Source: Amoebophrya sp. A120
Lineage: Eukaryota > Protista > Dinoflagellata
DNA: 64,000 nt
Assembly: GCA_905178155.1 (NCBI GenBank)
Contig: CAJINV010000002.1
Span: forward strand, 13,088,480-13,152,479
Reading direction: 5' to 3'
This document shows, one piece after another, positions 1 through 64,000 of this stretch. The stretch's first letter is position 1, and each line of letters begins with the position of its first letter. Under the pieces are notes generated by a model, which saw only the letters and a program-made list of their open reading frames with translations, searched no databases and had not been told where the DNA came from. The position numbers were made by a program, and so were the translations under genes.

Positions 1-253
1 CTGCAAAAGGGGGCAGACGTAATAGTCGTGGCCGCACTTTGATGCTCTTGTATTCCTGTTTTTCTGCAAGTAGAAGAGATGGATAAGCATGGCATAGCGC
101 ACCAGCTTTTTTTTCTTTTCCTGCCAGTATCGTTCTTCTCAGAGCTTCTAACAAGTCTCTGCAACCACGGGTGAAAATACGGCTCGGCGCCCATGAGAAA
201 GCCATTCGCGTGAGAGAAACAAGATTTTTTATTTCATACACGTTCCGGGCCCG

Positions 254-2410
254 TTGCAGTTGGCCGTTCAGCTTCTAGAGATCAGCAAGGTGGCAGCGCG
301 GATAACTGAAATCGTACGCCAGCTTGGGCCGGTGCTGCAGAGGGCTGCTAACACCATGCAAACCGAGCACAAGAAGATTTTCAACTACGTCAAAGACCAC
401 TATGACGCTATGTATAGGACTATAATGCTTCTTGTTACTTCGTTGAGAGGCTGGGCCGCCAGAGCAGGTAGTCATGCCCAAATACGTATCATACAGATGA
501 TGCTCCGGTGGGTTGTCTTCTCCCTTTTGACTCTTCCAGCAATCAGATCAATGGCAATTGCGGCATCGAAATTATATTGAAGGCTAGGAGCCAGCATGTC
601 CTGACAACTACAAATTGCTTGAAATTACTCACCTTTCAGGATAAATTGGTTCGGGGGCAGACGACAGGATGAGGACCAGGAGGAGTACGACCAGCGACTT
701 TCCAACAAGTTGCAGGAGAACATTGAAACTCAGAAAAGATGGCCGAAGTGGTCTGCGATCCCTCTGTGGGTCCGAGAAGTGGACGGCGAAACGGTGCAGA
801 CCTACGTAAGATTGCAGTTGCAGAAGGTGCGGTCTTCAACAGGGGATCCGCCGAGCAACCAGCAGGCACCGAGCAGCAGTTCGTCGTCTGGGGACACGCG
901 TGGCAGTTCCCGCGGTCACGGTGCTAACTTCAACGCAACCCAGGGATACCAGGCACAGGTCCAAACTTCCGTCGTAACTGTCAGAGACACGGCCGAGGAG
1001 ATTTCGCAGCGGGCTTCGGGGGTCATGAAGGATTTGATCGAAAACGGAGCGATCATGCCCGCGGTTCAATTTGGCATCGGGCAGTTGAGTAAAAAAATGT
1101 GGCAGTCGTGGGACGACAAACTCGATAATGAACTCCAAATCTTTCGATCAAAAACGCATCAGGCAATGGCGTTCAGCGGCAAGCCGGCGGCCCGGGCGCT
1201 TGTCGCCACGGTGCGTGATGCGGAACGCACCGCGATACTGGCAAAGTTCTCACCAAAGGAGCAGGCCAAGGTGAGGAAGATGCTGCTGCAGCAGGACCTG
1301 GACTCGGCGATGGATGCCGCGGGAGCCCTGGACCGCGGGGAGCCGGCGAGCCTCCACCACATCGGTGCGCTCACTGAAACGCTGCAGCAGCCCGTCGTGC
1401 TCCGCGACGAGAACCAGAATGTGCTCACCACCATCGGCAAGGGCCTCCCTGGTGCTCCGTGCAACGTCACGTATTATAAGGGCGAAAACGGCAAACCCGG
1501 ACACTACGTGGCGACGAATGCAGCCGTGGGGGACGGGTACACCTCCCCCGGAAAGCCTACCGGGAAAAATGCTTGCTTGTTCAATGCGGTGGCGGCGCAA
1601 GTGTATGGGGATCAGGGCAGGGGCGCACAATTGCGGGCCAAGACGGCTGCTCACATTCGGAACAACCCCCAGCGGCTCATGACAATTGCCAGTTCGATTC
1701 GCCGACACAACTTTTATAAGGGCGGCGCGCCGTCGTGCACGCCTGAACCTGGCAATGACCTCTGGAACGCAAACGCTGAGATGAGGACCTCGGTGGCCAA
1801 TCACGTAGTTGCACACGGTAAGGCCGCAGGTCACGATTGGCCACGACCCGATGCAGAAAATATTGATTTGCACTTCAATGTGATGCCTGCGTGGCAGGCT
1901 CATTTTACGTTAAGGTGGGGTGGTGCAAGATACGTTTACGGTGCGAATCCTGCAGATCTGGACGCCTTGCCTATCCTCCCAAATGATATTCGATACCGAC
2001 ACGACGCAAAGGCATTCGCTAAGGCAAAGGCTGCAGGCATAGCAGCGCCGAACGCGGCCCAGGCAAAAGCTGCACTCCAGCACTTTGTCACTTTAGTCCA
2101 TCCGATTGCCAGGACAGCAATCGCTGCAAAGCATGGAGGCGCAGTCGCAAACAATTTCCCCACTCCGGGCCATCTTACAGTCCAGCGGAATGACGACACT
2201 GTAAGAAGTGTCTTTGCTTTGAGTGGCGGCGTCTACGGAGGAACACTTGCTGCCCGCCAAGCATTTGCCGACGAACATAATCGAGTAGTGCTCCCACCCT
2301 TTGATCCGAAAGCTCTGGCTTTAGATCCGCCTCTTGGCGCCCCGGGACCGAAGCCAAAACCGAAGCCTATGCCAAAACCGAAAGGAAAGCCAGCTGGTGG
2401 TGGGGTTTAG
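254..2410 (+). CDS. 5'-truncated multi-exon gene: helical region + circularly permuted OTU-like cysteine protease + xxGG motif + unknown C-terminal domain
   Basis: Exons at about 254-468 and 640-2410, both in the same frame. An OTU His-loop-like segment 'HIGALTETLQQPVVL...VTYYKG...GHYV' (His codon 1502) lies before a Cys-loop segment 'GKNACLFNAVAAQV...LRAKTAAHIRNNP' (Cys codon 1574), then 'FYKGG' (1712-1726). The start of the gene is upstream of the window. Confidence 0.75.
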
Positions 2411-4246
2411 GAGGCGTCCATCACACCAATAACCTGTTAGTTTGAATGACGCCGTCGTTGGAAAGCAGCGCATCGGAGATTTAGCCGCCTGGCCCTGAAT
2501 TTCTATCGTGCATTGTGGACGCATGTCAGAGCCACTAGGAATTCATGCAAGTCTTAGCTCAAGACGAGCGACAGCTTCCCCTGCTGAAAAAAATCCGTTC
2601 GCTCAGGTGAGAACAAAGTGGGCTGCGACTTTCGACGATGCCGACAGTCTTGTCTTCGATATGATTTGGCAGAAAGAAAGGCACTTCTGCTGTTTGCCAC
2701 GAGCTATCGATAGAAACTTTGATCCCGGTTGAGCCTGTGTTTTTTATGAGGATTGATCCACAGTGTGCTTCTTACTAAGAAAGTATTTTTGTCGTCACTG
2801 CAACATTTTTATTAGAAATTGAAATACATATAGCAGCATCGACTTCAAAACCTTCTTCCGAAAAAATGCCGTGTACTCCGTGTATTTTTTCGATCCACAT
2901 AATTCCCCTTCCTGGGATTAGTTTACCATAGTTTTAAAATCCTCTGGATAATTATTCAGATATATTCATTCTGGCTGCGCGGTAGATTCTTATTCAAGTA
3001 TGTCGATAGTAAGAAATACAGCCACTTTTCCGGATTGTTTGGCTGCGTGGGTTATTTTATTTCTGTAGATTGTGTATGATATCGATATGAACATTCTGGG
3101 CACGCATTCAAAAGAAGAACAGGCATCAAAAAATAGATATTTGCCCCTTTCCGGATGTTTCGAGGCACATTGCTATTGACGTCCTTGAGCAAGCAGTCAC
3201 GCTTTGTGGAAAATGATAAAACATGTAAAATGAAAAGATGAGAAGTCGTTTCGTCCGCGCGTCAATAGGTGACATCTTTGAAAGTTTCGAGCGTTTTCAA
3301 TCGACATTTGATGACATTTACGTTTCGACCATGCACCGGACGTGTACTCTCACAGATGAAGGTGTGGAAAATGTCTATGAAAGTGTAGCTACGTCACTAC
3401 AATGCTTCAACAGGTCTGTGATTTACGAGCATGATGCATTCGTGAGTCATTCACTCGTCAGCGCAAGAAATGTAAAGCAGCCCTGAAAAAAAGAAAAACG
3501 CAGACATTGCTGGGGAGACGCAGTTTTCTCTTACACTCAAGGATTCGCAAATATGTTCGGGAGCAGCAATTACACTGATATATCATAAGGCAAAATCAAG
3601 GAACACAGAGCGGCCAGCCAGTCATTTTCACCTGAGCAAAAATTACACCTCGCGAAATGGATCTGCAAAAAAGCCGAGGATACGTGCGCCTTTCATCCAG
3701 ATTATACGCTGTGAAAACATCTAGGTCGAATGCATAACATTAATGCTCATGTTCGCGCGAAGAAATGACAAAAGATGCAAAGAAACCGGAGCTCAGATCA
3801 AAAGGGCGGACAGCGTCAGTAATTACGCTCACCAAAGAGGACTAGAAATTAAAGGAACATTTTTTTCGTCATTTATGCAAACCCAGGCGATGCATTTGGA
3901 GCAATTTTTCAACCGAATAAGTTATTTGCTAATGATGTATCATTCATTGTACTACTTAATCATGATGATAGTGAGCACTGCCATGGAGCGCGCCTCGGCA
4001 TGTTTCAAGCTCGCTTTTTTTTCCAAATTTGTTCGGAAATTGTATCTCTTTCTGCCTATGTGCATCTTTCGGAAGATAGTGAGAGCAAGAAGAAGCGAAG
4101 CTAGTGTGTAGATGAAATTGAATTTGTTGTTTCCATTGGTGACGCTTCGAAATTTTTTCAAACCGAGGTTTTATCCTCACTAGCCTATTCCCGTTCTGGA
4201 GATATAATTGACGCTCATCTCCACAAGTGTCACAAATTATAGTAAG

Positions 4247-7200
4247 ATGGGCGATCCCGTTAGAGCGAATCTTCATTTTCCCAATTCCCAAAGCAGTCCA
4301 GAAAGCCGGAAAAAGATGGAATTGTCAATCCGTGATCTCGCAGGAAATCGTTTGTGTGCCGTTCCAGTGGACCAAGACCAGGAGAGTATTCTTCTCCGAG
4401 ATGTGAAAAAAATCGTGGCAGAGATTTCTTGCCGTGGCGGACGCCATAGCATTCTCTTCGGGCAGGGCATTCTAGTTGACCAGAAGGTCTTTGAAGACGC
4501 TTGTTCGAATAGCATGATCACGGAACGACCCCCAGCGCCAAGAAATTTCCAGGAGACCGAGCTAACGCAGGCCGCCGCGGAGCAGTTTGCACGGAAGTAT
4601 ACGACTCAAATCCGAGAGCAGGGTGATGTATCTGAATCGCGGGAAAGTTGCCTCGAATCGCTCGTGTCGGCAGAACCAGTTGCGCTAGCAGCGGATCACT
4701 GCAATGGCCCTCCTGCCGGAAGTCAATGTGCCCCGGAACCCGACGAACACGAAATGAACAAATGCATCGTGAGGGATGGGCGCTTTCCAGTTCCGTTGCG
4801 GAGGGAGGACGGGCAGCGAGTGACGGAGATCCAAGTTGTATTCGACAGTCGTGCGGAGGAAGCGTTTCGCTGCGCCCGTCGCCGCCTTGAGAAGACTAGT
4901 GCGTCTGAGCAGAACGAGTTCTTGCGGTATTCGGAGTGGCAGTCATGTTCCCAATTTATTGACGACCTTCAGGTAGTTGCCCATCACGAAGTAGCGGACG
5001 ACTTACAGACCGACCGCGATCTCCCGGAAGAGTTAGACGAGAGGACGCATATAGTCTGTTGCTGCTGCAGATACAAATTGCAGGAAGGGGAGCTGCCGTG
5101 TCTCTGCGAGCAATTAACTGACATATATCCTCCCGGGGTAGACTCAAACTTCGGCACGTGCGATTTCGAATTTCGCGAGGCTTTGGTCAAGCTTGCAGTC
5201 GGGTCATCTTTAGAGTGGGATCCGTGTTCGAACCCGCAAGCAATAGAGATGGGAAGTACTGCGTCTCTTTTTCGATCAAGCAGGGACCTCACTCTGTTGG
5301 CATGTAGCATTAATGGCCTAGCGCTTCGCTACGCGACCCCAGTTTTACGCAAGGACTCGGATTTAGTCCGGGTTGCAGTGTCCAGGGATTGGCGATCTTT
5401 ACGCTTCGCAGATGTACTCCTAAGATCCTCGCTGGAGTACGAGGACATTGCTGAGTGTGCAATCAGGCAAAACGGATGGGCCTACAAGTATCTTCGAGGC
5501 GACCTTCAACACAGTATTTCCATGATCAAGCTAGCCGTGGAGCACAAACCGTGGTGTCTCCGTTGTGTTCCTGCGGAAGTGCGGGCTTCATCTGCCGAAA
5601 TACTTGCGAGAGCTGCAGCAACGGACGGAGTTCCCGCACTAAAATTTTGCGCGCAGCGCCTGCAAACAAAGCAATTGCTGCAAGTGGCGGTGAAGTCGAA
5701 TGGACTAGCGCTGAAGTATTGTTTGCCCGAGCTTGTTGATAGTAGTATTGTGGAGCTCGCTGTGCTGGAAAATCCATACGCTCTTCGGTTCGTAACAGAC
5801 GAAGCACTCAGAAGTGACGCTGGCATCCTACTGAAACTCCTTCGCGGTCCGAGCCCGATGCTGCGAGCTTCTTGGCATTTTCCATGGAAAGGAACGACAG
5901 ATAGCTTAGCTCTTGGCTTTGGGAGCAGGCACTGTGTACCACAAACCGGGGGAAGTCCTTCAATTTTTCCACTCCCATTTTTTTCCGCCAAAGATAGAAG
6001 TGGCTCGTCACAGTCTTGCGGCGACGAACTCGCTAGTGAGAGCGCGGCTTGTTCTGAACACAAATGCACGCCTTCCTGCGGTTGTTCCGCGTGTTTGCTC
6101 GCTAGTACAAAGTGGAATCGCACGCCAGCCCGATTTTCGAAATGTTTGCGAGCTACCACAAATGAAACGGTGAGGCGACACGCATGTCTCTTGCAGCGGT
6201 ACATTCAAGTCGCCGACTTCTGTGGAGATGGAGAGCACATCTGTAACGCAGTTTGCCACCGGCAGGGGCACTTCTACCCCACTACTGACGAGTTTACTGA
6301 GAGCAATGATGTTCTCACAGCGCACTTCGAGAACCTGCAGGAGGAAGAGTTCGCTTCAGTTCCAGAGGATCTTCCTGCCTTAATCCTACAGAAAGGGAAG
6401 CAAGCTGATCTCTGCGATAACACGGAACTCATTCGCCAGTGCGTCAAGCTTGACGGACTTTGCCTCGAGCACGCTAGTCTCCGACTCCGTTGTGATCGCG
6501 AAATCGTCCGAGAGGCAGTCGCTCAAAACCATGACGCGCTGCTTTTTGCAGAAGGTGACCTGCGTCGAGACCCAGAATTTATTGTGGAACTTATGGAACA
6601 CGCGTGCGCAGGTTCGTTTTGGAACGCAGACAAGGAAACTGTGCAGGATGTTTTACTTCTCGGACGCGCCGGCAGGGATCTCTCGTTACGGGCCTTTCGC
6701 GCACGGCCCTGCCTCCTGGAATTTGCGCAGCCAGAATTCAAGAAGGATTCCGCTATCGCTGAAGCGGTGTTGGCTCTTGATGGCACAGCCCTGCGGTTTT
6801 TGGATCCTCTTTTTCAACGCGAAAGGCGCTTCGTGCATCTTGCGATGACAGCTGGCGGTTGTCTCGATCACGCCGCGGAGTCGCTGCGACACGACGATGA
6901 ATATGAAAATCAATTCCGTTTCAGTGTCCTTGTCGGTTGTGAGGAAATTTTTCTCATCACCCTCTTGCCGCAAAGTTTTTCGTATGCAGAAGCAACATAC
7001 GTCCCTCGTGCGGTACGATGGACGTAAGGCACGGTGCCTCATGAGGCACGGTGCCTCATCTCATGCGATTGGCAATACGTAAAGCCACTGTTTTCCTATG
7101 CAAAGCTGTAAGCCTTTTCTGCTCAGGTGCGATTTTGTGTTTGGCATCAGCAGAAGATATCGAGAAATAAGCGCTATCAGTGCGGCGCCCGCTTTGCCTC

Positions 7201-8271
7201 TCGCTGACGCGCGGGCGCGCCTCGTGAGAATTATGACGTGCAAAGATTTGTTTATGAGTTGCAAAGACGCGGCATTTGCATTTGAACTGATCCCACGACT
7301 ACTTCTGGCAACAGTCAGCTTCGCAAGAGACCGACAGAGGTAACGATTACAATTTTCATAAGCCGTTGATTCGAGAACAGATCCTGTCGAATGCTGGAAA
7401 ACTTAGCGCTTTATCTCTGAACGAGCGATACACGGCTCGTCGAAAACTCTTGCCTTATTGGGAACAGACCATGAATCGGACTGCGAATAGAACCTGTGGC
7501 GATCCAGTTCTACTAGAAGCCGCACTACTCCTCGGTATCGCTACTTATAAGCACATCCCATGCGATCTTGATCACGTTCTTACTCCAGCAATGGCACGAT
7601 CCACGCTGAAGGAGCTACGCCGTACATTCGGACTCTTACCTCTCAATCCCCCGCCAAAGCACCTCAGCGACATCCCGTCTTCGATGCAAGGTGATCCCTT
7701 GGTCCAATGCGAATTCTATGTGGAGGCTGTGACTACTCGTCGTCGCAACCTCGAACGAGATACAATTTTCACCGGATTGACTACGACCCAGGCCTTCTGC
7801 CAAACCTTCTTTCTGTACATGGATGTCGAGGACGAAGCTTCGGTGTTCTATTCGTCGAAGGAGGACGCGGAGGAGTACGCGCTCTGGACGCTGCAACGAG
7901 CTCCCTGGGGCGCAGAAGTGTACTTCCTGTTTCCGAACTCCGTCCGCGATTCTGCAAAAATTCAAGACGCGTTTTTTCAGTTGTGTGGCGAACCGCTTGA
8001 AATCGGAAATTTGGTTGGCTTTACTTTGATGCATTGCGCGGAGCTCACGAGAAAAAGGTGTACGACATTAGAAGGAGAATGGTCTAAATATGAGCGCAGC
8101 CGGAAAAGCGGGGTGCCCGAAGTCACCTGGAGAACAACCGGGACCTACAGCCCGGTCGAACAATATCTCCGCTTGCGGTTGCCAGCAGGCCACGAGACCC
8201 CCGAGAAGAGTGCACAGCTTAGCACAGCTGAAGCCCGTAGAGAGATGATGGCTCCGCCACCTTTTGCCTAA
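4247..8271 (+). CDS. DUF4116-repeat protein with a probable N-terminal ubiquitin-like domain (2 exons, about 4247-6900 and 7362-8271)
   Basis: Repeated 'AV.QNG.AL.(F/Y)A...LR.D..IV..AV' units (INGLALRYATPVLRKDSDLVRVAV, CVKLDGLCLEHASLRLRCDREIVREAVAQNHDALLFA). The N-terminus 'LSIRDLAGNRLC...LRDVKKIVAE...HSILFGQGIL' fits a beta-grasp/Ubl pattern. The two ORFs are separated by an IR-bounded intron. Confidence 0.75.
6901..7361 (+). mobile_element. IR-bounded non-canonical intron (introner-like)
   Basis: TATGAAAAT (6902-6910) is the reverse complement of ATTTTCATA (7352-7360), and the match extends imperfectly inward. Removing about 461 nt joins the two ORFs in frame. Exact ends are uncertain. Confidence 0.6.
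7027..7059. repeat. Two 17-bp tandem copies of a palindromic unit (AGGCACGGTGCCTCATG)
   Basis: aggcacggtgcctcatg aggcacggtgcctcat. Each unit is self-complementary around a central G. Confidence 0.9.
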
Positions 8272-9659
8272 GTAGTAGTTTCTTCAGCATCCATTGCGCC
8301 TTCCGACCATCCACCGAAAAGATAAGTTGATCAATCGTTCGAGGAAAGAAGTAAGATTTGTGGATTCTACGATCGTCCTGGTTATTGAATAGCAATGGCA
8401 GTACCGTTTTTGAGCGACCTTTTCTGCGCGTTCATATAAAACTGCGCGACGAAAGGGGTGCAACCTGCCTTCTCGACCCCATGCGTGACGTGGATGATTT
8501 TATTGATTTTTTTGAAAGAGAAACCAGCAGATAAGATGAACTTAGTATCAGCAACATGGAATCGTCTACGACGTGACTGAACATTTATCGTGTGCTAGGA
8601 CCAATCTAATAAATAGAAACTGCGCAGCGTATTCATAATTCAGTAACTACTTTCGAAGTATTCAGCAACTACCGATGCCTGGTTTCTGTCGCGCCAAGTT
8701 GAAGGTGACCGGCGCGTCAGAATTCTGTATGATAAGGCGCGCGGACACCCATCAGAAGGTGAATTTCTCCACGTGGAAAATCCTGAACCTGATTTGACGA
8801 AGACAAGATGAAAACGAAGCGAATTGAGGAAAGAAGGTATGCGATTTGTTTTCCACCTTCATTTTGCAGGAGTATCTTCAAGGCGATCAACTTTGCCGTC
8901 AACTCTACTCAGTCGCCAGGTATTAGTTCATCCGTCCCTTCCCTGCAGAGAAAGGAAAAAAGCTCATCACATGCAAAGCTCTTGCCTACGTGAGCACGAA
9001 TGTAAAGCAATAAATCTTCAAGGGTCCTCAGCGCTGGTTTCGCCAGGACCTAGACCTGCAAAAGAGGCACTTTCTCCCACTGTCACACAATTCCATCGGC
9101 AATTTCTCTGGAGTGATCTTTTTCTTTGTAGTTCTCGACTAAAAATACAAACTGCGTAAGTAGCAAAGCCAAAGTTGATCATGCCGCATAATTATAGTTG
9201 CTCCGTCACTCCCTTTCCAGTTCATGCTCATCGTGATCACCGGGTACTTGAATTTGGACAGAGGAAGCTTGCATCTGAATCATGATTTGAAGACTTAGCT
9301 GGCTCTAGAAGTGGATTAGATCTTCATATGTAACCAGTCAGGTCACCGAGCGGTTCTACCGTGCAACGCTAATTGCGCCTCGTCGAAATAAGAAAGCTAC
9401 AGCATAGGATTCACCAAGCAGCTTGCAAACGAAACGATCCCTACAGAAAACACGCCGCAGAAGGTAGAACTGCCTACAGGCGTTCTCAGCAATAGAGCAT
9501 CACCAAACTAAACGTTATTGCTACATACAGGAGTAGACAGCCTATCAAGAGGTAATCGCTTTTGATAGCGCAGGAGCAGGTCGTGGGGGGTATACCCTGA
9601 ATCCGGAAACTCTCTTCCATTGGCTCTGAATATGGAAACAGATCTGAATAAGTAGTGCA

Positions 9660-10310
9660 ATCCCCTTCACGCGCCGGTTGGTGAATTCATAGCTTTGAGC
9701 TCCGTTGACGCCTCGTTGTCGTGTGCTCAGGGCCAGCGAACAGCAGAGTTTAGCAGTGTTTAGGCGTCACAGGCGTAGGAGATGATCTCATCTGAAGCTG
9801 ATCCGGTGCTCCTCCGAAGATCCATAACTGACTCCGCTGTCATCTGCAATTGCTCCGCATCATCAGAGATCCATCGGACACGGAATAAAGGAGAGCTTCC
9901 TCCGCGAAAAATAGCACGTACTAACTTGGGTATCCACGGCGCAGTCTGGAGCTGTCCGCGCCAAGATCAGGATCATCAATTTTTGTGATGTCAATTATAG
10001 GCTGCTCCAGATAATCAAAGCACTCTCCGAAGTTGCACAACGAACAAGCCACGATTGCAACACAATTGCTGTCAGCGACCAAGTACTGAGTCACGGGATC
10101 ACGCACGTTGATCGCGTGATCAGTTGCCGCAGGCACACACGGTCGGCATTTCGTTGCAGGCGCATCGATGCTGTAGCTGTTTCTGGTGGTTCATGATCAC
10201 AAGGAAGATCTCTACCTCTCCTGCCGCTTGCAGCGATGTGATTATTTTCGCATTGGTGGATATCTATGAAAACAACACACTTGAAATTTTTGCAATCATT
10301 CCATGGCATT
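9660..10310 (-). pseudogene. Possible decayed minus-strand coding remnant
   Basis: Overlapping short minus-strand ORFs (9921-10136, 10091-10309) with protein-like composition, broken by stops and frameshifts. No recognisable domain. Confidence 0.2.
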
Positions 10311-10686
10311 TCAGGTCCCGCCGCTTTTCCACCTGCCTGGTTCTGTCATCTTTATGACTTACTCTCATATTTATGGAGGTACACAACGCTAGATAGTGTA
10401 GTCTCGAAAAGTCTTCTTGAGGTGTTTGTCTTTCATCCTTCTCCGATCTTCCTGAGTTTAGGATGGCAGGTAGAATTTTTTTTATTTTTGTTTATTAACC
10501 ATCTGCCCCAGACGTGAATTGGAAAGGCGCAGGACTGCATAGTGTTGAAACTCAGCATATTATTGAATACTTGTCTGTTGCCATTTGTCGTGGTATGTGG
10601 GGGGACAAAAAAAGTGCGCATCTTATCAAATATAAGGTGGGGATATTGATGGATAGCTTGTTTATTTCTTCAAAAGCAAAACGACA

Positions 10687-11661
10687 ATGCCGACGCTTTG
10701 CAGTCGGAAGAAGTTTGCAGCGGTGATGGTTTGCCTCCAGCAATATTGTCACGCCGGTCAGCCACAACAAAAGTGCCGGCCTCTTCCAAATAAGTCGTTG
10801 CCAGTCCAGCGAGCAGAGTGCTGCGCGGACGGCTCCGACGGGGAGACGACGGGACACAGCTGCGCCTCCGACCTGGAAGAGGGTGCCCCGCCGGAGGAAT
10901 CGGACAACGGCTGGAGAATGGCGGTGAACGGCTCAGGCGGCGGCTCAGCCAGCAAGAGTGGGGCCGAGCCAATTGCTCAGGAGAGCGAGGCTCTTGAGAC
11001 GTTGAACAGAGCAGTGACTCCAGAAAAGCGAAACCGTCTGGAAATCGAAAACTCGTGCCGCAACGAAGAGAGCGTGGACCTCTGTCGCCAGCAAGCGGGG
11101 GCCGAGCGTGCTTTGGCTGCAAAGAAAAGATCCGATGAAAAAACACAGCAAGTGAGAGTGAGGCATGAAACGCTGTATAATTCACAAAAGAATGAAAGCA
11201 CCGATATAGAGGCAGAACTAAAGCAGCAAAGCGAAAGAGAAGAGGACGCGGAACTGGGGCACAGCGGATACTGTCCCCTTAACCTTGACAGTAAGCTGCC
11301 GCTTCTGTCTAGTCACGCAATGGCGAAGAGGATGCTGAAGCTGAATGGACATGAGGCAAAAGTCTGGGTCTCGAGTCGCAAAACAACTGACGCTGAGCGA
11401 GGCATCCCTTATGCTGATGAAAACGAGCAAGTCTCCTACCGTGCAATGTTGCGATCCCGTAACAAGTTTTACCGATTGGTTGAGCTTGTCTGCAAGGCCT
11501 GCGAATTCACCTTCCGCTTTACCTTCGAAACGGATTTCGCGCCGGATGAGGTTTTCAAAAAAAAGCTGTTTGGATTGCATGACAAAGAAGCTAGAGTCAG
11601 ATACCGAGCCGATCAACATAAGTTCCAGGAAGAGGTTTTGCTTTTATCCATAGAATATTAG
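10687..11661 (+). CDS. Hypothetical protein: charged low-complexity N-terminal half, C-terminal CxxC...H segment
   Basis: 324-aa ORF containing 'FYRLVELVCKACEFTFRFTF...LFGLHDKE'. Coding-like fragments interrupted by stops continue to about 12310. Confidence 0.45.
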   Translation: MPTLCSRKKFAAVMVCLQQYCHAGQPQQKCRPLPNKSLPVQRAECCADGSDGETTGHSCASDLEEGAPPEESDNGWRMAVNGSGGGSASKSGAEPIAQESEALETLNRAVTPEKRNRLEIENSCRNEESVDLCRQQAGAERALAAKKRSDEKTQQVRVRHETLYNSQKNESTDIEAELKQQSEREEDAELGHSGYCPLNLDSKLPLLSSHAMAKRMLKLNGHEAKVWVSSRKTTDAERGIPYADENEQVSYRAMLRSRNKFYRLVELVCKACEFTFRFTFETDFAPDEVFKKKLFGLHDKEARVRYRADQHKFQEEVLLLSIEY

Positions 11662-12907
11662 AACGCACTTGGGGAAAACATATAAAACATATTTGAGGCC
11701 TAGGACTATACAGAAAATGTATATCCCGCCACAAAGCTCGCGACGTTTTCTTTCCATCACGATGCAATTTACACCACATGGGTGACTGTGCTAATTTCAA
11801 CCAGCGCAAGAATTTTTTTTTGAGTGTCGACACAAAGAATGTGAATCAGGACAAGCTGCAAAACGTACTGGCTTGGAGAAACCTGACGACTTCAGAAGTT
11901 CTGCAAGATCCGTCATGAAAGGGAGGCTCTTTCCAGGCAATTTGTTGGCATATGAGAGCGCATTGTCATCTTTTGGTCGGTAACGTCTCATCACGCTTGC
12001 GAGTGGTCGTGCATCTGCATTCGACTTCGGTCATTACATCGATACGAAAACGCAAAAAGATCCATGATCTCCCAATGGAAACTCACAGAAAATATATATC
12101 TCATGCGAAGGCACGTCCGCAACCGCAACCTCCGCACAAGTAAAGCCAGTATCGCACGAACGAACCAGCGACAAGTCAAAACGAAAGAAAAGTTCAGATA
12201 CAAAGATCTAGAGGTAGAAAACAAGGAGCTGCATCAAGATGCAAAAGTACAATTGGAATGGTCAGGGTCGTCGACTATCGATACTTGCCGAGCAGCCTCT
12301 ATCTTCGATTAAAGATCGCACGCGGACCTGCCGTCGCGTGCTGACGTGTTGAAAATTCTCAAACTTTCCTTCTTGTTGTACTGATTCCTTGTTGTACAAT
12401 TTACGTACTTGTGCTGAACTAATCTATCAAAACAACCAAAAAGACAAACATAATATGAATTTATAATTTGTGGCCTTTTGTTGGAATGAGTACGAGCAGC
12501 AGTATTCCTCAATTGCTCGCATTGGCGACAAACTTCTATGCACAGTGTTTGTCTCTATGGTGATGATATCACCAACATCTATAATTCTGGCCGACGAAGG
12601 TTCTCTTTTAATTGGGGAGTCGGCATATACATAAATATACTTGTCTCCTGATACTGATACTCAGTCAAACTCATACTGGGAATCGGCATGTACTCCTGAT
12701 ATTGATATCTGTCTCGTAAGCCAATAAGTATTCAGTATTCATTTCACTTCCTTGTGTATTGCGTTTACTTTGGAAGTAGATGTGCCGACCATTAAAGACG
12801 TGTAGTTTGTGCACAGCTAACAATGTAGTTAGTAAAACAGGACACTGGTGTCTTCCAGCAGGGCCGTGCCACTTCTGAGAAGAAACAAGAGTAGCAGTGG
12901 GTCTCAC

Positions 12908-15900
12908 ATGCGGCCATCAGCTACCGGAGACGAACTTAGCCGTGAGCGGATCTGGGTAAATTCGTCTTCGCAAGGGAACTATGGAACACGCCTCGAGCGC
13001 GCGCGGGCTCCAGGGAAGGACTGGCAGACCAGCTGGACCGCCACCATGGAAGAACCCTGGGCCAGGCGGTCTACGGCACATGAAGGCTACATCAAGGGTC
13101 GCACGACGGACGAATCCTGCCCACAACGTATGGAACGCCTAGAGGGCTACACCAAGGGTCGCACGACAGACGAATCCTGCCCACCACGTAGAGAATGCAT
13201 AGGACAAGGCTACACCAAGGGTCGCACGACGGAGGAGTCAGGCCCACCTCGTAGGGAACGCAGGGAGGGCTACACCAAGGGTCGAACGACGAAAGAATCT
13301 TGCGATAGGGGACGAATTGCCCCAGAATGTTATGCTAGAGAACTTGCGACGGAGAAGCACCTGGTCAACGGGAGCGCCACAAAATCACCCGCGATTTCTG
13401 CCAGAGATGGTTCGTTTGTGGTTGGTGAGCTGCTCGGGCGCGGTGGTACGGAAATCCTAAATTGATGTTTTAGTTGTGGACTAAAAACTCGGGCAACATT
13501 TTTTCTTTACGATAGATACAGCCATCAGCTCTTCTCGGAAAGCAAGAAGGAAAGAAGCAATGCTCTGCTTTCTAAACCTTGATGTACGACACCCCATCTC
13601 CGAAATCTATCATGGGAATTTGTTTCGTAGGCCCGTGTTTTGACTTTCTGTAACTCCGACAGGCAGCGCAGCTATTGATTTCTGTACATGCAGGTCGTGC
13701 ACACTGCGCAATGACAGGCCACTTGCATTCGTAAATGAATCCGTTAGTTACTGAATTCTCATCGAAATCGAAGCCGCCGGCCAGCACATCAGGCCAGTGT
13801 AGCAGGTGATATTTACGCACTTCTTGACCGTACTTTTCTCCTCAACACAATTCAGGTTCTGGACAAGTTTATCGCGTCACAGACAAAAACGGAATTGATT
13901 ATGCCCTCAAACTCGTGACTGCGACGCGGAAGGAGAGTTTGCAGAAACTTCAAGCCGAAGTGGCGCTTCTGAGGCAGCTGTCGTCAGGGCGATCGTGTCT
14001 TCTCGACAGACCTACTGTACAGGAAGAGCCGGATAAGAAGAGCACCGGAACGAGCTCTTCCGGCTCACATCAAGGACCGCGACGCGCTGGGCCGCGATAC
14101 TCGACCGGCTGTCCTGTCGTGCACTGTTATGCAGCTGCTGAGCCCCCTAATTACAACCTCCAAATAGTGTAACTTGAACGCGTCTCATCCGAGCATGTGT
14201 GATAGGATGCTTAATGACCTATCAAAACGACTCTTCATTTAGGAGCGCTTTTTCATATCGTCCGATCAGTTTTACTTTTGCCTTCGCTCTTGCCGAGGAC
14301 TAGAATCATGATCAGAGGGACACTCAGTCCCGTTTCTATGTTTGTGATCAGTATTTTAAAAAAGGAACATTCCGTCCTGACCGTTCGTATCGCATCACGA
14401 GTGCGGATTAGCGGGCTCGCGTCCACAAAATCTACGACACCAGAATCGACTGGGCTCGACTGCAAATGTATTTTTTGATGGAGCTGGCTGATTGTGACTT
14501 CGACACGCTTCATAAACAGTTTTTCTCGGAGCGACGGAAACAAGATTTGGTGGCCGAGCGATGCGTTGATCATTCTACCCCCGGTCCCGAAATGGGAGAG
14601 GGAATGCCTTTTGAGATGATTGGCCAATACTGGGGCCAGATGATAGACGCTGTCGAGTACATTCATGCACAGAACATCATTCACTTCGACCTGAAGCCCG
14701 CAAACTTCCTGCTTTTCGAAAAAAAGCAGCGCGTAAAGCTTGCAGATTTCGGCCTGGCACAGATGCTGTACGAGGAGCAAACGCACATAAGCCGACATGG
14801 CCAGGTACGGTTATTATTTATTACCCCATGTGAGTGTCTTGCTATGTTCTATGTTAGTTTTTTATCGCCTAGTATAGCATCAAAACCTTGTTCCATCTGA
14901 TGTATGCTTGTCAAAGTTGTGTGTCGATCCTCCTCCCTCTCCAAGAATATAAATATAAGTGAGACACATTCTTTATCTCAGTGTGGCACCTTTCTGTACA
15001 TGGCTCCTGAAGCGTTTTACCAGGGGGATCAGTACGAACAGAGCATGAAGCTACGGTTTGGCGTTGACATCTGGTCACTGGGAATCATCCTGTATGCGAT
15101 GCTCTACGAACGCCCACCGCACTTCTGCCTTCTCAAGGACAGAAATACAGGATAGGCGAAGAAACAAAAGTCTTCTGTTGCTCCCTTGCGTCGCAGCTGC
15201 GCGGCTACTTCAGTTGCTGCATATAGAAAAAATGACCTGCTACAGTTCCTGGAGCTGAGATGTAGTTCTTGTAGTATTCATTTCATTATAGTAGGTTACA
15301 GCAAATAGCCTTGACTACACTTGCTTGTGGCCGCTTCGGCTTGGGGTCCTGTGACTCTCTTGCACTGAAGATTCATTTTTATATTTGCGTAGTCAGGCTC
15401 CGCAAATGCTAGTCACTGAATGCAGCAGCGAGAAGGAAGATGCCTGAGATTCCCTCACGTGCACCCAGCACGAAAGTGTATGAAATGGCTCAGCAGCTTA
15501 AGCACGCATGGGACGTACAAGAAGCAACTTTTTTCCTTTAAAGAGAAAAGCCCGTGCCCTGCGGAATGAATCGGGTAATGTGCGCAATTTTGGATCCTTG
15601 TATGGAGATTCAGTACCCCGCCCAGAAGCATTTTTTTGATGTGCCTGTTTCCTCCAAGGTGTCGTCGCCTGCCTCTGAAGCTGAAGCACAAAGTAGCTCC
15701 GCACGAACGGCACGTCTGACGGAAACGTCTGAGCGTGAGGTAACTCTGCCGGAAATGGAATTAACCGAAGACCGATCTTCGTCTTCGTCGGCTTGCCCGC
15801 CGTGCCGTGCGCCTGAAGAGGACGTAGCGCGACAAGAGCACCTGATGTACCTTTTGCAAAGCTGCCTAGAACGAGATCTAGAGCAGCGCATTGACACGAT

Positions 15901-16612
15901 TTCGCTACAAGACGAGTCTTGCGCATTGTTTTCCTTCGATTGGCGCGGCCTCGCCGTTAGCGATCCACTGTGCTCAGGACCACCACTCCTTTCATTTCAA
16001 AAAGCAAAGACACGACCACTGCCGGGAAGTTTTGTCACCCTACTGCATCGCCCGCAGCATTCTTCGAAAAGTGCAGTCTCAACATTGCCCTCTGAGAACT
16101 GCACTACGACACAGACTCTCCCCAATGATGGCTTGCAATCATCGGCGAGTGCAGCAAGCAGCCTGGCATCGCATACAACGACTTGTAGAGCAACGCCGAT
16201 GAACGCAGCGACTCAGTATCGCGACGCCTGCTTCAGTGAAGTCATCGCGTGTTCTGCGAGCGAGGTCACATTTCAACTAAAGAACCCGGACAACGAATTG
16301 GGAAGGACACTAAATGAGAAAGTGCAACGCATTTTGCAGAAGACGCAGGAAGACGATGCGCGAGAATCTGGGTTCTTAATGAAGGATGGCGAAACTGTCC
16401 CTGATTTAGAAAGCAAGCTTGTCCACCACAAGAATTTTGCAGAGGTGCCCGGCAGGGCAGCATCTGTGCCGCCTCTGGTTGCCGACGACGCAGCGCTTTC
16501 AGGGGGCACAACATGTAAAGTGAGTGGCGACATTATCAACCTGCCTGCAACGGGTCTAGACGATCACGATGTTGCTCGCGCACCGGATAGGTGTACGCAG
16601 GAGAAATTTTGA
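12908..16612 (+). CDS. MPS1: Mps1/TTK-family dual-specificity protein kinase (kinase exons; the gene probably continues into 17663-20911)
   Basis: Spliced motifs: LLGRGG|SGQVYRV, YALKLV, EVALLRQL, MYFLME, YWGQMIDAVEYIH, HFDLKPANFLL, KLADFGLA, SRHGQ|CGTFLYMAPEA, DIWSLGIILYAMLY, AILDP..EIQYP, CLERDLEQRI. YW..M..AV, DLKPANFL and AI.DP..EI..P are Mps1 hallmarks. GT-AG introns 13446-13855 and 14805-14981 keep the frame; introns at about 14120-14424 and 15129-15562 are non-canonical. Confidence 0.85.
13081..13302 (+). repeat. About 63-66 bp coding tandem repeat x4 (EGYxKGRTTxESCPxRxE) in the kinase N-terminus
   Basis: ggctaca(t/c)caagggtcg(c/a)acgac recurs four times in frame. Confidence 0.92.
14140..14418 (+). 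mobile_element. IR-bounded non-canonical intron in the kinase gene
   Basis: GAGCCCCCTAAT (14140-14151) and ATTAGCGGGCTC (14407-14418) form an 11/12 inverted match. It separates the alphaC exon from the 'RIDWARLQMYFLME' exon. The junction is ambiguous. Confidence 0.65.
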
Positions 16613-17662
16613 TTGTACTTATTCGAAAAGTGCGGCTAGAGCCATACGTCTTTCTCACTAACATCGACATTCTGGATTGATAGTTTGAGAATATTTTCAA
16701 AAAGCGAGATTTTGGAGAATGTTTTGCATTGCGATAGATCAACATAAATATAATGTCGTGCATGGCTGTTTATCGCGTTCGGTTCTCGTTGCCAAATGCA
16801 TGCAATGCAAGACCTAGACCTTCGAGCGTGTCGGAAAGATTAGAAAAACGCTGTTACGCTCTGGACACTGCAACAAAGACTTTTGTAGCCGGAAGAAAAA
16901 TGAGAATGGCGGCGGCACAACAAACCCACGTCCTTCGAAGAGTTTTGCGGTCATACCTCTTCCGGACACCTTATCAAGCAGAGAACATTTTCATAGCGGA
17001 GCGATTTGCATTGCACTTTGCAGCTCGCTGCCCTTTTCAAAACTTGCATTCGTCTTACGTAGGCATGCTTGCCTGTAAGTAAGGGAAAGAGGCGAACAGA
17101 AATATTTTTCAGGGCTTCTGGGTGCAGCGCGTCGCTACTGGAGAGTCTATTCCATAGAAAAGAACTATCATAAGGAAGAATTGCGCTCCCCGCACTGAAA
17201 AAAAAAGAAATCATGTTCATTTGTGACAACTCCGGTCGTATTGAATGAAGGTAGTGCGAAAAATTTACGTTGCATGTTGTAACCAATTTGTATTGCTGTT
17301 TGTGGCGCAGCAGAGCTACAAGCCATGCCAAACTACAGGTACGCGCATGTATCCCTGCGCAGGCCTAGAAGCTACCTCCTGAACGCCAATTGTCTTTTTC
17401 CAATGCAACATGTCTTGTGAACATACATATCGCACCACACCGAGTGATTTTTTGAGCATGGGTAGGGCATTTTTTTCATTTTCATAAGATTGAGTTTATC
17501 CCTTTCCCTAGTCTCTGTTTGGTGTTTGCGCAGCAAGCAGAAATAAATGCATGCGCTGGGGCCGCGCGAGTGAGTAGGTGTGGGCGCCCGCACTATCAAT
17601 ACTGTATCTGTGTGTAGCGCAATTACTCATCACGCCGCGACGAAATTGCTTCTCAGCTATAG

Positions 17663-20600
17663 GAGGATGGGTTGGCAGATGTGTGTGAAGCTCCGGGCGA
17701 TGATTACCCTTGTCCAATAGAGGCAGAACCCGGTGCCTCGGCGTGCGATACTACTGCGAAAATAGACGAAGACGCGACGCGTTTTGGAATCGACGACGCA
17801 GCAGCGACAACTGGCTCAGCGGTTTGGAGCACAATCGCCACTTTAGTTGGAACAGTCGGACTCCTCGCGGCATCAGGCGTCATTAGCTCTTTTGTCCCCT
17901 CAAATAGTGATCCGATCAGGCATAGCTCTGCTGGTGAGCCAGGTAGCGGAGTCGTAGCGTTGCCTCCACAAAGCGTCTTTGGTGGGGGCGATGACGACAG
18001 GGGGCACACTAACTGGCTTACGAATTCCGATCCAGAGCCGTCTGGTCGTCTTGACGTCTCAAGCATACCGCGGGCAGTTACTACAACGAATGTAACTCCA
18101 GCACCGCCTGTTGCAGTGGCGGGCATAGAGCACCATGGTGGGAGTGACGATGACAGGGGGCACACCGGCTGGCTTACGAATACTAATATGGGGCCGCCTG
18201 GTCTTGCCGTCTCAAGCGCACCACCGGCAGTGGCTACAGCAAGTGTAGTAACTCCCGCCCAGCCTGTTGCAGTAACGGGGCCTGACTTGCACGAGGCCCA
18301 GCATCAAGAGCACCATGGTAGGAGTGACGATGACAGGGGGCATACCGACTCCTGGCTTACGAATACTAATATGGGGCCGTCTGGTCTTGCCGTCTCAAGC
18401 GCACCACCGGCAGTGGCTACAGCAAGTGTAGTAACTCCAGCCCAGCCTGATGCAGTGACTGTGACGGGGACTGACTTGCATGAGGCTCAGCATCAAGAGC
18501 ACCATGGTGGGAGTGACGATGACAGGGGGCACACTGACTTGCTTACGAATTCTAATGTGGGGCCGTCTGGTCTTGCCGTCTCAAGCGCACCACCGGCAGT
18601 GGCTACAGCAAGTGTAGTAACTCCAGCCCAGCCTGATGCAGTGACTGTGACGGGGACTGACTTGCATGAGGCTCCGCATCAAGATCACCATGGTGGGAGT
18701 GACGATGACAGGGGGCGCACTGACTTGCTTACGAATTCTAATGTGGGGCCGTCTGGTCTTGCCGCCTCAAGCGCACCGCTGGCAGTGGCTACAGCAAGTG
18801 TAGTAACTCCAGCCCAGCCTGATGCAGTGACTGTGACGGGGACTGACTTGCATGAGGCTCAGCATCAAGAGCACCACGGTGGGAGTGACGATGACAGGGG
18901 GCACACTGACTTGCTTACGAATTCTAATGTGGGGCCGTCTGGTCTTGCCGCCTCAAGCGCACCGCTGGCAGTGGCTACAGCAAGTGTAACTCGAGCCCAG
19001 CGTGTGGCAGTGACGGGGCCTGACTTACACGAGGCCCAGCATCAAGAGCACCATGGTGGGAGGGACAATCATGACAGCGGGCACACTAACTGGCTTACGA
19101 GTTCTAATATGGGGCCGTCTGGTCTTGCCGTCTCAGGCGCACCTTTGGCAGTGGCTACAGCAAGTGCAAACCCAGCCTCTGCAGTGGCGGCCATTGACTT
19201 GCACGAGGCCCAGGTCCAACAGACACAGACGCAAAATACTCAGCAGCAGCCCCAGCAACAAGCCAATGTGGAGCAGCGGGCACAGCAACAAGCCATTTCG
19301 CAGCAGGCCCAGCGTCAGCCGCAGGGACCGCAGCAGGCTTCGTTGTTGGTGGCTCAGCGACAGCAGTTGGCACAGCAACAAGGCACCTTGGAGCAGCCCG
19401 CCGAGGAGGGGCGCGGGACGGAGCGACAGCTACAGCACCACACACAGCACGACGCTACGTCGCACGCGAGTCCACGCCAGCAGCTGGCACAGCCGCAACT
19501 CACGTTGGAGCAGCCCGCCGCTCACGAGACAGAGCGACGGATCCAGCTCCAGACACCGCATAACCAGCAGACCGCGGAGGCGGATGGGGCCCAGATGCTG
19601 GAGCAAGAAACTCAGCACCTAGGGAGAACGCGTAGCCAGCCAACCGCAGAAGAGCAGGCGGAGCGACAGCTCCCGCAGCAGGCCTCAACGCACGACCAGG
19701 TCCGAACTCAGAACACCGAGACCGACGACCCAACGAAGCAAAGCCTCCAGCTACATGTCCCGCCGTTGTATGACGAACAGCAACAGCTGCAAAATCAACA
19801 GACACGACAGCAACGCCAGACATTGCAGCTTCAGGAACAACCTTCGCCCGATGGTCGCGCAACAAACAAAGATGTGTCAGGCCCTTCAGCATTCACCACG
19901 TCGGCGTGGTCGTTCGATGCCGCGCCAATTGCAGGAGAGGCCTCCCGCCAGGCAAGCGGCCCCTATCGCGCCTTCGCAAGTCAGCTAGCCCCGTGTGTGG
20001 CAGCCATTATTTCGGATACTGCCGGCTCTACTGCTCGTAGTGGCACGAGTAACCAGAGAACACAGGAATCCGTCGGGGTGCCCCACTTGAGCGAAGATGC
20101 TTTAAGTGCAGTGGTTCGAACAGCGTTGACCGGCACGACTACTATCGTGCCAGACCAGCTTGAATCGCCGGCGACACAATACACCACGCTTTCGGAGCTC
20201 GCTCATCAAGCCGAGGTGCAGAAGAGCATAGCGCAGTTTGAGCTCAAGAGGAAAGAAGCAGAAGATCGCTGGAATGAACGTTTCGAGCTCGAAGAAGCAA
20301 GACATGCGCGCGTTGACGCGGAGCTCGAGGAAGAAAGGAGCGACAACATAAAAGCACGAGACCAGCGGCGACAGGAGCTCGCCGCCGAAAAGTCCCGCTA
20401 TGAAGATGTAGAGCGATCGCTGGAAGCGGAAAGGGATAGCGTGAGGCGTCGGCGCCTCCGCGAGAGGGAGGAGATATGCACAAAAATTGCGGAGGCGACT
20501 GCGCAAAAACGTGATCGTTTCCTTTCTTGTAGCAGCCTCAGGGAAGAAAACCGAAGTATCAGGAAAAGAACCCGCAAGAGACGAAGCGAACTTGCAGAAT

Positions 20601-20911
20601 TAAAGCAGGAGACTCAGGATCTGGACCGCGAAATTGGCGAGTTAGAGAGGCAGGGACAGGAACTGGACCAAGAGAGCGCGCATTTGGAACGAGAAATCTT
20701 CGTTGCTGAGTTGGCAGCCGAAGAAGAGGAACGCCTTGCACGCGAGGCCACGTCAGCGCGCGAGCAGCGGGAGCAGCGAAAACGTGAACAGGAGGAAGCA
20801 CAAAGAGACCGCGAAGCAGCGGAGGCCCAACAGCGCGAAGAAGCAGAGCCAGCGGCAGCTCGGCAGCGGGCCGCCGATTCCGTTCCGGAGAGAGAAACTC
20901 CCCTGAGATGA
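17663..20911 (+). CDS. Large terminal exon: TM helix + 60-aa Ser/Thr/Ala/His repeats + Q-rich region + E/R/K coiled coil
   Basis: An open frame of about 1080 aa starts right after an acceptor-like 'tatag', and the first in-frame ATG is not until about 18188. Contains the hydrophobic segment 'AVWSTIATLVGTVGLLAASGVISSFV' (about 17818-17895) and a C-terminal heptad-rich charged region. Confidence 0.8.
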   Translation, partial: EDGLADVCEAPGDDYPCPIEAEPGASACDTTAKIDEDATRFGIDDAAATTGSAVWSTIATLVGTVGLLAASGVISSFVPSNSDPIRHSSAGEPGSGVVALPPQSVFGGGDDDRGHTNWLTNSDPEPSGRLDVSSIPRAVTTTNVTPAPPVAVAGIEHHGGSDDDRGHTGWLTNTNMGPPGLAVSSAPPAVATASVVTPAQPVAVTGPDLHEAQHQEHHGRSDDDRGHTDSWLTNTNMGPSGLAVSSAPPAVATASVVTPAQPDAVTVTGTDLHEAQHQEHHGGSDDDRGHTDLLTNSNVGPSGLAVSSAPPAVATASVVTPAQPDAVTVTGTDLHEAPHQDHHGGSDDDRGRTDLLTNSNVGPSGLAASSAPLAVATASVVTPAQPDAVTVTGTDLHEAQHQEHHGGSDDDRGHTDLLTNSNVGPSGLAASSAPLAVATASVTRAQRVAVTGPDLHEAQHQEHHGGRDNHDSGHTNWLTSSNMGPSGLAVSGAPLAVATASANPASAVAAIDLHEAQVQQTQTQNTQQQPQQQANVEQRAQQQAISQQAQRQPQGPQQASLLVAQRQQLAQQQGTLEQPAEEGRGTERQLQHHTQHDATSHASPRQQLAQPQLTLEQPAAHETERRIQLQTPHNQQTAEADGAQMLEQETQHLGRTRSQPTAEEQAERQLPQQASTHDQVRTQNTETDDPTKQSLQLHVPPLYDEQQQLQNQQTRQQRQTLQLQEQPSPDGRATNKDVSGPSAFTTSAWSFDAAPIAGEASRQASGPYRAFASQLAPCVAAIISDTAGSTARSGTSNQRTQESVGVPHLSEDALSAVVRTALTGTTTIVPDQLESPATQYTTLSELAHQAEVQKSIAQFELKRKEAEDRWNERFELEEARHARVDAELEEERSDNIKARDQRRQELAAEKSRYEDVERSLEAERDSVRRRRLREREEICTKIAEATAQKRDRFLSCSSLREENRSIRKRTRKRRSELAELKQETQDLDREIGELERQGQELDQESAHLEREIFVAELAAEEEERLAREATSAREQREQRKREQEEAQRDREAAEAQQREEAEPAAARQRAADSVPERETPLR
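17980..19212 (+). repeat. Coding tandem repeat, about 180-189 bp unit, 6-7 copies
   Basis: Unit 'HHGGSDDDRGHTDLLTNSNVGPSGLAVSSAPPAVATASVVTPAQPDAVTVTGTDLHEAQHQE'. Central copies are nearly identical and terminal copies are diverged. Confidence 0.95.
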
Positions 20912-21583
20912 ATCAATTATCTTGAAGTAATATTCCCGCTGTCGCGAACGTACAAAGAAGGCAAGGCAAACAAATATGAGCTCCAATTGCTTCTACTTAC
21001 CCTCTCGCCGCTAGCGATGTGGCGCGCAGGCCCCCAAGGTAGTTTTCACGTAGTAGAGCAAATAAGTCAGCAAAGGGCTCGTCTTGTCCCTGCTCTTTTC
21101 GAGATTTACAATCTACCGTAGCCACTCGCATCACAGAGGGTAATGTTGTGAGGAGACGCAGGAGCAGTGTCCAAACTAGTAGCTGCAAGGCGCAGCCTTG
21201 GCGCCCTGTGCCGGGGATCACAATCGTTGCATCAGATAGCATTTTGTGACAGGGAGCAGAAAATAGATAACGTGCTTCCACCTCCCGAAAAGGACGTGTT
21301 GCTATGCTCGTTCTTTGCGAGTCTTAAAGATCCGTGAAAATAACATTGTCTGTTTTTTCCGGCTACGATGGCACTTAGCTTGGAAAGTGAGTAGGATCCA
21401 CCTAGCTCTCGTGCTTTGATAGTAGCACTTGCAGCAAGAGGTGCTCGCTATCATTGATGCTGATTGCCTCAGACTAACATCGAACAGATTTCGGATGTCA
21501 TAGATGCGACCTTAGCAAATCGCAATCTTTTTTTCAAACGCAGGACGGTGGCTTAGATCGGAGTACATACAGACTTACAGTAT
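20867..21583. repeat. Dispersed duplication, copy 1 (gene 3' end + downstream flank)
   Basis: Colinear with 29875-30493: ..ctgaga..tgaagtaata..cgtacaaagaag, aagtcagcaaagggctcgtctt, tgtgacagggagcag, tgtctgttttttccggct, aatcgcaatctttttttcaaa, ggagtacatac.acttacagtat. Confidence 0.9.
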
Positions 21584-22542
21584 TTTTTCCTGTTCCAGCA
21601 ATCGACTTTTTCTTCTCCCAGCGAGGTCATTCTTCTACACAAAAATTTTATGGGACCTCCCACGTGTGCCGGATATTGATATATATGGACCATGTGGAAC
21701 TCATTCCACGCCAGCATCCAGGACGCGGCCAATATCGTGGCTGCTAGTAAACTAGAATGCGTCGCCTGTCCCCCAACTTCCGGCCCGCAGGGCCGGGAGA
21801 TTGATTCCTCCCTGACTTCGCAGTGAATTGAGCGTCAGGGGAGAGGAGTGTGCCGGCCAACCAGGATCTCGTCTCCATGACCCACTACAACTCGATAAGT
21901 AAGTATGTGTGGATTTCTAGTATTTCGCCGAGATCTAGAGGAAACTAACGGAAAAAAGCTGTCGATGTTTGCACAGAAAGGTAGTATGTAGGTACAGAAG
22001 CACCCTCGAAAATACAAGTAAAGTGTGAATTATGATCCCAATCGCCAGGCGGAACAAGACGCCTGCAATGAAATTATCGTGGTCTTCAGAATTCGACCCC
22101 GCGATCTCATTCGGATGGATTTTCTCTACACGATCGCCAACGAGGTTGAGTGGCAGCATCCCTCATCTTGTGGTCCAACATATTTTATACAAATAATCGC
22201 CAGTTGTTGTGTCCCGACACAAGAAAAAAACTCTGTCGATGAAGCACATTTCAGGTGGCGCTTGTCAGCCGAACCCGGGTCCTCTCGTCGTAGAATCATA
22301 CATGATTCCTCTATTTTCAGTTGCAAAATACTCTGAAAGCTCTCCATCTCGCAATTTTCTCTGGTCCGTGGTGTGGAAGAAGTTGTATTTTGTAGGGTGT
22401 TAGATAGAATCATTTTTAAATCTCTTCTTTTGTAGAGTGTGAGTGTTGGACGCATTCACATAGACATAATTGAATTGGTCACAACGCAGCACCCTTTCGG
22501 TAGAATTTTCTCATCCAGCCACGAGAAGCAAATAGTTGGAAA

Positions 22543-24430
22543 ATGAGTCGTGCCCGTCTATTGCTGCCGATTTTGATTGGAAGCTTTGTGGAGTCGCTTC
22601 GATGCATCGAGGCTGCTGCCTCCTCCCACGAGCGACCTGCGGCACACAGCAGAGATAAGCAGCTTCCCGACACAATGTCGCCGCAAAGCAGTGACTGCGA
22701 ATCTATCTTGTGTAACAACCTCCCCACGCCCATCTCATAGCGAACGCATGACACTACTTATATTATTGCAAGCGGAGCCACAGTCGACTCATGCAGAAGC
22801 GCTGCCCCGTTTCATCAGGATTCGAAGAATTGTTCTCGAAGTCGTGCATGAAAAACGATTTTAGAGTGGATGGGGAGCAAGTAAGTAGCAAGTTGCCAAC
22901 ATGGCGGCCTCAGGAAGTCCTGATTAAATCAGGGAAATTTTTTCCTTCGAAGATCGCCAAGGCGAATGCGCATGACGATCTACTTCCGCTACACCTACAT
23001 GCAAACTAAGCATGACACTTCCTGAGCATGACATGGCAGCCAGCCTGTGATGTGTCAGGCCATCTAGGACATGGCTTATAGAGACCGACAGGCAAAGTGT
23101 GATCCTGCCTGTATATTTTTGGCACGGGGGGTGTGCGGCGGGGACGTTTTTGCATTCCAGCAAATCTTCGGCACCTTCTTCGATCACGTCCCAGCGCTCG
23201 CGAAAGCGACACGGTATACAACAGAGTGGAAATAATCGGAGCGCCGCACGGGCACCCTCATCTTCCGATGAGTCAGAATCTTCAGCCTCATCGAGCGCCT
23301 CGTCCTACAAAAGTTCTGGCGAACGAAATCGCATGCGGATACAGCGAGCCAGACTCCTTCTCGAGAGAGAAAGACTCCTCGAGGAAGACCCCTCGAGAAA
23401 GACTCCTCGCGACGCAGCCCGCGACGAAAAAGACCGTCTTAGAATGTATGATACTGAGTTCTACTCACGTTGGAGTGAAATTTGTCTTGTAATTTGGTAT
23501 GTGTCTGCTCAGTGCACGCCTTCGCGAGAGCAAGAAGATGGAATAAAAACTATATGCATATTAGACTACCCGTAGTAGCAGCGCGCTACGTTCAGTGTAA
23601 GTAGAAGTCGGGAGTAGTATTGCACCTCTGGCTAGATGTATGCGATACCAACCACATCCACGACTCCACAGCTCTTGTGAACAGTTGTAACCTCTAGAAG
23701 ATCAGTGGGCACGATAATTAGTAGGAACCTTGCTCATGCTGGACCCTCAGGACAATTGTACGCTATTTCACTCCCTGGCTAGAAGTCACGTTTCCATACT
23801 CGGGATCAGTTTCAGAAAGACCGGGAGGAGAAAATGCGGCAACAGGAATTGCGGCACAAAAACGCCGATGACGCACTGCTATGCATTGTGATGCACTACG
23901 CAACATCTCGGTCTGCGCAACACAAATGTGACGCATTTGACTATGATCCACCCAGCAGCATATTGATGCCCTACTGCGCACCCAACAGCTTCTGTCCCAC
24001 TACACACAGGTTAGTTCTTTTTATGATCTGGTGGCAAAAATTAAATCGTCGCGACCTTCAGGGACGACGTGTGTAAGTATGTAATCCGATCCGTACGCTG
24101 TGGAAGAGCGCAGAGTACCTAGTATGAGCAGACTCAAAGGCACTTCAATGAATGCATGTGATATTAAGTACAAAATATTTGCCTGATTTCGTTGGCCAAG
24201 ATAGTGGATTTGCACTTGATGCACCCGCCAGGAAGCTGAAGAAGTGCGCCTGGACAGGGAAATCGATGAGGTCCGAAAGCTCAAGGAAAAGGAAATCGAT
24301 GAGGTCCGAAAGCTTAAGGAAAAGCAAATCCGTCTGGAAATTGAACTCTCGCGCGCGAAGGAAGAGAAGGAAAACGGGCGCGCGGTTGTCGAGAGTAAAG
24401 CAGAGGCCAACCGTGTTGTGGCTGCGAAAG
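22543..24430 (+). CDS. Probable multi-exon secreted coiled-coil protein (structure only partly resolved)
   Basis: Signal-peptide-like start MSRARLLLPILIGSFVESLRCIEA. Coding fragments include 'RIQRARLLLERERLLEED', 'REEKMRQQELRHK' and 'QQHIDALLRTQQLLSHYTQ', joined by GT-AG intron 24010-24231 to 'EAEEVRLDREIDEVRKLKEK'. Confidence 0.4.
24258..24324 (+). repeat. 33-bp coding tandem duplication (EIDEVRKLKEK x2)
   Basis: ggaaatcgatgaggtccgaaagct(c/t)aaggaaaa occurs twice. Confidence 0.9.
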
Positions 24431-26000
24431 TAAAGGGACAGGGATTCGATTCGACTCACCTGCAACAACAGAACCTTCTTACAAGGGCGACACGGTGGAT
24501 TACGCGCGCCCGGGGGCGGCGGCGTCAACAAGATAGTATTTGTGTCGGGTATTAGACGACTTATCTGTACTGTGTCCCCGGCACGGCCCTTGGAAAATTT
24601 TTCGCCTTTGGTCTTGTCGACGCCTGTGTGATACAAGTGCCCTGTATAGGTGTCGCCTCGTACGTACGCTCTTCGTCACCAGTTGATTAATAACATCAAA
24701 GATACATTATTTAACACCCGTGGATAATCTCACGATAGCGATCTAATACCCTTTGTAAGTTTTTGAGCCGACTACAGGAATGTGGCTCACCCGCGATCTA
24801 CTTCTTCCGCCGTGGCATTCGCATTTCTTGCGCGCGAATACACACGGCACACAATTATCAGATTGCGCTTGCCTGTGGAAAATGAGAACAATTTTTTTGG
24901 TCTGGACGTGGACCGATGTCGCATTATCATTATGTCACCGTGGAGAATCATCAAAAAGCAAGCCTCTTAGGCGCGAATTGAGGGCGCAGTTGCATCTACT
25001 TCTGAAGCAGTACAATCCCCAAAAGATCTTTGCTGAAGCCCCTTTTTGATTCCGGGCGAATTGTAGGACCGCTGCCGCTCTTCATTTTGTCTCCCTGCTT
25101 CTGAGAGACTTGCGCGACGGACCTTGGCGGCATGTAGCACAAGAAGTGGAACGAATACAATGTCCTTCGGTAAATGTCATGGTTATGCTTTGATGCATGA
25201 ATGCTCTACGTTAGAGATTTTCATTTGAGTACTTATTTCTAGTACAACTCTAGTCTTTAAGTTTCGCGCGAGACCACACCCGACACGAGGGTGCCATGAT
25301 CTCAGACTCAGAAAAAGACCGATATGATCAAAAGGAGCTGAGACGTGAGCGCCGTTCCATCACCACGCGCTTTTGTTCAGACACGTCAAAGAGACCTATC
25401 TTAACGACGATCAATTTCGATCAGGAGCAAAAGGAGTACGCACGGCATTGATGAATATCATTTGTTATCTATTGACACTACAATGAGACTCCGGGGACGT
25501 TGTAGAAGAATAGGAGTCGTGAAGGGACAATTGAAGCAGGCTGCGAACCAAAAATATACTCAATCACCAAAGTAAAGGGAAGATCGATGCTCACAAAATT
25601 GATCTTTATAAGGCCCGCCATAGCGAAATGCATTTACCTCCCGAAGGGTGCTTTTATGACGTTTGCCTACCGGCAGCACTTAGGTGGAGGCTGTAAAACT
25701 AAAAGGCAGAAGCTCGCCCCTTTATCTAATGATGTACGTTGATGGTCAAGGTCATCATGGTATGTTCACATTTTTATTTTTCTCCAGTGATGTCGACGTC
25801 GAGGTCTAGTTTGACCTAACACCTACCAGAACAGAAGCAAGTCTGATAATCTCATCCCGAGTCGAGAGACGACTCTTCTACACAAAAACTATACATAACG
25901 TCGACTATTTCTCCGCGAAAGAGCCACGATACAAGTTGAACGGATATTACTTTAAAAATCTCTACGCCACGAAAATCTAAATCAAGAAAAGCAAACGAAA

Positions 26001-28145
26001 ATGCAACTTCCGGCCGCCCTTTTGCTTTTGGCGCTCAAGATGAGTTTCCTCATCAGAGAGGCCATTGCCGCAACCTCCGCTTCCACGCCTCGCCGTGTAA
26101 CCGGTTCTCTACTACACCGCCGTAAGCAAATGGAAGCTGCCTTAGATTGGGAGTAGGGATAGGTTGCAAAACCTGCATTATAAATATTTGTGTCGGAAGA
26201 AGGCATCCAATGTTTAGCTTATGTTGGCTCTCCAGACTAGACAAGAAATGGGCGCTAGAGGCAAGACGAGCATATGATGAAGTTTTGCAGTGCTATGAAG
26301 CCGCTCGAGGCTCACGACTTTGCGTCGTGTACTGCGCATTTATTTCATGCGATGGCGATAAGTAGAAGTCAATCGGCAGCATGAAACTTCTGCAACCTAG
26401 CATCCAATGACTCTCCGGACAGCTTTCACTTCGCAATGCGCCGGCCAATCGCAGTCCTCCTCCAGTATCGTGCGCCCGCATGCCAAAGGTGGCCACAAGT
26501 ACGGTTGGCAGGCTGACCTGGCCGCAGGCAATCGCACCGTGGGAGAGATACTACGTGAATTGACAGATGTAAAGAAGACAGTACTTGCAAATTATCGAAG
26601 TCGAAGCGGCCCTCTTTCGAGACGAGTGCAGAACAAGTGCTATTCATTCATCGTATGTTGACTCATGCATGCAATTCCATCTTTTCCTGAAATATATCAT
26701 GCTATTGGCTCCGGCCAGCGCCCGAAAAGAAAGTCTGCCTCCTGTGCGGAACGGAAACCAATTATGATATCTGCTCGAGACATAGAAGACTCCAATTGTA
26801 CATGAGAAGACGTGGTGGCGATGCCTCCAGTCTGAAACCCTGTTGCTCTGTTCTGAGCTAGAAACTTGCAGTAGAAAAAGAAGCACTACATCCAACGCGT
26901 TGCATGAAGATGGTGATGGGAGCTACACATTTGCTGAGGCGGAAGGTTGGTTCGTCACAAAGAGCCCTTCGGTCGAAGATTGAGTATCAAGCATCTCGTC
27001 AAGAGGATTAGGAGGATTGTTTTCGACGGGATGAGATTCCAGACCGGTCAGAGGAAAAACTGCAACGTCACGCGGAGAAAAAACGCGCCGAATCAGACCG
27101 GAAACGGGCAGAGAAAAAATACCAAGCGGAGCTGGATCGAGCGAGTGCTGAGAGGACAGAAGCCGAGGTGCAGAGACGCACAGCGGAGATGGAACGCATC
27201 ATGAAGGAGAAAGAAGATCGCTGGAAAGAGCGTTGCGAGCTCGAAAACGCAAGACCCGCATGGCGCGTTGCAGAGCTCGACGAAAAAGACAGCGACGCCA
27301 TAAAGACACTGCACCAGCGGCAGCAGGAGCTCGCTGCTGAACCGGAACGAGATAGCAGGAGGAGTCGGCGCCACCGCGAAAGGGAGGAAGTACAAATGAA
27401 ACTGCAGGAGGCGATCTCGCAAAAAAATGAAATCGCGCGGATTTGTAGCACCCTCGAAGCAGAAATACGAAATGTGCGGCAACAAACCGGCAACCCACGA
27501 GGCGAAACTGGTTCAGCCCTAACCCAAGAGTTTCAGGATCTGGACCGCGAAGATGGCGAGAAAACGAGGCTGGCGCAGCAACTGAAGCAAGAGAGCGCGC
27601 ATGTGGAACGAGAGATGTCCGCTGCTGAGTTGACAGCCGAGGGAGAGGAACGCCCAGCACGCGAGGCCACCTTAGCGCGCGAGCTGCGCGAGCGGCGAAA
27701 ACGTGAGCAGGAGGAAACGCAAAGAGATCGTATAGCAGCGGAGGCCCGACAGCGCAACGAATTTCAGACCGTGTTAGCAACGCCGCAGGTGGTCTCAATA
27801 GATCCACCGGTCAAGAGGTCAGTGTGTTGCAGAAGATCCAGCGGCCGCGGAAGGTGCAGCGGCCCGGCGCGGCACTCGGGATGGAGGAAATATTTCCCCA
27901 GGAGTCCGTTCTCCTGCTGCACACGGCGGTCATGCTTCGCGAAGGCCCGACAGCGCGAAGAGGCTACGGCAGCTCGGCAGCAGGCCGCAGAAGATGCAGC
28001 AAGCGCGAAGCCATTGTGTTGCAGAAGATGCAGCAGCCGCAGAAGATGCAGCGGCCCCGCGCGACACTCGGGATGGAGGACCTATTTCCCCAGGAGTCCG
28101 TTCTCCGGCAACGCATGGTGGCCATGGGCTGCCAAAAAATCTTGA
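26001..28145 (+). CDS. Probable secreted coiled-coil protein whose last exon is paralogous to the 20200-20880 coiled coil (possibly decaying)
   Basis: ATG 26001 gives MQLPAALLLLALKMSFLIREAIAATS (signal-like), followed by a donor-like gtaagc at 26122. The last exon has 'EDRWKERCELENARPAWRVAELDEKDSDAIKTLHQRQQELAAE', against 'EDRWNERFELEEARHARVDAELEEERSDNIKARDQRRQELAAE' in the 17663 exon. Middle exons are unresolved. Confidence 0.55.
27823..28105 (+). repeat. Two copies of an approximately 90-bp Cys/Arg/Trp-rich coding unit (CCRRxSxRxRCSGPARHSGWRxYFPRSPFS)
   Basis: 27823-27914 and 28015-28105 are nearly identical in DNA and protein. Confidence 0.9.
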
Positions 28146-29794
28146 ATCTGGTGATGTTTTTTTGCAAAAGCTTGAATCTATGATGCCAACCGTCTGCATC
28201 TGACTTACATGTAAATACTAAATAAAAATATGTAACATATAATCTTAAAAATCGTGGACAATAGATGTTTTCCTCTAGAAGATGCAGCTATTTTGGTAAA
28301 TTGCGTGAGTCCAAAGTTGTACCTCGGGACTTTCGCTTTCACACGTTGTGGAAAATAGCAGAGCCCGCGTTCGAGCTGATTTATATATTTTATGCTGCAA
28401 ATCCCCCTGCTTCATGCACGGAGCAGCCCCGTGTCCTATCTTTTGACGGTGGCAGGTGCTATACTTTCTTGTTCGCTGAGCCATATAATTATTTTTCCCG
28501 AGACTGCGCTTCTGCAAGTTTTTTCCGTGTATGATGCTTCCGCAGTTTTTCTGATTAGATGAGAACTGTACCTTCCGCAGGAGGCCCCACGGCATCGCAT
28601 ATATAAATGTCAAGGCGGAGTTTTGCTCGACTCGCTTTTAGCATTAGCTTGCTTTTCCATATTGAAATTGATGACCTTGATACTCATAGATACTTCGTAT
28701 TTCCTGCCTTACGCATAGCAGTATTGCCGAGGCGTATTGAAACCCACGACAGATGAAAAAAACCAGCTTTATGTTATTTCGATGCTATGTACCAAATATC
28801 GAACGCCTGAAGTCTCGAAAGTGGAAAATGAAAATAATACAAGCAAAATACATGCTGTAGATTCCATGCGTGGTGTCTTGCAATTTATTTGCAATATCTG
28901 CCATGTGACTATATGATGAAAATGAATTACGTGGAAAATCAGAATGAATCGCGAGTAGATCCATGAGACGGCTAAGAAAATACAAGCAGAAAGACTTGTT
29001 CTGCAAACAACTTTATAACCGAATACACCAGGGGACACGCTTCTCCTCTCTTCAGCCAAAATTCGCGGTTCGTTCTTGTTTGTTCTGCCGGCACAATGCC
29101 TAAACGCACAGACACACGGCGCCTTCTTGGATTTCCACAGGGTCGATCGACACAGTGGTAAAGTCCGTACGCTCTCGAGCACCCTCCCTGTCTTCGCGTC
29201 CCGTTATGAACAGCAGATTTCGGTCTCTGGCGCGCCCCGCACTTCGGATTGGACCGCATACATGCTGCATTTTGAGGCCATGCGTTAAACCCAGAGTCAA
29301 ATGCCCACTGAAGCGTAAGTACCTTTCTGTCAAAGGATACACTCGATCCTCTCTCTTCGAGTTCGAGATGGGTCTGGTAGCACAAGAGAATTAGAAATGT
29401 AGCGAAACTTTTGATATTAACAATGAAAAAAAAAACATCTGCCGCCAAAAAACCGACTCGGAAAAGAACAGAAGACTTACACGCTCTTTGTATGTGTTGG
29501 CCGAAGGAAACGAGAAAAGCTCCTTGGCTCTGATCGTTTAGAAGAAGTCTCACCTTATCACAGCCGGAAACGCTCGAGGCGTCGTCGGCTACAAATCACC
29601 CTGGGACACGAACAGAGGCTGCGATCTTATTTCAACTTTTATCAGCACAGCGTGAAGTAGATCTTTTCGTGTCACACGTTGAATTAGATCATAAGTATCT
29701 ATCATGCATGGTGATGACATCATGGTGATACCCTAACTCAGAGGAGAACACTTGAAGCAGATTGATCTATTTATTTTGGCTGTACGGCTAGCAC

Positions 29795-29857
29795 TAGCTA
29801 CTACCTCCGCGACTAGATGATCTAGATAGCTACTACCTGCGCGACTGGATGATCTAG
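29795..29857. repeat. 32-bp tandem duplication
   Basis: tagctactacct(c/g)cgcgact(a/g)gatgatctag x2, just upstream of duplication copy 2. Confidence 0.9.
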
Positions 29858-29874
29858 TTTTTAGTTTGAGTACC

Positions 29875-30493
29875 GCGAGGCCGAGTGCGTTTGCGGCACG
29901 AGAAAGGAATTCTCCTGAGACTGATCATGAAGTAATAGTTCCGCTGCTGCCACCGTACAAAGAAGTAGTTTTCGCATAGTACAAAAGACAAGTCAGCAAA
30001 GGGCTCGTCTTATCCCTGCTCTTTTCAAGATCTCTATCGCATCACAGACGGTGATCTTGTGAGCAGACGCAGGAGCAGCGTCCAAACTAGTAACTGCAAA
30101 GCGTCGAAGCCTTGGCACCCTGTGCCAGGCATCGAAGTCGTTGTATTAGAAGGCATTCTGTGACAGGGAGCAGCAGATCGATAAAGGGTCTCCACCTCCC
30201 GAAAAAGCCATGTCGCTAAGCTCGTCCTTTCTGAGTCGTAAAGATCAGTGAAAATATCACTGTCTGTTTTTTCCGGCTGCGATAGCACTGAGCTTAGCTA
30301 GTGCGAAGGATCCTAATTCTCCTGCTAAGGAGTACCTGCAGCAAGACGTGCTTGCTATTATTGACCCTGATAACTTGAGACTCACATCGAGCAGATTTCG
30401 AATGTCTTCATAGATGCGACCTTAACAAATCGCAATCTTTTTTTCAAAGGCAGGACGCTGGCTTAGGTCGGAGTACATACATACTTACAGTAT
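29875..30493. repeat. Dispersed duplication, copy 2
   Basis: Diverged direct copy of 20867-21583 that lacks about 78 nt (equivalent to 20961-21038). Confidence 0.9.
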
Positions 30494-31100
30494 CTGGGAG
30501 CTGTAGAGTTTCCGATTTACTTATATATTTGGCGTTTAAGTAGTTGGATTTCTACTCTTGTTGATCGAGGTATTCACCTCCAGGAAGCTTAGGCATCAAA
30601 AAGTGCTCCCATTAGAAGTCGTCACTGTTGCTACTAGTGTAAGCGTTTACACAGTAGCTTTGTGACTTAGACTTCAGAAAACTCGCTTTTTGCTCTTGTA
30701 TGTGCCAGGACCTCTCACACTATTTCGTGTATCTCTCTACTTTGCTCGTGAGCTTTGTATCCTTAGAGCTCAACAATTACATCCTGAAGCGCGATTCGCC
30801 AATTCCAAATTCGGGCTCGCACACACATTTGTGACAGAAAAACGCGGCTTGGAAAGTTGTCGTTTGCCCGAAGCCATTCATCTGGTGAAAATTGATTTCC
30901 ATATCCATGTATTAATACCACGCATTTCGTATTTTCAATATCGGGGACCCACACGTCGTCTCTGCTCTACACGCGATATCGAATTGGGGTGAATTTTCGG
31001 GTTTTCATCTCTGTTTGCAGATATCTATCGCGGCTCCAGTTCATTCCACGGTCTATTCCTGCGCGTAATCTTCGGAAGAACGGTGGTGGCAGCAGCGATC

Positions 31101-34100
31101 ATGTCGGTTGAAAACAGGAAGGCAAAAAAGGTGGGAACGGGCCACCGCATTCTCAAATCGGGTGTCCTGCAGTGGGGATGGGCGATCGCTCTCTTTGGAT
31201 CGCCCAGCAGCGGCGCATTCACACCGCTGCTTGGAGTTTCCGCTTTCAAAACCTGGGTTCGCGTATGCTTTGTAAAATCACCCTCAGCATCAATTTGTAA
31301 ATGCAGATTACTTATGGCATCACAAACACAATCGAACAGCCAGTGTTTCAGATTCGACCGTGCGCGCATTACAAGTTGAAACGAGGTCGATTTGACATTG
31401 GATACAAGGGTAGTGGTCAAAGGAGGTATGCCGAGTCAGCTAGCGGTGGACATGAATCTGTGAGGGCGGGGCGCACGTCAGTAGTGGAAGGTTCTGTTCC
31501 AGCATCTTCTTCCGGCGGGCGTGTGGCACAGGCAGATGAAGTGATCCGTTCCAACACAACTACTTCGCCCTACTATAATGCGGGGGACGCGGGCGTTGCA
31601 CCTTTCAATCCCGGGGGTCGGGAGTACTACAGCAGTCGTGGTGAAACACCAAGCGCAATTACCGGCTCATGGCCTGTCGCAGCCGCCGCGGGGCCGGAGC
31701 AGTGGATGCAGCAACACGGACAGAAACCCACGAATGCACATCATTTTGCTGCTGCACCTAGTTCCGAGGACCCGGTTCTTGATAACAAGGGCCCGCTGTC
31801 TTTTGGAGCGAATGCGGTCGTTGAGAGAGATAGCAAAAAGGGGTCCGTGACGTTGACTGGTATTATGATGTACGACCCTGTGTGGCCCCTGAGTCGACAA
31901 GGGTTCCACGAATGGTTCGAATCTCTGGAGGGTTACCCGTCTGATTCGCCACTTCTCAATAGCGTCGGTCCCAACGGAAGGCCGAGTCCCGGCCGCGTGC
32001 GCCTGCGCGTCTGCTTCCCAGGTCACCCGGGTCCAAGAGAAACGAACGCCGTCGCGAGGTTGTACGACACGGTGACGACATTCATCTCGGGGGGGACCGC
32101 TGGTGCTTGCCAGCACTACACACTGCTATGAAACCAGGAAGAGCTCTTGCTACTTATCACTTCTAAAGGCATGCTGAGCATGACAGCGTCCGTTTCTCTT
32201 TGCATCCCTGCGGCAATCGTTTGTGCCTGAGATGTAAGCTTTTTGTTATGAAAGATGAAGCGCCATACTACTTCTAAAATTTGTTGTACAAATATGTTAT
32301 GCGACCACAAGAAGTGAACAGGCTTGACTTCTTGTCACACAACGGCGATGTTGATAGAAAGACTCTTCATTTTCATAATCGCGGGCCCGGGACTATAAAA
32401 ATCTGAAAGTGCGGCAGGCGTCTGGCTTTGGCACCAACGGTGTGAAGGATATCGCGTTGCTATACCCCTTGCAAATAATCTGGCATGCTCACGAAAAATG
32501 CACATTTATTTTACCTGTGATACAGCATGCGAGTGCTCCAGTCGCAAGAAAGTGTCATGCTGGCCCAAGCATCCGCGGAAGCGGTTGTCATTGGTTTGGC
32601 AGTACTTCATCTTGCACAGACTGTTCTGCGTTTTTCTGGGCGTAATGAGTTTTTTCCAATGCATACAATATTGAAAGTCCGCATTTCCGGCCTCGAACCC
32701 GACGTCCGGTACACGTATTCATGGTCGGTGAATCCAGCTCACGGGTCCGAGAGTAACGAGACGGTAGTACAAATTGTCTCATTTTACTTTTTGCTGTTTG
32801 AAAAGAGAAAGCGATTGGGAAAATTTACAAAATCACGGAAATTGACGCACGATCTGATTTTGACCGAAAAGCAGTACAGTAACAGTGACGTCTGATAAAT
32901 TTGACCGATGCAGCTGGTGATGAAGCAATGTGTATTTGATGCGCTAAGTAGCATGATGATAACGCAAACACCCAGCTGTTTCACGTAGATGGAGTTGGAG
33001 CCACTTCAGGAGCGATAAAGCCAACATAAAGAATTGTTAGTGCTATTTGTGCAGTGAACTTCAGGAAAAACAAAATAGTTGCTGTTGGTAGATTGCTTCG
33101 AGAGTCGCCAGGCTCGACCACATTCATAGTGGAATAATATCATTCGGATTTTCTACCAAAGCCCTTGACGAAACTTCAGGTCGAAGAGCATTTGACACGG
33201 GGGCTGCGCTCCTTTGCTGTGAAGCGTGATTCGAAGAACAGGTCTTTGAAATTGAAAAAAAACTACCAGTCGGAATCCATCGTCCACGCAGGTTTGATGC
33301 AGCCAGCAGGCGGCTGGCAGTCGGGTCTAGCAAAGTTGTTCCTGCCGCCCGCGGATGAAGCGTCATCGCTTCGGAGTACAGTTTCATCGTCCTCCGCGAC
33401 GGAGATGTACTACAAAGACCTGTCTTCGACCATTGCCGCAGCGCATACTTTTGTCGGGGACCGGAGATCTCAGGATATCTCCTACGCCGACGAAGACGAC
33501 GACGAAGACGACGACGAAGACGACGACGAAGACGACGACGAAGACGAAGACGAAGAAGTCGTTGAGGAGACCGAGGCGGTCAGACAAATCTGGAAGCACA
33601 GTGGCGGAACCTTCGCAGTGCGGCTTCGAAACCTTTTGGTTCTGGAGAAAGACTGCCTGCTGCGCTTTCAGAATTCGAACGACGTTGATGGGCACTTCGG
33701 CAAGGCGGCGAGGAAGACACATCTCTTGAACGAAGACGAGACGCAGCAGCAAGGCAATTTCGGATACCTTCGGGCACTGGTTCTGTGGCAGACGCTGGAG
33801 TCTTTTCTAAATCCGCTCGAGGCGTTCGGCTCAAACTTTCTGCCGGAATCCGTCGGAGTTTTCAGCGGCAACGAGGAAGGAATTGGACGAGCCTCCCTGA
33901 AACTGAATGAAGAAACTCTATTGTTTCAGATCAGAAAGGGAGGGCACTTCCGATTGCACTTCGATGACTCGCGCTCAGCCGCGATTTGCTCTCTTGCAGA
34001 CTTCGAGTCATTCTGCATCAATAACCTGTGGGACGTAGCACCGGACTCCGCCGCTGGGGAAAGCGACCTCTTGGGCCTGCCATCGCGCAGCGGGGACCGG

Positions 34101-37100
34101 CTTACTTCTATCCTGCGGCCTGCCTACACAACCCCAACCGACAGCTGGAAGGAGGTACAGGAGGTCAGAAAAAGAATGCTGTCTATTCCAGATACCCACA
34201 AAACGTTTTGGAAAAGCCGCGCCGGTGTGGTTCTCTCAACTGGGAGCGAGGGAGAGGATTCGCGCGTCCTGTTGGACCCGTTCGCCCCGCACTTGCGGGA
34301 CGAGCCCCACGAGCGAAACGATTTTGAGAAGCTCTGCAACGCAATTGAGAGTTTGTGTGGCTTGCTGCGCGGGGACCTGATTCAACCGCAGGTGAGTTTC
34401 CACCGGAGGGCGCGCGAGTTCCTGTTGCTCGAAGCGAAGAAACACATCAAACAGCTGTCACCTGGTGTTACAGGAGCCGAAACTGCGGCGGGGCGGCAAG
34501 ATTTGCTGGGCACTCGACCGCGCGATGAAGATGTTGGGCAGGAGGATCAGGAGCAAAACGCGGGGACCGTCGTCACAAACGCTTGGGGTATGGGCCTATT
34601 CATAGCATACGTTGACGTAGGTCGGCTACTTGACTATCTGCCCGCTATTTCGCAAGATGTGGACGCACAGCTGGGAGAAAACGATCTGACATTTCCGGTG
34701 CAACGTAGCGGCGCAGCTATGTCGGTTTTTTTGCAGCACCTGACGACCAGGCTGGTGCTGATGAAAGTAGGAGCAGAGGAGTGGTATAGAGACGTGCCGA
34801 ACCTCCTTCGCGGAGTGGTTCGGAAGTTGCAGCTCCTGCGGCGACACCGCGAGTCCCTCGTCGCCGGCCACGACCACGACGCGCACCCGTTTTACCACTT
34901 GGCAGACAGCCGGCTGAGCCACAGCCTTCTGGAGTTTTTCACCGCTGGCGTCTTTCGCGATCTCTATGCGGATGAAGAAGTACGAACCGGCGCAGCCTTG
35001 GTTCAGTACGCGCTTGCTCCCCCTGATGGCGATAGTGCTGATTCATCTAGCACAGCAATTTCGCAGCGTGACGTGGACCTTCTGCGGGACGCTATATCAT
35101 ACCTTACTGAAGCTGAGGCCTTGCATCAGCAGGAACAGGTCGCACTCAGAAGTAGGACGAATCCGTATGACTCTGCGCCGCCCTTGCCGGAGGTAGAAGA
35201 AGCGGCTCCGGCACGCGACCCCGGTTTTGCCGCTTTGTTTCGCGGCGCATGGCAGCGCCTGCTGGATCGGTATCTTGGTGTCTGGGCGCCGCCAGCGGCC
35301 TTTGAGCGCGACAATGAAGCCGAAGCTACTTTTGCGGCAGCGAGGCACCGGCTGCAGTACTTGGCAGAGCACGAGGTATTTGGGGCTGCGACTGGAACGG
35401 ACCGCATTACTGTTACTGGTGGACGATCCGGAGAAGCTCCGACGCTGCCGCCCCATGCAGCCCATTGGACCAGCGTGGAGCTCAAGAAGGTTTGCGACTA
35501 CCTGGGCAGCGCCGTCTTTTCCGATGAGCTGGACCAGTTCGGACGCTCTTATGATGCGCCTTCGGAGAACCTTCGTACAGCTGACCGAATGCAAGTCGAC
35601 GAGGGGTCGCGCGATCCTGCATTCGGCGACGGGCAAGACGCAGAGAACCAGCTGCGTGTACTTGTTGGTGCCGTTGCTGCCGCAAAGCGCTACTGGGAGG
35701 ACATCGGAAAACCAGCATCATTCTCCACCATCACAAAAATCTGCGCCCATGAAGGGCATCAAGGCGAGGAAAACTTCTTGCGCAAGAACGTTTGGCATGC
35801 AAGATCCGCTGCAGCGAGGCGAATAGTAGAAAATCATCTGTACGCGCCGGATCTTTCCTACTGGGCGAACTCTCAAGATGTCGAAGGCGAAGGGCGCAAG
35901 GAAAACGAGTTCGACGAGGCCGCCGCAACGCAAGCGGCTCTCGCCGAGGTTCGCGGTATGACCGCAGCCAATAGCCTGCGCGACAAACTTTTGGGCTTCG
36001 CCCCCGAAGGTTCGAGCGAGTATCATCTGCAAACAAGCGAAAGTGGGAGCTCTATCTCAGAAGTGCTGCAGTCGCTTCTTGGTATTCCTTTGCTCGCGCC
36101 AGCCGCTGTTGAGCCGGACAGGCTGAGAGAGGTGGAGAAAGCGTTCAAGCAGAACTGGTACCCGCTGCGTCACCGCATCCTCGAGTGGCGCACTATTGCG
36201 GCGAGAATCCGCGTCCAGCAGCAACCCGACGAACGCTCTGACCTGCGCGCGCACCCGCATATCAACGCTCCCGCGTTCCACGAAGATGTTCTCGCTACAG
36301 CCCTGGAGTCCCTCGCGGGGTTTTTGGCCGTGGTCAAGAACGGAGAAAAGCTGCACGCTCTTGAGGAGGTAGTACACCGGGATCGGCAAGACATTTCGAA
36401 CTTTTTCAGCCGTCTGGGGGGCCGAGACGCAACTGAATCTCTTCACGTGGGCCACATCGATTTACTGGCTGCGACGACTCCGGTTGCAGCGCATCGGGGG
36501 GTAGGCGCACACGGTTTTGGTGGCGGGCGGTTTGTTCTCGCAGCGGAACGCGGTCCGGCCGAGCAGCAGCAGCAAGCGGTGGAGAGAATTGGGACAAGAA
36601 GCGTAGTGCCGCTCGCCACGCGGAAACTATTTCGCAGGCACCTGTCGCTTTTTCTTCATTTTCGTGGAAACGAAAATGATGTTGACAATCCTCAAGAAGA
36701 CGGAGATGAAGGTGCGTCCAGACTAGATTGGAAGATCATCAGGAAAGAGCTCCACGATGAGTCCACGACTACGCCTGCCATGCTTGAAAAATCGCTTCGC
36801 GATTCGCCGCTTGTGCAGTTCGTCGACGAACTGGTGCTGGTGCGCCACCATCTAGAAGAAGCGCGCCACAAGCTTCTGCCGGAAATTGAAGGCTTTGTAT
36901 CGCGCACCAGAGACCACATACAAAGGGCGGCGGGATGCGAGCTTGTGCACAGCGCGCCACTTGCCCTCCCGCGGCGCCAGTCACGACCCGGCTCCTCAGA
37001 AGCGCCCGAAAGCGCAGACGACATGCAAGTCGAAACCGAACTGGAGGAAGCGAGCAGCCCCCACCACTCTGGCGAAGATAGCGCCACCAACTTGCTCGCT

Positions 37101-40100
37101 GAGTTCGAGAACAGACTGACAATCGCAGACCACTATCAATTCATATACTCTGACCGTGATGGCGTGCAGCCGGGCATGATCAACAGCTCCAAGAAGAACA
37201 TGGATCTGTTTGATCAAAGTGAAGAGGATGATAAGTGGATGCGGGAACAAGCAGGTGCCGGCGAGGGCGACCGGAAGCCCGCCAATTGGAAGCTGCTGGC
37301 GCGTCTGTTGCAACAAATGCCAACGTCCCTATCAGTGCTAAAGGTGTTTGAGAAGGCGATCACTGGCTCGAAGTTGATCGAGTGGCTTCTGAAGGACACA
37401 AACAAGGCCCTGGCGCTGAACGAATCAGAGGTACGGAAAATGGTGGAAGTGGCGTTGGATGGCGAAGAGAGCTCTTTCGCCGTGCAGAAGATCGACACAT
37501 TCGCGACACTGTTCGTGGAGCTGAAGCCGCTCGTGGAATTTTTCCGGGAAAACAAACAGGAGACGCGAAGTGGGGAAAGCGAGCCGCAGGACGTAAATAG
37601 GGTGTCCGTATCGCAGTTGTTTTAAATTCTTCCGTTCGAGAGAGAGGACGCGCGACTGGTCCAGAAGATTGAGGAGGGTCTTCAAAACGAAGCCTGGTTC
37701 CGAAATTTGGTGGACAACAGGCAGAAGGACGAGAAGCTGAAAACCTCAGATCAGGTCGTGAACCTGCTGGCGTACGCTAAGAAAAAGAGCCTCACCTCCT
37801 ACACCCAAAGGAAAGCGGCCGCGGACCCCAAAGGAAAGCGGCCGCGGACCCCCGGACACGAGCATGTGCATGAAGTGCGTCAGCACTGTGTGGATGAATA
37901 TTATGATGTTGATTTTTTCTATACATCAAAGCGAGAGATACAACTAGAAATAACGCAACAGAAGTAAACCCACTGAGTGTTATGGAGGGGGCATCTTTTC
38001 ATTATGATATGCACAGCGGACAGTTCACTCTAACTTGCACGACGCGACCGCGACAGCAGGAACAATCGGCTGAAGAACAAACGCACAGCTCGTCCTCCGC
38101 CACTGCAGTGCAGGCCAGGCCTTCGCCAGCGAGAGCTTCCGACAATTCGGAGAACAAGGACGAAGACGATTGCTACCTTCCGTCGGCCTTCCTTCCGCGG
38201 ATGACAGCTCTCAAGGGCTCACATACTGACGAAGCCAAGACCCAGCCTGCGCGCAAGTATGCGGCTGCCGACTTGCGGAGCTTGTGGGAGAAGGTGCAGC
38301 TCGTCGCCAGCACAAACGACAAGCAGGAGCAACTGCGCGACTTCAATACGCTCTTTGAGGAACTGATCGCGCTTGGTGATCAATTGCGCCGGCTGCGCTA
38401 CGAGTTTCAAATTCCTCTTTTTTACGACGTGGTCGTACGGGTAAGCCCTGTCAAATTATCAACGAACTATTTAGTACAGTTGCATTTTCGGCAGCTAGTT
38501 ACTGCACACGGCTCAGGGGCTGGAGGAAGAGGCAGCGCAGGAGGAGACGAGCAACTCGAGAGCGAGGCGACTGTATACTTCGGTGCCAAATCCCGGGAGG
38601 ACCTCCTGCCACTCCTGCGAACAATCAAGCGCAATTTGCGAACTCAAGTGGAGTATCTGTGGCAGGACGAGTTTACGTCAGCGCGCTCCAAGTTTCCGGA
38701 GTTCTTCAACCGATTCACTACCCTGCAGCTCCTTGACCTTGGGCGGCTGATCCCCGAAATCGGAAAAGATCCGCTGGCACGACGGCGGGTGGCCTGGCTG
38801 CTCGAGTGCGAAGACGAAAGTATTTCCGGCTTCCGTCCTATCTACAGAAAAAGCACACCCATACCAGAATGAAAAAACTAGATTTGTGCATTTGCTATTT
38901 TTCTGGCATGCTGGCGATAGGACCCCGTGGGCAGAGATATCAACAACTCACGCGCCGCGCCCATTCTGGCTAGGAAGTATCTTCGCTTCGTTTTCTTTTA
39001 TTGCACCCAAAAAGACAGGCTAAGGATCTCACTCTCTCGCAGTTCGCTCCGGCTACAGTGATCTACGTTAAACTTCTATTTTGATTTTGCAACACAATAA
39101 GGGGGGAAACCTGTCATGCAAAATGGCGACTGTAATGCCTATGCGGAGAGGAGGTATGTACGAAAAGAATTAGGCCTCTGCGGTTCACCCAGGATACTAG
39201 TAGTCGCACAAAGGATAGTAGTCCCGCTTCTTGCATCAGTCCCTTGCTCGTAGTGACTGTCCTGAACCAGGCGACCATGACCCCAACTTCGCTCAGCTGC
39301 GGAGGCGGTACTAGTTTCGCAGTGGCTCCTTGACCGGTTTCACCCCGGCTTCTAATGGGTTTTAGCATTACTAGCTTGGGACCTGGTATTAAGAGTGTTG
39401 CTGCAGCACAGACCATAGCCGGTTTTCGAAAATCTGCACTAACAATTTTTTTCAAGTAACATCGTGATATGGGTGTGCTTTTCCGTAGGATCCGTCCTGA
39501 AAACCATGGCGACCTTGATCCGGCACATGAGGAGATATTGGAAGATGCTGAGACCGACGAACACGAAGGGAATCCTCCTACTGTGAAGAAGATCCTGGAT
39601 GCGCCACCCTATTTGTTGAAGGCCAGTGACTTCTCCGGTCTCGACTGCGACGGCGAAGAAACCGACTCCGACGAGGGCACAGCACTTGTCTCTCTTGGCG
39701 GCGATAACTATTTGACAGGCCAGGTCGAAATGGTGCTAGGCGCACTCGCAAAGCGGATTGCAAAACTTTGGAGAAGAAAGATGAAATTTTCGGTCACAAC
39801 GTCTGCTGCATTGTCTTCGTCAGAAAGCGGAGGCCTTGCACACACACGTGAAGGTGCTCCGGAGGTCGCCAACGATAGTGTAGCCACTGCCCTCATTGAT
39901 TTTGATGGAACCAAGAGGACGACTGATGTCCAGAGCGGCGGCTTGTCCGTCGAGCGGCTGCCAGCTGTCTTGAGTGCCCTGCTGCGGCATGCGGAACAAG
40001 AAGCGTCTGCTGCGCGATTCGTTAGCGAGGCCAGCAAGTCGCAGGCTTTAATTCCAGTTGCATACGACTATGATGACGTCCGCGATGTTGAAGAATTTGA

Positions 40101-43100
40101 CGCGGCCGCCCTGCTGAGAGCGGACGGCAGTGCGGCCCTGCCTAGTGGCGGCTCCGAGGAAAATCACCGGCAGCACAAGTTTTGGGTCCGGGTCGTGTTT
40201 GGGGATGAGCCACTGGAATTCGTTACGTCTCTCGCGCATCAGGCCAAACTGCGGCGTTTGGGGCCCGAAAGCGTCTTCTTCTGCTCGCCAAGCACGACGG
40301 CTGCCGAACTGGAGCTTTTTCTGCGCCGAGCGTTTCGATCGCCCAAAACTGTTGAGCGCTCGAAACATGATCCGACAGCGCTATTCTTCCTGCTGAATGT
40401 CGAACGGCTCTCCTATGAAGTGGCTGTTTCTACCACAAAAACTTACTTGAGCCTGCGGCGCACGCTCTATCTCGGAGTCACAGAGCCGGCTCGAGACGGG
40501 GGAGGTCCCTCTTCCCCGCAACACTACGAGGACGAGACTTCGACGACGGCTAGCGAAAGAGGTAACTTTGCTGCAGCGGATGACGCCATAATGAAAATCG
40601 AGGAAATGAAAACCCTTCTGGTAATCCATTCGCACCCAAGCGGACGCAAACGAAGCAATTTGTTGGCTCACTTTGAGGACCGCGTCCTGGAGAACGCCCG
40701 AGAGGAACTGGAACAAAAAGTCCCAGCTAATCCACTAGATTGGGAATCGTTCGAAGCCCCACGAGCGGGGGATGACCGCGCCGCTCGTGCAGTTTTCAGT
40801 GAAGATGCCGGTGGCGGCAAATCCTGGATGGTTGAGAGGCTGTATCACACCGTATTTAGCTAGCAGTACCGTTTTTGCATATCGTTGTGGTAGAACGAAA
40901 CAATCTGTCATGAGCAAATCCATCAAATTGTGTCTAGTCGCATTCACTTGCATGAGAGAGGACGTCCACTCGGTTGCAACCAGCGGGACAACGCAATATC
41001 ACTGCGACAAGGAGACTCTGCATTCACATTGAGAGCGCTGCCATTCCGTAGTTCTGTACACCGTCAAGCACAACGAGCTACTTGAGCTTCTATATTTTCT
41101 TCTTTCTGCATTGCGGTGGGGCTCTGTGTTGCATTACTTTTTTACATAAAAGTCATCGTTTTGCATTACAACTCTGCTAGCTTGTTCTTGTGATATTCTT
41201 CAGCTCGCCGACGAGCAAACCTTGAGAGATCGTGGGCTTCAGCCCCGACCACTACGAATAAACATTCCGGTTTATTCCCCACCCAGCGAAGACAGCCTTT
41301 GTGCTCGCATTCTGGACGAGGTTTCGGCGTATCTCCATGCAGGAATGATACTATCGAAAGTGCCATCGGAGCCCGTGCTAGTAATCAAAAAGAATCTTAT
41401 TTTTTGAGAATGTATGTTGTCTGAGGTTTTGATTAGCCGAGTACATCTGAACCATTTGTCGCAGCTCGCTCGTCGTGCAATACCTCAAAGGCCCTTTATG
41501 CGTGACCCTGAGAAAAATAAAAATTTACTCGCAAAATGATTTGAAATATTAAGATGCCTCTCTTTTTGATTCCTTGTGCCAGCAGTGCAATTTTCGGTTT
41601 GATAGGGAAACAAAGACCACCCTGGCGACAGCAAGAAGCAGGGGGCAACGGCCACCGATTCCATGGAACATAACAACTTTTATGTGTCCTTGCACCTAGA
41701 TATCGGTGCCGGCGTGCCCATGCGCCACACTCTCCTCAATGAGCTGCTATTCAAGCTGGTCGTGTTACGTCGGTGGGTCGACGCCCGCGACCGCGTCTGG
41801 CGCTTCAGCGACCGGGACCGCCTTTTTGTGGAGTCGAGCAATCGATGGGTGGTGGGCGACCGCTTGTCGTTCGCGCGACACCTGCAAGTCTTTAATGTGC
41901 CATCGCCGCAAGCTTTACTGAATCGCTCCGCTGTCCTCCCGCAAAGCAATTTACCGCTCGATGAAAATGCGAGGATTCAAGAACGCATGATGCGCTGGCA
42001 GCTCGAAGCAGTTCGGGGCGAAGCGAAGGCCGATGTTCTGCTCCTGGGTGTTGGCAATATAGAGGAACACCAGGATCGCCCGCAAATAGAAACTGCAACG
42101 AACAAAATCTGGCGGGATGCAGCCTGGTTCGCAGCGCGTCTTCCCGATCGAAGCCAGGACAGAATACGCAGCGCAAATGTGTTAGAGTCGGTGAACAAGG
42201 CTGAGGTGCGGAATACTTCGCTAAATCGAAGCAACAGGTCATGATGTCTGCAGAGCAGGCTATTCGCGTTTTGATGTTGTAATTTTTTTTCCGTACCGGA
42301 TCATTGCAACGAAGCGGGAGCGGGATTGAAAAATGTATTAAATAGGTAGATTATGATTGCATGATTGCCGACCCATATTTTTAGTCTTGGAGAACAACAT
42401 GGGCACTCATCCTACTTTGTATAGTTCAAGAAGAAGGCACTTGCGCACTGTATGTGAAGCGTTGTGTATAACGTCGAGAAGTAGTAGTAGTTTGCAAGCT
42501 AAAATAGCCTCAGTGATCATCTTGCTCGTCAAACATTTGCTATTTGAGTGGATAAAACGACGATCTCTGGGACCTTTGGAAGCCAAAATCCCATTTCTCA
42601 CGGCCGCGTGGGTGGGCGCCATGCGAGAAACAAGAAAACGAAATCCCTGGTGAGATGTTGAGCGACCGCAACGTACTTGGAAGGCTTATTGCCTTGAGCG
42701 AGCAAGAAAATCCGACATGGACGGTGCTTGTTTCGTTCGTGAAGCTCATTGCGTATCTCGACGAGCTTTTGCATTTCGCTCTGGACGAAAAGATCACGCT
42801 TTGGACATTAATGGAACAAAACGAAGGGCTGCAGGGCAGCAACCACTCGACCATGGCGCATTCGTTTAAGCACTTCGCGATGGAAAGAGCAAGGTTGGCC
42901 GCGATCGATTTTGCCACTCCCAGCCGCGAAATTGTTGAAACGTTCGAAGGGACGGGTGCCGCCTCCAGCGGAGTACCTGCCGCCAGTCGAAACCGCCGCG
43001 GATGGGAGGAGCGCGCGCACCCGTACCTGATCCCTACGAGGAACCAGGTTCTGAAGCACTTCGGATTCCACTTCCGTGACGGGAGAATTGTCATTGCCAA

Positions 43101-46100
43101 AAACAAGCCGCTCCGTGGACAGCCCCAGGAGTGGGAGGAGGAGAAATTGAAGGGTAAACACGGTTCAATTGATCCTGGGGTACTGAGGTGGATTAACGAA
43201 CAGTATTCCAGATTGAATTCCAACCCGGATTCAGGCTCGACGAGAACACAGGCTCCGGATGCTTCGGATCAAATGAAAAAATGGTGTAAGGACAATGCGC
43301 AGCTACTGCTGGACAACTTTTCTGCACTTTTTGCGCAACTCAATATTCAAGATGTCCGACCTGCCACTGAATTTTTGCTTCGGTGGAAGACCAATCCTGC
43401 GGAACTTACTTCGGACCAACAAGCGGTAGCAACCGCACTTGGCGCGGACATCGAACGTGCCGTCTCAAACGGCACCATGACTCCTGATCCAAGCCAAACC
43501 GACTTCGACATTAAACCTGGGGCGCCGGGCACCTTCCTGGGACCCCACATCGACAACGCCTCGCGCGACCAGCTGCTGGAGCATCTACGAGATGTATTGT
43601 GGGACTACGCAAATGGCGTTCCAGAAAGCCTGTCAGACCCTGATCCAGCTTTTGTTTTGACGCGCGACGTTTTACAAAAAATTCTCGCTATTCACATGCG
43701 CTTCTCAGCCGGGCTCCCCGTCTTCATATCCGGTGAAACCGGAATTGGGAAGACTGCATTGCTAGAGTACTACGCCAAAGTCAGACAGCAACTCCAGTTG
43801 CATGCGCCAAACCAGGAGCGTCGCACGCACATGGATGGCCAGGGTAGTCCACTCAAATTAATGCGGACTGTGAAAGTGCATGGTGGCGTCGGTCGTGCAG
43901 CACTGAATAGCTACGTGAAGGAAGCACTGCAACTTGCAAGATTTAATGCAAGAAAGGGGGTGCGGGAGACACTACTGTTCTTTGACGAAGCAAACACGTC
44001 GTTGGAAGTCGTGTGGGGGGTGAAAGAATTGATGACCAATGGTCGACTTCATGGTCGTGACCTGCGCAGCGAGTTGGAAGGCACGGAAAGAAATTTCGAA
44101 ACAGGCGAGCAGTTCCCGTTCCGCCTGCTTCTCGCAATGGCCTGCAACCCGTACCGAGTGCAGCCACTCGCCGTTCGAAGGCAAATGCACCGCGCTGGAC
44201 TTGGCTACCGGCACGCAGCCGAAGAGGTGGAGAGCAACGACTCGCCACAAGACGATCCTGCAGCCCGCGTTCGTCCTATGCGGGACCTAGTGTACCGTGT
44301 GGTGAGGACGCCCCCTTCACTATCCCGAGTAAAAACGTCCCCACCCAGCAGGATTCTGTGTGCTTTATTTACTGTGGTTTTTTCCAGCACAGAAACAGTC
44401 CAGAGTCAAATGAGGAATTTTGCTGCACAAACCATCACGTCTTGGCTGTTCCGCATGACAACTTAAAGTTTGGGCTTCCAAAAGCATAATCGCGCTCAGC
44501 GTACTAGTAAAGCTGCCCCACCAAGTGGCCATCTTATCCTGATTGCGGCATGACACCTGGCACTGCCAGACCGTATTTCGAAAAGCTCCTCGCGTCGCTA
44601 CGCATGCGAAACATTTGAGTATTGTACGTAGATTTGCAGGCCAAGCCTGGGGTGGGGACGTTGTTACGCAGAATAATCCTTGAGAGACAGCATATTCGAG
44701 TTTGGTTCTCTCCCTGAAGACGCCGAAGCGGATTACGCCCGCCAAATCATCCTGCGACGTATCCAATCTATGCTGCTCGATGGACGACTTCGACCTGCTC
44801 CGAAACCCTCTCTGAGCCGCGCGCAGCGAGACACAGTCAGCGAAGGTAGTGGTGGTGATTCGGAGACCGCGCAAGTGGTGCTGGATCAGGAACAGGTCTG
44901 GCGTGATATGGTGCTGGAAATTCAGAAGTTAAGAAAAGATTCTGAGAAAGGAGAGAACAAGATCCGTGACATCGAGCGCGATGTTTTTTTATCGGTAGAG
45001 GACTCCGCTGCACCCCCTTCCGGCACGGTGGCGGCCGTCGCAGAGTCAGGACCAGCGGGACCCGTTGCTGCTGCCGCGTCTGAAGGACACGAAACAGCAA
45101 TCGCTGCTTCATCCCAACCCCCTGAGGACAAAGAGCGTCTTCTGAAAGGCGCCCTTGCTCGTGCATTTCGGTACTTTCGCGATGAAAGTTATTATGTGAA
45201 AAAAGTTATGAACCATGCGCATGCCGCAAGGCCGGGCGTCGGGGGCGCCAATCACGGCACTGCTGCTTCCCAGGCCGAGCACACCAACGAGCAGGAGCCA
45301 ACTCCACCCGTTGTTACCGATGCCGGCACTAACGATGCAGGGCAAGCAGAGCCAGCACCCGCGCTTCCGGTCCAGCATAATAGCGACGAACAGGAGGCCG
45401 CTGACATATGCATTGCAAATATGTCTGAACCCAAAAACCTATGACTGATGCTCCATTACGGATGGTTGCAGCGCTTGCAACGGCAGCCGAACATGACAAG
45501 CTTTTCGAACGCTTTGTGATGCCTGGCACGCATTGCAAATTGCGCTTTTGTATGAAAAAGGAGGTTTTGCTTTCGCTGCTCCGGCAGCGCTGGTTTTTCC
45601 GCCCTTTGAGATGAAACACGCATTACTACTTTCAGTTTTCGTTTTCCAGACCCAGACGTATTTGCATTCGATAGGGCAGTGACAACAGCAGTTTCCGGTT
45701 AATCCCGGTTGCTCTGCGGCAAAGTTTGTCGGAAATGTTCCACTGCTTTCGGAATGATTTCAAAATATTCGAGGACTACGTCGCTGCAGAGGTCGAGAAG
45801 CATGGCCGACCCGCACTCCACGAGCAGTTGCAATTCAGGGAACCACATGCAGCCGCCGCAGGCCAGAATTTGGGCGATGGGACAGGAGATGCTGGCACAC
45901 CCGGTTTACAGCAGCGGGAAACCAGGACTGTTCCTACCGGCGTCATTAATATTCCGTACGCTGAGCTGCTGGAGAACAAAGCCTTGTGTTTTTACTGGCG
46001 CGAGGGTTACGCCAACAACAGAAGCTCAGCGGCTCTGCTGCGTCGCATTCTCTACACGTTTACCGTCGAACAGGTAACAACCCACAGGATCCTGAGCCAA

Positions 46101-49100
46101 ATATTGAACGTTCATCAATTCATCCGTGGGAAGGATCCCAATCCCGAGGGCGGGAACCGAACGGTGCTCAGAGCGGTTAGCCTGCGTGATGTGGAGCGTT
46201 TCATGGATCTCACTGGCTTTTTCGCGGAGCGACTGCAGTCCCCGACCTCGTACTTGAGGCAGAAGTACTTCGAAAATATCCACCACCGCTTGATGGAGGA
46301 TTTTTCGGAAGATGCCTGGGAATCGCAGTCGGACGTGTATCTCGCCGAATACCCCCCCTCCACCGGCCGCCTGAGATTCTCTACCCTGGCGGAAGCGAAG
46401 AGAGAAGCAGCTCGCGTGCCAGATTGTGGAGGGATCACACAGAGGTGGCCGCACAATGAGTTCGAGCTCCGTATCAACTTCAAATATGTCTGATTCTGGA
46501 AAAGGGAAAACACAGAAGTTTGTCATGCATAGCGATGGCACACAGGATCTGGAGTAAGTATGCGCATGAAACCAAATTTCACAACTCTTGCGAGGGAAGC
46601 TTTATTGCAATGCTTATTGTGCGTAAGAAATCCTCTCTCGAGGTGCGCAGAAACAGTTTTTGCTACTCGTGCAAGACGGATCTTTGTAATTGTATGACTG
46701 TCAGAGGGCGTAGAAACATCAATCAAAAATGTTATGGAGCACGACGAGGCTGCACCTTTCCCGACGCAGACATATCTGCAGTGGATACCTCGGGCGGGGA
46801 CAGAATTTAAGGTTTCACCTGTCGGAGAAAGGAGTTGGAAGAAACCTTCTCAACAACACGGTGCAGACACTGCTCAACCTGGAGACGCAATGGAAGTCGA
46901 CGACGAGGGACAAGGAGCACGGGTCCGCGACGTTGGCGGTGCCGCGGGACCTTCAGAAGTACCTGCTGCCAAGGGGGTTGCCGCGATTCAGTTGCGAGTT
47001 AGCGACCTCGCCTATGCCAAGGCAAATCAGTTGATCAGCGACGCTGTTCCCTTGGGCTTGCACTTCGCGTATTTCCTGAGCCTTCCCGTCCGTAAGCGAA
47101 TTCAGTTTCTGGCCGAAAACAGCATATTCGTTCCCGGCGAATTGGAGTAGTTCGAGCGCGCTACGGCTGCTCTCAAGGAAGTTTTCAGAGCAGATCTGGC
47201 TGACTACCTCGCAGAACGGCGCCTGGCGCCAAACGAAGCGCTCTTGGAGAACGTAATGCTGTTGGCCGTGTGTGCGCAGTTGCGCATCCCGGTGTTCATC
47301 GTGGGAAAGCCCGGCAGCTCGAAATCGTTGGGCAAGGCTATCGTGCAAGATGTTATGACGGGAAGCTCTTCGCCTGTCCCGCTCTTTCAGCGAGATGAGG
47401 ACTTCGGTCGGTTACGCGCGCAACAAATGTGGCTTTGGGATGGATGGTGTCAAATGATTGATTATTTGAAGCACCATAAAGAATTACGTTTGGGCATGAT
47501 GCGATACTACATAACAGAGCATGGTGGAACTACATTTGGCAACATGACGATTCTCTTCTCAAGAACGAGAAACAAAATTAACACAAGGCTTGGAATGAAG
47601 GTTGTGAGTTCACACGCAGTTTTTCTTTAAGGAGAACCCACAGATTGCCCATCCGTGCGAGGAAAGCAGTAGCATTGTGTTGCAAGACCTCTGACTAGTG
47701 AATGAAAAATTTTGTATCTCCGCTCGTGCTACTACTAGCAATTGAAAAAATAAATTTGTGAGGCAGAACTGCGATACGAGCCGCGCTGTCAAACTTGCTT
47801 CTGTCTCACTTTCCACTGTGACGCTCAATCATACCAATCTCCATGCCACGCATTTTGCACCTCTAATGCGAACGGCATTTCAGACGAATCAATGCTCCCC
47901 GCACTCCACAGCAAAATCAATTCTGGACATTTTTCAAAAGGCGAGCATGGTGCAGCAGCAACTCGTGCAGAAAGCAGTGACCGAAGTGGCAGCGGAGGGC
48001 GCACAAGCAGAGGGTTCTCGCCAGCAAGAGCAGCCCTCATCTGGCCTTGACGAAAATTGCGATGCGAGCTGCGCAGCAAGCGTGACACCAGCTTCGCAAA
48101 AAGAAGCCGGTCACGCCCTCGAGTTGGAACGCATTACCCAGGCCGAGCTCCGTAAAGAGATTGCCGTCGTCGTTCTGGACGAGGTCGGGCTCGCGGAAGA
48201 GAGTCAGCATCTTCCTCTGAAAGCTCTGCATCCGCTTCTCGAGACGGGAATCTCTCCGGACGGCCACTTCGGCCAGAGAATCACGGACAAGGTGGCCTTT
48301 ATGGGTCTGTCGAATTGGAATCTGGATCCCGCCAAGATGAACCGCGCGATTCTGGTCATGCGCGAGGAACTCAATCGTGCGGAGATGATCCGCACCGCCC
48401 GCGCCATCTTCCGACACGAAGGCAGCCTTCTTTTCGGTGCGGCGGCCCAAAGAGATGCAGGCGAGCAGTCGCCGGGCACCTCGTCTGAGCGAGACAGACT
48501 CATTGAGTCCATCGTGGACGGCTACAGAGCGGTTGTCGGAGCCGTAGATGAGGAGGAGGACAACGAAACGGAAAGCGGGATGGAGGAGGACGGCGAAAAT
48601 GGCGCCGAAAGCGTGGATGGCGCTGCCGGCGTCGGAGGGACACAGCGTGAGGGGCGCGACGCTGCTACGTCTTATGGCCTGCGTGATTTCTATTCTTTTG
48701 TCAAAATGCTCGACCAGCGTGCTGCCGAATGGAATAGAGATAACGCCTCCTCCCTGGTCCCGCCCGACATTTTGCAGAAAGCTAAGCTCGACGCGTTGGC
48801 GTACTGTGTGCGGCGCAACTTCGGGGGAATCTCGGCTGAAATGGAGAATATGGCGCAGGCCCAGCTGCTCCATCACCTAAATCGCGGCACCGAGCCTGTT
48901 GCTGTTGAAGGTGCGGAGGCGGCAGAAAGCGGACAAGAGCAGCTGAGCCACGAACATCTAGATGGCCTTAAACTTGACGCGCTTCTGCAAGATAACCTTC
49001 AACAGCCCGACCCTGACGGCAAACACCCAGTCCGCTACCCACTCATTATGCCTCGCGGCAAGACCACAGGCAGCTTGGGCGTGGTAAATGTGTTGCAGGC

Positions 49101-52100
49101 GAAAGGCATTCTCGAGAAAGAGGTAGCGATCGTGTTTGGGAGTAGCTTTCCGGAAGATGGGTCTCTTGCGTTCCTGAATCGCTGCATTGATAAAGTCAAG
49201 CATGGACTCGAATCTGGCGAAGTGGTTGTGTTGGTAAACGCTGCGAAGATTTACGAAGCGGTGTATGACGCCCTTAACCAGTACTACACGGTATTTGCCG
49301 GGCAAAAGTACGTCAACCTGGGCCTCGGTAACGACCACACGAAGGTGCAAGTGGCGAGCACAGCGAAGCTGGTTATTTTGGAGCCAGAGCCGCACTTACT
49401 GGATACCCCTCTGCTGAATCGCATGGAGAAGTACGGTCTCTCCCCCAAAGATCTACTGACTCATGAGGAGAACGAAGTTCTTCAATCTGTCAGACTGAAG
49501 CTACGAGCTTTCATCCCACAACACATGGTGCTCGCACCGGAGAAGATTGCGCACTTTTCTGCTGACGAGACATTACCGCTGCTTGCCATGGAGGAGTTGG
49601 TCACGCAGCGCAATAAAATGGCTCTCATGATGAAGGCGTCGACGACACGTTCTTTGAAAGACGCCGCTACAGAAAGCTCCATCAGGCGACTGTTTGAAAA
49701 CATGTACCCCGATACAGTCATAGCAGTCCTGCAGCAGAGCTTTTGCCTTGCAAGTTCGCGTGCAAAAGAGTGGTGGCTGGTGCATCAACATCGATCAGCA
49801 GGACAAGAACTGAAGATGCAACAGAAGCCGAGCTTTGAACGAGAACTGTATCGGACGTATTTTGGTGACCCGGAAAAAGCGGAGGACACACGCACACTGG
49901 CGGATCTCCTTCTTGCGCCCCTGGAAGAACACGCTTCGTCGCCTTCCTGGGTCAGCACTCACAGTGTCATACTCGACTCTTCAAAGCGCCAACTCGGTGT
50001 AGCTGCCGCTTCTGCAACTGCAACGCCTACTCCTCTCGTGGGGACCGCGGCCAGGACCGGCGCGTCCGAGCACGGGACTGCTCCTGACCCCGGCCCGCCA
50101 ACGCGCGTGAATGTGCAGCGCGTTCAAATAACAACCTTCTCCAGTGCCCTTAATCCGAACTACGTGGGCAGTTTGATGGGCCTGAAGCAACTACGAGTCG
50201 ACTTGCGAAGTCTTCGAGAGGTGCGTGCGTCCGCTGATCTATCACATATTGTGTGGGTGTTTTTGCGAGAGTCCCACGAAAAGCACTATAAAAGCCTTCG
50301 AAAAAAGCGCTCTACCCGTACGAGCAAGACCAGGCGCCACGTCCTTTTGCTGAAAGCGGACCCCGACACGGTGCACCTGATCGAATCCGCGCGACACGCC
50401 CTCGAGGCCGACCTCGAGCGCTTCTTCCAAGAGCACAGAGCAGATGGTCCCGTTTCTGACGAGCCTGGCGCGGGCCGCACTGTGTTACCCTCGGACCGTG
50501 CTACCGCGGTCTTGCGATCGGCTCCCAGTGCTGGCGCGGGTTTAGGGTTTGCGACCAGCGTGCCAGGAGGTAGGGCACACAGCACCGACTTCGCCGCTCC
50601 TTTCCTGTCCACTCCTGTTGGTCCACTCGTGAGCGCGCACGAGGAGCCGTTGGACATATCGATCGTGTTCTTGGTCCAGCTAACGGGCGCTGTCGACAGC
50701 AACGCTACAGTGCCGTACGTAGTGCAGCCAAACGGATGGCGCGTGGCTCATCTTGACGATGCTTCCGTCAGTGGTGAAGACGCCACAGGTGACGGCCAGA
50801 TTCTACCCAGTCTAAAGAAGCTCATCCAGCTTCGCACTATGTCGAATGTCTTACGTGAAAGCATCGTGGATAGTGGTGAACCCAAATTGTTGACGTCCCT
50901 ACTGCAACGGGTCCTCCATGGCGCGGTGGTCGAGATGAGTGACCAAGCAGGATTGCAGCGGAACACGGGGCAACAGACGGCCGCGCAGGCCGCGAGAGAT
51001 TCTCCTGCATTCCTTCTGAACTCTTTGCTCAAGCTCGCAGATAAAAACTCCGAGGTCGGCGCGACATTCGCGAAGTTCGTTTTTAGCCAGGTCGCGACTC
51101 AGAACACCAGAAAAGACGACGAGAAATCGTCTTGGTTGGTCGCCGCCGCAGAAAAGCGGACGAAAAAAAGGAAAACTGTCGTCGGAGGTAGTGGCAGCCT
51201 GCGGGCCGCTGTGAATATTACTACAACGACATTTCACAACGACCTGGAATCTTACTTCCTTGACGAGCTGGCAAAGCGCGTCGGGAGGCTATTGGGCCAG
51301 CTCAATCGCAATGGGAACTTGTTGCTAAACATCTCGTCCATGGTTCGCGGCCAGGTGTCGAATCCAGCAGAGCCTTTGAGTTCTCAGGGCGTCGTTGGCG
51401 GAGTCGCGCCTCCATCTTCCGGCACCGCAGAGGCAGTTGGACCGTCTGCACTTTCGCCGGAGACCCAGGTGCAAAGTGACCGAAGAGCCCTATTCTTCGC
51501 ATGCACCAAGCTGCTCCAGTGGGGAAATTCGAACACGGCGCAGTCGAACGACATCGCGGCAACTACAGCTGTGGAATCGTTACGATTTCCATTTTTTGCA
51601 CATGTTTTTCAGCACCTCAGTGATCAGTTCGAGACACTGGCTCGCCGGAACCTGAACGCAGGTCGCAGGAACGACAGCGAGGTTGCAAGCCTGTATAGGT
51701 CTTTTCGAGCCATAGTTTCGGAGCTGAAAGTTCCCAAGCTGCCCCTTTCCTCGCAGGGCGATATGCCGATTAACGAGGAACTCGCAGTCGATCTTTTCAT
51801 CGGCGACCTGACAGAAATGATCGTCGCGGGAGAACGCGACGTGCGGGAAGCTCTGCGACCTGTAGAAGATAGGCAGGGGCTGCTGGGACAGTTGCTCAGA
51901 GGTGAAGCTATTGCACTGAATGAGCATGGTGCTAAAACCAGCGAGATCGGAGCAGGAGTAGGAGGAGAAGGAGGCATAACCACCGGCGTCCGAGACATCA
52001 CGCTGCAGGAACTAGTTATGAAGCTCGCGGATCATGTATTTGTGTACCGTCTCTTCCTTGATGACTTGCGCGCAATCGCAATGTACCTCGGATTCCTTCG

Positions 52101-55100
52101 TGTCACCGTAGGTGAACAGGTGAACTTGTTGAACGACCCAGAACCGCAACAGGCCGGAGTGGTGGGCGAGAAGGGAGCAAAAGGGCAAAAACAAAAAGAA
52201 GCTTTGGCGGGGCGCCACCGACCGCAACAAAAACCCCAAGCCGCAGCATCACCTCGCGACCATGGCCAGACCGATCCCCGCGACCGCCTCAAGGCCTGGC
52301 GAAAGGAGCTCGCCAGCCGTGTGTTGCGGAACCTTATGAAGGCGGACGCTAAGCAAGATCCTGCGTGGCGCGACCGCACTCGAGACTCGCTAGTCCTGCA
52401 TCCCCTCAGCATAGCCCACGATCACATCGCGATCGCCGCGATTGTGTCGATTGTCCCAACCGGTTCCGCGTCCTCCGCACAAAATGCTCAGCCTGATATG
52501 AATGCCTTGATGAGCGCCTATCCCCACCGTTTTGAGGAGCTGTTGGCATTCCATACAACCCGCATGGAGCAGCTATTCAAACTTCTTAGCAAGGACTTGC
52601 TTCCCGTTGGCGATGGCGGGAATGTTCATACCCCCAGAGCACTAAAGTCGGAATCGATGCACCCGACGCGGCAACGGACAATGTCGACGACCGGCAAGAA
52701 CGACGATGCCCAACCGTTGGGGGTGATGATGCGGAAATTCGAGTTCTGGTTGCAATTTCATCTGTGGGCGTTTCTCCCCGGCCTGCGCGCCGCTGTTCCC
52801 CCGCAGACAATCTTGGGCAGCGAGGACAATGCAACTTCCGCCGAAAAGGAAGCAGAGTTGGAGCTTAGTAAGTGGGCTGTGTTTCTGCACACAACCACCC
52901 ACGCTCAGCGGACGCAGGCATCCTCCACAGGCGCGAACGCAGGACGCGACGCGGCTACATTGTCTCGCGTGCTCAAAGGATATGATACAAATGGAGTGCT
53001 CATTATGCTTGGCCCCATGCTCACCCTCGCCATCAAATTCTGATGCTTACTTAAACACTTACTTATCGTGCAATTCGCGAGGCTCTCGGTCGGGTAGAAG
53101 TGGAGCAGATGCTTGATATGTTGTAAGCTCGGGACAGTTCTAACTGGATGCAAACAGAGTATCAGTTTTCTATGAAGCCCAGCTTCCTGGCTGAAAAGTT
53201 CTGGTGCCAGCTGTCATGCAAAATGGAGGCTGGACCTTCACCTTCCCGAGTGGCGATTTCCACGTAGTGGTTGTTTTCATTTTATTCGAAGTTGTAACTC
53301 GGCTCTCATTAAGCAGGCACAGAGCTAATAGGCGTGCTCATTTCAAATTAGGTGAGGGCAGCATGGCGTTTTTTGAACAGGATATTGATCGATATGGAAA
53401 GTGACCCAAAAGTTGTTGTCCGGCTTTTCACGACGTTAGCCGATGTTGCCCTACACAACGCGCATGACAGCCGTGAAAGTGGCAAGGCGCAGGTGAAGGA
53501 GACGGTCTTTCCGCCCAGCATCTTGCGAGAGTTCTTTGCTCGCTTGTTGTCCCTCGGCGAGAAATCTCGCCCGCTGCTTGAATATTTGGTAAAGAACCCC
53601 AAAGCTGTGTGCATGCTTCTTGAACGGATGGAAGACGAGGAAAGCGGTTCCCTCATGCGTTTGCTGACCGCGAAAATCTTTCTCGAAGGTCTGCACGATA
53701 GTACTGTACGACGCACTCGCAAACCAAACGGCTCGGATAATTCACAACAATGTTTCGGGTCAGCTAGTCGAATAAGATGGGACGCCGAAGAGAGCGAAGA
53801 GAGCGACGGGACCAGCAGCGACAGCGATATGGACGAAACGATCCACGACGTTTCCGCATTCGAGTACTTCGTGAAAAAGCTGCTCGAGCTTCTCAAAGCC
53901 GGGCAGACACGACTTGACAATAGTCTGCAACAACAAAGTGGACCGCGTAACCCGCGGCTCTTCAGTAAGTTTGTGCAAAGCGCCGTCTATCGATTCAAAT
54001 ACCGCAACCGCGCCCATTCTGGATGGGGATATAGTATGAGTGAATGTTTACAGGAAATTCTTGGCGCCACTGACTCAAGAAACACATTTATGTCCTCGTG
54101 AAAAAAAAGCCATTTGCGCACCGCCAAAAGATATGAATGCATGGGCACCGAAAGCAAACAGTTTGGGTTTGCTCTTGACAGGCCTTTTTTGTGCCGCTAA
54201 TCTCTATTTAACTGCAACGCAGCACATTTTCCCAAATGTTGAATGGGTGCTCTTTTCCATTTGATACAGCTTCAGAGGCGTACGAGCAGGAGTATGCGGC
54301 GCAAAACGCATACCTGAGAGAAAATGGCTAGCATAGGCACTGTATCCGTGACCATGGATGTACAACAATACAACGAGCACCACACTTCGACAGAAATGTG
54401 CCTGCATAGGCTCATCAACTACACTTATTTCTAATGGCCGATGCCGCTGCGTATGCAATCTTGTATATACAGGTCTACTGTGCTAGCTCTTTTCTCAGTG
54501 ATAAGCGCCACCTCCTGCGGCCCACGAGGCACGACAATTCATCCAACAGCCTTGCGGTGCACCTAACGAACATTCAAACCGCGCTAGCCCAACTAAACGA
54601 GCAGGTCACACACATTCCCTCAAGCCAGGTTCTCAAATTCCAGGCGCAATTGCACCAAGGATCGCTTGCAGTAGCGGAGGAGCTTTTGCAACAGAAGCTG
54701 GACTCTAACCTGAGCGCCTTGCCATCTGCTTCCGAGAATGGGGAGCAAAGTTTTTTGGCTGACGAGGCCCGTCAGCTCTGGCAGGATCGCACGTACGGAC
54801 GGGCCCTGCAGGGGCGCATTCTCCGCCTGATTCGAGAAAAAAGCGACCTCAGTTTTTTGGTAAATTTACTGCAAAGGAATGACTGGCTTGCAGTGGGAGT
54901 ACTAGACGAACGAAACAAAAATGGCGCTACTGCTGCTGCTGTGGTGCCGGATGTGTTTGGGGGAATTTTTCATGTAGCAGCGGACACAGCATGCCCGGCC
55001 GAAAACGTAAACTATGGCGCACAGCCAACCGGACCTAGCAGTTCGCGGTTGTCCAGTCAACAAGCGACGGGCGCCTCTTCTGATGAAAATTTCGCCAACA

Positions 55101-58100
55101 CAGCCTATGTCAGCATGAATGTGCTTTGGACAGCTTTGGATGCTGCGCTTTCCGAGGACAACGAGATTGAACTATTGCCATGGCTTCAGAAGGCCATGGA
55201 ACCCGAAATCAGGAAAGAGACGATCTCGGAGCAGGACCAGCCCTTCTGGCGTGCTGTCCGCTTTGCGGCGGTGCAACGATACGTATTTCATCACAATGTG
55301 AGCCCAAGCCCAACGGTGCTCGACAAGATCTGGGAAATCATCAAACGCTCCGCTGAAAAGGAAAAACTTGACATCTCATCTGGATTGCGCCGTGTGCTGA
55401 ACTACTGCCGAAGCTGGGCCCAGGGTATCATGAGTAAAAGCCCCCCGCCGTCCCCATGGGCATGTTGCTCAAAGGAAGCTGGCTCGCACCTGAACATGTG
55501 CACAAAATCGAGTTGACTTGTCTTCCAAGACGTTCAAGTACTTATCAGGCATTTTTCACTTCCAAGCGAGGGCGACCCGTCGTACTATTCTGTTATCGTG
55601 CAGATCTTGTAGGCGAGTGGTGGCTGCAGTGCCAAGGACTACTCAGCACGCGTCTGTTGAATTGCCATGGTTCTTCTGTGACCGACTGTATGTAGCGCTA
55701 GCCATGCTCAGAATTATGCCGACAATTTTTCTTCTCTGTTCCAGGGCGGGGGAGGTTTTTTTAGTGTGATACAGTGCGAAATCACGTTCCCGCCAGATGA
55801 CGGCGTTGACGCCGACGGTCTACAGGAGCAAGTTGCGCAATCTGGTTCAACAGGTGGGGTTGCGACGCAACGTCACCTGGTTGATCACAAGTCTCATATC
55901 ACATAGAAAAGCAAACCCTACCGGCAAAAAGAGCTGCCTCGATCAATTGCGTTTTCGATACTAGATATGTTTTGCATTGAGTGCCCTGCTGTAGTAGCGC
56001 AACGCTGACAAATCGGGACGTATTTTCTGTCATGTTAAACGAACACTGCTGAAATTCGGACTAGCAGTCGGCAATGCAAAAATCCACAAGAAATATCTGT
56101 AGAGCTGTGCCCGAAGAGCGGTCTGGAATGCACGAGCCGCTAGCACGTCGCTAAGACAGCAAAAAGCATGCGGCTTCGGAGTCCGCGTGACCCGCTAATT
56201 GCAGAAGGTGGCTGCGGGTTGCGAAAGGAAAGAGCGGGTCGCTTCGTATTTCTGTTCGGCCTGAACAAAATGTACTGGATCTGATCTGACGAGTTTGCTT
56301 TTCTCTGCGATACTTTCCGCACGAGGATCAGCAGCGCAAGTGGAAGGGACGCATCTTGACGGGGATGCCGACGACCGGCTTGCTGCGATCTCGTTCGTGC
56401 TGCGTTTGGCGATGGTTCACCTGCTTCCACAGATGGATGCTATTACTACCGACCACGAAATATCTCTGCTGCACGCCCTGAGCCCCACGAAACTTACGAA
56501 TTACGACAATCTCTGGCTGCCTGGAATGTCTGGCTCCGAGGATATCGCAGCGGAGGTGTACACGGTGCATCAGTCTCAGGTCGAAACAAAGTCGAGGCAT
56601 TATCGCGGTGACGGAAGGTCTCAAATCGAACGAATTACTTCAATTGTCCGCCACAGAGCCTGCAGGAGGTTCATACATGTCGGTGCTTGTGGTGGTTTAG
56701 GGAATGACGATGGGCGCCTTTGCACTGTTTGTGGCGGAAGGATTGGCGGAGGTCACGGAGAAATGACGGATGCACATGGCAACGAGTTGCCCGCTGACGA
56801 CCCCAGAAAGATCGGCACCTTGAGCAACGAGTTGGTGTACGGAACAGCGTACTTCATCGACGTCAGGGGCATTGGAGAATCACGCGGGTCGAGTTTGGAC
56901 GCGCTAAGGGAGGAAGGCCCCACGGGAGACGTGTTGGCAGACAATGATGGGATATTTGATAGAGCGGCTATTAGTTGGCAGCGCCATTCATCGCGGGCCC
57001 GGCGAAGTTTACCGGAAGACCGACGCGAGAGCGCGCTGAAAGAGAACGACTTCACGCCCGAAGAAGACCTGACTCGGCCGGAAACTGTGGCTCGCAGAGA
57101 CTACAGCTACTCCCGTCTGTACTCTTGGGGGCCCCGGCGCGACGTAGGGCGTACGGAGCGGCAGCTACTCTTGGCGCTCGTGCACGCAAGCCGTGTGCTT
57201 ACGGACATCGTTATTGGACCAGGTAGAAGCTCCGCGGAATCTGGAAGTCTATCTGCGCCAGCTGGATCAAGCGGCGGTGACGCTCGTGCCTTTGGTCACA
57301 GTGCCGCAGTAGATGAGCTGACTCATCTCTCTGCTGCGAGTGAGGATCTGCTGCTCGACGTGCGATTTTTCCGGGATCGGTTGCGCAGCGAAGACGGGGT
57401 AGATCTGACGGCCCTTGGTATAGCCGCGGTGTTTCAGCACGTTGCCAGTAATATCGAGAAGGCAGTGGACCTACGGGATGTCGTCCGCCTTGACAATGAG
57501 GCAAAGGCAGAGATCGGCGCGACGTGGAACAACGACCCGAACGACCCCAAGATTGCCTCAGTGTATGAGAACCCCAGTCTGGCAACCAATAAGCCTGAGG
57601 TGCGCACGAGCTCCGTCGCAGACTACCTTCCGTATTTTCAAAGTTTCACTACAACGAAGCACCGGAGGTATTGGGAGCGCGAGGCCCTTCGCCGCGTCGT
57701 GCGCCCAGTGCTTCCCGACTGCCCGGACGCGCAAAAGGCGATGCTGAAGCCGTTCCATGACGCAGCGACCAAGATCTTGAAGGTGCAAGGACCTCCAAAA
57801 CGGGCCCACCAATGGTTGGAGGAGAACAAAAAGGCGGAGGGCGAAGCGTTTCAGGACTGGCCCGACCCGGCAGAAAGCGAGCAGAAAATCGAGAGCCGTT
57901 TGGCAAGGGGTTTCGAAATCGAAAACATTGTTCGGGCGCGCCTTGAGGCTACTAGAAATCGCCATCTCTCGGACAGTACTGTAAAGCAGGTTGCACCTCT
58001 GAAAATTTTTGGCACTTTATTTGGGTCCTTCTCCAGTAACGCGACAAACTGGCGCATGCAGCTCTTCAGAGCGCTGAATGGACCCACTTTAATCTTCCCG

Positions 58101-61100
58101 GCACTTCGCCTGTGGTCACATCTAACCCAATGCCTCGAGGCAAGCCGCTACTCCCCACGCAAAGCATTTGGTGCTGTGCTCGATGATCTAGCTTCGCAAG
58201 GTCCCGAGAGAAACGGCGGCTTTACGGCTACGGACTTGCGCGCGGGAAAGATCGCTGCCGCATGTTTGATCCAGCTCGCCGCCGACAAGAACGCACTTCC
58301 AGCGTTAGAGGGCGACAGCAATACGACTTGCGTCGACTTTCTTCGCGTTTCAGGAGCGGGCGTTGAACCACGGAGCCGCTATCTCAACAAGGTCTGGAGT
58401 CAAACCCTGCAGGAGCTGTTTGGGTTAGGTGGCAAAATGGAAAAGGCGTTTCAAGAGGTGGTAAATTTACAAAATGAGTTGCTGGTCCATGCTCGCCAGT
58501 CCGGCTACATTTCCCCTGAATCTTGGCGCAGCAAGCGACCACGTCCATTGCAGTCTCTTTCTGCAGCAGACGGTGATGGAGAAGTGTTTGGGACGCGCGA
58601 CAGCTACAGGTTTTGGGATGAGCTCGTTGCGCACGCCAACTTACACAAAACTGGGGTAGGCCGTGTGACATTGAATCAGGACGAGAACAAAGACGCCGAG
58701 CTTGTTGAGAGGTTGGAGCGCACTTTCTACGCTTTATACTTGGCTGACCGGGGGTTGCTTGCATTCCGCGAGGACGAAAACGGGACCCATGATGTCCAAG
58801 GCGGCGCCACGAGCGAAGGTGGCTGGCAAGTTGAAGGAATGGACGTGGCAGCACCCTCTCCCAGTGGCGCGATGGGCCCGAATGCCGGGACCGACGATTA
58901 CCCCGAACTCAGGCAGCGTCTTCTCTTTGATTTTTACGACGTGCCCGGCCCGCTCAAGTTGATCAACGAGTTTTGCAAGGAGATGCTGACTGCGCCCACC
59001 GGGGAAGTTCCGGACCTGACAATCCCGCTGAAGGATATGGGCATCATCTCCCGGCTCTTGCAGAAGCAGTTCCTGCACGAACATAGTCAGCGCGTAGCAG
59101 AAGCGGTTTCCGCGCAGAGTCACGCACTGTTCGAAACAAGCGCGAGGAACAGGGAAGATCGCATGTCGCAAGTCTCTGACTGGATTGCGCAGACGCAGCA
59201 ACAGCCTGCCGGCGCCACAGATGAAACGGCTCATGCTCCCGATGCCGATCCTGTCGCATCGCCGCGTGGCATTGCCCGGGGGTTGCGCTCTCGTGCCGAT
59301 GGGCCCGTAAGAGAAAACGCGCGCACTTCCGAATTGGAAAGCGCGTGCTTCACGTCACCTGCAGTTTCGGAGTGGAAACGGTATGCAACAACGCAGCTGC
59401 AGGAGTATTTCAAGGCGACCTTGCAACTACAGCTGACCTCCGCCAGTCTGCTAAAGTATTTTGAGGATGGCAAGAAAAAATGGAATCAGAAAATCACGGC
59501 AAGCCAAATATTCATGTTGGAACGGTGGCTGCGCATCAAAAATCACAACACTGCCCGGACCTTTTTGCCTAGTTTTTTTTGGGCCGCGTTGCACGAGGAA
59601 TGGAAGACGGAGGACCCGGAATTACCGGGCCAGGGTGCAGATCAGGACCCGGAAGAGCGAGAAGCGAAGGTGAAAGAAAAGCTTCAGCACTACTACCACC
59701 ATTACCCGAGTCATTTTTTTGAAAAAGCCTCGGGGCAGCAATATCTCGCCCGCGCCGCGGCAAGTTTCCTGCCGGAGCAGCACCGCCTGAAGTCACGAGC
59801 GGCAGGGAGAGCGTATGAGAGTGGTCCAGGGTGGGAAATATTCATGAAAGCGAGTAGATGAGCATACCACAATGAGCATGATTTTTGACACTGTGCGTTA
59901 GCGTGAGTGTGTTATTTCCGACCCATCGACTGCTCTTTATGGTATTCTTCATTCGTGATCATGCCGACGACGCACGTGCAGACTTCTTCACTAAGATGAC
60001 TGCTCAGACTTCGACTTTTGATTTTGCATCGCACACTAATCATTTCGGAAAGTACTTCCCATCGCCTGATATGGCCTGCATACTGAAGAATACGAATGCA
60101 TCTTGCAGATCTGGCGCGGGCTGACACACGAGGCTGAACGCAACCCACCGGGGATCTCAAACTCCTCCCAGAAGACAAGCAAATTCCGTTATGAACAGGC
60201 AGTCTCGGAACGCCGCAAATACACGAAGATGTTGAGGGACGGCAGTTCGGGTTCGGATTCCGAAAGTGTCGATGTCTCCTGCCTTTCGGAAGAAAACAAA
60301 GGCTGTGCACCCGACGACCCGGGCGATAAGGCGCCCGAAAGTCCTGTAATCTCTCCCGAGGAAGAGGGACGCTTGCCAGTTTCGCAGTACGTCTTTCGCC
60401 GTTGTGAGTCGCTCGGCTTGGATGAGCGTAAGTTCGTTTGGGAAACAGCGAAGCGTGTCTTGGAGTCTGGCCGAGCTCAGCAAATCACTTTGGCGCTGCA
60501 CCACCTCGCCCAACATTGGGTCGCGCACGAGACCCGCGTTGGCGAGATCCCGAAAAAAGATTTGATACGACCAAATAATCGCTTCTTTGAACTGCGCGAT
60601 CTTTTTGTGCAGTATTTCGCACTAGAGAAGGGACCTGAAGTCCTGGAATACGCGGACGCGCTTTTTTTTCAGACCACTGGCCGATCTGCGCAAGACGCCG
60701 AGCAGAGCGTGCGAAGCGCTCTCGGACGCATCACCACTACTGCAAGCAATCGACCCCCCATTTCCATACTCAAAAGAATTTGCTAGATCATAAATCGTGT
60801 AAGTAGCTCGGCTCAGTACTCCTCAGACTTGATGCGTCCTTTCCTTATAGACACTGCCTCGCACGATAACTGTGGTGGGTAGGGCAGCTTTGTTGTGTCA
60901 TACTTAGTTGAAAAGGCGAATTCTTGCGGCTTACTTGCTAATTTGTTGCCACCGCGCTCGTTCTCCCCCTGCAAGGTAGGGCTCTCGGACACAAAGAGGT
61001 CACTTGCATGCACAGGTCATGATCGGAAGCATCCCGGTTGCGAAAAAACCATGGAACGAACGCCACGCAAATTTTTCTATAAGTAGTACTTATGGGGCGG

Positions 61101-64000
61101 GTTTTTTCTTTCGCTTGATACACTCCGAGCTCTCACTGTGCCTGCTGGAGGAGCTTGTCCACATTTTCGAAAAGGCCGATGATGGAAAGACTTCCGTGGC
61201 TCGCCAGCAGATGGAGATCAACTACAGCCGGGCTCGCGAGCAGCAAGAAAAAGCCAACGACCCAACACCAGTGGTCGAACTCGGGCGTCAGCAATGTGAA
61301 ACAGACCCTCCTAATTCGTTTGAGGGCAGCAGTCAAGGTGTCTCTGTAGCAGAAACAAGTGCTGGCGTGGCGAGCGATGAAGAAGCAGAGGTGGTGGGCC
61401 AACAAGAGGCGGCACAGCAGGAAAACATCGGCGATCAGGGCGGCGACGCGGGGGTTATGTTCCAAGCCTCTGCTGCCCGTGGCGTGCGACACCCAGCTGC
61501 GTGCTATTCGCTGTCTTCCGGTGCAAGTTCAGTCGGCGGAGACGAGGACATGGGCGTCACGATGGACGAATATCAGTTACCGCGAAGCCAGGACGCCACG
61601 GGGGGCGCCCCGCGGCGATTCTTCTCGCCGACAGTAGAGGAATCGCACGAAGCTTCTATCGCTGATTTTGACGCCAGAAAAATAACGCCAACAAGGGCGG
61701 AGAGGCGAAGTGCGGTCCAGCAGAAGCCAGAGGTGTCGGGCGATGCCGTAAACCCAGGAACTAGTACAAGAACAAAGATCAGCGGAGCAGTGCAAACGGG
61801 CCAATATGGGGTAAGATATCGGAACGATTTCGAGGTAACGCATGAACCTCTCTTGCTGCCCGAGAATAGTTTGGACGACGCCGTTCCTGCAGCACTGGTT
61901 GGAGTCCCGAACGCAGGTTCACTCTATCAGTATGTCGCTGCGCCCGCACAAGCACCTACCTCAAATCCACTGCACACTTTGCAGGACCACAGCGAACGCG
62001 CCAGCATCTTCAAAAGTGTACTCATACGATGGAAGAAAGCTTGGGGACTTACGGAGGCAAGCGACCTGTCCTCTGCCTTGCCTCAGCCGTTGCGCGCTGT
62101 GCTGGACACCGTGCTCGAGGCCATTGTCGACGCGCACGCAGAAGACGGACAGTCAGCGAAATTCTTTGAGATAGATGAAACCACTGAGAGGACGGACGAG
62201 AGTCTACGTTTAGTTTACGCCAGTGCAAGCGAAGCATATACAAAAGCCGCCTTCCGACAGGAGATGCGGGCCGCAGAAGTAATTCATGCCTTGGCTGTGC
62301 ATCCAGCTGGGCACGTAGACGTGTCCAAGCCTGAACTAAATATGGATGAGCTGTGTGACAAGGCTGCGAAGGAGTTGTGGGGCAATATCTTCGCCAGTCG
62401 CGGCTCCAGTGGAGAATCCCATGAACAACTCCCAGAACTTCTTCGCAGAAGCCATCCCGGCTTCGTTGCGGAATTCCAGCAAAAGATGCTAGAAATGACG
62501 AGGGCACCTAGAACGCGGAAAATGCTGGATACATTTGCAGCCGTGCTTTATTCCCAGGCTCTAAACACCAAGTTTTTCAAAGACAAGATGCAGGGAGGAG
62601 AGGAGTTTGAGAATGGCGGGGCAAATCTCATCAAGTCCATGGATACACTGGGACAGTACCTACACTACAAGGTTATCACGAAGCCGAAGCGCCATTCACA
62701 GGATTTGAGAAATGCTTTCAATGCGCTATTCGCTGAGGCCGAAGACGAGCCTGGGCCACTGTTCGAGCTGGAAAAAGTGGCGAAAAGCCATTTTGCAGAT
62801 GTGTTGCCACCTCCTCGAGGCGCTGCCGACCCTCATGAGGCGGGCGGGAGTGATATTTACCTGCGCCCCGAGCAGCCCGAAGAAGGCGGAGAGACTACTG
62901 ATTTTATCCGACAAGGGAAGTGGTGGATATTTGCTACCCGCATCGCGTGGGCGATGCGACTGCGAAAGTATCCGAGCAAATTAGCTTGGAGCCGCTTTCT
63001 CCAGAGTGAGGAAGGAGCTGGCGCCGAAATGCAAATGGTTGATCTTTCTAGGATCACGCTCGATTTATACCAGCGCAGCTTGGCGAGCACGTCGGACCGC
63101 GGATTTTTGGCGCGACACCGTGTGGCATCAGCGACTCATTTGAAGCTGGTCAAGCTTCTGTGCATCTTGCCGACAGGATATGTGTTCGGGCCGGTTCACC
63201 CAGCCAGTGTTGCAGAAAAGAGTTCATCTGGGCTCGCTTCGATGCCGCAGTTTCCGGAGACGCACACAGCAGACGCCGTGGAGAACCTTGAAGGCCTTGC
63301 GAGACATTTAAGGGATACGCGACTCGGGCTAGCGCCCATCGTCTTGGCGATCGTCGAACAGAAATCGGGCGATGCGGTGAACAGGACCATCGCGGGGTAT
63401 CTCCAGGTGACAAAGATACAGAAACTAGACCGAGTGCTGGTGCCTGCTACTTCCGAGGAGGAAGCCGAATCGGAGACCGACTCCGTTCCTCCGCAGCGCG
63501 GTGCGGTAACGAGAATGTCTGCATCTTCCAAGGAGGAAGCCGAGTCGGATGCCGAGTCGGAGACCGACTCCGTTCCTCCGCAGCGCCGCGCGGTGCCGAG
63601 AATGCCTGCATCTTGCGAGGAGGGTAAGGGCCCCGAGTCGGACAGCAACGGCGTTGTGCCTCCGGGAGAAGGGCTGGACACTGAGTCAGCAATGTTGGCT
63701 GCCAAGATGCGGACGCTTTCCCTCGTCTCTGAAACAGGAGTTGGAGACCCGGAAAATTTTGCTTCTGGTGGATGTGGATCTGTTGCGCTGGGAGGCGGTC
63801 GCCAAGTGCCTCCAACCTGCACTGGGGGCGCGGAAAATGCTCTGTGGGGTGCCAACAACTCGTCGAGAGCTAATGAAGAGCAATCCGCGGGGCACCACAC
63901 TGAGCCTGGCCATCCCACAGGAGATAACACCACGGACGATGTGGATATGTCAGGTCCAAAGTTTGACGGCGGCGGCGACAGCGCGCCAGCGCCGGAAGAT
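31101..64000 (+). CDS. RNF213: Giant RNF213/mysterin-like AAA+ ATPase with RZ-finger E3 module, about 21 exons, 3'-truncated by the window
   Basis: Colinear RNF213 core motifs: SEDAGGGKS, LHLDI, LLFKLVVL, VFISGETGIGKT, VKVHGG, LLFFDEANT, ACNPYR, LVYRV..PPSL|RDSIFEFGSL, VSLRDVER, NEALLENV..LRIPVFIVGKPGSSKSL, QCSPHST, VVVLDEVGLAE.S..LPLKALHPLLE, GLSNWNLDPAKMNRA, YGLRDFYS, RNFGG, FGSSFPED, YDALNQYY, YVNLGLG, PLLNRMEK, WLPGM, then the RZ finger. An unlisted frame from about 61120 read open wherever I translated it and appears to run to 64000. Linkage of the 5'-most exons (31101-33053) is less certain. Confidence 0.92.
32104..32425 (+). mobile_element. DR+IR non-canonical intron
   Basis: DR CTGG (32100/32422, 322 nt apart) with imperfect IR TGCTTGCCAGCACT / AGTGCGGCAGGCG. 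Excision gives GGTAG|FGTNG. Confidence 0.6.
33489..33557 (+). repeat. Acidic (GAC/GAA) coding microsatellite, EDDD repeats
   Basis: A 12-bp period gaagacgacgac encoding DEDDDEDDDEDDDEDDDEDEDEE. Confidence 0.95.
37804..37849. repeat. Perfect 23-bp tandem duplication inside a probable intron
   Basis: cccaaaggaaagcggccgcggac x2. Confidence 0.95.
38840..39498 (+). mobile_element. Introner: 659-nt intron with an 8-bp direct repeat and an approximately 23-bp terminal inverted repeat
   Basis: DR TCCGTCCT at 38832 and 39491. IR ATCTACAGAAAAAGCACACCCATA / TATGGGTGTGCTTTTCCGTAGGA. Removing 659 nt restores the frame (GFRP|ENH), and no GT-AG pair exists at those ends. Confidence 0.9.
40842..41205 (+). 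mobile_element. DR+IR non-canonical intron
   Basis: DR GCT (364 nt apart, frame-restoring: VERL|ADEQ) with IR TATCACA/TGTGATA. Confidence 0.6.
41346..41609 (+). mobile_element. DR+weak IR non-canonical intron
   Basis: DR GGAA (264 nt apart, in frame: HAG|NKDH) with IR CTATCGAA/TTTGATAG. Confidence 0.55.
43732..43989 (+). other. Intact AAA+ module (Walker A GETGIGKT, Walker B LLFFDE)
   Basis: Direct translation; corresponds to the first catalytically active RNF213 AAA unit. Confidence 0.9.
44319..44678 (+). mobile_element. Introner: approximately 360-nt intron with a 20-bp IR
   Basis: GTAAAAACGTCCCCACCCAG (44329-44348) / CTGGGGTGGGGACGTTGTTAC (44647-44667). Excision rebuilds the conserved VYRV..PPSL...(W/F)(D/E)FG.L motif. 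Confidence 0.88.
45407..45684 (+). mobile_element. Introner: 278-nt intron, 5-bp DR + 14-bp IR
   Basis: DR TGACA (45402/45680) with IR TGCAAATATGTCTG / CAGACGTATTTGCA. 278 nt restores the frame (AAD|NSSF). Confidence 0.88.
46478..46726 (+). mobile_element. DR-bounded non-canonical intron related to the previous one
   Basis: DR ATCAA (46473/46722, 249 nt, in frame). It shares CAAATATGTCTGA with the 5' arm of the 45407 intron. Confidence 0.65.
47304..48183 (+). other. Second intact AAA+ module (Walker A GKPGSSKS, Walker B VVVLDE), split by an IR-bounded intron at about 47417-47870
   Basis: Direct translation. The intron arms GCGCAACAAATGTGGC..ATGATTG / CAATCAT..GCCACGCATTTTGCAC are imperfectly complementary. 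Confidence 0.88.
53010..53371 (+). mobile_element. IR-bounded non-canonical intron
   Basis: CCATGCTCACCCTCGCC / GGTGAGGGCAGCATGG. Ends are approximate. Confidence 0.7.
53985..54472 (+). mobile_element. 488-nt intron with DR GTCTA and degenerate IR, also GT-AG compatible
   Basis: GTCTA at 53985 and 54473. Excision restores the frame (SAVY|CASS). Confidence 0.7.
55424..55774 (+). mobile_element. IR-bounded intron
   Basis: GTATCA..TAAAA..CCCCCGCC / GGCGGGGG..TTTTA..TGATAC. The exact junction (349 or 351 nt) is unresolved. Confidence 0.7.
55890..56318 (+). mobile_element. Introner with a 20-bp IR
   Basis: TATCACATAGAAAAGCAAAC (55897-55916) / GTTTGCTTTTCTCTGCGATA (56293-56312), 18/20 complementary. 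Ends are approximate. Confidence 0.8.
56652..56756 (+). other. Variant RZ-type zinc finger (E3 catalytic module)
   Basis: HRACRRFIHVGACGGLGNDDGRLCTVCGGRIGGGH against the RNF213 consensus CPNGH....GECG.......C..C...IGG..H. It is preceded by LWLPGM (RNF213 AFLPTM). Confidence 0.85.
59813..60085 (+). mobile_element. IR-bounded intron
   Basis: GTATG..CAGGGTGGGAAATATT / AGTACTTCCCATCGCCTG..CATAC. Junction unresolved. Confidence 0.65.
60732..61119 (+). mobile_element. IR-bounded intron (degenerate arms)
   Basis: CAAGC..CCCCAT..TACT..AATTTGC / GCAAATT..AGTA..ATGGGG..GCTTG. Ends are approximate. Confidence 0.6.
63450..63613 (+). repeat. Approximately 80-bp coding duplication (EEAESETDSVPPQRxAVxRMxAS x2)
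   Basis: tcggagaccgactccgttcctccgcagcg recurs at about 63470 and 63557. Confidence 0.9.

Follow-up and report, generated by a model that had tools for sequence, protein, structure and literature searches.

An open reading frame near the start of this Amoebophrya sp. A120 sequence raises the question of whether a cysteine protease whose two active-site halves stand in reversed order cuts its own chain at the Gly-Gly that follows it, and of what kind of tip such a cut would release. ORF 710-2410, on the plus strand, encodes 566 amino acids, and all of its motifs share one frame. HHIGAL lies at 1355 and PVVL at 1391, GHY at 1499-1507 contributes His265 and Tyr266, NACLFNAVAAQ at 1568 contributes Cys289 (codon 1574), LR..A.HI..NP spans 1631-1669, and HNFYKGG at 1706-1726 places the Gly-Gly at residues 338-339, with exactly 227 residues beyond. 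The His half, carrying GHY, thus precedes the Cys half in one frame, as had been read from the sequence originally.

A permuted OTU-like protease in the last exon of a longer gene

The reading frame belongs to the final exon of a gene whose start lies upstream of the window, by which we mean the whole 64,000-nucleotide stretch analyzed (Table 1). A word-index search, a method of low sensitivity, returned one match among 3013 candidates, the EukProt gene model GSA120T00025530001.1 (P0002); a further search of this kind gave three matches among 7993. Once the intron at 412-639 is skipped, P0002 and the window agree without a mismatch between about 243 and about 1327. In sequencing run X4, which we took by guess to be RNA, a contig's loose end at 243 runs into the preceding residues of P0002, and in a contig beginning at 640 the loose end is the close of the exon before it. 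The gene model stops before the protease. Because a single X4 contig crosses 1271-3200 with no joint or difference, and an X6 contig bridges 1509-1939, we place both the protease and the tail in this last exon. Such modules are probably under-annotated, since the public gene model cuts the gene off before the protease. Pfam gave no match for 710-1291. The spliced boundary at 243 (window 232-243) has no AG acceptor, which fits a non-canonical intron; introns of this type are common in Amoebophrya according to excerpts of PMC7789003.

Table 1. Features of the gene within the window
Feature	Position	Strand	Basis or detail
Coding exon preceding the last exon (helical stretch past the hydrophobic segment)	243..411	+	translates to part of P0002
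GT-AG intron	412..639	+	skipped in P0002; ends checked
First part of the last exon: linker of low complexity and helical stretch before the protease	640..1249	+	frame of ORF 710-2410
Circularly permuted OTU-like cysteine protease	1250..1720	+	His265 (codon 1502), Tyr266, Cys289 (codon 1574)
Conserved Gly-Gly, predicted P2-P1 of a self-cleavage site	1721..1726	+	family conservation
Variable 227-residue tip with a Pro/Lys-rich end	1727..2410	+	same-organism copies part at 1731 and 1737

To establish what the domain is, we compared it by sequence and by predicted structure. The Pfam OTU model covers the Cys half alone, with an E-value of 0.0028 that falls under the curated cut-off. A search of 1.84 billion representatives yielded 39 matches, and 28 of these were aligned with the window sequence (alignment A1); the His is present in 29/29 sequences of this alignment and the Cys and both glycines in at least 90%. 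When compared with human OTUD5, the A1 profile matches in two segments of swapped order (E 1.4e-7), positions 65-129 of A1 corresponding to OTUD5 37-108 and positions 21-67 to OTUD5 125-173. An AlphaFold model of the protease has a mean pLDDT of 86.6, and its top VIA match is EschOTU (6W9S), at a middling Z of 7.6 against a trust level of Z 8 (rmsd 5.7, 134 residues aligned, collinear over model positions 1-160). Since this Z lies below 8, the sequence and structural evidence are read together, and both the profile and the fold match show homology to the OTU family. The next VIA matches are CE-clan proteases, in which the His also precedes the Cys, at a Z of about 5.3. Foldseek found nothing for the protease model at E 0.001; OTU domains head its weak rows, and TYMV PRO is among them. 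One homolog's protease falls in an OTU cluster of the Atlas at 0.83, which we treat as a lead only. The swapped match to OTUD5 and the fold match to EschOTU bear out the permuted OTU that had been proposed.

EschOTU, as described in part of Schubert et al. 2020 (10.1101/2020.03.28.013474), has the same reversed His...Cys order, with termini near the S1 helical arm. The domain studied here resembles EschOTU and EmcB in having a His-aromatic pair before the Cys and termini opened near that arm; those enzymes, to go by the excerpted sources, are trans-acting deubiquitinases (DUBs) whose third catalytic residue is Asn or Glu, whereas nearly all members of the present family lack an acidic or Asn residue at His+2. 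For family counts we used 36 sequences, namely the 39 matches minus four, plus the window. The four dropped were P0005 and P0035, which match the Cys half alone, P0028, which has no profile match, and P0022, which ends before the Gly-Gly. The catalytic Cys is kept in 35 of the 36, as is an aromatic residue at His+1; in P0041 an Asn replaces the Cys and the Gly-Gly is retained. The residue at His+2 is T, S, V, M or K (Val in the window), and so not D, N or E, in 34/36, and E in the other two. Judged by sequence, the usual third catalytic residue at His+2 is thus missing in nearly all of the family. By sequence and fold the domain is therefore a permuted OTU, yet it is not a DUB of the triad type.

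A conserved Gly-Gly followed by polymorphic tails

The Gly-Gly itself was expected to be conserved in homologs, and this held: it occurs at the aligned position in 34 of the 36 sequences, 45-61 residues from the conserved Cys, against a background of 30/536 for the other cysteines in those proteins. P5 is L or F in 34/36, so the site reads L/F-x-x-G-G and is no copy of the tail of ubiquitin, LRLRGG. The earlier label of a ubiquitin mimic therefore overstates the likeness; the Gly-Gly is shared, and nothing else is, the hydrophobic residue lying at P5 and not at P4. P2 is Gly in 35/36, and the sole P2 Ala is found in P0039, which is also the sole sequence without an aromatic at His+1. An aromatic after the His limits P2 to Gly in DUBs, as reported in excerpts of PMC7391069, and the double exception of P0039, one case on a long branch, is suggestive of a tie between P2 Gly and the aromatic. 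Conservation collapses straight after the Gly-Gly: with the Gly-Gly anchor picked by hand from A1, identity per column falls to 0.19 for the residue next to it and to 0.05-0.09 farther on.

The sequences that follow this boundary differ from one protein to the next. Of 630 pairs, 596 are related by BLAST in the protease and 23 in the tail, and where the proteases are 60% or more identical, in 40 pairs, the tails are related in five, figures for unrelated pairs that are inflated by the tails of P0014 and P0026, both probably cut short by an intron. The 36 members fall into 25 tail clusters, with the tail of the window gene as a singleton. One clade of four in the protease tree carries four unrelated tails; in this tree P0018 was left out and 17 of 32 branches are open, so that repeated origin of any one tail is not proven by it. 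A constant N-terminal part thus precedes non-homologous tips that start from a fixed boundary, the arrangement of polymorphic toxins, and the expectation that the C-termini would differ between paralogs was confirmed across the family and, as described below, among copies in the same organism.

Bacterial toxin- or nuclease-like domains were found in three family tails, most tail types resting on scans of whole proteins for domains. Among the tips that could be assigned, the tail of P0037 is Ntox33 (E 1.7e-23), that of P0033 is DUF5675, P0020, a member of a seven-member cluster, carries a CdiA-type RNase (Atlas score 0.93, 24/30 matches), and an animal-like locus (L004) has Endonuclea_NS_2 in a likely second exon downstream of a GT-AG intron whose junction was read by eye. 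The family supplies about 25 tip types, most of them unclassified. In P0031 and P0032, degenerate repeats of the His half of the protease, one or two in number, break up the RNase-like tips, which suggests internal duplication. At another, bacterial-looking locus (L003, 496-1531) the tip is followed directly by a gene for a DUF805 small membrane protein, a candidate immunity gene; this tip has no Pfam match, and we take its pattern GG-A..R-T..D-x-D to be that of nucleotidyltransferase toxins.

For the window's own tip, no relatives were found in Pfam, NCBIfam, PHROGs or PDB sequences, and a word-index search limited to proteins of 124-398 amino acids gave 0/1959. A single-sequence model of the tail (pLDDT 48.7, best Z 3.2) matched no fold. 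The tip contains two HxT motifs 90 residues apart (1901 and 2171), a spacing that is presumably that of 2H phosphoesterases. Since the tail searches and the model gave no match, we kept the 2H-phosphoesterase reading as a mere lead. Within the 64-kb window there is no second match to the profile or to the tail.

Copies from the same organism were sought in runs X1 and X2, which come from one sample, perhaps the source of the assembly. Their contigs contain copies of the protease that differ from the window at 34 and at 4 positions within 307 nucleotides, and show three different continuations after 1731/1737; the two continuations that are not the window's do not align to the window tail at 80% identity. 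The 34 differences listed for the more distant copy affect 33 codons, 25 of them synonymously and 8 with a change of residue, and spare the His and the Cys. Read in frame by hand, the 30 letters that could be seen of either of these other tails resemble the first ten residues of the window tail, so the same-organism tails may reflect local hypervariation instead of wholesale swapping. All X1/X2 contigs differ from the window at 1588, 1594 and 1621, positions within the protease at which X3-X6 agree with the window; this mismatch indicates that strains or collapsed copies are mixed.

We also assessed the change in codon usage that had been noted across the Gly-Gly. The hand counts of codons ending in A or T were reproduced exactly (12/60 from 1202 and 31/52 from 1802), and over the whole reading frame such codons number 99/341 before versus 119/225 after codon 341 (Fisher p 1.4e-8). 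The best changepoint was reached by none of 1000 permutations. The shift is thus real and significant, but its center is not at the Gly-Gly: the best changepoint is codon 363 (about nucleotide 1796), some 23 codons downstream. The fraction of A/T-ending codons is 0.29 in the protease part and 0.53 in the tail, and the 15 other long ORFs of the window, at 0.37-0.48, fall between both values. The protease part is therefore as atypical as the tail, and the shift marks a compositional boundary that is silent on which side is foreign. Codon usage was accordingly rejected as proof of recent acquisition, both halves being off the window norm, and it lends the recently acquired tail of the original prediction weak support.

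A SecA-like chassis in full-length relatives and its distribution

A delivery or translocase domain had been suggested as something to look for upstream of the protease. In full-length relatives, 1.5-5 thousand amino acids long, the protease module is indeed preceded by a SecA-like ATPase, TPRs and hydrophobic helices. The upstream part of the window gene matches that of the SecA-bearing relatives, and a SecA region of its own would lie outside the window. SecA-family Pfam domains were detected in 16/17 relatives longer than 1500 amino acids, many of them with TPRs, and all 13 that were checked retain complete Walker A and DExD motifs. Hydrophobic, glycine-rich segments (KD 1.6-2.6) lie 480-640 residues ahead of the Cys. 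Furthermore, the N-terminus of P0002 aligns with the same region in 21 of the 39 matches. Ulp1/RickCE-like domains occur in 5 of 21 proteins scanned.

The closest named relatives come from Amoebophrya sp. AT5.2, whose P0039 carries SecA domains; named carriers are the rotifer Rotaria socialis and Amoebophrya AT5.2, three of the ten relatives looked up having names, and a Rickettsiaceae MAG with two copies. Among Rickettsiales genomes, 7/401 match, mostly weakly. Two copies in one genome (G354) keep GHW/GHY, the Cys motif and the Gly-Gly, and a distant Rickettsiales relative (L011) has no Gly-Gly within 45 residues after the match. Viral contigs and phages gave no matches, nor did plasmids searched with P0016. 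A Megaera plasmid protein named 'SecA-like domain protein' matches the profile, with GHY and Gly-Gly present and the Cys pattern not matched. On this plasmid (L020, 347-20815) two SecA-like genes stand in tandem, of which just one has the protease module, a pair that recalls wBol1_1091/1092.

Very long SecA-domain genes of this kind have been described before. Excerpts of Duplouy et al. 2013 (PMC3639933) report giant 'eukaryotic secA' genes that insects, Daphnia and protists such as ciliates carry and that have been exchanged with Wolbachia and Amoebophilus, and excerpts of PMC5062602 place them also in the phage WO EAM. The relatives found here resemble these genes in length and SecA domains; the portions of PMC3639933 considered here assign no function and do not contain the terms 'OTU', 'protease' or 'C-terminal'. 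The prediction set out below, if true, would give these genes, known since 2013 without a function, one that can be tested. General background is found in parts of PMC10318531 and PMC3417536.

Predicted self-processing and competing explanations

These observations make it likely, in our view, that the gene encodes a polymorphic effector whose permuted OTU is predicted to cut its own chain after the Gly-Gly. What points to autoproteolytic release of the tip is the conservation of the Gly-Gly and of the gatekeeper aromatic; the freed tip is probably toxic and exchangeable. Four outcomes could count against the auto-processing effector of the original prediction (no Cys-His dyad in the model, a Gly-Gly not conserved in homologs, one C-terminus common to all paralogs, no Cys-dependent cleavage), and the three that can be checked by computation left it standing. 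Specifically, permutation would give the chain an opening next to S1, like that of EschOTU, and the protein's own Gly-Gly could for that reason be fed into the groove. The chain leaving the last helix would lay L/F-x-x-G-G into the groove that normally holds the tail of ubiquitin, the aromatic after the His would admit Gly alone at P2, and a single cut after the Gly-Gly would free the tip. More tentatively, the ATPase and hydrophobic helices might carry the tip through a membrane or control when it is let go, with a host cell or competitors as the target. Recombination just downstream of the Gly-Gly would renew the tips, possibly by exon exchange in the animal-like copies. By analogy, the protein would work like a polymorphic toxin with a predicted autoprotease. 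Whether the giant SecA-like genes of protists, animals and endosymbionts as a whole form a polymorphic toxin system run by eukaryotes, in which a SecA-derived motor delivers or gates the OTU-freed tip and permutation has turned a deubiquitinase into a cis-acting release switch, is in our judgment evenly balanced.

The delivery step is where the strongest competitor lies. The protein may instead act inside the producing cell as a sensor-effector of innate immunity or suicide, its SecA-like ATPase sensing or unfolding an invader's molecule and the tip being released there after the same processing and with no export. This is possible, if distinctly less probable than the self-processing effector proposed above, with which it competes on the delivery step only. 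It would suit the fact that a free-living habit prevails among the eukaryotes named as having giant secA genes (Rotaria, and in excerpts of PMC3639933 insects, Daphnia and Tetrahymena) and that no convincing small or immunity gene lies behind ORF 710-2410 in the window. The hydrophobic, glycine-rich helices ahead of the protease, with KD values up to 2.6, speak against it, as do the bacterial endosymbionts that carry the same chassis and the small membrane-protein gene behind the tip of L003. Given these helices and the copies in endosymbionts, we slightly prefer delivery of the tip to release inside the producing cell.

We regard as improbable a purely trans-acting role, in which the domain would be a deubiquitinase or protease of ubiquitin-like proteins akin to EschOTU or EmcB, with the Gly-Gly a self-inhibiting pseudo-substrate or a leftover and the tail remaining on the protein to serve in targeting or as a second effector. 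The characterized permuted OTUs are DUBs in the excerpted sources, the aromatic gatekeeper is a DUB feature (excerpts of PMC7391069), and a parasite could use DUB activity. Such a role leaves unexplained why conservation ends exactly at the Gly-Gly and why unrelated, nuclease-type tips follow it, and the H-aromatic-D/N/E triad of efficient OTUs is missing in 34/36. Nor are the two activities exclusive, as the domain could act as a DUB after cutting itself.

Enzymes of the Ulp1 and DUB types also cleave after Gly-Gly, and the cut could in principle be made by another protease, either a cellular DUB/ULP or the N-terminal Ulp1-like domain of the relatives, with the OTU fold presenting the site. 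The Ulp1/RickCE-like matches in 5 of the 21 scanned proteins and the Gly-Gly that P0041 keeps without its Cys are in line with this. We nevertheless think it very improbable: almost every member retains both Cys and His, P0039 is the exception at P2 and at the gatekeeper alike, and 11 of the 16 SecA-bearing relatives have no Ulp1-like match at E 0.001. That the Gly-Gly is a flexible linker or recombination point with no cut at all is the least credible reading, for although Gly-Gly is common in linkers and cleavage itself is a prediction, the pair sits a fixed 45-61 residues from a conserved catalytic Cys, in a fold whose known cleavage site follows Gly-Gly, and its P5 residue is conserved.

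The self-processing reading has parallels in known systems. Viral papain-like leader and polyprotein proteases such as TYMV PRO and potyviral HC-Pro, which cleave themselves at Gly sites, are likewise self-processing enzymes with a minimal Cys-His active site; in contrast to the present domain, they have the Cys before the His and release viral replication proteins, with no variable toxin tips. For polymorphic toxins of bacteria, too, OTU domains (Tox-PLOTU) have been predicted to be the peptidases that release the toxin (Zhang et al. 2012, excerpts of PMC3482391); there, as here, a constant N-terminal chassis precedes an OTU peptidase predicted to release a variable C-terminal toxin. Tip families common to both are Ntox33, the CdiA-type RNase and an endonuclease. 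Unlike Tox-PLOTU, which the excerpts describe for actinobacterial T7SS and endosymbiont proteins, the present gene is a spliced eukaryotic one, and its family has a conserved Gly-Gly site and a SecA-like chassis. Permutation goes unmentioned in these portions of PMC3482391, and SecA appears in them once, as a variable Amoebophilus effector domain; a table lists some eukaryotes for Tox-PLOTU, so that its survey may overlap this family. In the EmcB family, the benefit of permutation is called unclear in excerpts of PMC12501173, which contain no terms for self-cleavage; here the Gly-Gly follows the protease in cis. Our searches of literature accessible without subscription turned up no description of the SecA-permuted OTU-Gly-Gly-variable tip architecture. 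If it works as predicted, it would suggest that eukaryotes, a dinoflagellate parasite among them, run polymorphic effector arsenals of bacterial design.

The remainder of the window contains several other long genes on the same strand. The next gene downstream (4208-7027, plus strand) has a 939-amino-acid ORF with seven DUF4116 repeats (E 1e-44). Two further plus-strand ORFs, 17672-20911 and 27168-28145, have similar coiled-coil C-termini, and the first of these, for which Pfam gave no match, is predicted to have a membrane segment and contains tandem repeats that are long and rich in His and Asp. Finally, a run of long same-strand ORFs at 33165-60786 (plus strand) includes weak AAA matches at 42655-44466, and by its motifs this run may be one giant, intron-split RNF213/mysterin-like gene.
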